DNA from: an uncultured Verrucomicrobiae bacterium
GTDB taxonomy: Bacteria > Verrucomicrobiota > Verrucomicrobiia > Limisphaerales > Palsa-1400
NCBI GenBank assembly: GCA_963764165.1
Contig: CAVXRD010000002.1
Span: 672,001 to 736,000 of the forward strand
Reading direction: 5' to 3'
Length of the DNA: 64,000 nucleotides
Both the position numbers and the translations under genes were made by a program. Each line of letters begins with the position of its first letter. Positions within the stretch are counted from its first letter, which is position 1. The notes below the pieces were generated by a model. That model saw nothing but the letters and a program-made list of their open reading frames with translations. It did no database searches and was not told the DNA's origin. Positions 1-64,000 of this stretch are shown here, one piece after another.

Positions 1-605
1 GGATTTCGTCGCTGGTAATTGTGATTACCACGACGGCCCGGCAGATTCCGGCCGAGCGCGAAAGCCGCACGATTTTTCCGCTGCTGGCCAAGCCGGTGGG
101 CCGGGGTGAAGTGGTGGTGGGAAAATTCCTGGGCTGCTGGTTTGCCGGCGGGATTGCATTAATCGTTTTTTATTTTTTCTTTGGCGTGATGACGGCGTCG
201 CTTGAACACAAGCTTCCCATCCTGGCGGACCTCCAGGCGCTTTGGCTGCATTGGATGGGGTTGGGCATCGTGGCGGCAATGGTTATGTTCGGGTCGGTTG
301 TCTTCACAGCGCCGTCGTCGAACATCACGATTTCATTCCTGGTCGTCTTGGGGATCATGTTTGCGGGCGGGCATTTGAATTCGGTGGCCATCCAGATGCG
401 CGGCATTTCGGGGACGATTGTTTACGCGATCTATTATGCCATCCCGCATCTGGAACTTTATGACATTCGCGATTTGGTGGTGCATGACTGGGGATTGGTG
501 GATTGGACAGCGTGCCTGGGCGCCTCCGCCTACGCCTTTATTTACATGGCGTTGATGCTGGGCTGCGCATGGGTTGTGTTCAGAAAGAAAACGGTGACGT
601 TGTGA
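1..605 (+). CDS. ABC-2 type transporter permease (5' end probably outside window)
   Basis: Multiple TM helices; 'ERESRTIFPLLAKPVGRGEVVVGKFLG' is the typical ABC-2 permease signature. Confidence 0.8.
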   Translation, partial: ISSLVIVITTTARQIPAERESRTIFPLLAKPVGRGEVVVGKFLGCWFAGGIALIVFYFFFGVMTASLEHKLPILADLQALWLHWMGLGIVAAMVMFGSVVFTAPSSNITISFLVVLGIMFAGGHLNSVAIQMRGISGTIVYAIYYAIPHLELYDIRDLVVHDWGLVDWTACLGASAYAFIYMALMLGCAWVVFRKKTVTL

Positions 606-609
606 AGCC

Positions 610-1458
610 ATGTTTAAGCTGATCATGCTGCTGCTGTTTGTTTGCTGCCTGACGCTAGCGACGGTGCTGGTGCCGCAATTTGCCACTTGGCGCGAGAGCC
701 AGGATCACGGCGCATCGTCCGCCGGGATGCTGGTGGCATTGATGGGCGACAGCCGGCGGCTGTTTGCGCACGAATTTTTCGCCAAGGCGGACGCTTATTT
801 TCATCGCGGATTCTACCCCTCGATTTTCGACCGCAAAAATCCCGGCGCCGAATCAGACTTGAAGGAGGAGTCGCATCAAAAGACAGGGGATGCCAAAGAT
901 CACGAGCAGGAAAGCACATTTCTAGGACCGCCCAAGGATTGGATTGACCGCCTGGGCCGCCATTTTTATCCGACCACGCACGTCCACCTGACCGCGGGCA
1001 ACGAACGCGAGATGCTGCCGTGGCTCAAGCTTTCCGCCGAACTGGAGCCGCACGAAATTGATCCGTATCTCACTGCGTCTTACTGGCTGCGCACGTCATT
1101 GGACAAGCCCAATGAGGCCGAGCAGTTTTTGCGGCAAGGCCTGGCCGCCAACCCGGACAGCCCGGAAATCCTGCTCGAGCTGGGCCGCATCAACTTCTAC
1201 AACCGCACCAACGCGCAGGCCGGACGGAACGTTTTTGAATTGGCGCTGCAAAAATGGCGCAAGCTGGACTCCGCCGGGAAGAAACCCGACCCGATTATTT
1301 GCGAGGAAATTCTCGGCGAAATTGTCCGCACCGATCGCGCCTTGAAAGATCCAAAGCAAGAACTGGCCGATTTGGAGGAATTGATCAAAATCGCCAGGGG
1401 CAAAGGATCCTTGCAGACGCAGATTGATGAGTTGAAGGCCAAATTGGGTGCCAAATAG
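610..1458 (+). CDS. Membrane-anchored TPR-like protein
   Basis: N-terminal hydrophobic anchor; TPR-like helices (EAEQFLRQGLAANPDSPEILLELG); 4 bp after the permease. Confidence 0.65.
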   Translation: MFKLIMLLLFVCCLTLATVLVPQFATWRESQDHGASSAGMLVALMGDSRRLFAHEFFAKADAYFHRGFYPSIFDRKNPGAESDLKEESHQKTGDAKDHEQESTFLGPPKDWIDRLGRHFYPTTHVHLTAGNEREMLPWLKLSAELEPHEIDPYLTASYWLRTSLDKPNEAEQFLRQGLAANPDSPEILLELGRINFYNRTNAQAGRNVFELALQKWRKLDSAGKKPDPIICEEILGEIVRTDRALKDPKQELADLEELIKIARGKGSLQTQIDELKAKLGAK

Positions 1459-1560
1459 CCAGTTTGACAATTCATTGTGCCCGGCCTGTTGATTAACTTT
1501 GACAAAAGGTAACTGGCGGCATCCGCCTGATTCTTCCCGCCGCTTACGTTAAAATAAAAA

Positions 1561-1653
1561 AATTGAACAGGAGAAAGACCGAGGGCGCAGAGAAGAAAAA
1601 ACCATTGTTGGGCCGGTTTTTCTCTGCGTCCTCTGTCTTTCTCCTGTTCAATT
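1561..1653. repeat. Imperfect palindrome, AACAGGAG-type (three ~9-nt units per arm)
   Basis: aattgaacaggagaaagaccgagggcgcagagaa ... ttctctgcgtcctctgtctttctcctgttcaatt, between convergent genes. Confidence 0.85.
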
Positions 1654-1680
1654 TCAGGGATTCTGAGAAAAGTTGGGCGC

Positions 1681-2343
1681 TCAACCGAACAAATTCAATT
1701 CCGGCTCCGGCGGGCGGATGGGCGAGAACGAGCGCCGGTGGATGGGACACGCGCCGAGCGATTTTATCGCCTCCAAATGTTTCTGCGTGGCGTAGCCTTT
1801 GTGCTCAGCGAAACCGTAGCCGGGATAGACGCGGTCCAATTCCAACATGACGCGATCACGGCTGACTTTCGCCAAAATGCTGGCCGCGCCGATGGAATAA
1901 CTCAGCGCATCGCCGGAAACAATGGGTGTTTGCGGAAGCGTCATGGAATGCACACGCAACCCGTCCACCAGCACATGGGCGGGCGGCGGCCGCAATTGCG
2001 CCAGCGCGATGTTCATCGCCCGATGGCTGGCTTGAAGAATATTGATTTCGTCGATGACATCGACTTCGACGCTCGCGACGGCGTATTCGACTTCCGGATG
2101 GGACGTCAGTTCGAGAAAGAGTTTTTCGCGCAATTCGGGCGAGACTTGCTTTGAGTCATTCACCTTGCGGAAGGAGGCTGGCAATTTGTCGTGAATCCAC
2201 GATACGGGCAAAATCACGGCAGCAGCAAAAACCGGCCCGGCTAGGGGGCCGCGGCCAGCCTCATCGACTCCGGCGATGCGCGATACGCCGCATTCGAGGA
2301 GCTCGAACTCATACTGAAAGCGTTTGGGAATTCTCTTCGCCAC
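1681..2343 (-). CDS. rnhB: Ribonuclease HII
   Basis: AGVDEAGRGPLAGPV, DSK, VDG, SIGAASILAKVSRD, HKGY, HRRSF motifs. Confidence 0.97.
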   Translation of the reverse strand: MAKRIPKRFQYEFELLECGVSRIAGVDEAGRGPLAGPVFAAAVILPVSWIHDKLPASFRKVNDSKQVSPELREKLFLELTSHPEVEYAVASVEVDVIDEINILQASHRAMNIALAQLRPPPAHVLVDGLRVHSMTLPQTPIVSGDALSYSIGAASILAKVSRDRVMLELDRVYPGYGFAEHKGYATQKHLEAIKSLGACPIHRRSFSPIRPPEPELNLFG

Positions 2344-2484
2344 GTGGTGTTACTTTGAAACCAAATGGCTGCTCGTTTCAAACTGAATTTAATGAATTCT
2401 CTTCGAAACCTGGTCGCTCAAAGGCGGGGCTTTTAAATTGCATCAAGATCACAGAGGCATACCATGAATCGTCAAATACGAACC

Positions 2485-2893
2485 ATGGAAGTCGTTTATG
2501 TGGAAACCAGCGTTATCAGCCTGCTTGTGGGAAATCCGAGCCGAGACCTGATATTAGCAGGCAACCAACAAACCACACGAGACTGGTGGCGGCTGCGTCG
2601 CGCACACTTCTTCTGTGTGGCATCAACCGAGGTCATGCGCGAATCCGGCGAAGGTGATCCGCAAGAGGCCGCGAAACGGAGGGGCATTCTTGGTCAACTA
2701 ACGATTCTGCCATTCTCACGGGAGGCAGATCGCCGGATGAAGGCATTGCTTGCAACGCGTGCGCTGCCGCCGTCATTTGGCAAATGCCCAAATCTTGAAA
2801 CGCTTGGAGACAGAAGCACTGCGCCTGGGATGGAAATTGCCAAAGGTTTGCACACCAGCCGAACTAATGGGAGATTCACCTGATGAAAACTGA
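2485..2893 (+). pseudogene. PIN-domain (VapC-like) toxin with internal deletion and frameshift
   Basis: N-terminal VYVETSVIS; after ALP (~2770) the family-type C-terminus RHLANAQILKRLE...KVCTPAELMG lies in another frame ending at TGA 2893; the DA.H...LLTWNC segment is missing. Confidence 0.8.
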
Positions 2894-3125
2894 GTCGATT
2901 ATGGACGAACTGTGTGCCGTCAAAGACAAACTGGCTCGCGAAGCAGGCTATGACGCCGACCGCTTTATTGAAAATCTGCGGCAGTGGGAAATGGCACATC
3001 CGCAGCCAGGTCCTGTTATCTCCGATGCCAACGAACCGCGCCTGTTTGCTGCAAGTGAGAAACGCAAGCAGGCAGAGGCATCGGCTCTGATACTGGGCGA
3101 AAACTCGCCACCCACGGGAGATTAA
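2883..3125 (+). CDS. Small protein, probable antitoxin partner of the PIN toxin
   Basis: 80 aa, overlaps the toxin end; IMDELCAVKDKLAREAGYD resembles small proteins that follow this PIN subfamily. Confidence 0.55.
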   Translation: MKTESIMDELCAVKDKLAREAGYDADRFIENLRQWEMAHPQPGPVISDANEPRLFAASEKRKQAEASALILGENSPPTGD

Positions 3126-3183
3126 GCTAACGGATTATGCTGCCCAGTGCGCTTCAAATATATCCCAGCCGCGCGGCAAAATT

Positions 3184-4437
3184 TCAAGGCAAACGCGGCG
3201 GCTGATTGGCTTCAATTTCAAATTGGTTGCTCTTGCCAACTTGCACGGTACCGGAGATGCGCGCCGCATTCGACGCAGACGCGGCCGCATTTTGCCGGGA
3301 AATGCCAGATCGCCGGGCGCCACCAAACGCAGCCTGATTCCGTCCGAATACGTTGTTCGTGAAATCTCCCGAGAGCGTCTGGACATTTCCATTGAAAATA
3401 ATGCTCTGCTGCAAGCTGCGGTTTGTTCCAGAAACGTTGAAATTCCAATTCTCGTCTGTTCCCACTGCAGGTTGCTTTGCTTTCTGAACTGCTTGACGCG
3501 AAAATGCGCCCCCTTCCTTGGCCACGACCGTGCCTTTATAAACAGATCCGTCCCCGTCGACGATGCTGACGTTCTGGCCGGCGCGGCTCATTTGGAAATT
3601 CGAAAGAAGATTTGGCGCGGGATCGGCCGCTGAATCTTTTGCAGCCCGAACGAAGTTCTGCGCGCTCGAATCAAAGTTCGCGCCACCTACCGCGCCAGCC
3701 GGTCGTGCGAGATTCTGCTGAAAAGAAGATCTTTGCTGCCCCAAGGATTCATTTGCCGCCTTCGCTTGAGCCGAAGGGAGCGCCTCACCACCTGCAAGAC
3801 TATCTGCAACGATCGCCGCCGGCACGCTGGCAGGCGGAGCGGCGGCTGGGGTTGTGGGTGCAGTCGCTGCGTCCGAAAGCAAAGGCGAAGTCGCAGGCGC
3901 GGGAGATGCGGGATAAATATTTGAGGGTGTCCCGGAATAGCCGTTGGCAAGCGGAGAATTTTCGCCGCTGCGAGGCTCGGTGAGTTGCGGAGCCTGCGCA
4001 GCCGGAAGGGGCGCCTCGCTGAGTTCCCTCTTGCGCGACCCAAGGCTTCGGTCCGCTGAACCGCTCCGGCCAGCCAATTCCGGCATGCCCTTTTTCACCG
4101 CGTTCAGTCTGAAATCGTTCTCGCGGTGTTGCGCGGCGGATTCATGCGCGGGAGCCAGCCGGTCCAACTGCGCGTTCAGCATCGCGAAGGCAAAGAGCAT
4201 GGCCACCGCTCCCCCTCCCATCGCAATCATGGGCCAGCGCCATCTTCTCCAACGCTCCGCACCCGCGCCCTCGGAATCTTTGCGCGCGCCCAGCGTCCGC
4301 CGCACCTCATCCTGCAAAAGACGGCGCGTCGCGGGATGGATTTCATCCGGCGCTTCGCCCTGCTCCCGGCGCTTCTTTGCGTAAGCGCGGAGCAGTTCGT
4401 CCATTTTGCTGTTTGGCTCGTCAGACGGCATGTTCAA
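3184..4437 (-). CDS. Putative anti-sigma factor (single TM, Ala/Pro-rich linker)
   Basis: Directly downstream of the ECF sigma; short cytoplasmic N-terminus, one TM (WPMIAMGGGAVAMLFAFAML), extracytoplasmic domain. Confidence 0.6.
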   Translation of the reverse strand: MNMPSDEPNSKMDELLRAYAKKRREQGEAPDEIHPATRRLLQDEVRRTLGARKDSEGAGAERWRRWRWPMIAMGGGAVAMLFAFAMLNAQLDRLAPAHESAAQHRENDFRLNAVKKGMPELAGRSGSADRSLGSRKRELSEAPLPAAQAPQLTEPRSGENSPLANGYSGTPSNIYPASPAPATSPLLSDAATAPTTPAAAPPASVPAAIVADSLAGGEALPSAQAKAANESLGQQRSSFQQNLARPAGAVGGANFDSSAQNFVRAAKDSAADPAPNLLSNFQMSRAGQNVSIVDGDGSVYKGTVVAKEGGAFSRQAVQKAKQPAVGTDENWNFNVSGTNRSLQQSIIFNGNVQTLSGDFTNNVFGRNQAAFGGARRSGISRQNAAASASNAARISGTVQVGKSNQFEIEANQPPRLP

Positions 4438-4471
4438 CTCATTTCAATTCAGCTTTGCTCATTACAATACA

Positions 4472-5098
4472 TTAGACGGAAAAAGGCTCCGTTTTCTTCC
4501 CGCCAAAGATTTCCACGGCGATCTTCTCCAGCTTATCAAGGCATTTGCTCAATCGCGAACTCACTGTTTTCGGATTTAATTTCAATTCCGCCGCAATCTC
4601 CTCGTAGCTCAAATCCGCGAAATATCGCAAATCAATGACCTCGCGGCACGGCATCTCCAATTGATCCAGCGCCTGGCCCATCTGCGCCGCGCCCTCGGCC
4701 CGGCCCAGCAGTGCGTCCGGCGCGGGGAGCGGGCTTGGCACTTGCAAGGGAGCGCTGTCCTCGCCCGGTTCCTCCTGCAGCGAGAGAATCGTCTGCCCGC
4801 CACCGCGTTTGGCGGCGTGCTGGCGTTCGCGGTAGTCGCGGGCTTTGTTGGCGGCGATTCGAAAAATCCACGTCTGCAATTTGCTGCCGCCGTGAAACGA
4901 TTCAATGTTCTTAATGACAGCAAGAAAAGTTTCCTGGCAGATTTCCTCCGCGTCCTCGCGCGTGAAGGTGTGGGACAATTGGAAAATGAAGCGGGACGCC
5001 GCCGCGTAGTGCCGGTCGAAAAGCGCGTTCCAGGCCCACTCGTCGCCTTGGCGGCAGCGGGAAATCAAGGACGCTTCCGAATCGTCGCTCACGTTCAT
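4472..5098 (-). CDS. ECF-family RNA polymerase sigma factor
   Basis: Region 2 DAEEICQETF...WIFRIAANKARD; region 4 LSYEEIAAELKLNPKTVSSRLS. Confidence 0.93.
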   Translation of the reverse strand: MNVSDDSEASLISRCRQGDEWAWNALFDRHYAAASRFIFQLSHTFTREDAEEICQETFLAVIKNIESFHGGSKLQTWIFRIAANKARDYRERQHAAKRGGGQTILSLQEEPGEDSAPLQVPSPLPAPDALLGRAEGAAQMGQALDQLEMPCREVIDLRYFADLSYEEIAAELKLNPKTVSSRLSKCLDKLEKIAVEIFGGKKTEPFSV

Positions 5099-5151
5099 AG
5101 GATATGGTTACACCGGCGGTTCACAAATGTTTTGTGCAGAAGGCTGTTTGA

Positions 5152-5253
5152 GGCAGGGACGCCTCGCCGAGGCGTCCGGTTGTGTGTGAAAATGCCAACA
5201 GGCCGCGCGTGAATAACGCCTCACCCCGGACGCCTCGGCGAGGCGTCCCTACC
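5152..5253. repeat. REP-like doublet (REPIN-like), GTAG-type family A
   Basis: ggcagggacgcctcgccgaggcgtccgg ... ccggacgcctcggcgaggcgtccctacc; further copies at 10662, 14278, 26247. Confidence 0.9.
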
Positions 5254-5294
5254 ACAAAACTTGATTTGCGGAGCCGCTCAGCTAAAGGTGGGGT

Positions 5295-6074
5295 ATGGCT
5301 TTTTCTCTTGCCGGCAAATGGATTCTGATAACAGGTGCTTCCAGCGGATTCGGCGCGGCCGCCGCTTCCGCTTTTGGCGCGTTGGGCTGCAACCTTCTCC
5401 TCGGCGCGCGCCGGGTGGATCGCCTCGAATCGACCGCCGCCGCCGCCCGCAAAGCAGGCGCCCATCAGGCGCTCATCCACTCGCTCGATGTCACAAAGAC
5501 CGCCAGTGTCGAAGCGTTTGTGGCGTGGGCGAAAACGAAGACTTCCGCGGTGGATGTGCTGCTCAACAACGCGGGCGGTGCGCACGGATTGGATTCCGTC
5601 GCCAATGGCCGCGACGAAGATTGGGAGGCAACCATTCAAACAAATGTTCTCGGATTGCTGCGGGTCACACGGGCTGTTCTGCCGATGATGCCCAAGGATT
5701 CTGGGGCCACGATTCTCAATATCGGCTCCGTCGCCGGACGATGGGCGTATGAAGGCGGGTCGGCGTATTGCGCGGCAAAAGCTGGCGAATTGAAAATCAC
5801 GCAAACGCTGCGGCTCGAATTGAACGGCACGGGCATTCGCGTCTGTTCGCTTGATCCTGGACTGGCGCGAACGGAATTCGGCACTGTCCGGTTCAAGGGC
5901 GACCAGGCAAAAGCCGACAAGGTTTACGATGGTGTCATTCCACTTACCGCCGAAGATATCGCCGAGACGCTCGTATGGATGGCGACGCGCCCGCCGCACG
6001 TCAACATCGACGAGATGGTTATCAAATGCGTCGACCAGGCGGCGACGTTCAAGGTCTTTCGGCGGACAAAGTAA
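5295..6074 (+). CDS. SDR oxidoreductase (YdfG-like, NADP-dependent)
   Basis: TGASSGFG, NNAG, YCAAK, DPGLARTEF, PPHVNI motifs. Confidence 0.9.
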   Translation: MAFSLAGKWILITGASSGFGAAAASAFGALGCNLLLGARRVDRLESTAAAARKAGAHQALIHSLDVTKTASVEAFVAWAKTKTSAVDVLLNNAGGAHGLDSVANGRDEDWEATIQTNVLGLLRVTRAVLPMMPKDSGATILNIGSVAGRWAYEGGSAYCAAKAGELKITQTLRLELNGTGIRVCSLDPGLARTEFGTVRFKGDQAKADKVYDGVIPLTAEDIAETLVWMATRPPHVNIDEMVIKCVDQAATFKVFRRTK

Positions 6075-6131
6075 AAGGCGCGGCTCGACTTCACTGGCCG
6101 CTTCTGGTTGCATGTGCGCGGTGACAGCGAC

Positions 6132-7637
6132 ATGACTGCCAAAGACGCCCAATCGCTGGCTGCGCCAGTTCCGGCCAATCCGTCCGCGGTTCCAGCCACG
6201 GCCACGGCGAGTGAGGTGCCGCTATGCGTCGACCTCGATCACACGCTGATCAAAACCGATTGCTTCTGGGAAACGGCGGTTCGGATGCTGTTTCGGCGCC
6301 CATTCCAATTTTTCATCCTCGTGCTCGGAAGCTGGCGAGGGCGCGCGTGGCTCAAGCGGCGCATTTGGGAAACCCAGAAACTCTCGCCCGACTCCCTGCC
6401 CTACAATTCCCAAGTAATCGACCTAATCCGGCAGCAGAAAGCAGCGGGCCGGCAAATTCTTCTTGTCACCGCCAGCGACCAGGCGGCGGCGGAAATGGTT
6501 GGCGCGCATTTGAAACTGTTTGATGAAGTGGTCGGCAGCGATGGCAAAACCAATTTGATCGGCTCGCAAAAGTCAGCTTATCTCGTCCAGCGTTTCGGAT
6601 TGGGCGGATTTGATTACGCGGGCGATTCGGCGGCGGACATCAAAGTGTGGTCCGCTGCCCGCCACGCTTACGCCGCAAGTCCCGTCCCGAAAGCGCGGCG
6701 CTGGCTGGCGCGGCGCGGAACTGCCGTCACTACAGTCAGCGAGCGGAAGAGCCAATGGGCGGCCCTGGGGCGGGCGCTGCGGCCGCAACATTGGGTCAAG
6801 AATATTTTAATTTTCATGCCCGCGCTCGCCGCCCACATCTGGCACAGCGGCGATGCGTGGTCGCGGACGTTCTATTTTTTTGTGGCCTTTTGTTTCGGCG
6901 CTTCGGCTGCCTACCTCATCAACGATCTGGCGGACATCGAATCCGACCGCCGCCACAAGGACAAATGGCAGCGGCCTCTGGCTTCCGGCGACCTTCCGAT
7001 TTCCGATGCGGTCGCAGCGATTCCATTATGCATCGCCGTCGCGGCATGCTGCTGCTGGATGGCGGGGCCGAAGGCGTTTGCCCTGCTGGCGGGTTACTTT
7101 GCGGCGACTGTGGCTTACTCGTGCTTTTTCAAACGCGTGCCGGTGCTGGACGTCATTTTTCTTTCGGGATTTTACGTCTATCGAATTTCCGCCGGAGCTT
7201 ATCTTGCGCCGATTGAACTTTCGGAATGGCTGGTGGTGTTCGCGATGTTTTTATTTCTGAGCCTCGGCGCGGCCAAACGCTATGTTGAACTCACCACGCT
7301 GGCGGAGCCAAACCGAACGAACACGGCGCGGGGATATTTGCCGGAGGATTTTCCGATGATAGCGGCCTTCGGTGTGAATTGCAGTTGCCTCGCGGTTTTA
7401 GTTTTGGGCCTCTACATCAACAGCGACAAATTCCATCAATACTATTCCCGCCCGGCGCTTTTCTGGATGTTGTGCCCCCTGCTCCTCTATTGGCTCATCC
7501 GCGTGTGGCTGCTGGCGGGTCGGCGAAAATTGCGCGAGGATCCCGTCATATTTGCGTTGAAAGACCCGCCGACCTGGCTGGTCGCGGCCCTGAGCGGGGT
7601 CGTGTTTCTGATTGCGGTGCTGGGAAATTCGCGATGA
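6132..7637 (+). CDS. HAD-phosphatase/UbiA fusion, putative polyprenyl-phosphate phosphoribosyltransferase
   Basis: HAD motifs VDLDHTL, VTAS, YAGDSAAD; UbiA motifs LRPQHWVKN, YLINDLADIESDRRH..K..RPLASG, EDPVIFALKD. Confidence 0.9.
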   Translation: MTAKDAQSLAAPVPANPSAVPATATASEVPLCVDLDHTLIKTDCFWETAVRMLFRRPFQFFILVLGSWRGRAWLKRRIWETQKLSPDSLPYNSQVIDLIRQQKAAGRQILLVTASDQAAAEMVGAHLKLFDEVVGSDGKTNLIGSQKSAYLVQRFGLGGFDYAGDSAADIKVWSAARHAYAASPVPKARRWLARRGTAVTTVSERKSQWAALGRALRPQHWVKNILIFMPALAAHIWHSGDAWSRTFYFFVAFCFGASAAYLINDLADIESDRRHKDKWQRPLASGDLPISDAVAAIPLCIAVAACCCWMAGPKAFALLAGYFAATVAYSCFFKRVPVLDVIFLSGFYVYRISAGAYLAPIELSEWLVVFAMFLFLSLGAAKRYVELTTLAEPNRTNTARGYLPEDFPMIAAFGVNCSCLAVLVLGLYINSDKFHQYYSRPALFWMLCPLLLYWLIRVWLLAGRRKLREDPVIFALKDPPTWLVAALSGVVFLIAVLGNSR

Positions 7638-8974
7638 AGACGGAGCGATTCCAATCTTGGGGGCGCGTCCAATCCGTCCTCTCGCCGTGTGTCAATTTGA
7701 GCTGGCGCGACGAATCAATTGATCTTCCGCCGGAAACAAAACGCCTGGCCTACGGACTTGGGCGCTCCTACGGCGATAGCTGCCTGCTATCCGATGGCGT
7801 GATGATTCGCACGCGCGGGCTGAACAAAATGATCCGCTTCGACCGCGAAACCGGCGTCCTCCGGGCCGAGGCGGGCGTGACATTTTCGGAAATTCTCGAA
7901 CTTGTGGTGCCGGAGGGATGGTTTCTTCCGACCACGCCCGGGACGCGCTTCGTCACCCTCGGCGGGGCGGTTGCCAATGATATCCACGGCAAAAATCATC
8001 ACCGCGCCGGAACAATTGGCTGCCATGTGCGGCGATTCTCCCTGTGGCGATCGGATGGGATCACGCGCGAATGTTCGCCAGACGAGAACTCCGACTTGTT
8101 CAACGCGACCATCGGCGGCCTGGGACTGACGGGACTTATTCTGTGGGCGGAGATTCAACTCGTGCGCGTGCCCTCTGCGTGGCTCGATGTTGAACTTGTC
8201 CCGTTTCATGGCTTGCGCGAATTCATGGCGCTCGCCGACTCGTCGGCTGAGGTTTGGGAACATACGGTGGCGTGGTTCGACGCGGTGGCGCGAGGGAGGA
8301 ATGTCGCGCGCGGCATTTTTATTCGCGGAAATTATGCCAGCGAATTTTTGCATGGGCGAAATCCGCGGCAAATTCATCCGGCACCGAAAATCTCCGTGCC
8401 GATGCAGATGCCGGAATTCGTCTTGACGCCATTCTCCGTAAAAGTCTTCAACACGCTTTATTTCCATCGCATCGCCAGCCCCGGGAAGAGAGTCATCCAG
8501 CATTACGAGCCGTTTTTTTACCCGTTGGATGCTGTGGATGGCTGGAGCAAGATTTACGGCAAGCGCGGCTTTTTTCAGTATCAATCCGTCACGCCGCAAT
8601 CGGCGGGCCTCGCGCCTGTTGAAGAAATGGCGCGGGAAATTGCGGCTTCCGGCGAGGCGTCGTTCCTCGCGGTTTTGAAAACATTCGGCCCGCACCCATC
8701 GCCCGGCATGTTGTCATTCCCAAAGCCCGGAATCACACTGGCGTTGGATTTTCCAAATCGCGGCGCGTCCACCTTGCGCCTATTTGACAAGCTGGATGCC
8801 ATCGTGCGGGCGGCCAAAGGGCGATTGTATCCGGGGAAGGACAGCCGGATGAGCGCGGAGGATTTTCGCGGCGGCTACCCTGCCCTGCCGGAATTCCTGC
8901 CGCTGGTGGATCCCGCGTTTTGCTCGGATTTTTGGAAACGTGTCGTGCCAAGCCAGATTTTGGAAAAAGCGTGA
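7634..8974 (+). CDS. FAD-linked oxidase, DprE1-like
   Basis: SWGR, GLGRSYGD, PGTRFVTLGGAVANDIHGKNHH, YGKRGFFQYQ, TLALDF, GRLY..KD; ATGA overlap with the UbiA gene. Confidence 0.9.
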   Translation: MKTERFQSWGRVQSVLSPCVNLSWRDESIDLPPETKRLAYGLGRSYGDSCLLSDGVMIRTRGLNKMIRFDRETGVLRAEAGVTFSEILELVVPEGWFLPTTPGTRFVTLGGAVANDIHGKNHHRAGTIGCHVRRFSLWRSDGITRECSPDENSDLFNATIGGLGLTGLILWAEIQLVRVPSAWLDVELVPFHGLREFMALADSSAEVWEHTVAWFDAVARGRNVARGIFIRGNYASEFLHGRNPRQIHPAPKISVPMQMPEFVLTPFSVKVFNTLYFHRIASPGKRVIQHYEPFFYPLDAVDGWSKIYGKRGFFQYQSVTPQSAGLAPVEEMAREIAASGEASFLAVLKTFGPHPSPGMLSFPKPGITLALDFPNRGASTLRLFDKLDAIVRAAKGRLYPGKDSRMSAEDFRGGYPALPEFLPLVDPAFCSDFWKRVVPSQILEKA

Positions 8975-9741
8975 TGAATCAACCCTCAGCCATTCCGGCA
9001 ACGCCATTCAACATCGTCGTTTTTGGCGGAACGTCGGCCATTGCCCAAGCCATCGTGCGAGCGGCAGCTCGTGAGAAAAACGTCCGCGTGCTGCTGCTTG
9101 GCAGAAGCGCCCAGCGCCTCGCCAACGTCAGGGATGACCTGGCCGCGCGCGGTTTGGCCGCGGTATTCCAAGCGGCCGATCCCGGCGATATTTCATTGTC
9201 ATGGGAATCGCTGATTCATGCCGCCCTGCCGGGCCGGATCGATTTGTTTCTCATCGCGCACGGAGCGCTGCCAGAACAGGATGAGTTGCTGGCCAATCCC
9301 CTGGAGATGGCCGCGACGCTGCATGTCAACTACACAAGCGCGGCGGTCCTTTCGGCCATTTGCGCGCGGATGCTGGAGGAGCAAGGCGGCGGGTCGCTGG
9401 CGGTGATTGGCTCGGTGGCGGCGGATCGGGGAAGGGGGTCAAATTTCGTTTACGGCTCGACCAAGGCCGGATTGGAGACATTTTTGGAAGGCTTGCGCCA
9501 TCGCCTCGCCTCGAAGCCCGGCATCCGCATCACCACAATCAAGCCCGGCCTGACCGACACGCCGATGACCGCGGACATGCCGAAAGGCCCGTTGTTCAGC
9601 TCGGCGGACAAGGTGGGAACGCTCTCGTGGAAAGCCATCCAGCGCGGCAAGCCGGTCGCCTATGTGCCGTCGTGGTGGTGGATAATGCTGACAATTATCA
9701 AGCTCGTCCCGCGCAAAATCTTTTATCGAACGAAGCTGTAA
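8974..9741 (+). CDS. SDR reductase, DprE2-like
   Basis: GGTSAIA, SVAADRGRGSNFVYGSTKAG, KPG..DTPMT; follows the DprE1-like gene. Confidence 0.88.
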   Translation: MNQPSAIPATPFNIVVFGGTSAIAQAIVRAAAREKNVRVLLLGRSAQRLANVRDDLAARGLAAVFQAADPGDISLSWESLIHAALPGRIDLFLIAHGALPEQDELLANPLEMAATLHVNYTSAAVLSAICARMLEEQGGGSLAVIGSVAADRGRGSNFVYGSTKAGLETFLEGLRHRLASKPGIRITTIKPGLTDTPMTADMPKGPLFSSADKVGTLSWKAIQRGKPVAYVPSWWWIMLTIIKLVPRKIFYRTKL

Positions 9742-10199
9742 GCGTTCGTGACAAAGGCATCGGGAGGCTTATCCCGCCGCACCACAATGAACCAGGATTG
9801 GTTCGCCTCTTTGTCGCCGCCGGAAATGTAAAATGGCGTGGTTGCCGGCTGCCGCCGTTTTCTCGCCAGCTTGCCGTCCGCATAAATGCTGATCGTCATG
9901 TCGTTTGTTGCGCCGACGGCGATTTCGACCTCGCGCTGAGGCGCCAGCTTCTGCCGAATCTTGCTGCCGGGGTTCACCTCGACGGTTTTGCGCGAGATTT
10001 CCCAGTAATTCTTCCACTTGAACATCTGCAAGCGGCGGGTGATCTGGGCGCCTGCCGGTTTGGCGTCCGCGGCGGGTGGATTGGCATCCTCGGTGCCGCG
10101 AATCAATTGAACGTAAAAGGTGACAGCCGATTTGTCGGCGGCGCTCGCAATGAGCGGAAAAGCCAGGGCGGCAAGGCAGGCAAAATGGCGCAATTTCAT
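9723..10199 (-). CDS. Secreted hypothetical protein
   Basis: Signal peptide MKLRHFACLAALAFPLIASA; no family recognised. Confidence 0.65.
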   Translation of the reverse strand: MKLRHFACLAALAFPLIASAADKSAVTFYVQLIRGTEDANPPAADAKPAGAQITRRLQMFKWKNYWEISRKTVEVNPGSKIRQKLAPQREVEIAVGATNDMTISIYADGKLARKRRQPATTPFYISGGDKEANQSWFIVVRRDKPPDAFVTNAYSFVR

Positions 10200-10315
10200 A
10201 CAGCTTCTCGCGGTCGGTGATTAGACGGCACGGGGGGCAGTGCGTATTCGGAAATTCGCAAGATAGGATTGCCATTGGTGGCGGAGGTGGCATTCTTGGC
10301 TTAACTTAAATTTCT

Positions 10316-10654
10316 ATGGATAAGCCAAAAATTGTTGCCTATTTGAAACCCACTTGCGGATGGAGCCAGGGCGTGCGCGCCGTTTTGCGCAAGTATGACC
10401 TGCCTTTTGAAGACCGGGACATCATCAATGACCCCAATCAACGCCAGGAAATGATCGAAAAAAGCGGCCAGATGCTCAGCCCGTGCGTCGAAATCAACGG
10501 CCGCATGCTGGCGGACATCAGCGGGGATGAGGTGGAGGCTTTTCTGCTTTCCAACGAACTCGTTCAACGCAATGAACGCAAGCCAGACGCGCCGACCAAT
10601 CAGCCGTGCGCCCATGAGATGCCGCAGTCGAGCCCGCTGCATTTTAAGGTTTAG
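10316..10654 (+). CDS. Glutaredoxin-family protein (monothiol CGWS)
   Basis: KPTCGWS, SGQMLSPCVEING. Confidence 0.85.
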   Translation: MDKPKIVAYLKPTCGWSQGVRAVLRKYDLPFEDRDIINDPNQRQEMIEKSGQMLSPCVEINGRMLADISGDEVEAFLLSNELVQRNERKPDAPTNQPCAHEMPQSSPLHFKV

Positions 10655-10661
10655 TTTGTGA

Positions 10662-10758
10662 GGTAGGACGCCTCGCCGAGGCGTCCGAGGCTGTGGAGTT
10701 TTTCGAACGCGTTTGGACTTGCGTGAGTCCCCGGACGCCTCGGCGAGGCGTCCCTACC
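10662..10758. repeat. REP-like doublet family A between convergent genes
   Basis: ggtaggacgcctcgccgaggcgtccg ... ccggacgcctcggcgaggcgtccctacc. Confidence 0.9.
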
Positions 10759-11889
10759 TTAATTAGTCGTGGGCAGGAAACGCACGCACATGGGGTTTTC
10801 TGTCTCCACTTTGCTGCCGGTCGGTTCCAAATGGCCGGTCGTTTGGTCTATTTTGAAAACGACGACGGTGTTCGATTCCTGATTCGCGGCCAGCAGAAAT
10901 TTTCCCGTCGGATCGATTTCAAATTGGCGCGGAATTTTGCCGCCGGTCGGGACGCATTCAACAAAGGTCAAATGGCCGGTGTCGGGATCGCATTTGAAGA
11001 TCGCGATGCTGTCGTGGCCTCGGTTTGAGGCGTAAACGAACTTGCCCGACACATGGACGGCGATTTCGGCGCACGTGCTGTTGCCGGAATAACCGGGCGG
11101 CAATGTGCTGATGGTTTGCAATTCGGTCAATGCACCTGTGGCGGGGTCGTAGGATAATGGGTTGATGGTGCATCCCATTTCATTCACGAGATACGCGAAG
11201 CGGCCATTTGGGTGGAACGCGAGGTGGCGAGGCCCGGCGCCGGGCTTTACTTTCGCGAAGGGCGGGTCGGCGGCCACCATGGAACCGGTGGCGGTGTCGA
11301 ACTTGAAAATCATCACTTTGTCCAAGCCAAGGTCACAGCCGTAGACGAATTTATCGCCCGGCCCCGCCACGAGACAATGGGCGTGCGGGCCTTCCTGCCG
11401 GCTCTTATCCACGCTGGAGCCACTGTCTTGAACAAAGGCGGACATCGGCTGAACTTCGCCGTTCGCCGCAAGCGGAAAAGCGGCGAAACTTCCGCTGCCA
11501 TAGTTGGCAATCAGCGCATTCTTGCCCGCGCTGTCCACCTCGACATAACACGGCCCTGAGCCTTTGGCCGGCTGCTTGTTCAAGAACGTTAATTTGCCTG
11601 CCGTCGCGTCGATGGCGAATGCGCTGATGCTGCTGGAATCGGCATTGCCGCCTTCGGTAATCGAATAAAGATATTTGTGATTCGGCGAAATATAGATGAA
11701 CGACGGATGCGCAATTTCCGCCGCCAATCCGATCTTGGTCAATGTGCCAGCCGCCGGGTCGAACCGAAACGACTCAATATTTTTCCGGCCGGAACCGACG
11801 AAGACAAGTTGCTGTTGCGCCCGCAAGCCGACGGGATACATCGCAAGCAGCGCGGCAACGGAAACCAGAGCGAATGGAATGAATCTCAT
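10759..11889 (-). CDS. pgl: 6-phosphogluconolactonase-family (7-bladed lactonase), exported
   Basis: ANYGSGS, RQEGPHAH, DLGLD, GAGPRHLAFHPNG, SNRGHDSI, GKIPR; signal peptide. Confidence 0.88.
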   Translation of the reverse strand: MRFIPFALVSVAALLAMYPVGLRAQQQLVFVGSGRKNIESFRFDPAAGTLTKIGLAAEIAHPSFIYISPNHKYLYSITEGGNADSSSISAFAIDATAGKLTFLNKQPAKGSGPCYVEVDSAGKNALIANYGSGSFAAFPLAANGEVQPMSAFVQDSGSSVDKSRQEGPHAHCLVAGPGDKFVYGCDLGLDKVMIFKFDTATGSMVAADPPFAKVKPGAGPRHLAFHPNGRFAYLVNEMGCTINPLSYDPATGALTELQTISTLPPGYSGNSTCAEIAVHVSGKFVYASNRGHDSIAIFKCDPDTGHLTFVECVPTGGKIPRQFEIDPTGKFLLAANQESNTVVVFKIDQTTGHLEPTGSKVETENPMCVRFLPTTN

Positions 11890-11891
11890 AA

Positions 11892-13172
11892 CTATTTAAC
11901 GGACATGACAGTGTAATTCCGCTTGCCCTTCCGCAACAGGAGGTGTTTTCCGAACAGCAGATCGGCACCCGTGACAAAACGCTGCGCATTGGCTTCGCGG
12001 ATATTGTTGATGTAAACGCCGCCGCCTTCGACATCCTTCCGCGCCTGGCCTTTGGATGGGCACAGGCCGGAAGCCGCGAGCAATTCCACCAGCGGCACGC
12101 CTGCGCCTTCCAGCTTCGCCGCCTCCAACTCGCGCGTCGGCACTTCGCCCACGATTTCGTTGAAGGTGCTTTCGGCGATTCCCTCCAGCCCGCCGCCAAA
12201 AAGAATTTCGCTCGCGCGGATCGCTTCCGCCGTCGCCTCTTTGCCGTGCAGCAAATCCGTCATGGCCGCGGCCAGCGCTTTGTGGGCGGCGCGGCCTTCG
12301 GGGCGCTCGGCGTGCTGCACCGCGAGCGCGTCGATTTCCTCGCGTGTCAAAAACGTAAAAAACTTCAGGTAGCGTATGACGTCGCGGTCATCGGTGCGAA
12401 TCCAGAATTGGTAAAAGCGATAAACGCTCGTCTTCCTGGGATCGAGCCAGATCGCGCCCGACACGGATTTCCCAAACTTCGTCCCATCGCTGTTGAGGAT
12501 AAGCGGCAGCGTCAAACCGAAAATGTGCGCGCCCGATTTCTTGCGCGTCAATTCCATCCCGGCCGTGATGTTCCCCCATTGATCGCTCCCGCCGATTTGC
12601 AGCTCGCACTGGTGCGCCTGGTAAAGATGAAAAAAATCGAACGCCTGCAAAAGCATGTAGCTGAATTCGGTGTAACTGATGCCGGTTTCGCGGTCGTCCA
12701 TGCGGGCGCGGACGCTTTCCTTGGCAATCATTTGATTGACAGAAAAATGCTTCCCGATGTCGCGCAGAAAACCGAGGAAGGTGACCGAGGTCGTCCACTC
12801 CGCGTTATCGACCAGCCTGGCCGGATTGCCCGCTTGCTCGAAATCCAGCATCTTGCGCAACTGCACCTTGATTCCCGCAATGTTGGCGTCGAGAACTTCT
12901 TTCGTGAGCAATTGGCGTTCGGCGGTGCGGCCGCTGGGATCACCGATCAATCCTGTGGCACCCCCCGCGACCGCGATAGGATGATGGCCGAGCAATTGAA
13001 ACCGCCGCAAGGCCAGCAGCGGCACGAGGCTGCCCACGTGCAAGCTGTCCGCCGTCGGATCGAAGCCCGCGTAAAGGACAATCGGGCTGGATTCGAGGCG
13101 TTTCTTCAGTTCGGGCGTGTCAGTGCAATCGGCCACCAGGCCGCGCCATTCCAATTCGTCAAATATATTCAC
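11892..13172 (-). CDS. tyrS: Tyrosine--tRNA ligase
   Basis: GFDPTADSLHVG, QIGGSDQWGN, KFGKS, C-terminal S4 domain LRKGKRNY. Confidence 0.98.
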   Translation of the reverse strand: MNIFDELEWRGLVADCTDTPELKKRLESSPIVLYAGFDPTADSLHVGSLVPLLALRRFQLLGHHPIAVAGGATGLIGDPSGRTAERQLLTKEVLDANIAGIKVQLRKMLDFEQAGNPARLVDNAEWTTSVTFLGFLRDIGKHFSVNQMIAKESVRARMDDRETGISYTEFSYMLLQAFDFFHLYQAHQCELQIGGSDQWGNITAGMELTRKKSGAHIFGLTLPLILNSDGTKFGKSVSGAIWLDPRKTSVYRFYQFWIRTDDRDVIRYLKFFTFLTREEIDALAVQHAERPEGRAAHKALAAAMTDLLHGKEATAEAIRASEILFGGGLEGIAESTFNEIVGEVPTRELEAAKLEGAGVPLVELLAASGLCPSKGQARKDVEGGGVYINNIREANAQRFVTGADLLFGKHLLLRKGKRNYTVMSVK

Positions 13173-13176
13173 AGCA

Positions 13177-14220
13177 TCAAACCATTTTCGTTTCGCCGGT
13201 GCCGCGCGCGATTTCGCCCACCATCCACGCCGCCTGGCCGCGGGCGCGGATGAATTTCAAAACGGCATCCGCCTTTTCCGCGGCCACGATGATCGTCATG
13301 CCGATGCCCATGTTGAAAACTTGATAAAGCTCGGTTTCGTCCACCCCGCCCTTCTCGCGAAGGACTTGGAAAATGGGCGGCGCATCCCACGAGCTTTTTT
13401 TAATGAGCGCATCGCACTTTTTCGGCAGCACGCGGGGAATGTTGTCAATAAAACCACCGCCCGTGATATGCGCAATGCCTTTGATAACGCTGTTGCCCTT
13501 GAACTTTTTCAGCAAACTCAGAACGAGCGTCCCATAACTGACGTGAACTTTCAGCAGCGCTTCTCCCACGGATTCTTTGAATCCGGGCAGAACACTCGTG
13601 GGTTTCAATTTCATCTTCTCGAAGAAAATCTTTCGGGCCAATGAATAGCCGTTGGTGTGCAGGCCGCTCGAGGCGAGACCGATGATCGCGTCGCCTTTGC
13701 GAATGCCGCGCCCGTCGAGAATTTGATCCTTCTCGACCACGCCGACGATCGTGCCGCTGACATCGTATTCGCCTTTCTGGTAGAACCCGGGCATCTGGGC
13801 GGTCTCGCCACCGATCAGCGCGCAGCGGTTGTCACGGCAGGCCAGCGCGAAGCCGCGCAGCAATTCCTCGAACACTTTCGGTTCCAATTGGCCGGTGCCA
13901 ATGTAATCCAAAAAGAACAGCGGCTCCGCGCCCAGCACGGCAATATCGTTGACGCAGTGATTGACCAAATCCTGCCCCACGGTGTCGTGCCGATCCATCG
14001 CGAAGGCGATTTTCAGTTTCGTTCCCACGCCGTCGGTGCTCGAGACGAGGACGGGCTGGCGATATTTTTTGACATCCAGCGCGAACAATCCCCCGAAGCC
14101 GCCGACTTTTCCCAACACTTCGCGCCGGCGTGTGGACGCGAGCAATTGCGGCAGCGTCGCCTTCACCCGGTTTCCCAGGTCGATGTCGACTCCCGCCGCC
14201 GCGTAAGCTTTTTGACTCAT
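13177..14220 (-). CDS. purM: Phosphoribosylformylglycinamidine cyclo-ligase
   Basis: YAAAGVDI, STDGVGTK, GGETAQMPG, SSGLHTNGYSL, HITGGG, FNMGIG. Confidence 0.98.
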   Translation of the reverse strand: MSQKAYAAAGVDIDLGNRVKATLPQLLASTRRREVLGKVGGFGGLFALDVKKYRQPVLVSSTDGVGTKLKIAFAMDRHDTVGQDLVNHCVNDIAVLGAEPLFFLDYIGTGQLEPKVFEELLRGFALACRDNRCALIGGETAQMPGFYQKGEYDVSGTIVGVVEKDQILDGRGIRKGDAIIGLASSGLHTNGYSLARKIFFEKMKLKPTSVLPGFKESVGEALLKVHVSYGTLVLSLLKKFKGNSVIKGIAHITGGGFIDNIPRVLPKKCDALIKKSSWDAPPIFQVLREKGGVDETELYQVFNMGIGMTIIVAAEKADAVLKFIRARGQAAWMVGEIARGTGETKMV

Positions 14221-14277
14221 GTTGGCGCACGTTACCCGCCGCAATGATTCGTGACAAGTTCTCTAAAACGCCTCGGA

Positions 14278-14350
14278 GGTAGGGGCGCCTCGCCGAGGCG
14301 CCCGGGTTTGCGCGTGAATCATGCCACGACCCGATCGGCGAGGCGTCCCT
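14278..14350. repeat. Degenerate REP-like doublet family A
   Basis: ggtaggggcgcctcgccgaggcgccc ... tcggcgaggcgtccct. Confidence 0.75.
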
Positions 14351-14360
14351 TTTGTCCAGA

Positions 14361-14455
14361 GGACATTTTTGCCGCACGTCTGTCGCGGCTGGCAATTATT
14401 TCCGTTTTCAGGACATGCCCATCACCACTGTCCCGGGCATGGGCGGTTTTTGCCG
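14361..14455. promoter_or_regulatory. Three putative enhancer-binding-protein sites
   Basis: ggacatttttgccg (14361), tggcaattatttccg (14390), gggcggtttttgccg (14441), upstream of a -24/-12 promoter. Confidence 0.45.
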
Positions 14456-14458
14456 GGG

Positions 14459-14474
14459 TGGCACGCCTGCTGCT
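14459..14474 (+). promoter_or_regulatory. Sigma54 -24/-12 promoter of the flagellar operon
   Basis: TGGCAC-GCCTG-CTGCT, exact GG-N10-GC spacing, 24 bp before the flgB ATG. Confidence 0.75.
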
Positions 14475-14497
14475 AATCGGGTGGAGAGCTTGGTATC

Positions 14498-14878
14498 ATG
14501 ATTGACGGAATATTTGCGGAGTCAGGTTATGTGGCGGCGAAGAAAATGCTGGATGTCAGCGTTCTTCGCCATCAGGCCATTGCCAGCAATCTGGCCAACC
14601 TCGAAACGCCTAATTATAAGCGCATCGATGTCGCCCCGTCTTTTGAAGCCGAACTCAGACACGCAGTCGCCAGCCATAATTCCGGCGAAATCGCCAGGCT
14701 GGCGCCCTCGCTCGCTGTCGACAAAACGGCGGTTTCGGGCCGCTCCGACGGCAACACCGTCCAACTGGAAACCGAGATGCTCAAACTGAACGAAAACACG
14801 GTCGAGAACACGCTTGAGACGCAATTGGTCAGCGGTTCGCTGGCGCAACTGCGGCTCGCCATCACCGGCAAAGGTTGA
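14498..14878 (+). CDS. flgB: Flagellar rod protein FlgB
   Basis: RHQAIASNLANLETPNYK, RSDGNTV. Confidence 0.95.
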   Translation: MIDGIFAESGYVAAKKMLDVSVLRHQAIASNLANLETPNYKRIDVAPSFEAELRHAVASHNSGEIARLAPSLAVDKTAVSGRSDGNTVQLETEMLKLNENTVENTLETQLVSGSLAQLRLAITGKG

Positions 14879-14886
14879 TTTGGTTT

Positions 14887-15321
14887 ATGATTAATCTCCT
14901 AAACGGCATCGACAGCACATCGTCCGCGCTCGACGCGGAGCGCATTCGCATGGATGTCATCGCGGGCAACATTGCCAACGCGAATGTCACGCGCGATGTC
15001 AGCGGCAAGCCGTATCAGCGAAAGGAAGTGGTTTTTGAATCGGTGCTTCGCGCGCAGCAAGACCTCGCCTCGCCGGAAGCGGGGAGTTCAACGGTGCATA
15101 TCGCGCGAGTCCAGGCCGACACTCGCCCTTTTCAAATGGTTTACAACCCCGGCCATCCCGATGCCGACTCGAAAGGCATGGTCGCCATGCCCAACGTCAA
15201 TATTAACGAGGAAATGGTCGACATGATCGCCTCCTCCCGCTCCTACGAGGCCAATCTGGCGGTGGTGAAAAATGCGCGCACGATGGCGATGCAAGCGCTT
15301 TCGATCGCCCATCATTCGTAA
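14887..15321 (+). CDS. flgC: Flagellar rod protein FlgC
   Basis: RMDVIAGNIAN, YNPGHPDAD, MPNVN..EEMVDMI..SRSYEAN. Confidence 0.97.
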   Translation: MINLLNGIDSTSSALDAERIRMDVIAGNIANANVTRDVSGKPYQRKEVVFESVLRAQQDLASPEAGSSTVHIARVQADTRPFQMVYNPGHPDADSKGMVAMPNVNINEEMVDMIASSRSYEANLAVVKNARTMAMQALSIAHHS

Positions 15322-15335
15322 CGAATTTCAGATAA

Positions 15336-15734
15336 ATGGACCCTATTTCCGCATTGAGAATGGCAGCAAGTCACGGGGCGGGCGGCGTTTTCCCAAACGT
15401 CACCAAGGACGCCGCGTCGACTCTTGCGAAGTCCATTCCGCAGGCGGAATTGCAGCCGTTGAGCAAGGCCGGCGCCGACACGGTGCAGCGCTCACCCGCC
15501 GTTTCCGGCAGTGGCGCGAGTTTTGAAAACATGCTGGGCGACATGGTGCATGACGTCGTCCAAAAGCAGGCCGCGGCGGGCACGGCGGTCAGCGGTCTTC
15601 TGAGCGGCCAAAACGTCTCACTGCACCAGGCCATGATTTCGATGGAAGAGGCCAACGTCTCTTTCCAAATGATGGTGGAAGTCCGCAATCGCCTGCTGGA
15701 CGGATACCAGGAATTAATGCGCATGCAAATTTGA
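15336..15734 (+). CDS. fliE: Hook-basal body protein FliE
   Basis: LHQAMI...EVRNRLLDGYQELMRMQI. Confidence 0.95.
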   Translation: MDPISALRMAASHGAGGVFPNVTKDAASTLAKSIPQAELQPLSKAGADTVQRSPAVSGSGASFENMLGDMVHDVVQKQAAAGTAVSGLLSGQNVSLHQAMISMEEANVSFQMMVEVRNRLLDGYQELMRMQI

Positions 15735-15743
15735 TAAGGCACG

Positions 15744-17360
15744 ATGAACAAGAACCTCACCCAATTAGGGCAGCAATTGCTGGGCATCTGGAAGCAACTC
15801 GGCCTCAACCAGCGCATCAGCATCGCGATGGCCAGCGGCGTTGTCCTGGTGGGACTGGCCGCGATGGCGTTTTGGTCCAGCCGCCCGGATTATTCGCTGC
15901 TTTACGGCAAGCTCGACGATGGCGAAGCGTCGAAAGTGGTCGCCGCGCTGGACGAAGCCAAGACGCCCTATCAGGTGCGCGGCGGCTCGATTTACGTCCC
16001 CACTGACAAAGTTTATCAAATGCGGATGCAAATGGCGGGCAAGGGAATTCCCAAGGGCGACGGCGTCGGCTTCGAAATTTTCGACAAGGCGAACTTCGGA
16101 ATTTCCGATTTCGTCCAGCACGCCAATTACGCCCGCGCCGTTCAAGGCGAGCTTTCCCGCACCATCAGCCAGCTTGACCAGATTGAATCTGCCCGGGTGA
16201 TGATTGTCATGCCGGAAAATCGCCTTGTGATTGACAACGGTCGGAAGCCGACGGCTTCGGTGTTTGTCAAAGTGCGCGGCAACGCCACTCTTCCACCGGC
16301 TTCGGTGAATTCCATCCGCTTCCTCGTCGCCAACAGCGTCGAAGGATTGCAGGCCAGCAACGTCTCGGTGGTGGACAATCTGGGCAATGTTCTTTCTGAA
16401 AACGAGGAGCCGGATTCGGTTGCCGGGATGTCAAATAATCAGCTCACCGCGCGGCGCAATGTCGAGCAGTACCTCACGAAAAAAGCGCAGGGCATGCTGG
16501 AGCAGGTTTTGGGGGCGGGCCAGGCGGTCGTTCGCGTTTCGGCTGAATTGAATTGGGACACCGTGACCCGCACGGAAGAAAAATACGACCCGGACGGCCA
16601 GGTCATCCGCAGCAGCTCGATCAATGACGAAACCAGCGATTCGGCTTTGGCCAGCGGCGGTGGCGCTCCCGGGGCCTCGGCCAACGCCGCAGAAACCAAT
16701 GGCACCAACGTTGCCGGCTCCAACCCGCTCAACCGAAGCAAGACCACCAAGAAAACCGTCAGCAATGAATACGAGATCAACAAGATCTCCAGCAATGTGG
16801 TGCAGGCGGCTGGCGGCATCCGCCGGTTAACTGCGGCGGTGTTCATCGCGGAAAAGTACGAAGGCACTGGAGCCACCCGCAAATTGGCGCCCCGCTCACC
16901 CGAGGAAATTCTGAAGCTCACTGGCATCGTGCGCAACGCCCTGGGCGTCGAGGAAAGCACGGACTTGAACAAGAAGGACATCGTTCTGGAAGAGATGCCG
17001 TTCAATGACCAGCCGGCCATGGAGCTTTCGATGAAGTTGGATCAGCAGGAGAAACGGCAGATGTGGATGGACGTCGCCCAAAAGGCGCTTTATCCGGCGC
17101 TGGCCATCGGAGCCATGGCGCTTTTCTGGCGCTTATGGAAGACGACCGCCAAGGATGAGATTCCCGTTGCCATTCCCCTCTATAGTGGCAATGGGAATGG
17201 AAATGGCAACGGCAATGGGAACGGAAATGGCAACGGCCACCGCAAAGCCGGCCAAGGCGTGGTAACGGTGGACGTCTTGAACCAACTGATTCGCGAGAAT
17301 CCAGCCAACATGACGCAAGCCGTCCGAAGCTGGCTCGCACGAGGCAAACCGCAGGAATAA
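15744..17360 (+). CDS. fliF: MS-ring protein FliF
   Basis: GFEIFD, FG.SDF, GELSRTI, PTASV, SVVD, two TMs. Confidence 0.96.
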   Translation: MNKNLTQLGQQLLGIWKQLGLNQRISIAMASGVVLVGLAAMAFWSSRPDYSLLYGKLDDGEASKVVAALDEAKTPYQVRGGSIYVPTDKVYQMRMQMAGKGIPKGDGVGFEIFDKANFGISDFVQHANYARAVQGELSRTISQLDQIESARVMIVMPENRLVIDNGRKPTASVFVKVRGNATLPPASVNSIRFLVANSVEGLQASNVSVVDNLGNVLSENEEPDSVAGMSNNQLTARRNVEQYLTKKAQGMLEQVLGAGQAVVRVSAELNWDTVTRTEEKYDPDGQVIRSSSINDETSDSALASGGGAPGASANAAETNGTNVAGSNPLNRSKTTKKTVSNEYEINKISSNVVQAAGGIRRLTAAVFIAEKYEGTGATRKLAPRSPEEILKLTGIVRNALGVEESTDLNKKDIVLEEMPFNDQPAMELSMKLDQQEKRQMWMDVAQKALYPALAIGAMALFWRLWKTTAKDEIPVAIPLYSGNGNGNGNGNGNGNGNGHRKAGQGVVTVDVLNQLIRENPANMTQAVRSWLARGKPQE

Positions 17361-17366
17361 CCAGCC

Positions 17367-18407
17367 ATGGAAGCTGACATCGCCGCCCACCAACTCACCC
17401 AAATGAGCCGCCACCAAAAACTGGCGACACTGCTGGTCGTTCTCGGCCCGGAAAGCGCGGCGCAAATCCTCAAAAATCTGGAGGAGCAGGAAGTGGAAAC
17501 CATTTGCTCCGAAATGTCGAAGCTCGCGCTCATCTCGCAGGAAATGCGGACCGCCATCCTGCGCGAATTCAGCGATATGGCGGTGCAAGCCAGCACTGGG
17601 ATCCTCGGCGGGCCAGCTTACACAAAGACAGTCCTGGAAAAATCAGTGGGATTATTTCGCGCCTCGGACATTATCGGCCGCGTCTCACCCGCCCCGGTTC
17701 CCATCGGCTCGATGCGTGAAATCGTGGAAATGGATCAGCGGCAATTGTTCAATTTGCTGAAGGAAGAACAGCCCCAGACCATCGCGCTCGTGGCGAGCTA
17801 TCTGGGTTCGGAAAAAGCATCGCAGTTATTGATGATGTTCACTCACGAGGCGCGCGACCAGATCATTGAGCGCCTCGCGACTCTTGGGCCAACCCCGGTC
17901 GAGGTGGTTGAAGCGATCGTGCAGGTTCTGGCCCAGAAGACAAACGTCAAATCCACCCGCGCCCTGAGCCAGACTGGCGGATTGAAAAACGCCGCCGAAG
18001 TCCTCAACGCGATGGAACGCAATTTCAGCGATCCGCTCTTGAACGAATTGGACCGGCGCAATCCCGAATTGGGCCAGGCCATTCGGAACAAGATGTTCAC
18101 GTTCGAAGATCTCATCAGTCTCGACACCGCCTCGCTGCAGAAGGTCATGAGGGAAGTCGATATGCGGGATCTCGCCGTATCCCTCAAAGCCGCAAGCCCG
18201 AAACTGAAAGCGGCCCTGCTGGGCTGCATTTCCAAGCGGGCGGCCGATACGGTGCGGGAGGAAATCGCCTTCCTCACCACGGTCAAGAAGAAGGACATCG
18301 AGGCCGCGCAGCAGCGCGTCATCGAAAGCGTCCGCCGTTTGGAAAGCGAAGGAGAATTGGAAATAAGCACTTCCCGAGGAGGCTCACGCGATGAAGCCAT
18401 GGTCTGA
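17367..18407 (+). CDS. fliG: Motor switch protein FliG
   Basis: EQPQTIALV, GG, MFTFEDL, SKRAA...REE. Confidence 0.95.
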   Translation: MEADIAAHQLTQMSRHQKLATLLVVLGPESAAQILKNLEEQEVETICSEMSKLALISQEMRTAILREFSDMAVQASTGILGGPAYTKTVLEKSVGLFRASDIIGRVSPAPVPIGSMREIVEMDQRQLFNLLKEEQPQTIALVASYLGSEKASQLLMMFTHEARDQIIERLATLGPTPVEVVEAIVQVLAQKTNVKSTRALSQTGGLKNAAEVLNAMERNFSDPLLNELDRRNPELGQAIRNKMFTFEDLISLDTASLQKVMREVDMRDLAVSLKAASPKLKAALLGCISKRAADTVREEIAFLTTVKKKDIEAAQQRVIESVRRLESEGELEISTSRGGSRDEAMV

Positions 18408-18975
18408 AAACATATCGTTCCCCAAACCCGTGCGCGCCGTCTCGCTCCGAACCGAGCAAAGCGACCGCGAAACCGCCCTCCACCAGCAGGCGCTGCTGCA
18501 AAGCTACGAGCGCGGCCGGCGAGATGCCGAAGTGGCCCTGAGCCAGCAACTCATCCAGCAGCGCCACGAAATTCACGAAATCATGCGCGGCGTTCTTGAG
18601 TCGCTGCGCCAATCCGTCCCGCAAATCATGCGCGACAGCGAAGACACGATGATTGCGCTCTCCCTTTCCGTGGCGCAAAAACTTGTCGCTGGCCTCCCGA
18701 TCACAGTCGAGATGGTGGAAGGCGCGGTTAAAGACGCACTGGCGCAAATTGAAGGCACCGCGCAATTCACCGTCCGCCTGCATCCCGCCGATTTGGAGCT
18801 GCTGCAAAAAGCCGACTCGCCGCTGCTGGCCAACGGTGACGGCGCAAAAGAATTTCGCTTCATTTCCGCCCCCGAAGTCACGCGCGGCGGCTGCATTGTC
18901 CACACGCAATTTGGAGTTGTTGATGCGCGCCGCGAAACGAAATTTGACCTGATCCAGCGAACGCTGACGGAATGA
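18391..18975 (+). CDS. fliH: Flagellar export protein FliH
   Basis: VRLHPAD, RGGCIV.T.FG.VDA; between fliG and fliI. Confidence 0.88.
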   Translation: MKPWSENISFPKPVRAVSLRTEQSDRETALHQQALLQSYERGRRDAEVALSQQLIQQRHEIHEIMRGVLESLRQSVPQIMRDSEDTMIALSLSVAQKLVAGLPITVEMVEGAVKDALAQIEGTAQFTVRLHPADLELLQKADSPLLANGDGAKEFRFISAPEVTRGGCIVHTQFGVVDARRETKFDLIQRTLTE

Positions 18976-20342
18976 AACCGCCTCTGCACAATTGCGGCTC
19001 GCCCCGCATGGAAAACCTCCTTCGCCGTGTCAAGGAAACGGAGGTGGTGCGCAATCACGGGCGCGTGGTGCAATTGATCGGGCTGGTCATTGAATCCGAA
19101 GGGCCGCTGGCGGCGGTTGGGGAAATTTGCCGCATTGAATCGGCGGGCCACAACACCTCGACCCTGGCGGAAGTCGTCGGCTTCCGCAATCACCACGTTC
19201 TGCTGATGCCGCTGGGAGAGTTGCATGGAATACACCCGGGCAGCGCCGTCATCGCGCTCGGCACCACCCTGCGGGTGCCAGTCGGCAACGCGCTCATGGG
19301 CCGTGTGATTGACTCGCTTGGCGCGCCATTGGATGACCTTGGCCCGATTGAGGCGGCGGATCATGTGACGTTGAATTTGCAGCCGCCCCACCCGCTCAAA
19401 CGCCAGCGGATTTCCCACTGTTTCCGCACCGGCATCAAGGCGATGGACACTTTCACGCCCTGCGGGCGCGGGCAGCGTCTTGGCATTTTCGCGGGCAGCG
19501 GCGTCGGAAAATCAACGCTCCTCGGCATGATCGCCAGCCAGGCGGAAGCGGACGTGAACGTCATCGCCCTGATTGGAGAACGAGGCCGCGAAGTGCGCGA
19601 GTTCCTCGAAAAGGATCTCGACGAAGCCGGGCGCAAAAAATCGATTGTGGTGGTGGCGACTTCCAATCAGCCCGCCATAGCGCGCTTGAAAGGCGCCTTT
19701 GTCGCGATGGCCGTGGCGGAATATTTTCGCGACCAAGGGAAGAACGTTTTGCTGATGATGGATTCCGTCACCCGCTTCGCCATGGCCCAGCGGGAAATCG
19801 GCCTGGCCGTCGGCGAGCCTCCGGCGACGCGGGGCTACACGCCCTCCGTGTTTTCGCTGCTCCCGCAATTGCTTGAACGGGCGGGCGCCGGCGAAAAAGG
19901 CTCGATCACCGGCCTTTTCACCGTGCTGGTGGAAGCGGATGACATGAACGATCCCATCGCGGACGCGGTGCGCTCCATCCTCGACGGGCACGTCGTCCTC
20001 ACTCGCGAATTGGCAACGCAAAATCATTACCCAGCCATTGACGTTCTCGAAAGCGTCAGCCGTTTGACCAGGGATTTGACGAATCCCGACCAGCAAAAGC
20101 TCACGGCCCGCGCGCGCGAGGCATTGGCGACGTATCGGAAGAACCAGGACTTAATCAACATCGGCGCGTATCCAGCGGGAACAAGCGCCGCCATCGACCT
20201 GAGCATTCACCTGCACGAACCGATGAAGGCTTTTTTGTGCCAGCAAATCGACCAAGGATTCAGCGCCGAGCAAAGCTGGCAGGCTCTGGCGCAAACCATG
20301 GCCACACCCATTCCGCAGAAGGCGCCGGCTAAACGCCCATGA
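18972..20342 (+). CDS. fliI: Flagellar export ATPase FliI
   Basis: GIFAGSGVGKST, GERGREV, DSVTR, GEPP, YPAID. Confidence 0.97.
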   Translation: MKPPLHNCGSPRMENLLRRVKETEVVRNHGRVVQLIGLVIESEGPLAAVGEICRIESAGHNTSTLAEVVGFRNHHVLLMPLGELHGIHPGSAVIALGTTLRVPVGNALMGRVIDSLGAPLDDLGPIEAADHVTLNLQPPHPLKRQRISHCFRTGIKAMDTFTPCGRGQRLGIFAGSGVGKSTLLGMIASQAEADVNVIALIGERGREVREFLEKDLDEAGRKKSIVVVATSNQPAIARLKGAFVAMAVAEYFRDQGKNVLLMMDSVTRFAMAQREIGLAVGEPPATRGYTPSVFSLLPQLLERAGAGEKGSITGLFTVLVEADDMNDPIADAVRSILDGHVVLTRELATQNHYPAIDVLESVSRLTRDLTNPDQQKLTARAREALATYRKNQDLINIGAYPAGTSAAIDLSIHLHEPMKAFLCQQIDQGFSAEQSWQALAQTMATPIPQKAPAKRP

Positions 20343-20806
20343 AAGCTTTTCGATTCACCCTTGAAGCCGTCCGCACCGTCCGGCAGCGCCAGGAAAACGA
20401 AGCGCTGGAGGAATACTCCCGCGCCCTCTGCGCCAGGCAGCAAATGCTGGAAATGCTGGCGGGCATCGACCAGCGCATCAGCCGCGATTTTGATTTCATG
20501 CGGAAACTGCTGGCCAACGGCTGCACGGCGGCCGAGGCCGCGCAGGCGCAGAATTTCCAGCGCGCCACGCAGAAAAAACGGGATGAGGCCGCGGCCGCTC
20601 TCAGCCAGGCGGAACGCCGGGTCAACGCCGCCTCCAAAGCCATGCTGGCGGCCCGGCAGCAGCGCGAGATTGTCGATGTGTTCCGCGAGAAGCAGGTCGC
20701 CGCCTATCAAAAACTCGAGTCGCGCGAGGAGCAGAAGGTGCTCGATGAATTCGCCGGGCGCCGCGTGACGGCCCTGATTTCCTCCAAGATCGACCTCCAT
20801 GAATAA
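20339..20806 (+). CDS. fliJ: Flagellar export protein FliJ
   Basis: FRFTLEAV N-terminus, coiled coil, EQKVLDE. Confidence 0.9.
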   Translation: MKAFRFTLEAVRTVRQRQENEALEEYSRALCARQQMLEMLAGIDQRISRDFDFMRKLLANGCTAAEAAQAQNFQRATQKKRDEAAAALSQAERRVNAASKAMLAARQQREIVDVFREKQVAAYQKLESREEQKVLDEFAGRRVTALISSKIDLHE

Positions 20807-21383
20807 GCTGCTTTCCAACACCTGGGTTTCCGCCCTCGCGGGAGCCATTGTTTACCTGGTTTCCACCGTGGTTTTCTGGCAGAAGCCCTCTCTCCCGCCG
20901 CGCCAGCCGTATGTCACGGATATTTTGCCGACAGTGGGCCCTTCGTGGGAATTCAACAACCCGGAAGCCGACCAGCTCATCTCCGAGTTGAAGAACGAGA
21001 GAAAGATCGTCGAAATCCGCTCCCAGCAGCTTGATGACTTGGAAAAGCGCCTCAATACCGAACGCGAGGAGGTCGCCCAAGTCATTCAATCCGTCCGCCA
21101 ATTGCAAACGAATTTCGACAAATCCGTTTTGCACATCAAGGAGGATGAAACAGTGAATCTCAAGAAGCTGGCCAAGGTCTACTCCGCGATGACGCCAGAT
21201 GGCGCCGCCGGTGTCCTGGAACAATTGGACAACGAAGCGATGGTCAAAATTCTGTTGTATCTAAAGGATGACGAAACGGCGGCGATCCTTGAATCGATCT
21301 CCAAAAAGAGCCCGGCCGCCTCGCGGCGCGCCGCGCAGATTTCCGAGCAAATCCGGCTCTCTTCCCACAACACCACCAAATGA
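20799..21383 (+). CDS. YlxF/FlbB/MotE-like flagellar protein (MgtE_N-like)
   Basis: N-terminal TM, coiled coil, KKLAKVYSAMTPDGAAGVL; position between fliJ and fliK. Confidence 0.75.
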   Translation: MNKLLSNTWVSALAGAIVYLVSTVVFWQKPSLPPRQPYVTDILPTVGPSWEFNNPEADQLISELKNERKIVEIRSQQLDDLEKRLNTEREEVAQVIQSVRQLQTNFDKSVLHIKEDETVNLKKLAKVYSAMTPDGAAGVLEQLDNEAMVKILLYLKDDETAAILESISKKSPAASRRAAQISEQIRLSSHNTTK

Positions 21384-22567
21384 CACCCCCAGCGCCTTCC
21401 CTGGCCATCGGCAGCTATTCTCCGCTGGCGCCGCTTCCTCCAACTGACAATTCACTCACCGACGCGCCTTCGAATTCCAACAACGATTTCCTCAACGTCA
21501 TCAACAAGGTGATGAACGGGAATCGGGATTCGAGCGACGATTCGTCGTCCAGGCAAGATGACGAGAAGCCCGCGAAGCCCGACGCGAATGCCAGCCCGGA
21601 TGCGAATACCGCTGGCATGCTGCTGGCCCTGCTGGCGCCGCCTCTTCCAGAGCTGCCAAAGCTGCCCGCGCAGAAAACATCCGCGCACGGCCCGGCGCCG
21701 GTGGAGACAGACGCCAAGGAGGCCACTCAGCCTCCCGCTGGCGGCGCCACGACGGAAACGAAACCGGCTGCGGCGTTGACCGGCGAAAACGCGCTCCTCG
21801 CCGCGGAGGCCGAATCGGCCAAAGACGCCACTGGAAAGCCCGTTCCGCCAAGTGGCACACCCGCTGCTATTACCAGTCAACGGATGAACTTAAGTTCAGA
21901 AAGAAACGAAATTGCCGGGAGCGTGGAGCAAAAATTGCCTCATAAGGCTGTCACGGCCATTTCCAGCACGGATTCGGACGCTTCCTCCGCCGATAGCGGA
22001 ACAAAATTGCCGATGCCCTTCGAATGGCGCGAAGCTTCTTCCGAACCGCTCCCAATCGTTGATGTGACAGCAGCCAGCTTTGCCGCCCCGAGTGTTTCGG
22101 CCTCCGCGCCGGCAGCGGCCGTGGAAGCTGCCGCTCCGGTCTCTTCAGCCGCCACTGTGGAACGGTTAGAGCAGATGATTTCGCGCGAGGCCGTTGCCGT
22201 TCGCCAAAGCGGCGCGCACAACCTCGGCGTCACGCTGAGCCTTGATTCCAACACCCAGCTTTTCTTGCAGTTGACAACGCACAACGGATTGACGCAGGCG
22301 TCGGTCCGCCTCGAGCGCGGCCAGTTTTCGCCGGAAGGCGGGCAATGGGCCCAGTTGCAGCAATCGCTGGCCAGGCAGAACGTCGAGCTGCTCCCGATGT
22401 CCGGCGGATCCAATTTAAGTTTTCAGCAAAACACAGACGGGCGCTCGCGAAATTTCGCGACGCGGCAGGATTCGGAGGCGGAAATGCCCAATGCCGTGGA
22501 GCCCGTCCCTCAGCGTCAGCAAAAACAACAAAACAGCCCTCGCAAAACTTGGGAATTGTGGGCCTAA
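21380..22567 (+). CDS. fliK: Hook-length control protein FliK-like
   Basis: Low-complexity Pro/Ala N-terminus; C-terminal T3S4-like domain (QLQQSLARQNVEL); synteny. Confidence 0.7.
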   Translation: MTPPAPSLAIGSYSPLAPLPPTDNSLTDAPSNSNNDFLNVINKVMNGNRDSSDDSSSRQDDEKPAKPDANASPDANTAGMLLALLAPPLPELPKLPAQKTSAHGPAPVETDAKEATQPPAGGATTETKPAAALTGENALLAAEAESAKDATGKPVPPSGTPAAITSQRMNLSSERNEIAGSVEQKLPHKAVTAISSTDSDASSADSGTKLPMPFEWREASSEPLPIVDVTAASFAAPSVSASAPAAAVEAAAPVSSAATVERLEQMISREAVAVRQSGAHNLGVTLSLDSNTQLFLQLTTHNGLTQASVRLERGQFSPEGGQWAQLQQSLARQNVELLPMSGGSNLSFQQNTDGRSRNFATRQDSEAEMPNAVEPVPQRQQKQQNSPRKTWELWA

Positions 22568-22582
22568 ACCAAGCATAACTGC

Positions 22583-23044
22583 ATGTCAGCATCTATATCT
22601 TCCTCGAACCCGAATCAATCGCTGAACCAGGCCGACTTTCTCAATCTGCTTGTCACGCAAATGACGTCGCAGGATCCGCTCAATCCGCAAAGCGACACTC
22701 AGTTTGCCGCGCAATTGGCGCAATTCAGCTCGCTGCAGGAATCGCAGCAGACCGAATCGGACTTGCAGAGCATCCAGGCGACCGGATTGATTGGCGAGAC
22801 CGTGACTCTTGCACCTGCAGCCGGCCAGGCTGCGACCTCTGGAGTCGTCAGCGGCATCCAGATTTCAGCCGGCACGCCGCAGATTGCGGTCAACGGCAAC
22901 CTCTACAATCTCAGCCAGATCGCGGCGATCACCCCAACCTTCACGGCCTCCGCCACGGGTTCGTCATCGTCTTCCTCCTCCGCAAGCTCCGGTACCGGCA
23001 CGCAGACAGCCGGCAGCACGTCCCGCACCACCGACTCTCCGTAA
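22583..23044 (+). CDS. flgD: Hook capping protein FlgD (short form)
   Basis: DFLNLLVTQMTSQDPLNP...AQLAQFSSL. Confidence 0.95.
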   Translation: MSASISSSNPNQSLNQADFLNLLVTQMTSQDPLNPQSDTQFAAQLAQFSSLQESQQTESDLQSIQATGLIGETVTLAPAAGQAATSGVVSGIQISAGTPQIAVNGNLYNLSQIAAITPTFTASATGSSSSSSSASSGTGTQTAGSTSRTTDSP

Positions 23045-23069
23045 CTAAAACCCTGAATTATCCAACTCT

Positions 23070-23927
23070 ATGCTCAACGCACTCAGCTCAGCAGTCAGCG
23101 GCCTGGACGCCTACCAGGAACAAATGGACATCATCGGCAACAACATTGCCAACCTCAACACCACTGGATTCAAGTCCGCGACGGGAAATCTTGTTGACGC
23201 ATTCAGCAACACGCTTCAATCCGCCACCGCCGCGATTGGCAACAACAATGCCACCGACGGCATCCAGGTCGGCACTGGCGTCATGACGGCCTCCGTCACC
23301 AACGATTGGTCCGGCGGCGCGATCAATGCCACGGGCGTCGCCAGCAATCTCGCCATTAACGGGAACGGCTTCTTCATGGTGCAGGATCCCAACACGGGCG
23401 CCCAATACGTAACGCAGGACGGAACGTTTTCCTTGAATGCGAGCGGATACCTTGTAACCCAGACGGGGATGGAAGTCCTCGGCGCCAATACCGCCGGCAC
23501 GCCGCCTTCCGGCCTGGGCCCCATCAAAATTGACACGACCGGAATGCCAGCCACCTCCAGCGCGACGGCCACCATGACCTCCTACACCATCAGCGGCCAG
23601 GGCGTTATCACGGTTAATCTTTCCGACGGCACATCGTTCTCACGCGGCCAGTTGATGCTGCAAAACTACACCGATCCGCAGGCGCTGACCAACGTCGGCA
23701 ACAATCTTTATTCCAACATGGCAAACGCGGGCGGGCTCTCCGCTCCGACCACTCCGGGATCGGGCCCGCTGGGCACGATACAATCCGGCGCGGTTGAACT
23801 TTCCAACGTCGATCTCTCCGCGCAGATGGCGGATTTGATCACGGCGCAGCGCGCGTTCGAGGCGAACTCGAAAATGATCACGACCAGCGATGAATTGCTG
23901 CAAACCGTGGTCAACATGAAACGTTAA
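23070..23927 (+). CDS. flgE: Flagellar hook / distal rod protein (short FlgE/FlgG family)
   Basis: GNNIANLNTTGFK, LAINGNGFF, ELSNVDL, AQRAFEANSK; follows flgD; only 285 aa. Confidence 0.85.
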   Translation: MLNALSSAVSGLDAYQEQMDIIGNNIANLNTTGFKSATGNLVDAFSNTLQSATAAIGNNNATDGIQVGTGVMTASVTNDWSGGAINATGVASNLAINGNGFFMVQDPNTGAQYVTQDGTFSLNASGYLVTQTGMEVLGANTAGTPPSGLGPIKIDTTGMPATSSATATMTSYTISGQGVITVNLSDGTSFSRGQLMLQNYTDPQALTNVGNNLYSNMANAGGLSAPTTPGSGPLGTIQSGAVELSNVDLSAQMADLITAQRAFEANSKMITTSDELLQTVVNMKR

Positions 23928-23939
23928 CCATTCCCCACC

Positions 23940-24521
23940 ATGGCCGACAGAACCACAGAAACACGAAACGGGCGCGAAGAAGGCGCGGCGGAGGCAGGCG
24001 GCGCGGCGGCGCCCGCGGCGAAGAGCGGCGGCGCAAGCGCATGGATGCCGCTGGTGGTCACGGTGGCTGTCATGCCCGTGCTTGCGTTCGTGATGACGCG
24101 GTTCGTGCTCGTGCCGCAAATGACAAAGGCCATTGCCACGCAAGGCGGCTCCGCTCCCGTCGAGCAGGCCGGCACCAACTCGGAGTCCGGCAGCTCCGGC
24201 GCTTCGTCCGAAGGCCACAGCAAGGTAACGGTTCCGCTGAACAAAATCCTCGTCAACGTGGCGGGCACAATGGGCACGCGCTATCTGATGACCAGCCTCA
24301 CGCTCGTTGGCTCGGATGAGAACATGAAGGACAAAGTCGACCGCAACAACGCCCAACTCCTCGACCTGGCAACCGGCACGCTGTCAACCAAAACCATTTC
24401 CGACCTCGAAAAGCCCGGCGCCCGCAATGTGATTCGCGCCGAATTGATGACGGTGTTCAACAATGCCCTGGGCGGCCCGGTCATCAAGGAGATTTACATC
24501 ACCGAATTGGCTATCCAATGA
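23940..24521 (+). CDS. fliL: Basal body-associated protein FliL
   Basis: Single TM; ILVNV...RYL; IYITE..IQ C-terminus. Confidence 0.9.
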   Translation: MADRTTETRNGREEGAAEAGGAAAPAAKSGGASAWMPLVVTVAVMPVLAFVMTRFVLVPQMTKAIATQGGSAPVEQAGTNSESGSSGASSEGHSKVTVPLNKILVNVAGTMGTRYLMTSLTLVGSDENMKDKVDRNNAQLLDLATGTLSTKTISDLEKPGARNVIRAELMTVFNNALGGPVIKEIYITELAIQ

Positions 24522-25438
24522 GCGACGCTCCCGCAACGAACGCGCCACCGAAGGAAGAGCCAATCGTGGAAGCCCACGATTTTCGCAATTCCTCGCTGCT
24601 TTCTCAACGCCAGCTCCGGAAACTCCGCACTCACGAAACGCAATTTCTCGGCGCGACAGCGGCGCGCATCGGTCTCTTTCTCCGCTCGGAATTTCCGGCA
24701 AAAATTGCATCCATCCAAATTTGCACCTTGCAAAAGGTCACCTCCGAATGGCCCGGCCCAACGCATCTGGTTCTTTTCAAAACCGAACCGCTCCGCGGCG
24801 TTTCGGTTTTGGAAATTCCGCAAATAATGGCTTTGACGATCGTCGATCGTTTGATGGGCGGCCCCGGGCGGGTGGATAATGCCAACCGCGAAATCAGCGA
24901 AATCGAACGGGCTTTGCTCGATCAAGTGGTCCAAATCATCCTCGAGGAATGGTGCAATAATTGGTCCGTCATCAAGCCGTTGAAGGCATCCGGCCTTGGG
25001 TGCGAAACCACCGGCCGATTTGTGCAAATCGCGCCCCCTCAAACAACGATGCTGGTTCTCAACATTGATGCGCGGCTGGGGGATTGCGCTGGGCAGATCA
25101 AAATGGCTTTTCCCTACAGCACGCTTGAGCCGCTCTTGCGCCAGCTTTGCGGCGGCGCTGATCCTGTTTTCGAAGCTCCCACCTCCGCGCCAGCCGGCCC
25201 GGTCAAATGGAATCGGGGGCTCGACGATGTCACGCTGCCGGTCGTCGCCGAATGGCAGGGGCTGGAGTTGTCCGCCCGCGACGTGCTGCATTTGAAAGTG
25301 GGCGACGTTCTGCAAATCACGCCGCAATTGGCGCAGCAGGTTTCCCTTCGGATGGGAGAACTTTCCAAATTCAGCGGGCGCCTCGGGACGATTGCAGGCC
25401 AGTGGGCCGTTGAGTTGACACAGGCGGCGAAGGCTTGA
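24518..25438 (+). CDS. fliM: Motor switch protein FliM (N-terminally reduced)
   Basis: HDFR, VDRLMGGPG, REISEIE, C-terminal SpoA domain LKVGDV. Confidence 0.9.
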   Translation: MSDAPATNAPPKEEPIVEAHDFRNSSLLSQRQLRKLRTHETQFLGATAARIGLFLRSEFPAKIASIQICTLQKVTSEWPGPTHLVLFKTEPLRGVSVLEIPQIMALTIVDRLMGGPGRVDNANREISEIERALLDQVVQIILEEWCNNWSVIKPLKASGLGCETTGRFVQIAPPQTTMLVLNIDARLGDCAGQIKMAFPYSTLEPLLRQLCGGADPVFEAPTSAPAGPVKWNRGLDDVTLPVVAEWQGLELSARDVLHLKVGDVLQITPQLAQQVSLRMGELSKFSGRLGTIAGQWAVELTQAAKA

Positions 25439-25444
25439 TTTTTT

Positions 25445-25708
25445 ATGGAAGCAAAACCGACCTCACCCCTGAATCTTGAATTGCTGCTGGATGTGAAAGT
25501 CAAGTTGACGATTGAGCTTGGCTCCTGCCAGATGCCGCTGCGCGATGTGCTGCAGCTGACTCCCGGTTCCGTCGTAAAACTCGATCAGGCCGCGCAGCAT
25601 CCCGTTACGCTTTACGCCAATCAAAAGCCGATCGCCCGAGGCGAAGTCGTCATCGTCAACGATTGTTACGGTGTCAAAATTACTGAGCTTTTTGGATCCC
25701 CGACGTGA
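25445..25708 (+). CDS. fliN: Motor switch protein FliN
   Basis: LLLDV...ELG...LTPGSVVKLD...IARGEVV...YGVKITE. Confidence 0.93.
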   Translation: MEAKPTSPLNLELLLDVKVKLTIELGSCQMPLRDVLQLTPGSVVKLDQAAQHPVTLYANQKPIARGEVVIVNDCYGVKITELFGSPT

Positions 25709-26079
25709 ACAACACTCCCGCCATTGCAAACACTTTGCCGGACATGGGCGCTTCGCTCGTTCGAGTGATGGGCGCCTTTGCCGTTGTCATCGCCATTTTC
25801 CTGGCGGGTGTGTGGCTGTTCAAAAATTGGCAGCGAGTTGGCATGCGCCGCGGGACTGCCCCCAAGCTAAACATTCTCGAAGTTCGCTCGCTCGGGCAGC
25901 GGCAGGCCATTTACGTCGTCGCCTACGAGCAGCAAAGGATGCTGCTGGCTTCATCGAGCGCAGGCGTCACTTTGGTGAGCCATCTTCCCTCCGCGGAGGC
26001 GGATGGCCCGCAAGCGGAGTCATCTCCAAAAATCAGTTTTGCCGAAGCCTTTCAGCAGGTGCTCGCGAGGAAATCATGA
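25705..26079 (+). CDS. fliO: Flagellar biosynthesis protein FliO
   Basis: N-terminal TM; ILEVRSLGQRQAIYVV; synteny. Confidence 0.88.
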   Translation: MNNTPAIANTLPDMGASLVRVMGAFAVVIAIFLAGVWLFKNWQRVGMRRGTAPKLNILEVRSLGQRQAIYVVAYEQQRMLLASSSAGVTLVSHLPSAEADGPQAESSPKISFAEAFQQVLARKS

Positions 26080-27152
26080 ACTTCCTCCGCTGCAGCCATG
26101 ACCCGATTCTCAAAAACCCGCTCCGCAAATCTGATCGCGCGGTAGGGCGAGGCTCCCGCCGAGCCATTCCCCGCGAAGATGGTTCGGCGGGAGGCCCCAA
26201 CCAACGAATTGGTGAGAAGTTCCGACGAACAAATTTCGCCCTTGGTGGCAGGGACGCCTCGCCGAGGCGTCCGGTTGCGCGGGAAAGTTTTTGTGGGCCG
26301 CACCGTTCAACAACGCCTCACCCCGGACGCCTCGGCGAGGCGTCCCTACCTTTACAAGACAGTTCGTTGGCAGCCTCGCCCTGCCGTGCGCCCGGTTGGA
26401 TAACGGTTCTGAAGGCAGTCGTTGTTTTATTTCTGATCTTCGCCAGCGCGCCAGCCGTCCACGCGCAAACGAACAATGCCGGATTGAATCTTAACATCGG
26501 TGTCGGCGGGTTGAATCAACCTGTCGACGTTGACAGCGCGGTCAAGGTCCTGGTCGTCATGACGCTCCTGACGCTGGCGCCGTCCATCATTCTGTTGATG
26601 ACGTGCTTTACGCGAATCGTCATTGTGCTGTCGTTCGTCCGCTCCGCGCTTTCGCTGCAAGGCTCGCCTTCCAACCAGATTCTCGTCGGCCTTTCCTTGT
26701 TCTTGACGTTCTTCATCATGGCCCCCGTCTGGGAGCGAATCGACCGCGAGGCGCTTGAGCCTTATCGCGCCCACGAAATTTCCAGCGAAGTGGCGATGGA
26801 TCGCGCCGCTGTTCCCATTCGCACCTTCATGCTGAAGCAGGCCCGTCCGAAGGATGTGGAATTGTTCGCCGTGCTGGCTCGCATCGGACCCACTGCGCCC
26901 GACAAATTGCCGCTGAAGGTGGTGATTCCGGGATTTATCATCAGCGAATTGCGGACGGCTTTCCAGATGGGATTTCTTTTGTTCCTGCCTTTCATGCTGA
27001 TCGACATCATCGTCGCCACCGTGTTGATGAGCATGGGCATGATGATGATGCCGCCCATGACCATTTCACTGCCCTTGAAGATCCTGCTTTTTGTGCTGGT
27101 GGACGGCTGGCACCTCGTCGTCAGTTCGATCATCCAAAGTTTTGCCACTTGA
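26076..27152 (+). CDS. fliP: Export gate protein FliP, N-terminus extended by repeats
   Basis: ATGA overlap with the fliO stop; MTCFTRIVIVL, PSNQ, SELRTAF, MGMMMMPP, LFVLVDGW. Confidence 0.93.
   Translation: MNFLRCSHDPILKNPLRKSDRAVGRGSRRAIPREDGSAGGPNQRIGEKFRRTNFALGGRDASPRRPVARESFCGPHRSTTPHPGRLGEASLPLQDSSLAASPCRAPGWITVLKAVVVLFLIFASAPAVHAQTNNAGLNLNIGVGGLNQPVDVDSAVKVLVVMTLLTLAPSIILLMTCFTRIVIVLSFVRSALSLQGSPSNQILVGLSLFLTFFIMAPVWERIDREALEPYRAHEISSEVAMDRAAVPIRTFMLKQARPKDVELFAVLARIGPTAPDKLPLKVVIPGFIISELRTAFQMGFLLFLPFMLIDIIVATVLMSMGMMMMPPMTISLPLKILLFVLVDGWHLVVSSIIQSFAT
26141..26385. repeat. REP-like arms of two families inside the fliP 5' region
   Basis: Family B ggtagggcgaggctcccgccgagcc (26141) with partners at 26181 and 26361; family A doublet 26247-26350. 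Confidence 0.85.
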
Positions 27153-27163
27153 TTTAATCCATT

Positions 27164-27433
27164 ATGAACGCCGCCCAAGCCGCTGATCTCTTGAAAATGC
27201 TCATCACCACCGCCGTGACACTGGCGGCGCCTGTGCTCTTGACAGCGATGATCATCGGGCTGGCGGTCAGCCTTTTTCAATCCGTCACCTCGATTCAGGA
27301 GCAAACGCTGACCTTCGTGCCCAAGGCGCTGGCCATCGTCGCCCTGCTGGTGCTTTTGCTGCCCTGGATTCTGCGGACGCTGGTGGAATTCACATCCGCG
27401 ATGATTCAGAAGATGCCGCAAATGGTGCAATGA
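27164..27433 (+). CDS. fliQ: Export gate protein FliQ
   Basis: GLAVSLFQSVTSIQEQTLTFVPK. Confidence 0.96.
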   Translation: MNAAQAADLLKMLITTAVTLAAPVLLTAMIIGLAVSLFQSVTSIQEQTLTFVPKALAIVALLVLLLPWILRTLVEFTSAMIQKMPQMVQ

Positions 27434-27442
27434 CGGCTGCCC

Positions 27443-28201
27443 ATGAACGATTTCACCACCTGGCTGATGGTATTCCTGCGGGCCAGTTCAATGCTGGCGG
27501 TTTTCCCTGTTTTTTCGGCCCGTAATTTTCCCGTCCAATTGCGGCTCGCTCTGGGCGCCCTGCTGTCGTGGATGGTGGCCGCAACGCTGCCGGCGAATTC
27601 GGCTCACATCACTGATTTTCTGGGATTGACCGGACAGATGGCGGTCGAAATCGGAGCGGGGCTGATGATTGGCTTCACATGCCAGTTCGTTTTTTTCATG
27701 CTGGAAATTGCGGGCAGCATCATCAGCACGGAGATCGGCCTTTCCATGCCGCCCGGAATGAATCCGATGGCCGATACCGCCATGCCCACCACCTCCACCA
27801 TTCTCTACTATCTGGCCATCATCCTATGGTTGACAATGGACATGCATCATTGGATGCTGATGGGCTTCAGCAAGACGTATGCGTACCTTCCCATTGGCAT
27901 GGCGCATATCACGCCTGCGCTCGCCAGCGACATTATTGCGCGAACGAGTGGGATGTTTTCCGTTGCGTTGCAAATGGCCGCGCCGATGCTGGCGGTTTCA
28001 TTTATAATTTCGCTGGTTTTCTCAGTGCTTGGCCGGGCGGTTCCGCAGATGAACGTTTTCTCCGAAAGTTTCGCGGTGCGTCCGCTGGCGGGTTTGACGG
28101 TGTTTGGTTTGACGCTCGAATTGATGGCGCAGCACATCATGAATTATCTGCATCGGCTGCCGGAGGACATGCTGCGCGTCGCGCAGTTGCTGCACGGCTA
28201 G
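27443..28201 (+). CDS. fliR: Export gate protein FliR
   Basis: PVFS, EIGAGL, MDMHH, RAVPQMNVF. Confidence 0.95.
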   Translation: MNDFTTWLMVFLRASSMLAVFPVFSARNFPVQLRLALGALLSWMVAATLPANSAHITDFLGLTGQMAVEIGAGLMIGFTCQFVFFMLEIAGSIISTEIGLSMPPGMNPMADTAMPTTSTILYYLAIILWLTMDMHHWMLMGFSKTYAYLPIGMAHITPALASDIIARTSGMFSVALQMAAPMLAVSFIISLVFSVLGRAVPQMNVFSESFAVRPLAGLTVFGLTLELMAQHIMNYLHRLPEDMLRVAQLLHG

Positions 28202-28211
28202 CCCGCCCGCC

Positions 28212-29294
28212 ATGAGCGATTCAGCAGGAGATAAAACAGAGAAACCGACAGGCAAACGCCTGGAGGAAGCGATCACCAAAGGCCAGATTGCCCGCAGCCC
28301 GGAAGTGCAAACGGTATTTGTGCTCGGCGCCGCCATGATGGCGCTGAGCTGGACCGGCCGCGAAATGTGGCGCACGATGAGCCTTTCAGTCAGGTCCTCG
28401 CTCGGACACCTGCACGACACCGACGTGACGCTGGACGCGATGCAGGGCCACGCCATCACCGGCGCGTTGACGCTGGGCCATTGCGTCTGGCCCGTGATGC
28501 TCGCCACGGTTGTTGGCGGCATTCTGGCTGGAGGCATCCAGACCCGCTTTCGCGCCACGCCGGAAGCCATTAACTTTAGCTTCGACAAATTGAACCCGGT
28601 GCAAGGGTTCAAGCGCATATTCTCGACCCGCGCAGGCGTGGCCACCGGATTGGGAGTGCTGAAGCTCTCGGTCATCGTCGCGCTCTGCTACAGCGTCATC
28701 CAAAGCATCCTGAACGACCCGATTTTTTTCACATCCATCAATGTGGAAAGGATTGCCGCGTTCATGGCAGATTCTTCCTTCAAAATCGTCACCCGGGTCG
28801 GCTTCGCGCTCTTTGTGCTGGCAGGAGCGGATTATGGTTATCGTTATTGGCAGCAAGGCGAAGATCTCAAAATGACCAAACAGGAGGTCAAGGACGAAGC
28901 CAAAAGCTCCGAAGGCGATCCGACGATGAAAGGGCGCATCCGCCGTCGCCGAATGACGATGAGCAAACGCAAGATGCTTGCGCAAGTGCCTAAGGCTGAC
29001 GTCATTGTGACGAATCCAACCCACATCGCCATTGCTCTTCGCTATGATCGAAAAACCATGAAAGCGCCGAAGATCGTGGCGAAGGGAATTCGTTTCAACG
29101 CACTGCAAATTCGCCAGATCGCGGCCGAGCACCAGGTGCCGATTGTTGAAAACAAGCCTCTGGCCCGCTTGATGTTCAAATACGGCAAGGTCGATGGCGA
29201 GATTCCTGCTCAGTTATATGCCGCCGTGGCTGAGATATTGGCCTGGGTGTATCGCGTCAATGCCTACCGGTATTACCGCGAACAAAATATGTAA
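28212..29294 (+). CDS. flhB: Export switch protein FlhB
   Basis: KTEKPT, MTKQEVKDE.K.SEGDP, TNPTH autocleavage motif. Confidence 0.97.
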   Translation: MSDSAGDKTEKPTGKRLEEAITKGQIARSPEVQTVFVLGAAMMALSWTGREMWRTMSLSVRSSLGHLHDTDVTLDAMQGHAITGALTLGHCVWPVMLATVVGGILAGGIQTRFRATPEAINFSFDKLNPVQGFKRIFSTRAGVATGLGVLKLSVIVALCYSVIQSILNDPIFFTSINVERIAAFMADSSFKIVTRVGFALFVLAGADYGYRYWQQGEDLKMTKQEVKDEAKSSEGDPTMKGRIRRRRMTMSKRKMLAQVPKADVIVTNPTHIAIALRYDRKTMKAPKIVAKGIRFNALQIRQIAAEHQVPIVENKPLARLMFKYGKVDGEIPAQLYAAVAEILAWVYRVNAYRYYREQNM

Positions 29295-29301
29295 CTGAGT
29301 T

Positions 29302-31410
29302 ATGGCAGTGGCAAAAGTCAAAACGCCGAACGCGAGCATGGCGCGCCTTCTTAAGAACGGCGACCTCCTGCTCATTGGCGGCATGTTCGGCACGGTGATG
29401 CTGATGATCCTTCCGGTTCATCCGCTGTTGCTGGACGGTTTTCTCGCGATCAGCATCGCGCTTTCCCTTTTGATCCTGCTGGCGATCCTTTACGTGAAGG
29501 AGCCGGCGGAATTCACTGGCTTCCCCACCCTGCTCCTTTTCGTCACGCTTTACCGGCTTTCGCTCAACGTGGCCTCGACGCGCCTCATTCTTCTTGACGG
29601 TTATGCAGGGCACATTATCGAGACTTTTGGGAATTATGTGGTGCATGGGAATTATGTCGTCGGACTGGTGATTTTCCTCATTTTGGTGTTGATCAATTTC
29701 ATCGTCATCACCAAGGGCGCGGGGCGCATCGCTGAAGTCGCGGCACGCTTCACCTTGGACGCTATGCCTGGCAAACAGATGGCCATCGACGCGGAGTTGA
29801 ACGCAGGCATCATCAAGGAGGACGAAGCTCGCACCCGCAGGCGCGCGGTCGAGCAGGAAGCGGATTTTTACGGCGCAATGGACGGCGCGAGCAAATTCGT
29901 CCGCGGCGACGCCATTGCTGCCATTCTGATCACGCTCATCAACGTGCTCGGCGGCTTCGCCATTGGCATCATGCAAAAAGGGATGACAGTGAACGAAGCC
30001 TTGCAACGCTTCACGTTGCTCTCCATCGGTGACGGCTTGGTCTCGCAAATCCCGGCGCTCATCACTTCGACGGCGGCGGGCATTCTCGTGACACGCGCCG
30101 CCGCCAAAGAGGAACTCGGCAGCGAACTGACCAAACAGCTTCTCTCATATCCCAAAGTCATGACGCTCCTGACCGTCATGCTCGTGATATTTGCGATCAT
30201 CCCGGGTTTGCCAATGATTCCGTTTCTCGTCCTGGCGAGCATCACCGGCTTTCTTGCCTACAGCATGAAAAATGATTCCATGGCGCCGAGACCGCTGGCC
30301 CCGGGTGCCCTTGCCAATCAACCGGCGGGGACGGCTCCGGCTCGCGCCAATGCTTCCGCCACTCCGGAAAAACTGGAAACGCTCCTCAATCTTGACGCGC
30401 TGCAAATCGAACTTGGCTACGGCCTCATCAATCTGGCCGATGCGCGCAAAGGCGGTGATTTGCTGGAGCGCGTCACCGGCGTGCGAAAGACGTTCGCGCA
30501 GGAAATGGGTGTGATTATCCCGCCGATTCGTTTGCGCGATAATTTGCAATTGGAAGCAAACCGCTACCGATTCCTGTTGAAAGGCAACGCAATTGTGGAA
30601 GGGGAATTGATGCCAGGCCATTGGCTGGCGATGAACGCCTCCAACAGCAAAGTCGTGCTCAAGGGCATGCCAACGGTGGAGCCGGTCTTCAAATTGCCCG
30701 CCACCTGGATCACCGAAACCGAGCGCAAAAACGCCGAAGTCGCCGGTTACACGGTGGTGGACGCGCCATCCGTTTTGGTCACGCATTTGTCAGAAGTAGT
30801 CAAGCGCAACTGCCACGAAATCCTCAGCCGCCAGGATGTTCAAAACCTCCTCGATAATCTCAAGACAACGCATCCGACAGTTGTATCCGAATTGATTCCC
30901 AGCCAGCTCAACGTCGGCCAGGTCCAACGCATTCTGCAGAACTTGCTGGCCGAGGGCGTGGCGATTCGGAATCTCGCGGGAATTTTGGAAAAGGTCAGCG
31001 ATTATACGAACACGACCAAGAATCCCGATGAGCTTTCAGAACACGCCCGGCGCGCGCTCGGCTCGCAAATCGTAAAGCCGTACCAATCCGAAAAAGGCGG
31101 CCTGCAAGCTATCACGCTCGATCCCCGCCTCGAACAGCAAATCGCCCAAGGCGTCCGCCAGACGCCGAACGAAATATCGTTGACAATGGAGCCGAGGCTG
31201 GCGCGGCACGTGGTGGACTCGCTCTCGCAGAAATTGCAGCACATTCTCAGCGCGGGCCAGGCGCCGGTTATCTTGTGCGCGCCGCAAATCCGGCTTGCCT
31301 TCCGCCGTTTTTTCGAAACGACATTTTCTGAATTAACAGTGCTTGCTTACACGGAGATCCCTTCGCGGGTTGAGGTGCAAAGCAGCGGCACGATACCTTG
31401 CTTGGAATAA
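29302..31410 (+). CDS. flhA: Export apparatus protein FlhA
   Basis: TKGAGRIAEVAARFTLDAMPGKQMAIDA, GAMDGASKFVRGDA, GDGLVSQIP. Confidence 0.98.
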   Translation: MAVAKVKTPNASMARLLKNGDLLLIGGMFGTVMLMILPVHPLLLDGFLAISIALSLLILLAILYVKEPAEFTGFPTLLLFVTLYRLSLNVASTRLILLDGYAGHIIETFGNYVVHGNYVVGLVIFLILVLINFIVITKGAGRIAEVAARFTLDAMPGKQMAIDAELNAGIIKEDEARTRRRAVEQEADFYGAMDGASKFVRGDAIAAILITLINVLGGFAIGIMQKGMTVNEALQRFTLLSIGDGLVSQIPALITSTAAGILVTRAAAKEELGSELTKQLLSYPKVMTLLTVMLVIFAIIPGLPMIPFLVLASITGFLAYSMKNDSMAPRPLAPGALANQPAGTAPARANASATPEKLETLLNLDALQIELGYGLINLADARKGGDLLERVTGVRKTFAQEMGVIIPPIRLRDNLQLEANRYRFLLKGNAIVEGELMPGHWLAMNASNSKVVLKGMPTVEPVFKLPATWITETERKNAEVAGYTVVDAPSVLVTHLSEVVKRNCHEILSRQDVQNLLDNLKTTHPTVVSELIPSQLNVGQVQRILQNLLAEGVAIRNLAGILEKVSDYTNTTKNPDELSEHARRALGSQIVKPYQSEKGGLQAITLDPRLEQQIAQGVRQTPNEISLTMEPRLARHVVDSLSQKLQHILSAGQAPVILCAPQIRLAFRRFFETTFSELTVLAYTEIPSRVEVQSSGTIPCLE

Positions 31411-31411
31411 A

Positions 31412-32455
31412 ATGAGCCAGCCCATGACGGAACCCATTCCCTTCATAGCATCCACGCCGGAAGATGCGGCGGCGCAAATTCGCGCGAAGCTCGGGCCGGA
31501 CGCCGTCGTGCAGAATGTCCGCCCCATCAAGGCGCAGGGACTCTCGCGCCTGTGGCAGAAGCCGATGATCGAAGTGATGGCCTCCCGGCCGGAGATGCCT
31601 CCCCTTCCTCCTGCGCCCGCTCCACAGTCCCCGGCGGTCGAGAAAACGATTGCCAGTTTTCGCCAGGAGCTGGAGGAAATCCGCCAGCAAGTCGATTTGA
31701 ACAACAGCGGCTGGCGCGTGGCCGGCCTATTGCAAAAAACAGGGCTGCTCCCGTTGCATACCCAGCGCGTGCTTGACGCCATTAAAACAGTTCACGGTGA
31801 AATGCCGCCAGCCACACTGACCGAAGAAATTGATTTCGCGCGCAGTGAATTGTCGAAGAGCTGGCGCGCGCCGATGCGGATTGGGCCACATTCCACCCAC
31901 GTGCTGGTGGGGCCTTCGGGTTCCGGGAAATCGACCGTCTTGTGCAAATGGCTTACGCAATGCGTCCTCTTGGAAGGCCGCATGGCGCGCCTTTGGCGGC
32001 TGGACAGCGCGACGGCGAACACCGCAGAATTCACGGGCTTTCACGCTGAGGCTCTGGGCACTGAAGTGGAGCGTTGTTGGACAACGAACGCAATGCCGCT
32101 CGCCGAAGACATCGGCTTTATCGACTTGCCCGGCGTCGACTGGCGGAATCCGCTCGCCATTGGTGAGTTATCAGTGCAATTGCAGCGCTTAAGCTCGCCG
32201 CACATTCACCTGGTCCTGAACGGCGCATACGACATCCATGTGCTCCTGGCCCAGACCCGCGCCTTCGCCAAATTGCCTCTCGAAGATTTAGTCATCAGCC
32301 ACCTCGACGAAGAAAGCCAGTGGGGCAAATTGTGGAACTTGACACTTGGAACCGGGCTCCCGATTCGGCATTTGAGCGCTGGCCCGAATATCCCCGGGGA
32401 TTATTATGAAGCGACGGCGGAAAGGCTGCTATCGCGGCAATTTGCCAGGGCCTGA
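31412..32455 (+). CDS. flhF: FlhF-like SRP-family GTPase (divergent)
   Basis: IRAKLGPDAVV N-terminus, GPSGSGKST P-loop, DLPG, SHLDE, GPNIPGD; follows flhA. Confidence 0.8.
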   Translation: MSQPMTEPIPFIASTPEDAAAQIRAKLGPDAVVQNVRPIKAQGLSRLWQKPMIEVMASRPEMPPLPPAPAPQSPAVEKTIASFRQELEEIRQQVDLNNSGWRVAGLLQKTGLLPLHTQRVLDAIKTVHGEMPPATLTEEIDFARSELSKSWRAPMRIGPHSTHVLVGPSGSGKSTVLCKWLTQCVLLEGRMARLWRLDSATANTAEFTGFHAEALGTEVERCWTTNAMPLAEDIGFIDLPGVDWRNPLAIGELSVQLQRLSSPHIHLVLNGAYDIHVLLAQTRAFAKLPLEDLVISHLDEESQWGKLWNLTLGTGLPIRHLSAGPNIPGDYYEATAERLLSRQFARA

Positions 32456-32720
32456 ACTCCCGCTGGATTAACGCAACCGTTTTGACAACAGTTTGGAACT
32501 GTTGGAAAGCTCTGGCATATGAGCAAAGTTATTACGCCTCACTTCGAGCGGCTTTCAGATAGGTTTGGGGCCACTGGGAGATTTAATAACAAACTGAAGT
32601 CATTCGAGCCGGATTTGCACCTGCTGGAAGAGATATGGCCTTGCAATAAAAGGTCTTGCAATAAAATGAGATGCGCCCTCAACCGAATAGAACCGTGCCT
32701 GTGACAAACTGAATCACTGC

Positions 32721-33686
32721 TCACTGCATCAGGCTGGCCCGATAGGGGGCATCCCAGATTACGTCCGGGAGGAGCGGCTCGTGTTCGCCGCCGGTGGAAG
32801 GATTGTCCTGCAGATACTTGGTCCGGTAGAAGTAGGCATGGCCATCCAGGAAACTCAGGACGGTGCCTTTGTCATGGCGGGAGGCCACGCTGTTCTGCCG
32901 GTCAGCCGGGTTGACCGAATTGTATTGCGGCGAGTTGTTCACCACTTCGCTGACCGGATCAAAAACCTGATCGTAGATAAACACGGTGGCGCTGGGCCGG
33001 GCAAATGACGCTATCTTCGGCATGTACGGGTAGGCGAATGCATTGCCGCCGTCCTCGCCATCGGTGCTGTCGCTGCGCTTGAGGTCGCAGTTCATGACGT
33101 AACAAAAGAAGCCTGCGCCGCCAGGCAGGTTATTGGGTGAATTGTCACACGGGGAAAGGATGTTCTCAACGGTGCTTTCAGCCATGGTTGCCGTCGGGCA
33201 CATCCAGATGGGCCCGATTCCGTTCCCAGGGAAAGGCAGGTACTTGGTCACCTTGCCTCCCGTGGTGCCCCGTCCTCCGTTAAGATTATCCTCATAGTAG
33301 GACAGCGAGTGATCCTTCATGTAGGGGGGCAGGACGGTGAACCAGGCGTAGGGGTCATTCGGCCTCCCGCTCGCTCCTCCGGGGATATTCTGTTGGTCGG
33401 CTTGTCCGCACCAGCTGGGGCCGCCTTGCAGCAGGGACGAGCAAAACCCATCGGTTGGCAGCGAATCGCGGCTGTCCGAGGCGTACATCTGCCCCGAGAG
33501 GCCCCATTGCCGGAGGTTGGACGTGCATTGCGTGCGCTGCGCTTTCACCTTGGCCTGCGCGAGCGCTGGCAGCAGCAGGGCCGCCAGGATCGCGATGATC
33601 GCGATGACCACCAATAGTTCGATAAGGGTGAACGCACCCGCCTTGCGGCGTGGCGCGCTCATTGTGACTGTATTTTTTCTAACCAT
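32721..33686 (-). CDS. Prepilin-type N-methylation / H-X9-DG domain protein (DUF1559-like)
   Basis: [41 protein letters not shown]. Confidence 0.92.
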
Positions 33687-33704
33687 AAGTTACCACCTGT
33701 AACG

Positions 33705-36026
33705 CTAGGGGCTGGTGACCTCGAAGAACTTGGCTGGCGTGCCGGGGCTGACGGGTTGGCTGTAAGCCCCGTTGGTGGGGTAGTAGGTCAGGCCAAAAGT
33801 TTCATTCGTCCAAGGACCAAGCAGGTTGGTGGCACTGTAGACACTATAGGTGGCCCCGCCGACAGGCGCCCAGCCCATCGTCGCCGTCGCGTTCGTTTCA
33901 CCAATCGAGAGGCTGAACGGCGCCGGGCTGCTGACCAGGTAATCTTCATAGCGCGACGGAATCACTTCATTATAGTGAGCACTGTAAGGCGCGATGATGC
34001 CTGTCAACTGGGCGCAAAACGTGGGAATGGGCTTGCCATTAAACTCATTCGTCGTGCCGGTGAGATTATAGGAGGGTTGGAAGAGTTCCATTACGTAGGT
34101 GTTCGTTACGCCGTTCGTTACGGTGCCATAAGGCGTGCCAACCGTGAAATACAATTGAGTGTAGCTGTTGGTGGCGAATACGCCTCCGGGGCCATTGTGA
34201 GTGCCACTATTTGCGCCGAAGGCACCCCCATTTGAGGTGCCGTAAAGGTAACAATTTGTGAAGGTAACTACAGAACAGGAGTAACGCAACGAGTTGGTGC
34301 CGTAAGGTTGGGAAGCCAAATTAGTCCATATGGGATTGCCCAAGAATGGACGAATGGGAACCGGAGGAGTGGCGTTAGTGACAATCGCAGACGCCGTGGT
34401 GGGCGCAATTTCAAGGGTGCCATAATAAGTTTCCAGCGGGCCGGAAATCGTCACATACGTGCCAATCGGAGGCGTGTTGGTGTTGCCATGCAGACCAAGA
34501 TAAACTTCGCAGCCGTAGCCATTGGTGTCCTGAATGAAGAACTCGCTGTAGGTGCTTCCATAACCATGCCAAACGCTGACAAAACCACTGATGACCACAT
34601 TGTTCGTGTTGATGTAAAAAGTTCCGCTCTCGGCGGCGGGATTCGCCGCGATGGTGTTGTTATAGAAAACGTGAATCTGCTCCAAGGTGGCGACCAGCGG
34701 AGCGATTTCAACGAGCGTGTTGGTGGGACCATAGGCGCTGGAGCCGCCACCGGCCGAGCTGGAAGCAACTACATAATATTGTCCCGGGGCGGTCAAGTCG
34801 GCGAGGTAAACCGCGTAGGAAGGGCTATTCGGCCCAACGGGCACGAAGGTGGCGCCGGCGTTGGTGGCCTGATGATACCATTGATAAGTGATCGGGCCGG
34901 TGCCGGAAGCCGGATCAGTGAATGTGGTTGTCTGGAACAGGTTGTTGGTCGCCGTCACCGCCGTCACGCTCGGGGCGAAGAAGACCGGTGTGTAGGTGGT
35001 GATGACGGTTTCGATGGCAGTGTCGCTGGTGGTGGAGTTGCCATTGGCATCCGTTGCCACAACATAATAACCATCGGTGGCCGCCAAAGACGTCACTTCC
35101 AGGACGTTGCTGGACGAGCCAATATACTCGCCGTTGTCGCTCAGGGCGCCATAAGTGGTCGAATACCACTGATAGGTCACATCGGAGCCAGCCGCCAATG
35201 CGGTGAAGGTCTCGGAGTTGCCCGAATAATTGGTGCCTGATTCCGGTTGGACGCCGAATACCGGCGCCGAGGGCGCGGAATAAACATCCTGGAAGGTTGT
35301 TCCCACGATCAGATTGCTGATCCCAGCATTGATGTAAGGGTCGAATTCGATGCCGGTGATCTCGATGTTGCTCACGTTGGTGTTGACGGCGGCGTCAAGA
35401 CCGTAGACAAAACCATTGTATTCGGTGTCGCCGGCCTCCAAATTGGCGTAGTCCTGCAAGGACGGGTCGATCATCAGGTTGGCGCCTTCCGTCACCGAAC
35501 CCACGGCCGTGTCATAAGCAATGACAATTTCGTAGGTGACATTCGTGGCGAGATCCATGGGGAACGTCACCGGCGGCTGGAGGTTCGAGAAGGAGACGGA
35601 AAAATTCGCAATGCTCAGACGGTAGGTGCCGGGAATGAGGCTTTCAGAACTGCTGATAAAAACATTGCAGCAAAGATTTTTATTGGTGCTGACGAACGAG
35701 CAGAAATAACCATCGGAGGTGGTGGATGGCGCTTTGCTTACGTTGAGGGAGAAGCTCGCCCACACAATTGAGCCGTTGGTCGCGTTGTAGAAGCCATTGG
35801 TCGGTGTGGCGACGGAATCATTATTCGTCGTACTAAAATAAATGACGTCGTTGCTGACGAGAATGTCACAGTTGGTTGCGGAAGCCGGGGAATAAACGTA
35901 CCACTGGCCCTGGCCCGCGATAGGGCCGTTGGTGTAGGGGTAATTGGTTGAATCCATCAACAGCACCGACGCGCGCACAGAGGCCGCCGACAGAACGAGC
36001 ATTAACAATAACAGGATTTTTTTCAT
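33705..36026 (-). CDS. Secreted Thr/Asn-rich protein with Ig-like domains and a C-terminal sorting-like domain
   Basis: Signal peptide MKKILLLLMLVLSAASVRA; two YQWY Ig-like units; C-terminus YSVYSATNLLGPWT...KFFEVTSP. Confidence 0.85.
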   Translation of the reverse strand: MKKILLLLMLVLSAASVRASVLLMDSTNYPYTNGPIAGQGQWYVYSPASATNCDILVSNDVIYFSTTNNDSVATPTNGFYNATNGSIVWASFSLNVSKAPSTTSDGYFCSFVSTNKNLCCNVFISSSESLIPGTYRLSIANFSVSFSNLQPPVTFPMDLATNVTYEIVIAYDTAVGSVTEGANLMIDPSLQDYANLEAGDTEYNGFVYGLDAAVNTNVSNIEITGIEFDPYINAGISNLIVGTTFQDVYSAPSAPVFGVQPESGTNYSGNSETFTALAAGSDVTYQWYSTTYGALSDNGEYIGSSSNVLEVTSLAATDGYYVVATDANGNSTTSDTAIETVITTYTPVFFAPSVTAVTATNNLFQTTTFTDPASGTGPITYQWYHQATNAGATFVPVGPNSPSYAVYLADLTAPGQYYVVASSSAGGGSSAYGPTNTLVEIAPLVATLEQIHVFYNNTIAANPAAESGTFYINTNNVVISGFVSVWHGYGSTYSEFFIQDTNGYGCEVYLGLHGNTNTPPIGTYVTISGPLETYYGTLEIAPTTASAIVTNATPPVPIRPFLGNPIWTNLASQPYGTNSLRYSCSVVTFTNCYLYGTSNGGAFGANSGTHNGPGGVFATNSYTQLYFTVGTPYGTVTNGVTNTYVMELFQPSYNLTGTTNEFNGKPIPTFCAQLTGIIAPYSAHYNEVIPSRYEDYLVSSPAPFSLSIGETNATATMGWAPVGGATYSVYSATNLLGPWTNETFGLTYYPTNGAYSQPVSPGTPAKFFEVTSP

Positions 36027-36376
36027 ATTTTGGTCAGAATTTGATATATGCAATTTTGGTCTGCCACACTACCACCGGAAGCCAAGGGTGCAATGACGAC
36101 AGCGTGACAATCGGGTGAAATCGCTGCTGCGTCGGGGGTCGGCGCACCGCTCACGATATCCTTGATCGCGTCTGCTGAGCCCATAAAAGCGGCGCTGAAC
36201 ATAATTTTTGGTTTGGCCTAAAAGCCCTGCACTGTCTTTGGCTCCGAAAACGGAGTGAACGCCCTACAAACCTTGAAAGTAGAATATCCCCACCCCTGGT
36301 GTCCAGAATTATTTAAAAAAATCGCCAAATTTTTAATCTTTCAACCTGCATCCTTTGGCGGTTTAATCCGCCCCAT

Positions 36377-37627
36377 ATGAAAATTGTTCTGGCTTACTCG
36401 GGCGGGCTTGATACTTCGGTTCTCCTTTCATGGATCAAGGAAAAATTTTCCGCCGAGGTCATTGCCTTTTGCGCCGATATCGGCCAGGAGGAGGAACTCA
36501 AGGGGCTCGAAAAAAAGGCGCTCAAAACCGGCGCGTCAAAAATTTTCATAGATGATCTCCAGGAGGAATTCGCCCGCGATTTCATCTTCCCCATGATGCA
36601 GGCGGGTGCGATTTACGAGAATCAATACTTCCTCGGCACCAGCATCGCCCGCCCCCTCATCGCAAAGCGGATGATCGAGATCGCCAAGAAGGAAAAAGCC
36701 GACGCCATCGCCCACGGCGCGACCGGCAAAGGCAACGATCAGGTGCGCTTTGAACTCACCGCCGCCGCCCTCGCGCCTCAATTGGAGGTGATCGCCCCGT
36801 GGCGGGACGCTTCGTTCCGCGCGCAATTCCCTGGCCGCGCCGAGATGATCCAATATTGCGAAGACAAATCCATTCCCGTGCAAGCCAGCGCGAAGAAGCC
36901 GTATTCGATGGACCGCAACCTTCTGCACATTTCGTTCGAAGCGGGCATTCTCGAAGATCCGTGGCTGGACGCCTCGTCAGCCGCGCACAAGGAAATGTAT
37001 AAATTGAGCGTCTCGCCGGAAGATGCGCCGGACAAACCGGAGTATGTCACGCTGGAATTCCTCAAGGGCGATTGCATCGCGGTCAACGGAAAATCGCTCA
37101 ATCCGCTGGGCGTGATGAAGATTTTGAACAGGCTCGGCGGCAAACACGGCGTCGGGCGGGTGGACTTGGTGGAAAACCGTTTCGTCGGCATGAAATCGCG
37201 CGGTGTTTACGAAACGCCGGGCGGCTCGATTCTTCATTATGCGCATCGGCAAATGGAGTCCTTGACGATGGATCGCGAAGTGATGCACTTGCGCGACTCG
37301 CTGATTCCGAAGTATGCGGAATTGGTCTATTACGGATTCTGGTTCGCGCCGGAGCGGCTGGCCTTGCAGGCGCTTGTGACGGAAAGCCAAAAAAACGTCA
37401 CCGGCACCGTGCGCGTGAAATTGTACAAGGGGAACATTATAAACGCAGGCCGCAAATCTCCCGTCAGCCTCTACAATCCGCACATTGCCACCATGGAAGC
37501 CGATCCGACCAAAGCCTACAATCAGGACGACGCGACGGGTTTCATACGGCTGAACGGCCTGCGCCTGAAAGTGGCCGCGCAAGTGCATGGGCAGCAAAAG
37601 GGAAGAGCCAACAATCCTGATGAATGA
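36377..37627 (+). CDS. argG: Argininosuccinate synthase
   Basis: [41 protein letters not shown]. Confidence 0.98.
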
Positions 37628-37716
37628 ACAGAAGCAAACAAAGGTAACGAAGGGCGGGTAAAGATTTTCAGACAAGCGTTTTTTCCCGCTCTTCGCTCAC
37701 TTCGTTTTCTTCTGTT
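37627..37716. repeat. Palindromic element, left flank of the GxxExxY gene
   Basis: aacagaagcaaacaaaggtaacgaag ... cttcgctcacttcgttttcttctgtt. Confidence 0.88.
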
Positions 37717-37738
37717 AGAATGATTTGAACGCCTTCAT

Positions 37739-38140
37739 ATGCATCCCGTTTTCGAGAAAGCAGATGAGTTGAGCCGGATGGTCATTGGTGCGGCGATTGA
37801 AGTGCATCGCTTGAAGGGGCCAGGCCTGATAGAAAGCATTTATGAAAAGTGTCTGATACGGGAGCTGAGCCTGCGGAATTTGACGGCTGTGAACCAGCGG
37901 CTGGTCAAAATCGAATACAAAGGTATCGAATTTGAAGAACCGCTGCGCTTTGATGTGCTGGTCGAAAACTGCCTGTTGCTTGAACTCAAGTCAGTCCAAG
38001 AATTGATGCCTATTCATAAGGCGCAACTCCTCAGCTACATGAAGCTCTTGGATATTCCAATTGGATTGGTGATCAATTTTCACGAAATGCGGCTCGTGGA
38101 TGGCCTTCACCGGATGATTCTCCCCGGGGCCAATGCATGA
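37739..38140 (+). CDS. GxxExxY protein (PD-(D/E)XK-like nuclease family)
   Basis: AIEVHRLKGPGLIESIYEKCL, RFDVLVE, LELKSV, AQLLSYMK, GLVINF. Confidence 0.95.
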   Translation: MHPVFEKADELSRMVIGAAIEVHRLKGPGLIESIYEKCLIRELSLRNLTAVNQRLVKIEYKGIEFEEPLRFDVLVENCLLLELKSVQELMPIHKAQLLSYMKLLDIPIGLVINFHEMRLVDGLHRMILPGANA

Positions 38141-38146
38141 AGAATT

Positions 38147-38233
38147 AACAGAAGCAAACAAAGGGAACGAAGGGGGACGGATTTTTTTCAAACAGGGTTT
38201 TTTCCAACTTCGTTAACTTCGTTTCCTTCTGTT
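38147..38233. repeat. Palindromic element, right flank of the GxxExxY gene (direct copy of the left one)
   Basis: aacagaagcaaacaaagggaacgaag ... cttcgttaacttcgtttccttctgtt. Confidence 0.88.
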
Positions 38234-38244
38234 AAATCTCCCAT

Positions 38245-39039
38245 ATGACCCCGCCCTTCTACGACACCCACGCGCATCTCGGTTATCCCGATTTTGCGGG
38301 CGAGCTGCCGCAAATCGTCGCGCGGGCTGAGGCGGCGGGGATCACCAAGATCATCACCATCGGCACCGATTTGGAAACGAGCGAGCGAGCCATCGCCATT
38401 GCCGAGCAATTTCCGCAGGTTTACGCGGCCGTTGGCTGGCATCCGACGGATGCCCTCCGAGCACCGGAGGATATTCGCCCCGCGTTTTCCAAGTTGGCGC
38501 GGCATCCTAAAGTCGTGGCCATTGGCGAGACGGGCTTGGACTATTTTCGCCCTCCCGAAGGAGATGTGGGCCGCTACAAGGCGAAGCAGGCGCAGCTTTT
38601 TCGCCAGCAGTTGGAATTGGCGTGCGATCTCGGTTTGAACTGCATCATACACCAACGCAGTTCGTTTGAGGATGCGCTGGAGCAAATGAAGCCGTTTGAA
38701 TCGCGGACGAAAGGGGTTTTCCACTGCTTTTCCGAAAGCTTGGAATCGATGAGACGGGTATTTGAGGCGGGATTCTTGATCAGTTTTACCGGGATTCTGA
38801 CTTTCAAAAACGGAACCAATGTCCGCGAGGCCTTCGCGGCAGCCGCCCCAAATCGCTTCATGCTGGAAACAGATTGCCCCTTTTTGGCGCCGGTTCCGTA
38901 TCGGGGCAAACGCTGTGAGCCAGCTTACGTCCGGGAAATTGCAGGAATGGGGGCCGAAGTGAGGGGGTGTGCGTTGGAAGTGCTCAGCGTCGCCACGTGC
39001 GAAACGGCACACCAATTCTTTCCTAAATTGTTGAATTAA
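38245..39039 (+). CDS. tatD: TatD-family DNase
   Basis: DTHAHL, GWHP, IGETGLDY, HCFS, LETDCPFLAPVPYRGK..EP. Confidence 0.95.
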   Translation: MTPPFYDTHAHLGYPDFAGELPQIVARAEAAGITKIITIGTDLETSERAIAIAEQFPQVYAAVGWHPTDALRAPEDIRPAFSKLARHPKVVAIGETGLDYFRPPEGDVGRYKAKQAQLFRQQLELACDLGLNCIIHQRSSFEDALEQMKPFESRTKGVFHCFSESLESMRRVFEAGFLISFTGILTFKNGTNVREAFAAAAPNRFMLETDCPFLAPVPYRGKRCEPAYVREIAGMGAEVRGCALEVLSVATCETAHQFFPKLLN

Positions 39040-39152
39040 AACGCACTACACACAAAACGAGTTAAATGAACAAACATCCTCAGCTTGACTTGAAACAAAA
39101 CAAGTTAAAAAAGTCGTGACATTTCGCAATGTCCCTGCGAAAGTTTTTTGAA

Positions 39153-40154
39153 ATGAATTTCTCCGCCTCATCTCGGAAAGTCCTGTCTTCTCGCCCCGCC
39201 ACTAGCTTAGACGCAACAGAATGCGGCGCATTCACATTAATTGAGTTGCTGGTTGTCATTGCCATTATCGCCATTCTGGCTGCGCTGTTGTTGCCCGCGT
39301 TAGCCCGTTCCAAACAGCAGGCGATCGCCACCAACTGCATGAGCAATGAAAAACAGCTTGTTATAGCGTGGAAATTGTACACCGATGATAACAAAGGCGT
39401 TTTTCCATATAATGAAGAGAACAATACTAGTGGCGGCGCTTGGGTGGTTGGGTATATGGATTATGGTGGAGAGTCTTACCTTACTAATACCGAGTATATA
39501 CTGAACCCGAATATTATTTATCCGGGAAATGGGCAATCACAAGGTGCTGGTGCCCAAATGGGGCCTTACGTGAGCAAACAGCCCAGGATTTACCGTTGTC
39601 CGGCCGATGCAAGCCTCTCGGAGGGCAATCGTGGACAACCGCGGACTCGCAGTATTTCAATGAATCAAGCAATCGGCTATGCCCTTAACGGAACTCCCGT
39701 GGACGGAGGAAATCCGCAGGGATACTGGTTGCCATCAGTTTATACGGCCTCAACTGGGGGAGCGGAAGGCGCGAATCTCTACCAATGCTATTTTAAGGAG
39801 TCGATGTTGGCTCGCCCGAGCCCTTCCAGCCTCTTCCTTTTCATAGACGAAAATCCCGATACGATCAACGACGCAGCCTGGGCGTTTAGGATGCCGGATG
39901 CCGCGACTGGAACATTCGATTGGATAGATATGCCATCGAAGACTCACGGCGACGCGGGGGGGTTTGGATTCGTTGATGGCCACTCAGAGGTGCATCATTG
40001 GCGCTTTCCCAGCGCCATTCCGACGACAGTCTACAATAATAACCCGCCGGCACAGGTGCCCGTCCCCAACAATAAGGATATATTTTGGGTCGGATCGAGG
40101 GCTTCCGCTCCATCCGAACCCACCCAGCAGCTTCCCTTCCCTTATCAGCAGTAA
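39153..40154 (+). CDS. Prepilin-type N-methylation / H-X9-DG domain protein (DUF1559-like)
   Basis: [46 protein letters not shown]; start uncertain. Confidence 0.92.
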   Translation: MNFSASSRKVLSSRPATSLDATECGAFTLIELLVVIAIIAILAALLLPALARSKQQAIATNCMSNEKQLVIAWKLYTDDNKGVFPYNEENNTSGGAWVVGYMDYGGESYLTNTEYILNPNIIYPGNGQSQGAGAQMGPYVSKQPRIYRCPADASLSEGNRGQPRTRSISMNQAIGYALNGTPVDGGNPQGYWLPSVYTASTGGAEGANLYQCYFKESMLARPSPSSLFLFIDENPDTINDAAWAFRMPDAATGTFDWIDMPSKTHGDAGGFGFVDGHSEVHHWRFPSAIPTTVYNNNPPAQVPVPNNKDIFWVGSRASAPSEPTQQLPFPYQQ

Positions 40155-40181
40155 GGTCGGGGCCTCTAGGGCAGGTATTTT

Positions 40182-40208
40182 AATGCACCGATTCATCGGT
40201 GCATTTTT
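40182..40208 (+). terminator. Probable intrinsic terminator
   Basis: aatgcaccga-ttca-tcggtgcatt followed by T run, ~28 bp after the stop. Confidence 0.6.
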
Positions 40209-40642
40209 GCGTAGTCGAATTAGTTTTTGATGATCGCGCCACCCGCTCGTGCTTCCTCTCAGTGTGCAAGCTGAATTGTTACATCCAAGTCGAATGCCGT
40301 TGCGAAATCGTAACAACGAAACCTTGCGACATTGACTTTGGCTCAGATGCCCGCCGCCTCTCAAAACTTCCGAACCGCGATGGGTGAGCCGTGGAACTCG
40401 TTCCAACGCTCCACCTGTTTCAAAGCGGCTGCGGCTGGTCTTCGACACAGCCGGCTCCGCGTGTGGCCCTGCGCCCATCACCATTTTCAATTCCCTCCAT
40501 ATATGCAACAGAGCCCTGAATCGGTTTGCTAATTCAGGACCTGGGTGCAGAATGACTGGCTAAGCGAGCAATATCTGGACAATGAAATCGGCTTGCGTGT
40601 ACATCGCATCCGATGTCTGCGTTCGGAATCCGCTTCCGAATA

Positions 40643-42256
40643 ATGCGAAAATATAAACGCCGCATGCAGCAACTCGCCGCGTTGGTGGCGGGGGCCGCGA
40701 CTGGAGTTGCTATGAGTCCAGCATCGGGACAGTTATTGGGCCAGAATCTTTTCCCGTCGAATAATCCATGGAGCCAGAACATCAGCAGCGCACCCGTCGC
40801 CACCAATTCGGCGAGCATCATTTCCGCCATTGGCGATTCGACAAAGATTCACCCAGACTGGGGAGATGACAGCCCGGCCAACGGAACCAGCCCGTTATAC
40901 GGAATTCCCTACAATGTCGTGCATGGCAACAGCACCCCGAAGATAAGCGTCGTCATTGATAATTACCCCGGCGAGAGCGACATCCTTGCCGCGCCAATTC
41001 CAACGAACGCGGTCATCGAGGGCGATTATCAGAATGGGCCAAATCCGAGTGGACCCGGATACAACAACGGCCAGCGCGGCGACTCCCACCTCCTTGTCTG
41101 GGACGAGGACAATAATATTGCTTACGAGTTTTATGGAGCGGCGCGGCCTGCCGATACCAATTTGCTCGACGAGACACCGCACACCGACGGCAACTGGCAC
41201 GCGGCGCAGGAAACGGTTTGGAATTTTAACACGAATGACTTTCGCACTCTCGGTTATACCTCCGCCGACGCTGCGGGATTATCCATTCTTGCGGGTCTCG
41301 CGCGCCCGGACGAAGGGCTGCCGGTGTCGCAAGGCGGCCACGGCGCCATCAATCATGCGCTGCGGATGACCTTGCCGAAAAGCATCGTCAGCGACCAATA
41401 CATTTATCCAGCTTCTCATATTGTTAATGCGTCCGGGACGCTCCCATTTGGCGCGCGGCTGCGCCTGAAGAACAACAGCACCGTAAACACCCTTATGGCT
41501 GCGATGGGGCCGGAATCACAAATTGTGGCCCGCGCGATGCAACAGTATGGCTTGATCCTCGCGGACATTGGCAGCCCGATGTTCGTCACCGGCGCATCCG
41601 CCTCGGTGAATACCACCAACGGCATCAGTGTAGTTTGGAACATGGACGATATCCTGGGCGGATTAGAACAGCTTACCGCCAGTAACTTCGATATAGTAAA
41701 TCTAACACCGGCCGTGACCAACCTTAGCCAAAGCTCCGGAGCGGCAGGCACGCATTTGACGATCGGCGGCTATAACTTCTCCGGCGCCGCCGGGCATATT
41801 TCCGTCTTCTTCGGCGCAACGGAGGCGTCCGCTCCCACGGCCCTAAGTGACTCCCAGATTTCTGTGACAGTTCCGTCTGGCTCGGGGACGGTGGATGTCA
41901 CCGTTCAATCTGGTCTTTATGAGCCGGATACCGACGACGGCCCGGGTGCCAACGTCCATGAACCCATTTTCGGTTATGGAAAATCGGCAACGAATTCGGC
42001 TGACAAATTCACCTACGTGGCTGTGCCAATAATCCTGCACGTGTCAGCGAGTGGCGGCGGCTTCGTGGCGAGCGGGACAAACAATGCCGGGCCCGGCGGA
42101 ACTTACCATGTGATCGTGTCAACAAATCTATTGTTGTCGAAGGCAAATTGGACGGTGCTGACCAACGGCAATTTTGACAGCAAAGGAAATTTCTCGTTTA
42201 CCAACGCTATTTCGCCCATGAACGCGGAGTTGTTCTATAGGCTCCGCGTGCCGTAG
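40643..42256 (+). CDS. Secreted protein with IPT/TIG domain and a C-terminal sorting-like domain
   Basis: Signal-like N-terminus; GDSH, ADAAGL, INHALR core; IPT (PAVTNLS..SG..GT..TI.G.NF); C-terminus YHVIVSTNL...WT...FYRLRVP; start uncertain. Confidence 0.82.
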   Translation: MRKYKRRMQQLAALVAGAATGVAMSPASGQLLGQNLFPSNNPWSQNISSAPVATNSASIISAIGDSTKIHPDWGDDSPANGTSPLYGIPYNVVHGNSTPKISVVIDNYPGESDILAAPIPTNAVIEGDYQNGPNPSGPGYNNGQRGDSHLLVWDEDNNIAYEFYGAARPADTNLLDETPHTDGNWHAAQETVWNFNTNDFRTLGYTSADAAGLSILAGLARPDEGLPVSQGGHGAINHALRMTLPKSIVSDQYIYPASHIVNASGTLPFGARLRLKNNSTVNTLMAAMGPESQIVARAMQQYGLILADIGSPMFVTGASASVNTTNGISVVWNMDDILGGLEQLTASNFDIVNLTPAVTNLSQSSGAAGTHLTIGGYNFSGAAGHISVFFGATEASAPTALSDSQISVTVPSGSGTVDVTVQSGLYEPDTDDGPGANVHEPIFGYGKSATNSADKFTYVAVPIILHVSASGGGFVASGTNNAGPGGTYHVIVSTNLLLSKANWTVLTNGNFDSKGNFSFTNAISPMNAELFYRLRVP

Positions 42257-42332
42257 CGGGGAGGAAAGGGTTCTGAAATTAAACAGGAGAAAAACCGAGA
42301 GAACAGAGAAAAATGGCCTTTGAGGTTGCAAC

Positions 42333-42595
42333 GGGCGCATCTCACTTTTTGGCAATCCCTTGCCGACGAAACGCGGATTCCCTCGCCCCGCCCAGCGGGG
42401 AGAGGGTTAGGGAGAGGGGAGCTTAGCAAACGACTAAAATCCATCGGCCTCAATGCGCATCGCCTCGCCTAGCATTAACGAGTTGCCCCTCTCTCCTTCT
42501 CTCTCCCCGCCAAGCGTGGCGGGGAGAGAGCGATCACTTGTCGCTCTGCGGAGCTTTTTGCAGAAGTCCGCCCTCACTAAAACTGAGATGCGCCC
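42333..42595. mobile_element. MITE with TIR GGGCGCATCTCA and 9-bp target duplication
   Basis: gggcgcatctca...tgagatgcgccc flanked by GGTTGCAAC at 42324 and 42596; internal ccct..cccc/ggggagaggg palindrome pair. Confidence 0.88.
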
Positions 42596-42604
42596 GGTTG
42601 CAAC

Positions 42605-42820
42605 CGGCGTATCTCATTTTATCTCAAGGCTACTATGTCGCCCCGATGGGGCTTAGGAGGTTTTTCGGGCGTGTAACTACAAATATCGGCGCTCGAGCCA
42701 GCTTCTGGCGCCAGATCAGAAGCCCCGTCAGGGGCGAAATATTTGTAGTAACCGATGCTCAAGGTATAAGCCCCGTAGGTGGCGGCATAAACATGTGGAG
42801 GTGCAAAGTGAGATACCCCC
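42605..42820. mobile_element. Older MITE of the same TIR family
   Basis: cggcgtatctcatttt ... aaagtgagataccccc; degenerate TSD (ggttgcaac / cattgcacc); internal agcccc..ggggcg palindromes. Confidence 0.65.
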
Positions 42821-42951
42821 CATTGCACCGATGATTTTTCCATCTCCGTTTCCTCGGACTTCCTCCTGTTCAAACCGCCCAAGCAATTTTCAAAACACGC
42901 TCTAAAAACCCGGCTTGACCGCGACACCTCGCAAGTGTGCATTTGATGGGT

Positions 42952-43209
42952 ATGACCGATGTGACTTCCAAGACACTGCACGAAAAGACCGGACAACTTC
43001 TGGATCGCGCGCGTCAGGGCGAGCGATTCCGTGTATTGGGAGACGGTCGCGCAGACGTCTTTCTGGTCCCTGCGGCGGAGTCAATGGATCCGGAGTGACT
43101 CGAGATCATGGCGGAAGTTTGGAAGGCGCAGAAAAAATCCGGGGCGACGCGCCCAAACCCCGTGTTGAAGGAGAGGAAAGCACGGAAGTATGCCGCTCGT
43201 TTACGCTGA
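42952..43209 (+). pseudogene. Phd/YefM-type antitoxin with in-frame stop
   Basis: MTDVTSKTLHEKTGQLLDRARQGERFRV...; TGA at 43096-43098, frame continues to TGA 43209. Confidence 0.72.
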
Positions 43210-43656
43210 CACGTCAGCCCTGTTTGCGTTCTTCCGCGCGAAGGGCATTGAGGAGTTTTGGACCTGCGATGAGGAGCAATCAAAGGCTGTAAAGGTGGCG
43301 GGGTTGAAACTCCGCCTGTTGGTTCCTCGCTGTTTTCAATGGAACAATGATGGTGCAGGCATCTTGATGGAAATTTTCAGGGAACGACGGAAAGACGCCG
43401 CGTTTCATGCAACCAGACAGCGCGGGAAGAAATGTTGCGGGTCTGTTGCGGGTTTGTTGCTATTTTTGTTGCCCCTTATCTCGTTGATGGTCAACCGTGT
43501 AGCGGGTGTTGCCCCTTTTTCGAGATCATACATTATACCGAGCTTTGGCCAAGCCAGTGCCAATCCTGGATTCCAAATGGGTTGTCCCGCAGCGACGGCT
43601 GACGAGTTGCCTCATTCCACCGAAAATGGCGAGGAACCCGCCTGTTTGCCCTTTGA
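43190..43656 (+). pseudogene. VapC/PIN toxin remnant (core deleted, MITE inserted)
   Basis: VYADTSAL joined almost directly to FWTCDEEQ..A...GL; original end LRLFAL* is restored by removing the MITE. Confidence 0.75.
43321..43638. mobile_element. MITE with ISL3-like ends and 8-bp target duplication
   Basis: ggttcctcgctgttttcaatggaa ... ttccaccgaaaatggcgaggaacc; CGCCTGTT at 43313 and 43639. Confidence 0.88.
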
Positions 43657-43708
43657 ATTCCATATCAGGGGGCGCCGCAAAGGGCAGATCGCCTCGTTTC
43701 CGCTTAAG

Positions 43709-44923
43709 CTAAGTGATGGGTTTTCGCTCCGAAAATTGCGGGTCGCGCCACGCTTTTGTTAACATGACATCTCGCAAAATATCGCCGGCGTTCCATGCGT
43801 CTTCATGGCTTAGATAAAGCGGCGTCAATCCGAAGCGGAGTATGTCGGGCTCCCGGAAATCGCCGATGACGCCGCGCGCGATCAGTGCCTGGATGATGGC
43901 ATAGGCGTCAGGGTGGCGGAAACTTATGTGGCTGCCTCGTTCCGCGGCTTTGCGTGGTGTGACGCATTCAAGTCCAATCAAGTCTCCGGCCTGGGCGAGA
44001 ATGCCGAAGAGCGCCTCGCTCTTTTTCCACACCACGTCACGATCCACGTTGTGCCAGAGGTCGATGCCGCCCTCCAGCGCGGCCATTGCGAGGATGGGCG
44101 GAGTGCCCGCCAGCCAGCGCGTCATGCCGAGCGCGGGCGAATAAGCGTCCGCAAACGCGAACGGGGCGGCGTGCCCCATCCACCCCGAAAGCGGACTTGC
44201 GAGTCGCTCCTGCCAGCGCGCGGCCACGTAGAGAAACGCGGGTGCGCCGGGGCTGCCGTTGAGATACTTGTATGTGCAGCCCACCGCAAGATCGGCGCCC
44301 GCGGCAGTCAAATCGACGGGAATTGCGCCGGTCGAATGGCTGAGGTCCCAAAGCACCACCGCGCCAGCTTTGTGCGCGGCGGCTGTCATCGCGGTCATGT
44401 CAAAACGCGCGCCTGTCTTGTAGTGGACGTGGGTCAGCACGAGCACTGCCGTGTCGCGTCCAAGGGCTGCCGCAATTTCGCCGCGCGGAACTGCTTTCAG
44501 CACGGCGCCGGGAACGCAGCCTGCCGCGCCCTCCGCGACGTGAAGATCGGTTGGAAAATTCCCCTGCTCGCTGACTATCACGCGCCGCGCCGGATCGATT
44601 CGCAGCGCGGCAACCAGAAGTTTAAATAGATTGGCGGACGTGGAGTCGGCGACGATGACCTCACGGGCTGCCGCGCCAATCAATGCCGCGATTTTTGCTC
44701 CGATGCGCTGGGGCGATTCCATCCAGCCTTCATTCCAACTTCGGATCAGCCGCTCGCCCCATTGGCGGTTGGTCGCGTCGGCGAGGACGTCGACCGTGGC
44801 CTTCGGCAAAGCGCCGAGCGAGTTGCCATCGAGATAGATGACTCCTTGCGGAAGCGCAAAACGCTGCTTCATCGAAGCGAGCGGGTCAGCGGCGTCAAGC
44901 GCGCGTGCCTCTTCGCGTGTCAC
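43709..44923 (-). CDS. kynU: Kynureninase
   Basis: LDAADPL, IYLDGNSLG, NFPTD, WDLSHS.G, GCTYKYLNG.PG.P, RGSH; GTG start overlapping the upstream stop. Confidence 0.95.
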   Translation of the reverse strand: MTREEARALDAADPLASMKQRFALPQGVIYLDGNSLGALPKATVDVLADATNRQWGERLIRSWNEGWMESPQRIGAKIAALIGAAAREVIVADSTSANLFKLLVAALRIDPARRVIVSEQGNFPTDLHVAEGAAGCVPGAVLKAVPRGEIAAALGRDTAVLVLTHVHYKTGARFDMTAMTAAAHKAGAVVLWDLSHSTGAIPVDLTAAGADLAVGCTYKYLNGSPGAPAFLYVAARWQERLASPLSGWMGHAAPFAFADAYSPALGMTRWLAGTPPILAMAALEGGIDLWHNVDRDVVWKKSEALFGILAQAGDLIGLECVTPRKAAERGSHISFRHPDAYAIIQALIARGVIGDFREPDILRFGLTPLYLSHEDAWNAGDILRDVMLTKAWRDPQFSERKPIT

Positions 44924-45798
44924 TTGCCCAGCGCTTTCTTGATCAGCCGCTTGGACTCGGCCCATGCGGCGGACTCCGGCGCAATAAGTTCCACATGGCC
45001 GGTGCCTGGCATAACGTGAAGCGCAACCACGTCTCCGGCCGCAGTTGCTTTCGCGACATAATCAACCGCCATGCGGCCCGGAATGATTTTGTCCTCGCGG
45101 CCGTTGACAAGATCCTGCGGAACGCCAAGCGGAAAGAGCCTCGGCACCGAAGTGTCGGCATAAGGCTCCGTGCGCCGGGTGCCAATGAGTCGCGCCACAA
45201 CTTCGCACCCGCAGCCGTTATCAGGGCTTGTTGCGGTCGCTTCCAAATCCGGCAATCCTCCAAGCGAGACGACATGAGCGATGCGCAATGGATTTTCGGA
45301 ATGCAGAGGACTCGCCTTGGGCAGCTTCGGGCGCCCCGCGAGCCACAATGCCAGATGGCCGCCTGCCGAATGGCCAACCGCAACCACCGCATTTGTGTCA
45401 AGATGATATTTTGCCGCGTCCGCCGCCATCTGGTCAGCCGCCTTTGCCACGTCGCTGAACGTGCCAGGATATCCGCCGCCCGCGCGGTCGACGCCGCGAT
45501 ACTCTATATTCCACACCGCGATTCCGTCCTTGCGCAGATCGTCGGAAATCCAGTCCATGATATGCCGGTCCGCGATGGCAGTCTGCCAGCAGCCGCCATG
45601 AACCATGACGACGACCGGAAACTCGCCCTTCCCTTCAGGCAGCCAGAGATCAATTTTCTGCAGCGAGTCGGCGCCGTAATCAATGGTCGTTGTCGGGCGT
45701 GGATGCGGGCGATTCAGGAGATCAGGCCAAGTCATGAGCGGGGCGCCGGCGGCAATAGAGACGGCAATCATCGTGATCAAGATGGTGGCAACGCGCAC
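44920..45798 (-). CDS. Alpha/beta hydrolase (HGG / GHSAG esterase-formamidase type)
   Basis: VHGGCW, NIEYR, GHSAGGHLA, D and GH catalytic candidates; signal-like N-terminus. Confidence 0.88.
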   Translation of the reverse strand: MRVATILITMIAVSIAAGAPLMTWPDLLNRPHPRPTTTIDYGADSLQKIDLWLPEGKGEFPVVVMVHGGCWQTAIADRHIMDWISDDLRKDGIAVWNIEYRGVDRAGGGYPGTFSDVAKAADQMAADAAKYHLDTNAVVAVGHSAGGHLALWLAGRPKLPKASPLHSENPLRIAHVVSLGGLPDLEATATSPDNGCGCEVVARLIGTRRTEPYADTSVPRLFPLGVPQDLVNGREDKIIPGRMAVDYVAKATAAGDVVALHVMPGTGHVELIAPESAAWAESKRLIKKALGK

Positions 45799-45883
45799 GA
45801 CGGACGTTAAAAAACGCGGAGCGAGCTTTCAATCCCAAAGCAATCGCTGAATTGCAATGGAGCATCAGGTTTGAAAACCTGCG

Positions 45884-46984
45884 CTACCCTTGGTCTTGCG
45901 CGGCGGTTCCGTTCAAAATGCGTGTGGCGAGGAGTTGCGCGCGGGCAATGGCTTGGTCCATGTCGTAATAACGGTACTCGCCGAGGCGGCCGCAAATCAA
46001 AAGATCCGGCGTGGCTTTGGCCCGTTCGCGATAGGCTTGGTAAAGCTTCGAGTTTTTTTCGTCCGGGAACGGATACTCGAAGGCGTTCGGATCCGTTGGC
46101 GTGACCGTTATCTCACGGGTCAGTACGGTGCCGCGGATGCGTTTGGCGTATTCCGGCTGCATCATCTGCTTCCATTCCAGCGTGCGAATGTGCGGGCCGG
46201 TCGTTGGATCGGGATTGTTGACCTGGCCGCAAGGCTGGGCGAAATCGACGTCCGGCAAATACTCGTGGTGGCGCTGCTGGCCGCGATAGGTCAATCGGCC
46301 CAAATCGCAGCCGAAGTATTCATCAATGGGGCCGGTGAAGATCGTCATCCCGGCGTCTTTGAACTGGTCGCGATTGTTTAGATAATCGCAATTGAGCAGC
46401 ACCGGGACGCCCTTGAACATGTTGATCATCAAATCTGAGTAGCCCTTTTCGGGGATGCCCTGGTACTTGTGCCGCATCAGGCGCGGCTCATCGTCTTCGC
46501 GGACGTCGAAGCGCCGGGCCAGTCCCGCGGAGAGCGAGGTGGCTGGGACGCCCCATTGTTTCTCGTTGTAGCCCTTGACGAATTTCTCGTAGACTATCCG
46601 CGGCATGATCGAGAGCGAGGCTTCCTCGAAATTGGCGGGCGTGCCTTTGAATTCCGGCTCCCATTTCGGACCGAGGACGCGGCGAATGTAGCTGCCGGCG
46701 ATGGGCCAGTTCTCATACTTCCCATCGACCAACGACACCAGCGCCGCTTCGTATTTGTAAAAGCTAGCGAAGCGGTTGACGAAGGCCCACAGATCATCGT
46801 CGTTGGTGCGAAAATAATGGGGGCCGTAGGTGTGAATGCGAATGCCGCTGGGATGGCAATGATCATGGACATTCCCGCCAACGTGTGTGCGCCTGTCCAC
46901 CACCAAAACTTGCCGTCCTGCGTCCACAAGCGCGCGGGCGATCACGGCTCCGGTCAGGCCGGATCCAACGATGAGATACTTCAT
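45884..46984 (-). CDS. glf: UDP-galactopyranose mutase
   Basis: IVGSGLTG, HVGGN, H.YGPH.F.T, GY.EKQWG, YQGIP..GY, GRLGEYRYYDMD. Confidence 0.95.
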   Translation of the reverse strand: MKYLIVGSGLTGAVIARALVDAGRQVLVVDRRTHVGGNVHDHCHPSGIRIHTYGPHYFRTNDDDLWAFVNRFASFYKYEAALVSLVDGKYENWPIAGSYIRRVLGPKWEPEFKGTPANFEEASLSIMPRIVYEKFVKGYNEKQWGVPATSLSAGLARRFDVREDDEPRLMRHKYQGIPEKGYSDLMINMFKGVPVLLNCDYLNNRDQFKDAGMTIFTGPIDEYFGCDLGRLTYRGQQRHHEYLPDVDFAQPCGQVNNPDPTTGPHIRTLEWKQMMQPEYAKRIRGTVLTREITVTPTDPNAFEYPFPDEKNSKLYQAYRERAKATPDLLICGRLGEYRYYDMDQAIARAQLLATRILNGTAAQDQG

Positions 46985-47376
46985 ATTCAGATAGCTATGC
47001 CTTTTGGCGGAGGAAAGCTCAACAAATCCGCCGGGAACGGTCAACCTAATTGAATCACGAGCCAGCCGCTTGCAAAATGCCGTGGTGGCAGACCCGTCGG
47101 TGACGCAACGCGGCTTTTGGCAGGGTCGCCCGCTGAGCCGAACCGAGGCCATGGCGTGGCAGCGCTGTTTGGTCGAATTTGAGATTGATTAACCACTTTC
47201 CGAAATTCCCTTTTTTTCCCAGACACATAACGACTGCATTATTAAAAATGGCACATGGGCAGCGTGGAGGCACGCAAATCAGCTTACAAAATCTGATTTG
47301 CGCCGCCGTCGATTCATCGCGTCAAATGGACTTGCGCCGGTTCGAGTCTTACCTCACGATGCCGCGCCGAGAAAGA

Positions 47377-48672
47377 ATGACGCTCCTTAAAAAACTGGCC
47401 TCGCACCGTTTTGCAAAACAGGCAGCCAAAATCATCCTTTACCTTGGCCTTTCCCGGCTGATCACGTTTGCCGCCACGATCTACGCCCAGAATTGCCTTG
47501 GTTCGAAAAAGCTCGGTGTGTCGGGGTTCCTTACGCCTGTCTCCCTCTGGCTCACACTGTTTGTAACTTGTTCGCTCGATCCGCTTTTTATCCGGCGGTA
47601 CAAAACAGCCGCGACAAAGGAGGAACGCGAGGGGTGGATCGAGACCGCCATGAGCCAGCGGTTTTTCCTGAGCATGGCCATCGGGCTGCTGGCGATGGGG
47701 GTCGCATGGGTGATTCATCCGCCCGCGGACTGGTGGCTGGGAATCTGGGCATCGTGGCCGTTGCTGGTGTTCACCGCGATTCTGCCCGCCTGGATCAACA
47801 TGGCAGAAGAGGATATGCCGGCCAATTTTCGGGCCTCGACAGTAGCCGCGTTATGCACGGCGGGATTGTACATGACTTTCCGCCCTGGCCAGCCCGCTGG
47901 GTGGGACGTCGTGGTGATGGCGGTGGCGGCCGTAATTCAGTTCTTCGTGCAATGCCATTCCGCCCTAAAACGGCTGTGGCCCCTTCCCATTCGCTGGAGC
48001 AAAATGCGTGGATTCTGGCCTGTTTTTCATGAAGGCCGCTGGCTCTTTGTCTCCGGAATTCTCATCTATGTCTATGTTGCGATGGAATCGCCGATGCTGG
48101 AATTGTTTTCATCGCAAGAAGAACTCGGCAAGTACTCAGCCGCCACAAAGCTGATCGCGTCAGCCCAGCAAATCCTGACTCTGGTCCCTGCCCTGCTGTT
48201 TCCCCGTTTCGTGGAATGGCGCAAGCTCGGCGCGGACGTAATGTGGCGCAAGCAATTGAAGCTGGCGGGAATCTTGTTTCTGTTAAGCGCGCCGGTGTGC
48301 GTGCTGGCCTTTGTGCTTTCGCCGATGGTGTTCCGGCTTCTTTACCGCGGGGATCTGGCGGAATCCGCCATCCCTTTTGCGGTTCTCTTCACGTCAAAGG
48401 TGGTTGTGGTCTTCAACGGATTGTTTGCCCAGGGCTTGTGGGCGCAAGCGGAAGACAAGAAGGTGTTTTGGGTCATATTTCCAACCGCGGCCATCAGCTT
48501 TCTCTGCAATATCTATCTGCTGCCCAAATACGGCATGTACGCGGCGTGCAGCGTCAACCTCTTTAGCGAACTATTGGTGCTGGCCGGCTGCTTCATCCTT
48601 GCGCGCCAGCACGTCAAAATCGCCATGGCCAACGACCAAGGAAGCCCGATTGCGCCGGAACCCACTTTCTAA
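47377..48672 (+). CDS. Wzx-type polysaccharide flippase
   Basis: Many TMs; LGKYSAA; NIYLLPKYGMYAA; start uncertain. Confidence 0.82.
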   Translation: MTLLKKLASHRFAKQAAKIILYLGLSRLITFAATIYAQNCLGSKKLGVSGFLTPVSLWLTLFVTCSLDPLFIRRYKTAATKEEREGWIETAMSQRFFLSMAIGLLAMGVAWVIHPPADWWLGIWASWPLLVFTAILPAWINMAEEDMPANFRASTVAALCTAGLYMTFRPGQPAGWDVVVMAVAAVIQFFVQCHSALKRLWPLPIRWSKMRGFWPVFHEGRWLFVSGILIYVYVAMESPMLELFSSQEELGKYSAATKLIASAQQILTLVPALLFPRFVEWRKLGADVMWRKQLKLAGILFLLSAPVCVLAFVLSPMVFRLLYRGDLAESAIPFAVLFTSKVVVVFNGLFAQGLWAQAEDKKVFWVIFPTAAISFLCNIYLLPKYGMYAACSVNLFSELLVLAGCFILARQHVKIAMANDQGSPIAPEPTF

Positions 48673-48719
48673 AGAGGCCGGTCAAAAACAGGCAGCAGCG
48701 AAATTTTGGCAAAAAACTC

Positions 48720-48748
48720 TTGCAACTCGGCCCCAGTCAGGGTAATAA
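48720..48748 (+). promoter_or_regulatory. Possible sigma70 promoter with ~280-nt leader
   Basis: TTGCAA-N17-TAATAA. Confidence 0.4.
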
Positions 48749-49031
48749 GAGGCTTGATAGGTGGCGTTGCTTCTTTCCGTTGCTATTCAGGTTTGGGCTC
48801 TGAGACAGCCATGCATTTGTTTACAAGGCGGTGATGGCGTATGTCGCTGACGGAAAGGGAATTAAATCATTGCAGATCTGAAGAAAGCGAACGGGGTCGG
48901 CATTGGAAATGCAACCAGGGACACAGGATTGCAGGTGAGCAAAATCGGAAGTTTGCCGTTGCGAACTGACGGGGCGGAGCTTTTGCCAACAATTGACTTA
49001 TTAAAACTTATCCGACAATCCTTACCATAAG

Positions 49032-49664
49032 GTGAACGTCCATCTTAAGAAATGGGGTGTAATACTGACCACCGTCGTTGCTGTAATGGTGTTGGACTGC
49101 TTGGTCCCCGCGAGGGGGGGAAATGCCAGGGAAGCGACGCCGTTTCTTGCTCTCAGCGCCGTTTCGGTTCCAGAAATGCCCGCCAAAGCGGCAGAATTGG
49201 TCGCCGAAGCTGAACCTGCGGCGCGCGATCTTGTCACCGATGATGTGTTGCGAGCCGCCGCCACCATGACCAAGCCCGGGGTGATGCCGTACTTGGTGAG
49301 CGCCATATGCCATCGATGCCCGACCAACGCAGAGGCGGCGGTGACGACGGCGACTGAACTTCAACCTGATGATGTGCTGATTTTCGTCAAAGCCGCCATT
49401 TGTGCCGCTCCAGGGGAAGTTGAAAAAATCGTCTATTCCGCATGCAAGGAAGCTCCGAACCATTCGGCCAATATTGCGCTGATTGCATCGCGGGAATTGC
49501 CCAGCCAGAAGAATCTGGTGCTGGCAGGATTTGCCAACGCTTTGCCGGGCTTGCAAACGTATCTGGAGAAGGCCAAGCTCCAAGTAGGGACAAACGACAG
49601 CGATGCGGTCATAAAACAAACAGCCCAGCTTTGGGCGGAAGCTGCGAAAGGGCAGCGGCACTAA
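49032..49664 (+). CDS. Exported Ala-rich helical-repeat hypothetical protein
   Basis: Signal-like N-terminus; recurring A...P helical units. Confidence 0.7.
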   Translation: MNVHLKKWGVILTTVVAVMVLDCLVPARGGNAREATPFLALSAVSVPEMPAKAAELVAEAEPAARDLVTDDVLRAAATMTKPGVMPYLVSAICHRCPTNAEAAVTTATELQPDDVLIFVKAAICAAPGEVEKIVYSACKEAPNHSANIALIASRELPSQKNLVLAGFANALPGLQTYLEKAKLQVGTNDSDAVIKQTAQLWAEAAKGQRH

Positions 49665-49738
49665 TTTTGTGGCGACTGGATTCTAAACTGAAATGGAGGC
49701 GGGGATGCTCACTTGCCTTGCAACCAATTATTTGATTA

Positions 49739-51076
49739 ATGCAAATCGATGCATCTCTGCGGCGTTGCGTGTTGCGGCAAGGCGGTATTATGTTGGCGGT
49801 GGCGGGATTCTTGGCAACGGGGATCGCGGCGCTGGCGCAAGATCAGGCTGGGCCAACGGCGGGCACCAACGGCGCGGCGCCCGCCTACGCCAACGAATCA
49901 ACGAGTGATTCATTTCTAAACAAGCTTTGGGATCGCCGTCTCGGCCCGTTTAATTTGCATCCAAGGCTGATGACCAGCTTCACCTACGATAACAACATCC
50001 TCCTCTCCACGTCTGACAAGGAAGCCGACGGGATCTGGATGGTGCAGCCCGGCTTGCAGGCGGTCGCTGGGGACGACGCGGCGCTCATTGCTTTTCGGCA
50101 GGAATACAACGATGTCCTGAGTTTGACGCCAGGCAATATGATTGTGGTGCCGGCAGAATGGCGCGCGGGGAAATTGCTGATGCTGGATTACGCGCCGCGC
50201 TTCCAGGAATTTGACCGATACACCTCGAACGATTCATTGGACCAGTTCGCGACCTTTGATTTCCTGTATCCCATGAACAAGTTCGTCTTTGGCGCCAAAC
50301 AAGACTATTCGGACCAGAAGATGACGATCGTCGAAGCGGGCCAGCGGACCGTCGTTGAGTCGATGACGACAACGCTTTCCGGCGCATATGAATTCGGCGA
50401 AAAGACCTCTGTTGAAGCCGATTTCCACCGCCTGAGCGTCGACTACGCCGCCACCGATTTGGTCGGCTACACCGAATACAACACCGAGGATTGGTTCAAT
50501 TACAACCTGGCGGAAGACATGCCCGTCAGTTTGGGTGTGCTGGCGGGAGAAGACATCGTGGCGGACCATCAAGACGAAACCTATGAGCAATTGCGCTTGC
50601 GGGGGCGTTATCTCCGCACGCAGAAACTCACGCTGGACCTCTCGGCGGGTGGCGAATTGCGGCAGTATCAAAATGGAAATCCGATGGTGTTCAACCCGGT
50701 ATTTTCACTGCTTGGAGAGTATCGCCCCGGGCCGCGAACCACTGTGCGCCTGAACGCTTATCGCACCTTGTACGCCTCGATTTTTAACGGTTACAATTAC
50801 ACCAGCACCGGCGCTACGGTGGACTTGTCCCAGGGCATCACCAGCCGTTATACCGCGACTTTGAGCTTCGGCTATTTCGGGCAGGATGCAACCACCGTGA
50901 CCCGGCCCATCGTCACGCATACGGACAGCTACAGCTCGGTTCGATTCAGTTTTGCGGCGAAGATCGCCCGTCACTTCACCGGTTCGATATTTTGGCAGTG
51001 GCTGAACCGCCAATCGCAGTTCGACGGCGGCCTGGATGACAGCCAGTTCGGCGTGCAATTGAATCTTAATTATTGA
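49739..51076 (+). CDS. Outer-membrane beta-barrel, polysaccharide-export associated (BBP2-like)
   Basis: Signal peptide; YDNNI; amphipathic strands; C-terminal GVQLNLNY. Confidence 0.8.
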   Translation: MQIDASLRRCVLRQGGIMLAVAGFLATGIAALAQDQAGPTAGTNGAAPAYANESTSDSFLNKLWDRRLGPFNLHPRLMTSFTYDNNILLSTSDKEADGIWMVQPGLQAVAGDDAALIAFRQEYNDVLSLTPGNMIVVPAEWRAGKLLMLDYAPRFQEFDRYTSNDSLDQFATFDFLYPMNKFVFGAKQDYSDQKMTIVEAGQRTVVESMTTTLSGAYEFGEKTSVEADFHRLSVDYAATDLVGYTEYNTEDWFNYNLAEDMPVSLGVLAGEDIVADHQDETYEQLRLRGRYLRTQKLTLDLSAGGELRQYQNGNPMVFNPVFSLLGEYRPGPRTTVRLNAYRTLYASIFNGYNYTSTGATVDLSQGITSRYTATLSFGYFGQDATTVTRPIVTHTDSYSSVRFSFAAKIARHFTGSIFWQWLNRQSQFDGGLDDSQFGVQLNLNY

Positions 51077-51224
51077 CGTTTTTAGTTGGCACAGCGCCTG
51101 ATCCCCTGTAGAGTCCGAGTTATTCACCATTGTTCTCCTTGAAAGCAGTCATTTGCCTTTAGCCGGCACACCTGAGCCCGTCCAAGCGACCGAGCCGGCC
51201 CGCAATTCAGAACCAGTTCATCCC

Positions 51225-54200
51225 ATGTCAACGCAACGCAGTTTGAAATCGTCCTCGCAGTCCACATTCACAGCATGGCTGGCGGCCGGCGCCGCGGCCT
51301 TAACGTTGCTTTCCGCCAGCCCGGCTGGGGCGGAAGGCCTGGTCGTGAACTCCTTCCCCAGCGCCGGAAGCGTCATCGTCGGGAACTCCCCGGGAGTTGA
51401 TTGGGTCAGCTACGGAGAAAATGCCGTCGCCGTAACATGGGACCCCGCGCAAGCCTCGCCCGCCAATCCGAATGCGGGCGCGATGTACGTGACGGTGGAT
51501 TGGCCAACTCCTGGATCCCCCAACTACACCACGGGGTTCAATAGCGTTGTTTTTGCATTTTCCACCGCTGGCTTGGCCGCCAATGAAGAATTTAATTCAG
51601 CCAATCTCCTCGCTTTTGACTGCGATATAAAAGTGGATGTGGCGAATTCGTATCCCGCCACGGACGGATCTTACGGCGTGGTGGAGTTGGCCGTAAATCC
51701 CTGGGAGCCGCTTGTGCTGGCGGCTCCTTTGCAGGCAACAAACGGTTGGCAGCACATCACCGGCTATTTTTCAGCGATTCCCCCGGGTCTTTATGCCGGG
51801 GCAGTCGTAGGATTGGCATCCGAAGGCACAAGCATCCTGACCAACAAGGTCTCATATTGGATTGACAATATCGTGTTCTCGCAGGCTCCAATCTCGACGG
51901 CCGTCATCGATTCCTTCGACGGCCCTTCGACTGTGCAGATTGGCAATTCACCCGGGCTTGACTGGGATGCCGCCGGAACCAACCCCGTTGCGATCACTTG
52001 GGATCCCAAACAAACATCCCCGTCGAATCCAAACAGCGGGTCCATGTATGTGACAGTAGATTGGCCTGGCTTGGCCGGTGGAAATCCTGTCACGCCGCAG
52101 GCCGCCGTGTTTTCGTTTTCGACAGCCTCTTTGGGGGTGAACGAGGAATACTACTCTTCCAATTTCATTTCATTTGAGTTCGATATCAAGGTGGACGTCA
52201 CCAACTCCTATCTGGCCACGGATGGCACTTATGGAGCTATTGAGCTGACTGTAAATCCATGGTCGTTCCTTATAACCAGCGCCACACTCGCGGCGACGAA
52301 CGGCTGGCAGCATTTCGCGGGCTATTTTTCATCCATTCCGAATGCAGCCTACGCAGGGGCGAATATAGGACTTCTCTCCATTGGAAATAGCGCGCTCACG
52401 AACAAAGCTGCTTATTGGATCGACAATGTCGTTTTCCGGCGCGCGCCACCGAGCATCCCCACTCACCCAGTCTCGGTATTAACTTACCACAACGACAACG
52501 CCCGCACGGGCCAAATGACGAACGAAATTGCTTTGACGCCGATTTCGGTGAACACCAACACATTTGGATTGCTCTTCAGTCACGCGGTGGACGGCTACGT
52601 CTGCGCCTCGCCGCTGGTAATGACGAATGTGACGATTCCGGGAAAGGGGCAGCATAATGTCGTTTTCGTCGCCACGGAGCACGACAGCGTTTACGCATTT
52701 GATGCCGATAATGCCACTGGAGCAAATGCATCGCCTCTGTGGAGCACCAGCTTCCTGAACGTCGCGGGCGGCATAACGACGGTGACGCCGGGAGCCGTGC
52801 TCGCTGGGAGCTTCGACGCCGGCATATTTTTGACGCCGTCCACACCCGAGGTGGGCATCACCGGCACACCCGTCATTGATCCTGTGACCGGAACGCTTTA
52901 TGTGGAGGCGGAAACCCAGGAACTCATTGAGGGAATTCCCGTTGTTTTCCACTGGCTGCATGCCCTTGACGTGGGAACCGGTGCGGAGAAATTCGGGGGG
53001 CCGGTTGAAATTTCGCCATCGGTCAGCGGCATTGGCGACAATAGCGTTGGAGGAGTGGTGAGTTTTAACGCCGCGAATCAATTCAACGGATCGGCTTTGC
53101 TGCTGGCCAACGGAAATGTTTACATTGCTTTTTCGAGTCCGGACCAGACCCCGCCGTTCCAAGGGTGGCTCCTGTCCTACAACGCCCAGACACTCCAGCC
53201 GACCGGGATTTTCAACACCGCTCCCAATGGCAGCCAGGCGGGCATCTGGATGTCCGGCGGAGGACCGGCTGCGGACGCGGCGGGCAACATTTACTTGACC
53301 ACCTCTGGCGGAACATTCAGCACCAATTATGCCTCCGCCAAGAGTGATTCGCTGGGTGGCAGCTTTGTGAAGCTGGAAACGACCAATGGATTGGCGGAAG
53401 CCGATTATTTCCGCCCGTACAACGAGTCAACGCTGGAATCTTTCGGAGCCAGCCTTGGTGTGACAGGTGTTGCGCTGCTGCCTGATTCGGCTGGCAGCGC
53501 CGCGCATCCGCACCTGATGGTTTCGGCCCAGGAGAGCGGAACGCTTTATCTGGTGGATCGCGACTCGCTCGGCGGCTATAACGCCTCGGGAGACAGCCGG
53601 ATTCCACAAGAGCTTTCAACGGTGTTATTTACAGCATTCAACGGCACGCCCGCCTATTTCAATAATCAGCTCTTTTTTCAAGGCGATTATAACAACATCC
53701 ATTCAGTCTTCATTACAAACGGCCAAATGGTTTACAGCAATCAATCGGCCAACTCCTTCATTGATGGCGGCGTTCCGGCAGTCTCGGCGAACGGCAACAG
53801 CAATGGGATCGTTTGGACGGTGCAATTTGATAATTACGCCACTGGAGGGCCGGCGGTGTTATATGCCTACAACGCCAATAACTTATCCCAGGAACTTTAC
53901 GATAGCTCCCAAGCGCCTCTTCGCGATCGCGCATTCCCTGCCGTGCAGTTCACTTCACCCACCATTGCGGGAGGGAGAGTGTACGTGGGCGGGCAATATG
54001 GCCTCTCGGTTTACGGTGCCGGCCCATTTGCCGAATTGCCGGTCATCACGCCCCCTGGGGGAGTTGTTATGTTCACCAACTCGGAGACGGTCACGATCTC
54101 CGCTTCCACACCAGGAGCAACTCTCTATTTTACTTTAGACGGATCGACGCCGACCACCAATTCACAGGTTTACACCGGACCCTTTGCGGTGACGAATACC

Positions 54201-57200
54201 GTTATCGTCAATGCGCTCGATTATGCGCCGGGCTATATCGCTGGCGCAGCCCATGGCCCGACGCTTGTTAACGTGTCGCTGGAGGCGCAAGCGCCCGGGC
54301 TGGTGATCGAAGCGGTTTACCCCGGCGCCACCCGAGCGCAGTTGGAGAGTTCGTCTTATACAAATCCTCCGGCCTACGTTCGCCACCTGCCTTCATTTGA
54401 AATAGTGGAGACGGGTGGTGGGAACTTTGCGGAGACACTGACCGGTTGGTTTACTCCGCCCCAGACAGGCAACTATGTCTTTTTTGTTGCCTCAGGAGCC
54501 GATGCCGATCTGTTCCTGAGCACGGATGCAACCAGCGCGAACCTGCACTTGATCGCCCAGGAAACCTCCGCCTCCAATACGAGATCCTGGCTGAGCTCCT
54601 ACGGCGGCAGCGTCGTTTCATCGAAGCGATCGGACCAGTTCGCGGGGACGGCCTGGCCGACGGGGAATACGATCACGCTTACTGCGGGGGTTCCCTACCT
54701 TATGAAGGCAGTTCACCATTCCGTTCCTACGTATGTATCCACCTTCGCCGCGACCTACAAACTCGCGGGGGCGCCGGATCCTGCCAATGGCACTGCGCCG
54801 GCTCTCACCGGCTCCGTGTTGTCGAGCATTGCTGAAGGAAATGCCGCAATCTCCGTTTCGGGCCAGCCCCAAAATGCGGTCATCTACGCTGGCGACGAGG
54901 CCGAATTCACGGTTCAAGCAACCGCGACGTATTTCGCCGATGCTCCGGGCGGAAGCGGCCCCCCGATTTCTTATCAATGGCAATCCGCGCCACCCGGCTC
55001 GACATCGTTCACCAACATAGCCGGGGCCACGAATTTCCAATTCGTGGCATCTGCGCCCGCAACGGCTGCAAATGGATTCCAGTTCCAGGTGGCGATCAGC
55101 GCGCCTGCCGCGCCCACTCTTGTCAGTTCAATTGCGACCCTCTCCGTCAAACCCGCGATCACGACGCCCAACTACGACTCTGTCTTGACCTGGCATTACG
55201 ATAACGCCCGCACGGGCCAGTATACGAATGAGACGGTATTGACTTTGACCAATGTGAATTCCAATTCCTTCGGCGTGGTTGCCACTCATGCTGTTGACGG
55301 ATACGTTTACGCCGAACCGCTCATCCTGACCAATGTGATGATTCCGGGCCTCGGAAGCCGCAATGTCCTCTTTGTTGTGACGGACCATGATTCAGTTTAT
55401 GCCTTCGACGCCGACAGCGTTGCCACCGGCACGAACGCGGGGCTGCTCTGGCAAACCAGTTTCATCAACCCGGCAGCAGGCGTCACGATCGCCGCCCAAG
55501 CCGATTTCAACTACGATTTCACCGGGCCGGCGGGCATCATCGCAACACCTGTCATAGATCCTGTCTCGGGCACAATTTATATCGAAGCTTTGACGAAGGA
55601 ATCCTTGCCAGGCGGAACAAACTTTATTCACCGCCTGCATGCCCTGGATGTCACCACGGGGAGCGAACGCTCGAACAGTCCAGTTGTGATTCAATGCACA
55701 AACTACCCTGGAACTGGAGCTACCGGCTTCCAGGACAATGATGGAAACGGCCATGTGGCGTGGAATCCACTCCTGTTGCAGGCCCGGCCGGCGCTTCTGC
55801 TGGCGGGAGGAAGTGTGTATGTGTCTTTTGCTTCCTACGCGGACGTCCAGCCCTATCACGGGTGGATACTGGGCTATGACGCCGCGACTCTGACCAATAC
55901 AGGAGTTTTCAATGTAACTCCAAACGGCGCCTCCGGCGGCATCTGGATGTCTGGCGCCGGCCTTGCCGCGGACCAATATAACAACATTTACACTCCCACC
56001 GGCAATGGAGATTTCGGCACCAATTACGCGTTGGCGTCCAGCTACAATCTCAGCGAAAGTGTTATCAAACTGGCGACGACGAACGGGCTGGCATTGTTGG
56101 ATTACTTCACTCCCTACAATCAAGCTTTTCTCACCTCGAAGGATTTGGACCTATCTTCAGACGGCGTCATGCTTCTGCCCGCCAGCGCCGGCAGCGCCCT
56201 GTATCCCCACCTCATGGTAAGCTGCGCCAAAGAAGGGAAAATCTATCTCCTCAATCGCGATTCGCTCGGCCATTACAACGCCTTCAACGACAATCAAATT
56301 GTGCAGGAAGTGCCAAATGCGGTTACAGGCACATGGGCTTCGCCGGCCTACTTCAACAACATGATTTATTATCAGGCTGGCACCCTGGGAGGCCCTCCTG
56401 ATGTTCTAAAGGCGTTTGCGATCACCAATGGACAAATAACTCCGACTCCAGTCACGGAGTCCCTGACGCCATTCAATTTCCCGGGCGCAACCCCTGTTAT
56501 TTCAGCGAACGGCGTCAGCAACGCCATCGCGTGGGTTCTGCAAGAGGAATCCCCGCAGTCCAGCCCGTGCGTGCTGCACGCCTACAACGCGACCAACCTA
56601 AGCCAGGAGCTTTACAACTCAAAGCAAGCCGATTCCCGCGACTTGCTCGGCGTCCCAGTGAAACAAACGATCCCGACCGTCTTTCACGGCAAAGTTTATG
56701 TGGGCGCGGCTTATTCGGTCTATGTTCTTGGCATCAATTCGTTCATTCCTGAACCATTGATAGCCCCGGCAGGCGGCCTGTTTACAAACTCGATCAACAT
56801 AACATTGAGCGACGCCGGGACCAACGTCTCGATTTACTACACCCTCGACGGCTCCAAGCCCACTACGAATTCAGCTCTTTACAGCGGGCCGTTTGTATTG
56901 ACAAACACCGCCCTCGTCCAGGCTGCGGCGACAGTCAATGGTTCCTCTTACAGCCCGGTCGCAAGCGCCAGTTTTGTCAATACGGCGGCTGCGGGGAACG
57001 GCACGGGTCTGCTCGGCCAGTACTACGCCGGAATCTTCCCGACAAATATTCCAACGGGCGCTCCGCTCATGGTTCGCACCGACGCCGTGATCAATTTCAA
57101 TTGGTCCGCCGCCCCGCCATCGTCCGCCCTCGGATACATAGATTACTCCATATTCTGGACTGGAATGGTGCGGCCGCAATATTCCGAGAATTACACATTC

Positions 57201-59264
57201 TCGGTTACCGCGGACGACGGCGTTTCCCTTTCGGTCAACGGACAGCCCCTCATCCTGCAATGGCACGATAAGAAGCCAACGACTTGGAGCGCGACGATCC
57301 CGATGCAGGCGCAGCAGTACTACAATATCGTGCTGGGTCATTATCAGGATACGAACAACGAGCAGATCAGCCTCTCCTGGCAAAGCCCATCGACGCCTCT
57401 GGCGGTCGTTCCGCAATCGCAGTTGTATCCGCTGACCAACCCACCGCCTGCGGTTGCATTGACCGCGCCCGCGGCCGGCTCCACTTATACCGCCAGCGCC
57501 GCGATCACAATATCAGCCGCGGCCTCTGACCAATTCAATGAGATCGCCTCGGTCGCTTTTTACACGAATGGCTCGCTCGCGGGGGTGGTTTCCAACGCGC
57601 CCTATTCACTGACAGTCACGGACGTGCCGGCGGGCAGCTACAATCTGGTCGCCGTGGCGTCGGATACGGCGGGAATCACCAGCGCCTCCGCTCCGGTGTC
57701 GGTTACAGTCGCCGCTGGCAGTGGGGCGGGTTATGGCCTTTCCACCAACGGAGCGCTGGCCCCTTTCCTGAATCAAAACATGCCCGGCGCATTCAACGGG
57801 GTTTTCACGGGAACGATTCCGGCGGTGCTGTCGGCAACCGGCACTTACGCGGACTTGCTCAATCGCGTGCCTTCCGCCGGGCTGCTTCCGTATTCGCCAA
57901 ATACCATTCTATGGTCAGACGGCGCGACGAAAAGCCGTTACATGGCGCTTCCCAACATTGTCTCGCCGATTGTTCCATCTGAGCAAATTGGGTTTGCGCC
58001 CACAGGCCAGTGGACATTTCCGTCAGGCACCGTCTTTGTGAAGAATTTTGATCTTGTTGTCAACACGACCAATGCGAGCATCCCGCTGCGCCGCCTGGAA
58101 ACGCGGCTGCTGGTTCGTGACACCAACGGATCCGTCTACGGCGTGACCTATAAATGGCGTCCTGATAACAGCGATGCCGATCTCTTGACGAATAGTTTGA
58201 CGGAGGCTATCTCGATCACCAATGCCTCGGGTGTGACGACGCAAAATTGGTATTATCCCAGTCCCGCCGATTGCTTGACTTGTCACACTCCGGTTGCCGG
58301 ATATGTGCTTGGCGTCAACACGCGCCAGCTCAACGGCGCTAACTTCTATCCCGCGACCGGAGTTTCCGACAACCAGCTTCGAACGATGAATCATCTGGGC
58401 ATGTTCAACCCGGCTTTTGACGAAGCGGCCATTGCCGCCTACGAATACATGTCCGCCATCACCAACACCGGCGCCTCGCTTGCGCAGCGGGCCCGCTCGT
58501 ATCTGGACGCCAACTGCGCCCAATGCCACCAGCCGGGCGGAACAGGGCCGACGTTCGACGCTCGCTATGATACGCCGCTGACCAATCAAAACATCATTGG
58601 TGTCCTGGCTGCGAAGGCGAATTTTGGCTACAACAATGTCGACATCGTCTCGCCGCATGACATCTGGCGCTCGGCAATTTACCAACGCATCAACACCGTC
58701 GATCCCACCATCAAAATGCCGCCCCTGGCGCGCAATATTATTGACACAAATGCGGTGGACGTCTTCACAGACTGGATCAACAGCCTGCCGGGCACGCCGG
58801 CGGAAGCTCCTCCTGTGATTGCGCCCGCGGCCGGCGCCTACGCCGGCCCGCTCACGGTGACGATCCAGCCACCGGACGCGAATGCGACCATTTATTACAC
58901 GCTGGATGGAAGCCTTCCCACGACGAATTCCTTCGTTTATACGGGCCCGTTCGACTTGACAAACTCCGCCACCGTGAGCGCGAATGCGGCCGAGTCCGGC
59001 CTTATCACCAGCGTCGCTCCCAGCGCCACCTACAAAGTAGTCCCCGGGGTGTCTTTCGTTGAAGGCGGAGTTTTTGCGGACGGATATTTCATCATGCAGA
59101 TGGCGGGCCCCGTTGGGCAGGCTTACACCATCCAGACCTCCACGAACCTCATCAACTGGACCAGCGTCCTGAGCATCACGCCCGATTCGACTCCGTTCGT
59201 CGTGGCGGTGCCGCAGACAACCAACTCCCATGCCCGGTTTTACCGCGCGGTGCAGTCACAGTGA
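51225..59264 (+). CDS. Giant secreted multidomain protein (2 CBM-like, 2 PQQ-like propellers, chitobiase/Fn3-like, 2 PA14, Ig, diheme cytochrome c, C-terminal domain)
   Basis: Signal peptide; duplicated WIDN-ending modules; duplicated VLT.H.DNARTG...TPVIDP modules; IYYTLDGS.PT x3; CLTCH (58272) and CAQCH (58515); STNLINWT...RFYRA. Confidence 0.9.
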   Translation: MSTQRSLKSSSQSTFTAWLAAGAAALTLLSASPAGAEGLVVNSFPSAGSVIVGNSPGVDWVSYGENAVAVTWDPAQASPANPNAGAMYVTVDWPTPGSPNYTTGFNSVVFAFSTAGLAANEEFNSANLLAFDCDIKVDVANSYPATDGSYGVVELAVNPWEPLVLAAPLQATNGWQHITGYFSAIPPGLYAGAVVGLASEGTSILTNKVSYWIDNIVFSQAPISTAVIDSFDGPSTVQIGNSPGLDWDAAGTNPVAITWDPKQTSPSNPNSGSMYVTVDWPGLAGGNPVTPQAAVFSFSTASLGVNEEYYSSNFISFEFDIKVDVTNSYLATDGTYGAIELTVNPWSFLITSATLAATNGWQHFAGYFSSIPNAAYAGANIGLLSIGNSALTNKAAYWIDNVVFRRAPPSIPTHPVSVLTYHNDNARTGQMTNEIALTPISVNTNTFGLLFSHAVDGYVCASPLVMTNVTIPGKGQHNVVFVATEHDSVYAFDADNATGANASPLWSTSFLNVAGGITTVTPGAVLAGSFDAGIFLTPSTPEVGITGTPVIDPVTGTLYVEAETQELIEGIPVVFHWLHALDVGTGAEKFGGPVEISPSVSGIGDNSVGGVVSFNAANQFNGSALLLANGNVYIAFSSPDQTPPFQGWLLSYNAQTLQPTGIFNTAPNGSQAGIWMSGGGPAADAAGNIYLTTSGGTFSTNYASAKSDSLGGSFVKLETTNGLAEADYFRPYNESTLESFGASLGVTGVALLPDSAGSAAHPHLMVSAQESGTLYLVDRDSLGGYNASGDSRIPQELSTVLFTAFNGTPAYFNNQLFFQGDYNNIHSVFITNGQMVYSNQSANSFIDGGVPAVSANGNSNGIVWTVQFDNYATGGPAVLYAYNANNLSQELYDSSQAPLRDRAFPAVQFTSPTIAGGRVYVGGQYGLSVYGAGPFAELPVITPPGGVVMFTNSETVTISASTPGATLYFTLDGSTPTTNSQVYTGPFAVTNTVIVNALDYAPGYIAGAAHGPTLVNVSLEAQAPGLVIEAVYPGATRAQLESSSYTNPPAYVRHLPSFEIVETGGGNFAETLTGWFTPPQTGNYVFFVASGADADLFLSTDATSANLHLIAQETSASNTRSWLSSYGGSVVSSKRSDQFAGTAWPTGNTITLTAGVPYLMKAVHHSVPTYVSTFAATYKLAGAPDPANGTAPALTGSVLSSIAEGNAAISVSGQPQNAVIYAGDEAEFTVQATATYFADAPGGSGPPISYQWQSAPPGSTSFTNIAGATNFQFVASAPATAANGFQFQVAISAPAAPTLVSSIATLSVKPAITTPNYDSVLTWHYDNARTGQYTNETVLTLTNVNSNSFGVVATHAVDGYVYAEPLILTNVMIPGLGSRNVLFVVTDHDSVYAFDADSVATGTNAGLLWQTSFINPAAGVTIAAQADFNYDFTGPAGIIATPVIDPVSGTIYIEALTKESLPGGTNFIHRLHALDVTTGSERSNSPVVIQCTNYPGTGATGFQDNDGNGHVAWNPLLLQARPALLLAGGSVYVSFASYADVQPYHGWILGYDAATLTNTGVFNVTPNGASGGIWMSGAGLAADQYNNIYTPTGNGDFGTNYALASSYNLSESVIKLATTNGLALLDYFTPYNQAFLTSKDLDLSSDGVMLLPASAGSALYPHLMVSCAKEGKIYLLNRDSLGHYNAFNDNQIVQEVPNAVTGTWASPAYFNNMIYYQAGTLGGPPDVLKAFAITNGQITPTPVTESLTPFNFPGATPVISANGVSNAIAWVLQEESPQSSPCVLHAYNATNLSQELYNSKQADSRDLLGVPVKQTIPTVFHGKVYVGAAYSVYVLGINSFIPEPLIAPAGGLFTNSINITLSDAGTNVSIYYTLDGSKPTTNSALYSGPFVLTNTALVQAAATVNGSSYSPVASASFVNTAAAGNGTGLLGQYYAGIFPTNIPTGAPLMVRTDAVINFNWSAAPPSSALGYIDYSIFWTGMVRPQYSENYTFSVTADDGVSLSVNGQPLILQWHDKKPTTWSATIPMQAQQYYNIVLGHYQDTNNEQISLSWQSPSTPLAVVPQSQLYPLTNPPPAVALTAPAAGSTYTASAAITISAAASDQFNEIASVAFYTNGSLAGVVSNAPYSLTVTDVPAGSYNLVAVASDTAGITSASAPVSVTVAAGSGAGYGLSTNGALAPFLNQNMPGAFNGVFTGTIPAVLSATGTYADLLNRVPSAGLLPYSPNTILWSDGATKSRYMALPNIVSPIVPSEQIGFAPTGQWTFPSGTVFVKNFDLVVNTTNASIPLRRLETRLLVRDTNGSVYGVTYKWRPDNSDADLLTNSLTEAISITNASGVTTQNWYYPSPADCLTCHTPVAGYVLGVNTRQLNGANFYPATGVSDNQLRTMNHLGMFNPAFDEAAIAAYEYMSAITNTGASLAQRARSYLDANCAQCHQPGGTGPTFDARYDTPLTNQNIIGVLAAKANFGYNNVDIVSPHDIWRSAIYQRINTVDPTIKMPPLARNIIDTNAVDVFTDWINSLPGTPAEAPPVIAPAAGAYAGPLTVTIQPPDANATIYYTLDGSLPTTNSFVYTGPFDLTNSATVSANAAESGLITSVAPSATYKVVPGVSFVEGGVFADGYFIMQMAGPVGQAYTIQTSTNLINWTSVLSITPDSTPFVVAVPQTTNSHARFYRAVQSQ

Positions 59265-59301
59265 TGACCCTATCGGGTTGCAAACGGATAGACCGATCCA
59301 A

Positions 59302-60228
59302 ATGAGCGAACGCATCGCAGCCATAGTCGTCACCTACAACCGCCTGGCGGATCTCAAAATCTGCGTTGATTCACTGCGAAATCAAACGCGGCGTCCCGAC
59401 TTGATTCTGGCCGTCAACAACGGCAGCAGCGATGGAACTGAGGACTGGCTGCGGGCGCAGCCGGACGTTGAATTTGTTTCGCAGCAGAACGGCGGAAGCT
59501 CAGGCGGGCAATACACGGGAATTCGTGTTGCCTTCGAGAAGGGATTCGACTGGATGTGGTGCATGGACGATGACGGCATTCCCGCCCCCACCGCGTTGGA
59601 GGGATTGCTGAAGGCGGCCCACACCCATGGACTCGGCATGGTTGGCCCGCTGGTGGTCGAGCGCGATGCGGATTACATGGTTTTCGATCACGGGAAAACG
59701 CTGGCCGCCGCCAAAGCCGAAGCGGTGAACGGTTTGATCGATGCGCCCATTTCTTTCAATGGCGTGCTTTTTTCGGCGGATGCCGTGAGGAGGGCCGGGA
59801 ATGTGAAGAAAGAGATGTTCATCTGGGGCGATGACGTGGAATTTTATTGGCGCGTCAGAAGAGCCGGATTCAAAGCAGCGATTACCGTCATGGCGGAGCA
59901 TCGCCATCCCGCCGACCGATTGAGATCAACGAAATTCCCCGCCCTCAAGCTATCCTTCAAATGGATCGCCAACGAACAACGCCGATTGATTTATTACCGC
60001 AATATGGTATTTTTGAGCCGCACTTATGGGGACGCGCAAGAGGTGTATTGGAACAACCCGGCGCGCCTGTGCAAGGACATCGCATTGACTTCGGCTTACA
60101 TCGTCTTTTTCAACCGGTTAAATCTTGCGAGCCTGTGGCGGCTGCTGCGGTATTGCTGGGACGGGTTTACAAATCAATATTGCCTCCCGCCCAGCAAGGA
60201 TTTTCTCGAGTCGATGCTCCTGAAATAA
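59302..60228 (+). CDS. GT2 glycosyltransferase (GlfT1-like)
   Basis: VVTYNR, NNGSSDGT, WCMDDDG, FNG, FIWGDDVEF. Confidence 0.88.
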   Translation: MSERIAAIVVTYNRLADLKICVDSLRNQTRRPDLILAVNNGSSDGTEDWLRAQPDVEFVSQQNGGSSGGQYTGIRVAFEKGFDWMWCMDDDGIPAPTALEGLLKAAHTHGLGMVGPLVVERDADYMVFDHGKTLAAAKAEAVNGLIDAPISFNGVLFSADAVRRAGNVKKEMFIWGDDVEFYWRVRRAGFKAAITVMAEHRHPADRLRSTKFPALKLSFKWIANEQRRLIYYRNMVFLSRTYGDAQEVYWNNPARLCKDIALTSAYIVFFNRLNLASLWRLLRYCWDGFTNQYCLPPSKDFLESMLLK

Positions 60229-60274
60229 ATTGCCGTCTCCATGCCCAGTGCCTATAAAATAAGAATTCGATAGA

Positions 60275-61618
60275 ATGGCTGCCATCACTTCCACAAACAG
60301 TTCAAAGATCAGCCGCGGCATTGTCATTTTAATTGGTGTCCTGCTGGTGGTGCCATTTGCGACGGGCATCCTGGGCTACTACTCGCGGTTCGGGAATTTT
60401 GGGAGCGGAGCCAAAGCCTATCTGCTGCTGATGGCGGGTCTCGCCGTTGGGGTGGGCGTGATGAGGCATCCACGCCCGTCGCCCGCCATCCTGCTGTTTG
60501 TCCTGTTGCAACTGCTGCGCCTTATCGAAGCATTCTTCCGCAGCAGCGCCACTTATACAAATGCATGGGAAAGGTTGGACGTCGTGCCGGTGCAGATAGG
60601 GTCGATTGTATTTACCATCGCCGTCTTTTGCCTGGGGGGGTCCGGGGCTACGTTGCGAAAAACTGCCCTGATTGCGGCTGGATTGACCATCTTTCTTTGC
60701 ACCGTGGCCAACATGTGGCAGTGGCATGATTCGGACGCCTTTGTCAAAGAAACGCCCGGGCGTTCTGCCGGATGGCTTTGGGACGCCAACGCCAGCGCGG
60801 ATGCCATCGTGGTGATGATGGCTCTGTTTCTGGCCATATCGCCGTCGGCCTGGCTGTCCGCGGCGGTGGTTGCCGTGTCGTCTTGCGGCCTTTTTTGCAC
60901 GCTAAGCCGCAGCGGAGCCTTGGTTTTTGTCCTGACCCTTGTCACCTACTTCATTTTTGTGGGAAGCAAGAGCATCCGGCATATTTTGGTATTCAGCATC
61001 CTGGTGGTCGGATTTTGCATAGGCGGGGCTTACTATTTCGACTTCGATTACCATCCAACGCAGTCAAATTGGGTGGCTAAACAGGATGAAGGCCGCAAGA
61101 ATGCTCTTCTGGGCAAAGGCCTCTCGGAAATTGATCTGGACGGCACGGATCACCTTTATTTGATGAAGGACGCCATCGCCGGGATTAAGGCGAATCCGGT
61201 ATTGGGTTACGGAACCGGGGCTTCCGGAGGGGAGCCGTTTATGCCCCATAACGAGGTTCTGGCTGTCTGGCTGGATAATGGGATAGCCGGCCTTTTCATC
61301 TACCTGCTGGCCATCGGCTGGCTGCTCGCCGAGTGCTGGCGAAGACAGCCAAAGTTGCTGGTTGCATGCGTTCCAATCCTCGCCATTGTCCCATTCAGTC
61401 ACTCCACGCTGGAGGATCGATTTTACACATTCTGCTGGGTGGCGATTATCGGGATATGCCGGAGTTCTGAATCGCTGGCGCCAGCGGCGTTGAAAAAGGC
61501 TGTGAGCTTGAGACCGGCGCCCGTCAGCGCATTGCACGACAAAGTAGGTCATTTCTTCCAACGTTCAGGCACGAATGCCGTTGAAAATTCGCTCGCAAAA
61601 CCCGAAGTCAAACCATGA
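60275..61618 (+). CDS. O-antigen ligase/polymerase (Wzy_C) family
   Basis: Multi-TM; TLSRSG; NPVLGYGTG; PHNE. Confidence 0.85.
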   Translation: MAAITSTNSSKISRGIVILIGVLLVVPFATGILGYYSRFGNFGSGAKAYLLLMAGLAVGVGVMRHPRPSPAILLFVLLQLLRLIEAFFRSSATYTNAWERLDVVPVQIGSIVFTIAVFCLGGSGATLRKTALIAAGLTIFLCTVANMWQWHDSDAFVKETPGRSAGWLWDANASADAIVVMMALFLAISPSAWLSAAVVAVSSCGLFCTLSRSGALVFVLTLVTYFIFVGSKSIRHILVFSILVVGFCIGGAYYFDFDYHPTQSNWVAKQDEGRKNALLGKGLSEIDLDGTDHLYLMKDAIAGIKANPVLGYGTGASGGEPFMPHNEVLAVWLDNGIAGLFIYLLAIGWLLAECWRRQPKLLVACVPILAIVPFSHSTLEDRFYTFCWVAIIGICRSSESLAPAALKKAVSLRPAPVSALHDKVGHFFQRSGTNAVENSLAKPEVKP

Positions 61619-62727
61619 CCGGAAGCGTTTCGCAGCGAAGCAGCGACATCATTGCCACTTTTATTCCGACGCTCGGAGGAGCTGGCGCGGAAAAGGTCAC
61701 CCTTACGTTGACAACGGGACTCGTGGCTGCCGGCAGGAAAGTGGATTTTATCGTGGGCCATCGAACGGGGCCGTTTGTGAATTCTGTCCCCCGTGGATGC
61801 AATCTGGTGGATCTCGGTGGACGCCGCGTCCGGCAGTCCATTCTGCCATTGGCAAAGTACCTAAGAAAAGCCAAACCACGCGTCATCATTTCCCAACTGG
61901 ACTTTACAAACGCCGCAGTAGGCTTCGCTGCGCTCCTCTCCAGAACGGGCACGCCTGTTGTCTCGGTGGAGCATAACATTCCGCAGCAGATGGATCACAC
62001 ACACGGCCTGCGCCGGTGGCTGATCCGCCAAATGTATCTCAAGGCGGCCAAGGTTGTCGCGGTTTCTCAAGGCGTCGCCTCGTCCGTTGAAGAGCATTAT
62101 CGCCTGCCGCAGTCGAAAGTCAGCGTCATCCACAATGGAGTCGTCGACGAGTCGCTGGAACGAAGGGCGAAGGAGCCGGTGCCCCATCCGTGGCTCAAGG
62201 ACAATCCAACCATTCCGGTTTTCCTGACGGTCGGACGGCTGCACCATCAAAAGGCCTACGACGTCCTGCTGGATGCCATGGCGCTCGTCGTAAAACGGCG
62301 CGAAGCGCGGCTTATCCTCCTCGGACAAGGCGAATTGCTGGGGGCGCTCAACGCGCAAGTGGATCGCCTGGGCCTTCGCAACCATGTCGATTTTGGCGGA
62401 TTCCAATTAAATCCGTATCCATTTTTTCGAACTGCCTCGTGTTTCGTGCTCTCATCGAACTTCGAGGGCCTGCCAACTGTCATCATCGAGGCGCTCGCGT
62501 GCGGGTGCCCTGTTGTATCAACGGATTGCCACAGCGGGCCCGCTGATATCTTAGACCGGGAAGGCCTTGGCTTCCTTGTGCCGATGCGAAACCCCGCCGC
62601 GCTGGCCGACGCCATGTGCAAGGCGCTGGACACCAAATTCGACCGCGAAAAACTGCGGGCTCGCGCCGCTGATTTCTCGGTGGAAGCGTGCGCGAAAAAC
62701 TACCTCCGCCTCATCGATTCGCTTTGA
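61615..62727 (+). CDS. GT4 glycosyltransferase
   Basis: GAGAE, GRLHHQK, SSNFEGLPTVIIEALACG.PVVSTDC..GP. Confidence 0.93.
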   Translation: MTGSVSQRSSDIIATFIPTLGGAGAEKVTLTLTTGLVAAGRKVDFIVGHRTGPFVNSVPRGCNLVDLGGRRVRQSILPLAKYLRKAKPRVIISQLDFTNAAVGFAALLSRTGTPVVSVEHNIPQQMDHTHGLRRWLIRQMYLKAAKVVAVSQGVASSVEEHYRLPQSKVSVIHNGVVDESLERRAKEPVPHPWLKDNPTIPVFLTVGRLHHQKAYDVLLDAMALVVKRREARLILLGQGELLGALNAQVDRLGLRNHVDFGGFQLNPYPFFRTASCFVLSSNFEGLPTVIIEALACGCPVVSTDCHSGPADILDREGLGFLVPMRNPAALADAMCKALDTKFDREKLRARAADFSVEACAKNYLRLIDSL

Positions 62728-62760
62728 ACGAAGTTTTTAAATTTGTTCAGCGCCGGCGCT

Positions 62761-62789
62761 GGCCACTCACGATGTGGCCTTTTCTTTTT
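62761..62789 (+). terminator. Possible intrinsic terminator
   Basis: ggccac-tcacgat-gtggcc followed by ttttcttttt. Confidence 0.5.
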
Positions 62790-62867
62790 GCGCCTGAAAC
62801 TGGAGCGCAAAGATTCGAGATTCAAAATGTTGCCCAATGCCCGCAATTCATTCTAAATTCTTGAGAG

Positions 62868-64000
62868 ATGACTACTTCGTCTGCTAAACCAACACGAATC
62901 GCCATTTTGGGAGCCGGCGGCTTTGTCGGCGCTCGCCTGATAAAACTCGCTGAAGCCACCGGCGCGTTCGATCCGATTCCTGTTCTGCGCAGTTATCGCG
63001 GTTTATCCCGGCTTGGCACCGCTGTCCCGCGGAGCCTCGTCGTCGACACCAGCAACCTCGAAGCGCTGACCGGCGCCTTCCGCGGAGCCGACGTCGTCGT
63101 GAACCTCACGATGGGCGACGAGCTAAGAGTCCTGGAGGACACGCAACTGGTTTATAAAGCCTCCTTCCAGGCGGGTGCGCGCCAATTGATTCACATGAGT
63201 TCGGCGACTGTATTTGGACGGGTCCTGGATGCTTCGATCAACGACGATTCCCCGCCCGACGAAAACTCGTGGATGCTTTACGCGCGAGGGAAAGCGCAAT
63301 CGGAAACGTGGCTGCGGGGCCAGCAATCCAGAAAGGAAATCCAAGTCGTGACGCTGCGGCCGGGATTGATCTGGGGACCCGGATCGAATTGGTCGGAAAT
63401 GGTCGCGGACCAGTTGATCCACGGCACTGCCGTCCTGTCAAATAATGGAACCGGCATCGCCAACTTGATATTCGTCGATAATTTGGTGCGAATTATTTTG
63501 GGCGTGGCTTCCAAACTCACTGGCCCAGCGGGATTTTACAACGTGGCGGATCAAGAGACGGTCACATGGTCTGAATACTATCGCGGCCTTGCCACCCGTC
63601 TTGGCTATCCCGCGGAATCCGTGCGTTTGTGGCCGGACGGCAAACTTCGCCTGAAGGTCTCGCACGCGGTGGAATGGGCACTCCAGAACGGAACACTTTC
63701 GCAACTGGCGAAAAAGGTTTGGAAACAATGGCTCGGGTCCGAGGCCAAAGCGGTGATCAAAGACAAACTAGTCGGTGCGCCGTCCCCTCCAAGCGGCCAG
63801 CGGAGCGCGGAAGGACCGCCGAGGCTTTCGCGCGCACACTGGGTTTTGCAAAACACAGTTCACAAACTGCCGATCACCAAGATCCAGCGGGATTACGGGC
63901 CCATTCGGCTCGTGCCGTTTAGCGAAGCGCTGGACGTTACGGCGGCGGCTCTTGACTTCGCCGGATTTTCCAATCCGTCAAAAATTTCTCAACCTGTCCT
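62868..64000 (+). CDS. NAD-dependent epimerase/dehydratase (runs off window; absent from the ORF track)
   Basis: Manual translation MTTSSAKPTRIAILGAGGFVG...HMSS...YARGK...LRPGLIWGP; start, motifs and final codons are in one frame. Confidence 0.88.
   Translation, partial: MTTSSAKPTRIAILGAGGFVGARLIKLAEATGAFDPIPVLRSYRGLSRLGTAVPRSLVVDTSNLEALTGAFRGADVVVNLTMGDELRVLEDTQLVYKASFQAGARQLIHMSSATVFGRVLDASINDDSPPDENSWMLYARGKAQSETWLRGQQSRKEIQVVTLRPGLIWGPGSNWSEMVADQLIHGTAVLSNNGTGIANLIFVDNLVRIILGVASKLTGPAGFYNVADQETVTWSEYYRGLATRLGYPAESVRLWPDGKLRLKVSHAVEWALQNGTLSQLAKKVWKQWLGSEAKAVIKDKLVGAPSPPSGQRSAEGPPRLSRAHWVLQNTVHKLPITKIQRDYGPIRLVPFSEALDVTAAALDFAGFSNPSKISQPV

Follow-up and report, generated by a model that had tools for sequence, protein, structure and literature searches.

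The closest described systems in which a small nuclease is paired with palindromic repeats are the Ssn nucleases and the RAYT/REP elements. SsnA, a GIY-YIG single-strand nuclease, cuts beside its own flanking hairpins; in the accessible part of that report, the mobility of Ssn is offered as a hypothesis only and 71% of the genes are flanked by repeats, across phyla (PMC11893778). RAYT/REP and TIRYT/TIRtron units place a gene between repeats or long inverted repeats and form dispersed families, dimers, and clusters, as far as the available text goes (PMC3733652). The family PF13366, to which the gene considered here belongs, has its function listed as “Unknown” in the accessible portion of an earlier paper (PMC3424549). 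Only incidental mentions of GxxExxY proteins occur in the searchable parts of the full-text literature, flanking repeats are not described in those papers, and full-text searches, which leave most subscription journals outside their coverage, found no description of a link between GxxExxY genes and repeats. The first-pass annotation of this DNA had proposed such a link and knew of no mechanistic description; going by the available text, the concept of a non-HUH, non-DDE nuclease acting on its own hairpins was already published as Ssn, with a different fold (PMC11893778).

The window is the whole stretch of DNA that was analysed, 64,000 nucleotides long. The 133-aa GxxExxY gene (37739-38140, forward strand) was correctly placed between two host genes of the same strand, argG on the left (36377-37627; PF00764 and PF20979) and tatD on the right (38245-39039; PF01026), and it matches TIGR04256 (128.6 bits, cut-off 35, E 1.4e-37) and PF13366 (125.1 bits, cut-off 22, E 2.4e-36). 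As the annotation had it, one palindrome lies at the argG stop (37627-37716) and a direct copy, in the same orientation, lies after the gene (38147-38233). The upstream palindrome consists of a forward left arm of three 9-nt units (37627-37652), a 38-nt spacer with no strand (37653-37690), and a right arm on the reverse strand (37691-37716), and its first base is the last base of the argG stop codon. The downstream palindrome has a forward left arm (38147-38172), a 35-nt spacer, likewise with no strand (38173-38207), and a reverse-strand right arm (38208-38233). The three-unit arm design stands, with 26-nt arms and units at a 9-nt period, and the two palindromes form a 100-nt direct repeat with 79% identity. 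When folded as single-stranded DNA they give z values of -3.9 and -4.0, and 0 of 200 shuffles were equally good.

Two other palindromes of the window, earlier described as gene-less copies of the same design, were upheld in part. At 1482-1654 (forward strand) the palindrome is real and belongs to an ACAGGAG variant (1560-1654), but the copy is not strictly gene-less, because what remains of a decayed GxxExxY gene, a piece of its 3′ end at 1482-1546 (nhmmer E 8e-4), precedes it. At 42282-42870 (no strand) the left arm is also real but forms no local hairpin (z +0.8): this ACAGGAG-variant arm at 42282-42308 has its partner at about 42844-42870, with some 535 bp of other repeats nested between them. 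Several other hairpin repeats lie inside this composite, including an inverted pair at about 42324-42355 and 42596-42627. Elsewhere in the window, a 12-nt tandem repeat with three overlapping 24-nt copies occurs at 17187-17234, possibly coding a Gly-Asn run, and GTAG-type REP doublets are found at 5147-5258, 10656-10773, 14273-14345, and 26242-26365, the pattern having about 535 matches genome-wide.

The GxxExxY motif of the protein is G29-x-x-E32-x-x-Y35. Structurally, the alignment-based model (pLDDT 97; a single-sequence fold with pLDDT 33 was discarded) shows a minimal PD-(D/E)XK fold with E32, D72, E82-x-K84, and Q96-xxx-Y100. PD-(D/E)XK folds dominate its structural matches. In Foldseek, Cas4 SSO0001 ranks first (E 1.8e-3), ahead of AdnA, Cas4, and lambda-type exonucleases; the Holliday-junction resolvase Hjc is among the matches (Z 6.0) and is not ranked above the others, which weighs neither for nor against a resolvase role. 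All of these matches are weak (none at E ≤ 0.001, best Z 7.3, TM 0.49-0.57 for the Cas4/RecB/lambda-type enzymes), and no assignment beyond the PD-(D/E)XK class is secure. The class assigned in the first-pass annotation is nonetheless the right one, given the fold and D72, E82, and K84. PDB sequence searches with the protein gave no matches, and a homodimer prediction scored 0.01, which weighs neither way. Among 197 sequences, E32 is conserved in 196, D72 in 196, E/D82 in 197, K84 in 196, Q96 in 191, and Y100 in 188. The order E..D..ExK..QxxxY is shared with Cas4/RecB/lambda-exonuclease-like nucleases, and its QxxxY part is linked to RecB/Cas4 enzymes. By this alignment, the Cas4/RecB-like active site is intact and conserved. 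A dN/dS of 0.07 was obtained against the copy in a metagenomic locus, L249 (92.5% identical), with 0.09 for tatD, and these ratios indicate strong purifying selection on the GxxExxY gene. The family was found in 105 of 201 genomes of the phylum, with 1-12 matches each.

Several features separate the unit from Cas4 itself, although the best, if weak, structural matches of the protein are Cas4/RecB/lambda-exonuclease-like. The protein is shorter, with 133 aa against about 200, and the four conserved cysteines of Cas4 are absent: three cysteines are present and none lies in a column conserved at 90% or more, so an Fe-S cluster is not expected. Moreover, the neighbours are argG and tatD, with no CRISPR context at the locus.

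As in Ssn/NTS (SRM) systems, a small single-domain nuclease is encoded in a repeat-gene-repeat layout, between cognate inverted repeats that are also dispersed through the genome as gene-less copies, the gene-repeat association extends across phyla (70 of 78 genes here), and different homologues have their own repeat variants, to the extent that the available text allows the comparison (PMC11893778). The same text describes a GIY-YIG fold and 20-50-nt hairpins, whereas here the fold is PD-(D/E)XK and Cas4/RecB-like, each arm holds three tandem words of 8-10 nt, and the gene is often inside the palindrome. PF13366 is the sole Pfam match of the gene, and the GIY-YIG domain (cd10448) that marks Ssn/SRM was not found in it. 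The likeness to RAYT/REP and TIRYT/TIRtron likewise lies in the layout and the dispersed families, as against the differing repeat grammar, the lack of a GTAG tag, and the lack of a match to the families with an HUH motif and catalytic tyrosine, again within the accessible text on those elements (PMC3733652). Neither Pfam nor NCBIfam gave a match of the protein to Y1 transposase (HUH) families, and neither profile search nor fold comparison gave a DDE transposase. The enzyme belongs neither with RAYT (HUH) nor with Ssn (GIY-YIG), but on the published portions consulted the GxxExxY unit matches their genomic logic.

The junction itself is variable among relatives. A metagenome scan for the tatD start returned 17 loci, several of them near-duplicates, of which 13 had argG upstream. 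Eleven of these 13 junctions are empty, one has a repeat of a 10-nt class, and one (L249) has the same gene-palindrome unit; an allele with the gene but without repeats was not found among the alleles examined. Within the genus, argG and tatD are directly adjacent in two genomes (G004 and G002) with nothing between, a third (G003) has a gene-less palindrome of the different, 10-nt class at this place, and a fourth (G001) has another gene after argG. After argG in L013 and L019, repeated short GATATCGCAATTTGCGATATC-like palindromes were observed, and in L013 a distant GxxExxY gene lies near them.

Comparison with L249 clarifies how this allele may have arisen. There, a solo palindrome follows the argG stop; some 200 bp further on, a truncated arm is joined to a 40-nt copy of the gene tail, and behind it come a palindrome, the gene, a second palindrome, and tatD. 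The interval between solo palindrome and truncated arm (about 190-390 of L249, reverse strand) is AT-rich and carries repeated TGCAACA words. In the window, the forward-strand segment 37602-37613, now part of the argG tail, is a remnant of the outer end of a further, solo copy, which L249 keeps intact at this place; this 12-mer occurs 5 times in the genome and directly precedes an arm in 3 of the other 4 cases. The adjoining segment (37614-37626, forward strand), which completes the argG sequence ...NPDE-stop, is a remnant of a duplicated GxxExxY gene tail fused to the upstream palindrome and aligns to the end of the 40-nt relic before the L249 upstream palindrome. The argG allele therefore looks like a deletion derivative, running from the first solo arm to the tail relic with removal of the old argG stop. 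L249, in which argG stops at the outer end of the element, confirms the suspicion that the tail (RANNPDE) comes from the element. Spacer matches between the two loci are better crosswise (upstream here against L249 downstream 28/37, downstream here against L249 upstream 29/36) than by position (24/37 and 23/36), which hints at an exchange between the two palindromes, from one pair of short, homopolymer-rich sequences. The form with two palindromes likely goes back to a tandem duplication, or to recombination at a palindrome, with a later deletion.

A genome-wide count gave 99 arms in 67 clusters, with 100 positions scoring 18 or more in the real genome against 3 in the reversed genome. Complete palindromes number 28. 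In their 56 arms, positions 2-8, 12-13, 15-17, and 21-26 are nearly fixed while the linkers vary, the consensus has no GTAG tag, and mean identity is 78% for arms and 48% for spacers. Eight solo copies share about 35 nt of non-palindromic flank and are thus copies of one another, not separately evolved. Two other full paralogues are present (G000:C2:1025037-1025363 and 1601681-1602019), each with its own different arms; the second has arms of 10-nt period, a class (C) with 76 arms in the genome that lies within 250 bp of 6 of the 67 class-A clusters against 0.4 expected. Class D has 14 arms. Hitch-hiking on GTAG-type REPs was not seen in this genome, where 4 of 67 class-A clusters lie beside such REPs and about 3 are expected. 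Nor is a 5′-truncation or retro-copying origin of the solos supported: with the gene as the only exception, the flanks of solo arms stayed within the control maximum for gene-tail relics, of which there are single cases only. No target-site duplication was seen in the comparisons with empty argG-tatD or pheS-pheT alleles, and around the 28 palindromes, which are old copies with uncertain ends, the mean longest flank repeat was 4.0 against 3.9 in permutations (p 0.2). A fixed cut point was not found at the repeats.

The association was followed across 110 loci, from which 12 with short flanks and the focal one were removed. An arm matrix built solely from non-focal arms of this genome detected arms beside 70 of 78 homologues at 57% identity or more, on both sides in 61 of them, and beside none of the 19 more distant homologues. 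The 19 carry other words, and most of the 8 close homologues without matrix-detected arms have variant arms on inspection. Arms are concentrated near the genes, with 205 in 35 kb against 14 in 148 kb further out. A class-independent detector of periodic inverted repeats was positive for 117 of 185 GxxExxY flanks, after 15 of 200 loci had been dropped, and for 6 of 200 control genes, which come from this one genome; this is the enrichment that the hypothesis called for. The unit word changes by clade on the protein tree, arm similarity climbs with protein identity, and the Mantel test outside the focal clade gave 0/500. The arm-word cosine is 0.177 for pairs from different genomes at 55% identity or more (n=258), as compared to 0.059 for paralogue pairs of the same genome (n=52), the latter not above background. 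The suggested covariation of repeat word and protein clade is therefore present, and by these comparisons the arm word follows the protein and not the host. Covariation alone proves no binding, as the gene and its linked flanks descend together. The same arms also accompany, for example, close homologues in records titled Desulfoferrobacter and Pirellulaceae. Among 160 genomes of the order, mostly MAGs and including kin that are not independent, 18 have the cognate gene; exact arms are present in 12 of these (the other 6 lack the exact pattern) and in 27 of the 142 in which no such gene was found; at least five arms occur in 6 of 18 and 8 of 142, respectively. Gaps in the MAGs and variant arms may lie behind some of these mismatches. 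Overall, flank enrichment and clade-tracking words strongly support the partnership.

Because each protein branch has its own repeat word, the enzyme likely cuts at the repeats and thereby likely spreads them. The preferred reading, drawn from genomic comparison, is that the locus is probably a small selfish unit: its Cas4/RecB-like nuclease would recognise the three-unit words of the arms around its own gene, perhaps with one protomer for each 9-10-nt unit, and would cut at or beside them. Host repair would then make copies of arms, entire palindromes, or the gene at sites that are new or were occupied before. Cutting near the words and copying by host repair would account for the clade-specific words, the conserved arms with drifting spacers, the variable ends free of duplications, the tandems, and the shells.

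The last two are seen among the layouts. The 78 loci include 22 with the gene in the loop, 13 with one extra arm on either side, 6 with two palindromes, and 4 with outward-facing arms. A tandem palindrome-gene-palindrome-gene-palindrome dimer is present in one genome (G508), partial tandems in which the head or the tail of the gene is duplicated occur at five loci (L079, L159, L226, L036, and L130), and internally deleted shells occur in three genomes (G000:C2:1224995, G008, and G045). The 72 close homologues fall in 47 neighbourhoods, some sites being reused, so that the fixed cognate insertion site of a homing endonuclease is not observed.

It is unlikely, in our estimation, that the gene is only cargo, one of several small genes carried inside palindromes that owe their spread to host recombination, to transformation, or to another enzyme such as a RAYT. 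Of 30 arms inspected in G508, at least 28 stand singly within composite repeats, for which reason another enzyme could have spread them. The dispersed composites of G508 (L292-L321) join a GTAG-type REP and a CCCTCACCC-type hairpin to arms from two classes of GxxExxY unit, and some form 324-bp tandem arrays; the CCCTCACCC-type hairpin is one that we take to be linked to DUF559 genes. Cargo is also favoured by the arms in 27 of the 142 genomes where no cognate gene was found, and by the pheS-pheT junction. This was read by eye in 70 genomes (70 of 132 matched) of another family, that of G247 (L261-L290 and L329-L368): 26 are short, 4 have a GxxExxY gene, 26 have gene-less three-unit arms of several classes, 7 have a four-helix-bundle gene in 7-mer arrays (four confirmed as PF05635), 2 have 7-mer solos, 4 are other, and 1 is unclassified. 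PF05635 is known from rRNA genes as the 23S rRNA intervening-sequence protein. Its elements resemble the present unit in that a small gene lies inside inverted repeats at the same junction, and differ in that the protein is a four-helix bundle without nuclease annotation. A family of this kind with a similar design at the same site speaks for the cargo reading. Cargo does not account, however, for the constancy of the word within each protein clade from host to host or for conserved arms beside drifting spacers, and the class-A clusters show no association with GTAG-type REPs in this genome.

Interchangeable repeat units occupy pheS-pheT in 39 of the 70 genomes, and every one of them begins directly behind the pheS stop. 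The class differs even between genomes with 96% identity in pheS, and on these alleles the classes turn over rapidly. Such replacement speaks against a domesticated nuclease that would act at the repeats on incoming or exposed single-stranded DNA, cutting it and so tuning host recombination, like SsnA in Neisseria, without moving itself, a possibility to which we give little weight. The SsnA precedent, so far as the available text describes it, supports this idea (PMC11893778). The strong purifying selection, the presence in 105 of 201 phylum genomes, the fact that some sites have been retained in more than a few genera, in groups of 10 and 6 loci, and the near absence from viral contigs (2 distant loci) all agree with it, whereas the patchy presence over 47 neighbourhoods, the 1-12 paralogues per genome, and the broken and deleted copies do not.

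The arms could also act as RNA, pairing in the operon transcript so that the protein binds or cuts it; 23S rRNA intervening sequences and REP stabilisers offer parallels for RNA pairing. Insertion directly after stop codons in operons, the gene-in-loop form as the commonest layout (22 of 78), and the name of the analogous PF05635 family would suit such a unit. Complementarity at linker positions 10, 14, 18, 19, and 23, however, is no higher within elements than between elements (positions 9, 11, and 20 show some excess within), co-orientation with the upstream gene (75/110) is no higher than in controls (113/161) under a noisy classifier, no Rfam family comes near its gathering score, and the closest folds are DNases, all of which makes the RNA reading improbable. 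Recognition of sequence rather than of pairing alone is likely. As for the substrate of the proposed nuclease, there is a mild preference for a single-stranded hairpin, as for Ssn and RAYT, with double-stranded arms given a little less than an even chance. A hairpin is compatible with the missing compensatory signal, since SsnA needs both sequence and structure according to the accessible text (PMC11893778).

That the arms are mere operator sites for self-repression of the gene is hardly credible: they abut the start codon in many loci and conserve sequence, not pairing, yet downstream arms exist, 28 complete palindromes with shared non-arm flanks are spread over the genome, and the catalytic residues are conserved.

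The idea of a selfish unit that cuts near its own words can be carried one step further. It is possible, though doubtful, that these are minimal transposase-free mobile elements, in which a Cas4-like nuclease of 130 aa cuts at the word arrays of its own unit and leaves the copying of that unit to host repair, while many clades with differing words, and the analogous four-helix-bundle units, compete and replace each other at the same junctions. The GxxExxY family would then amount to a naturally occurring collection of very small sequence-specific nucleases, the target word of each being legible in its flanks. An orphan nuclease family present in 105 of 201 phylum genomes gains a predicted substrate that is readable from the flanks of each gene, and its function can therefore be tested with oligonucleotides. 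If the reading is true, a third enzyme fold would join the nuclease-palindrome partnerships, after HUH (RAYT) and GIY-YIG (Ssn), and an abundant class of intergenic repeats that reshapes operon junctions, and even gene ends such as the argG tail, would be explained.
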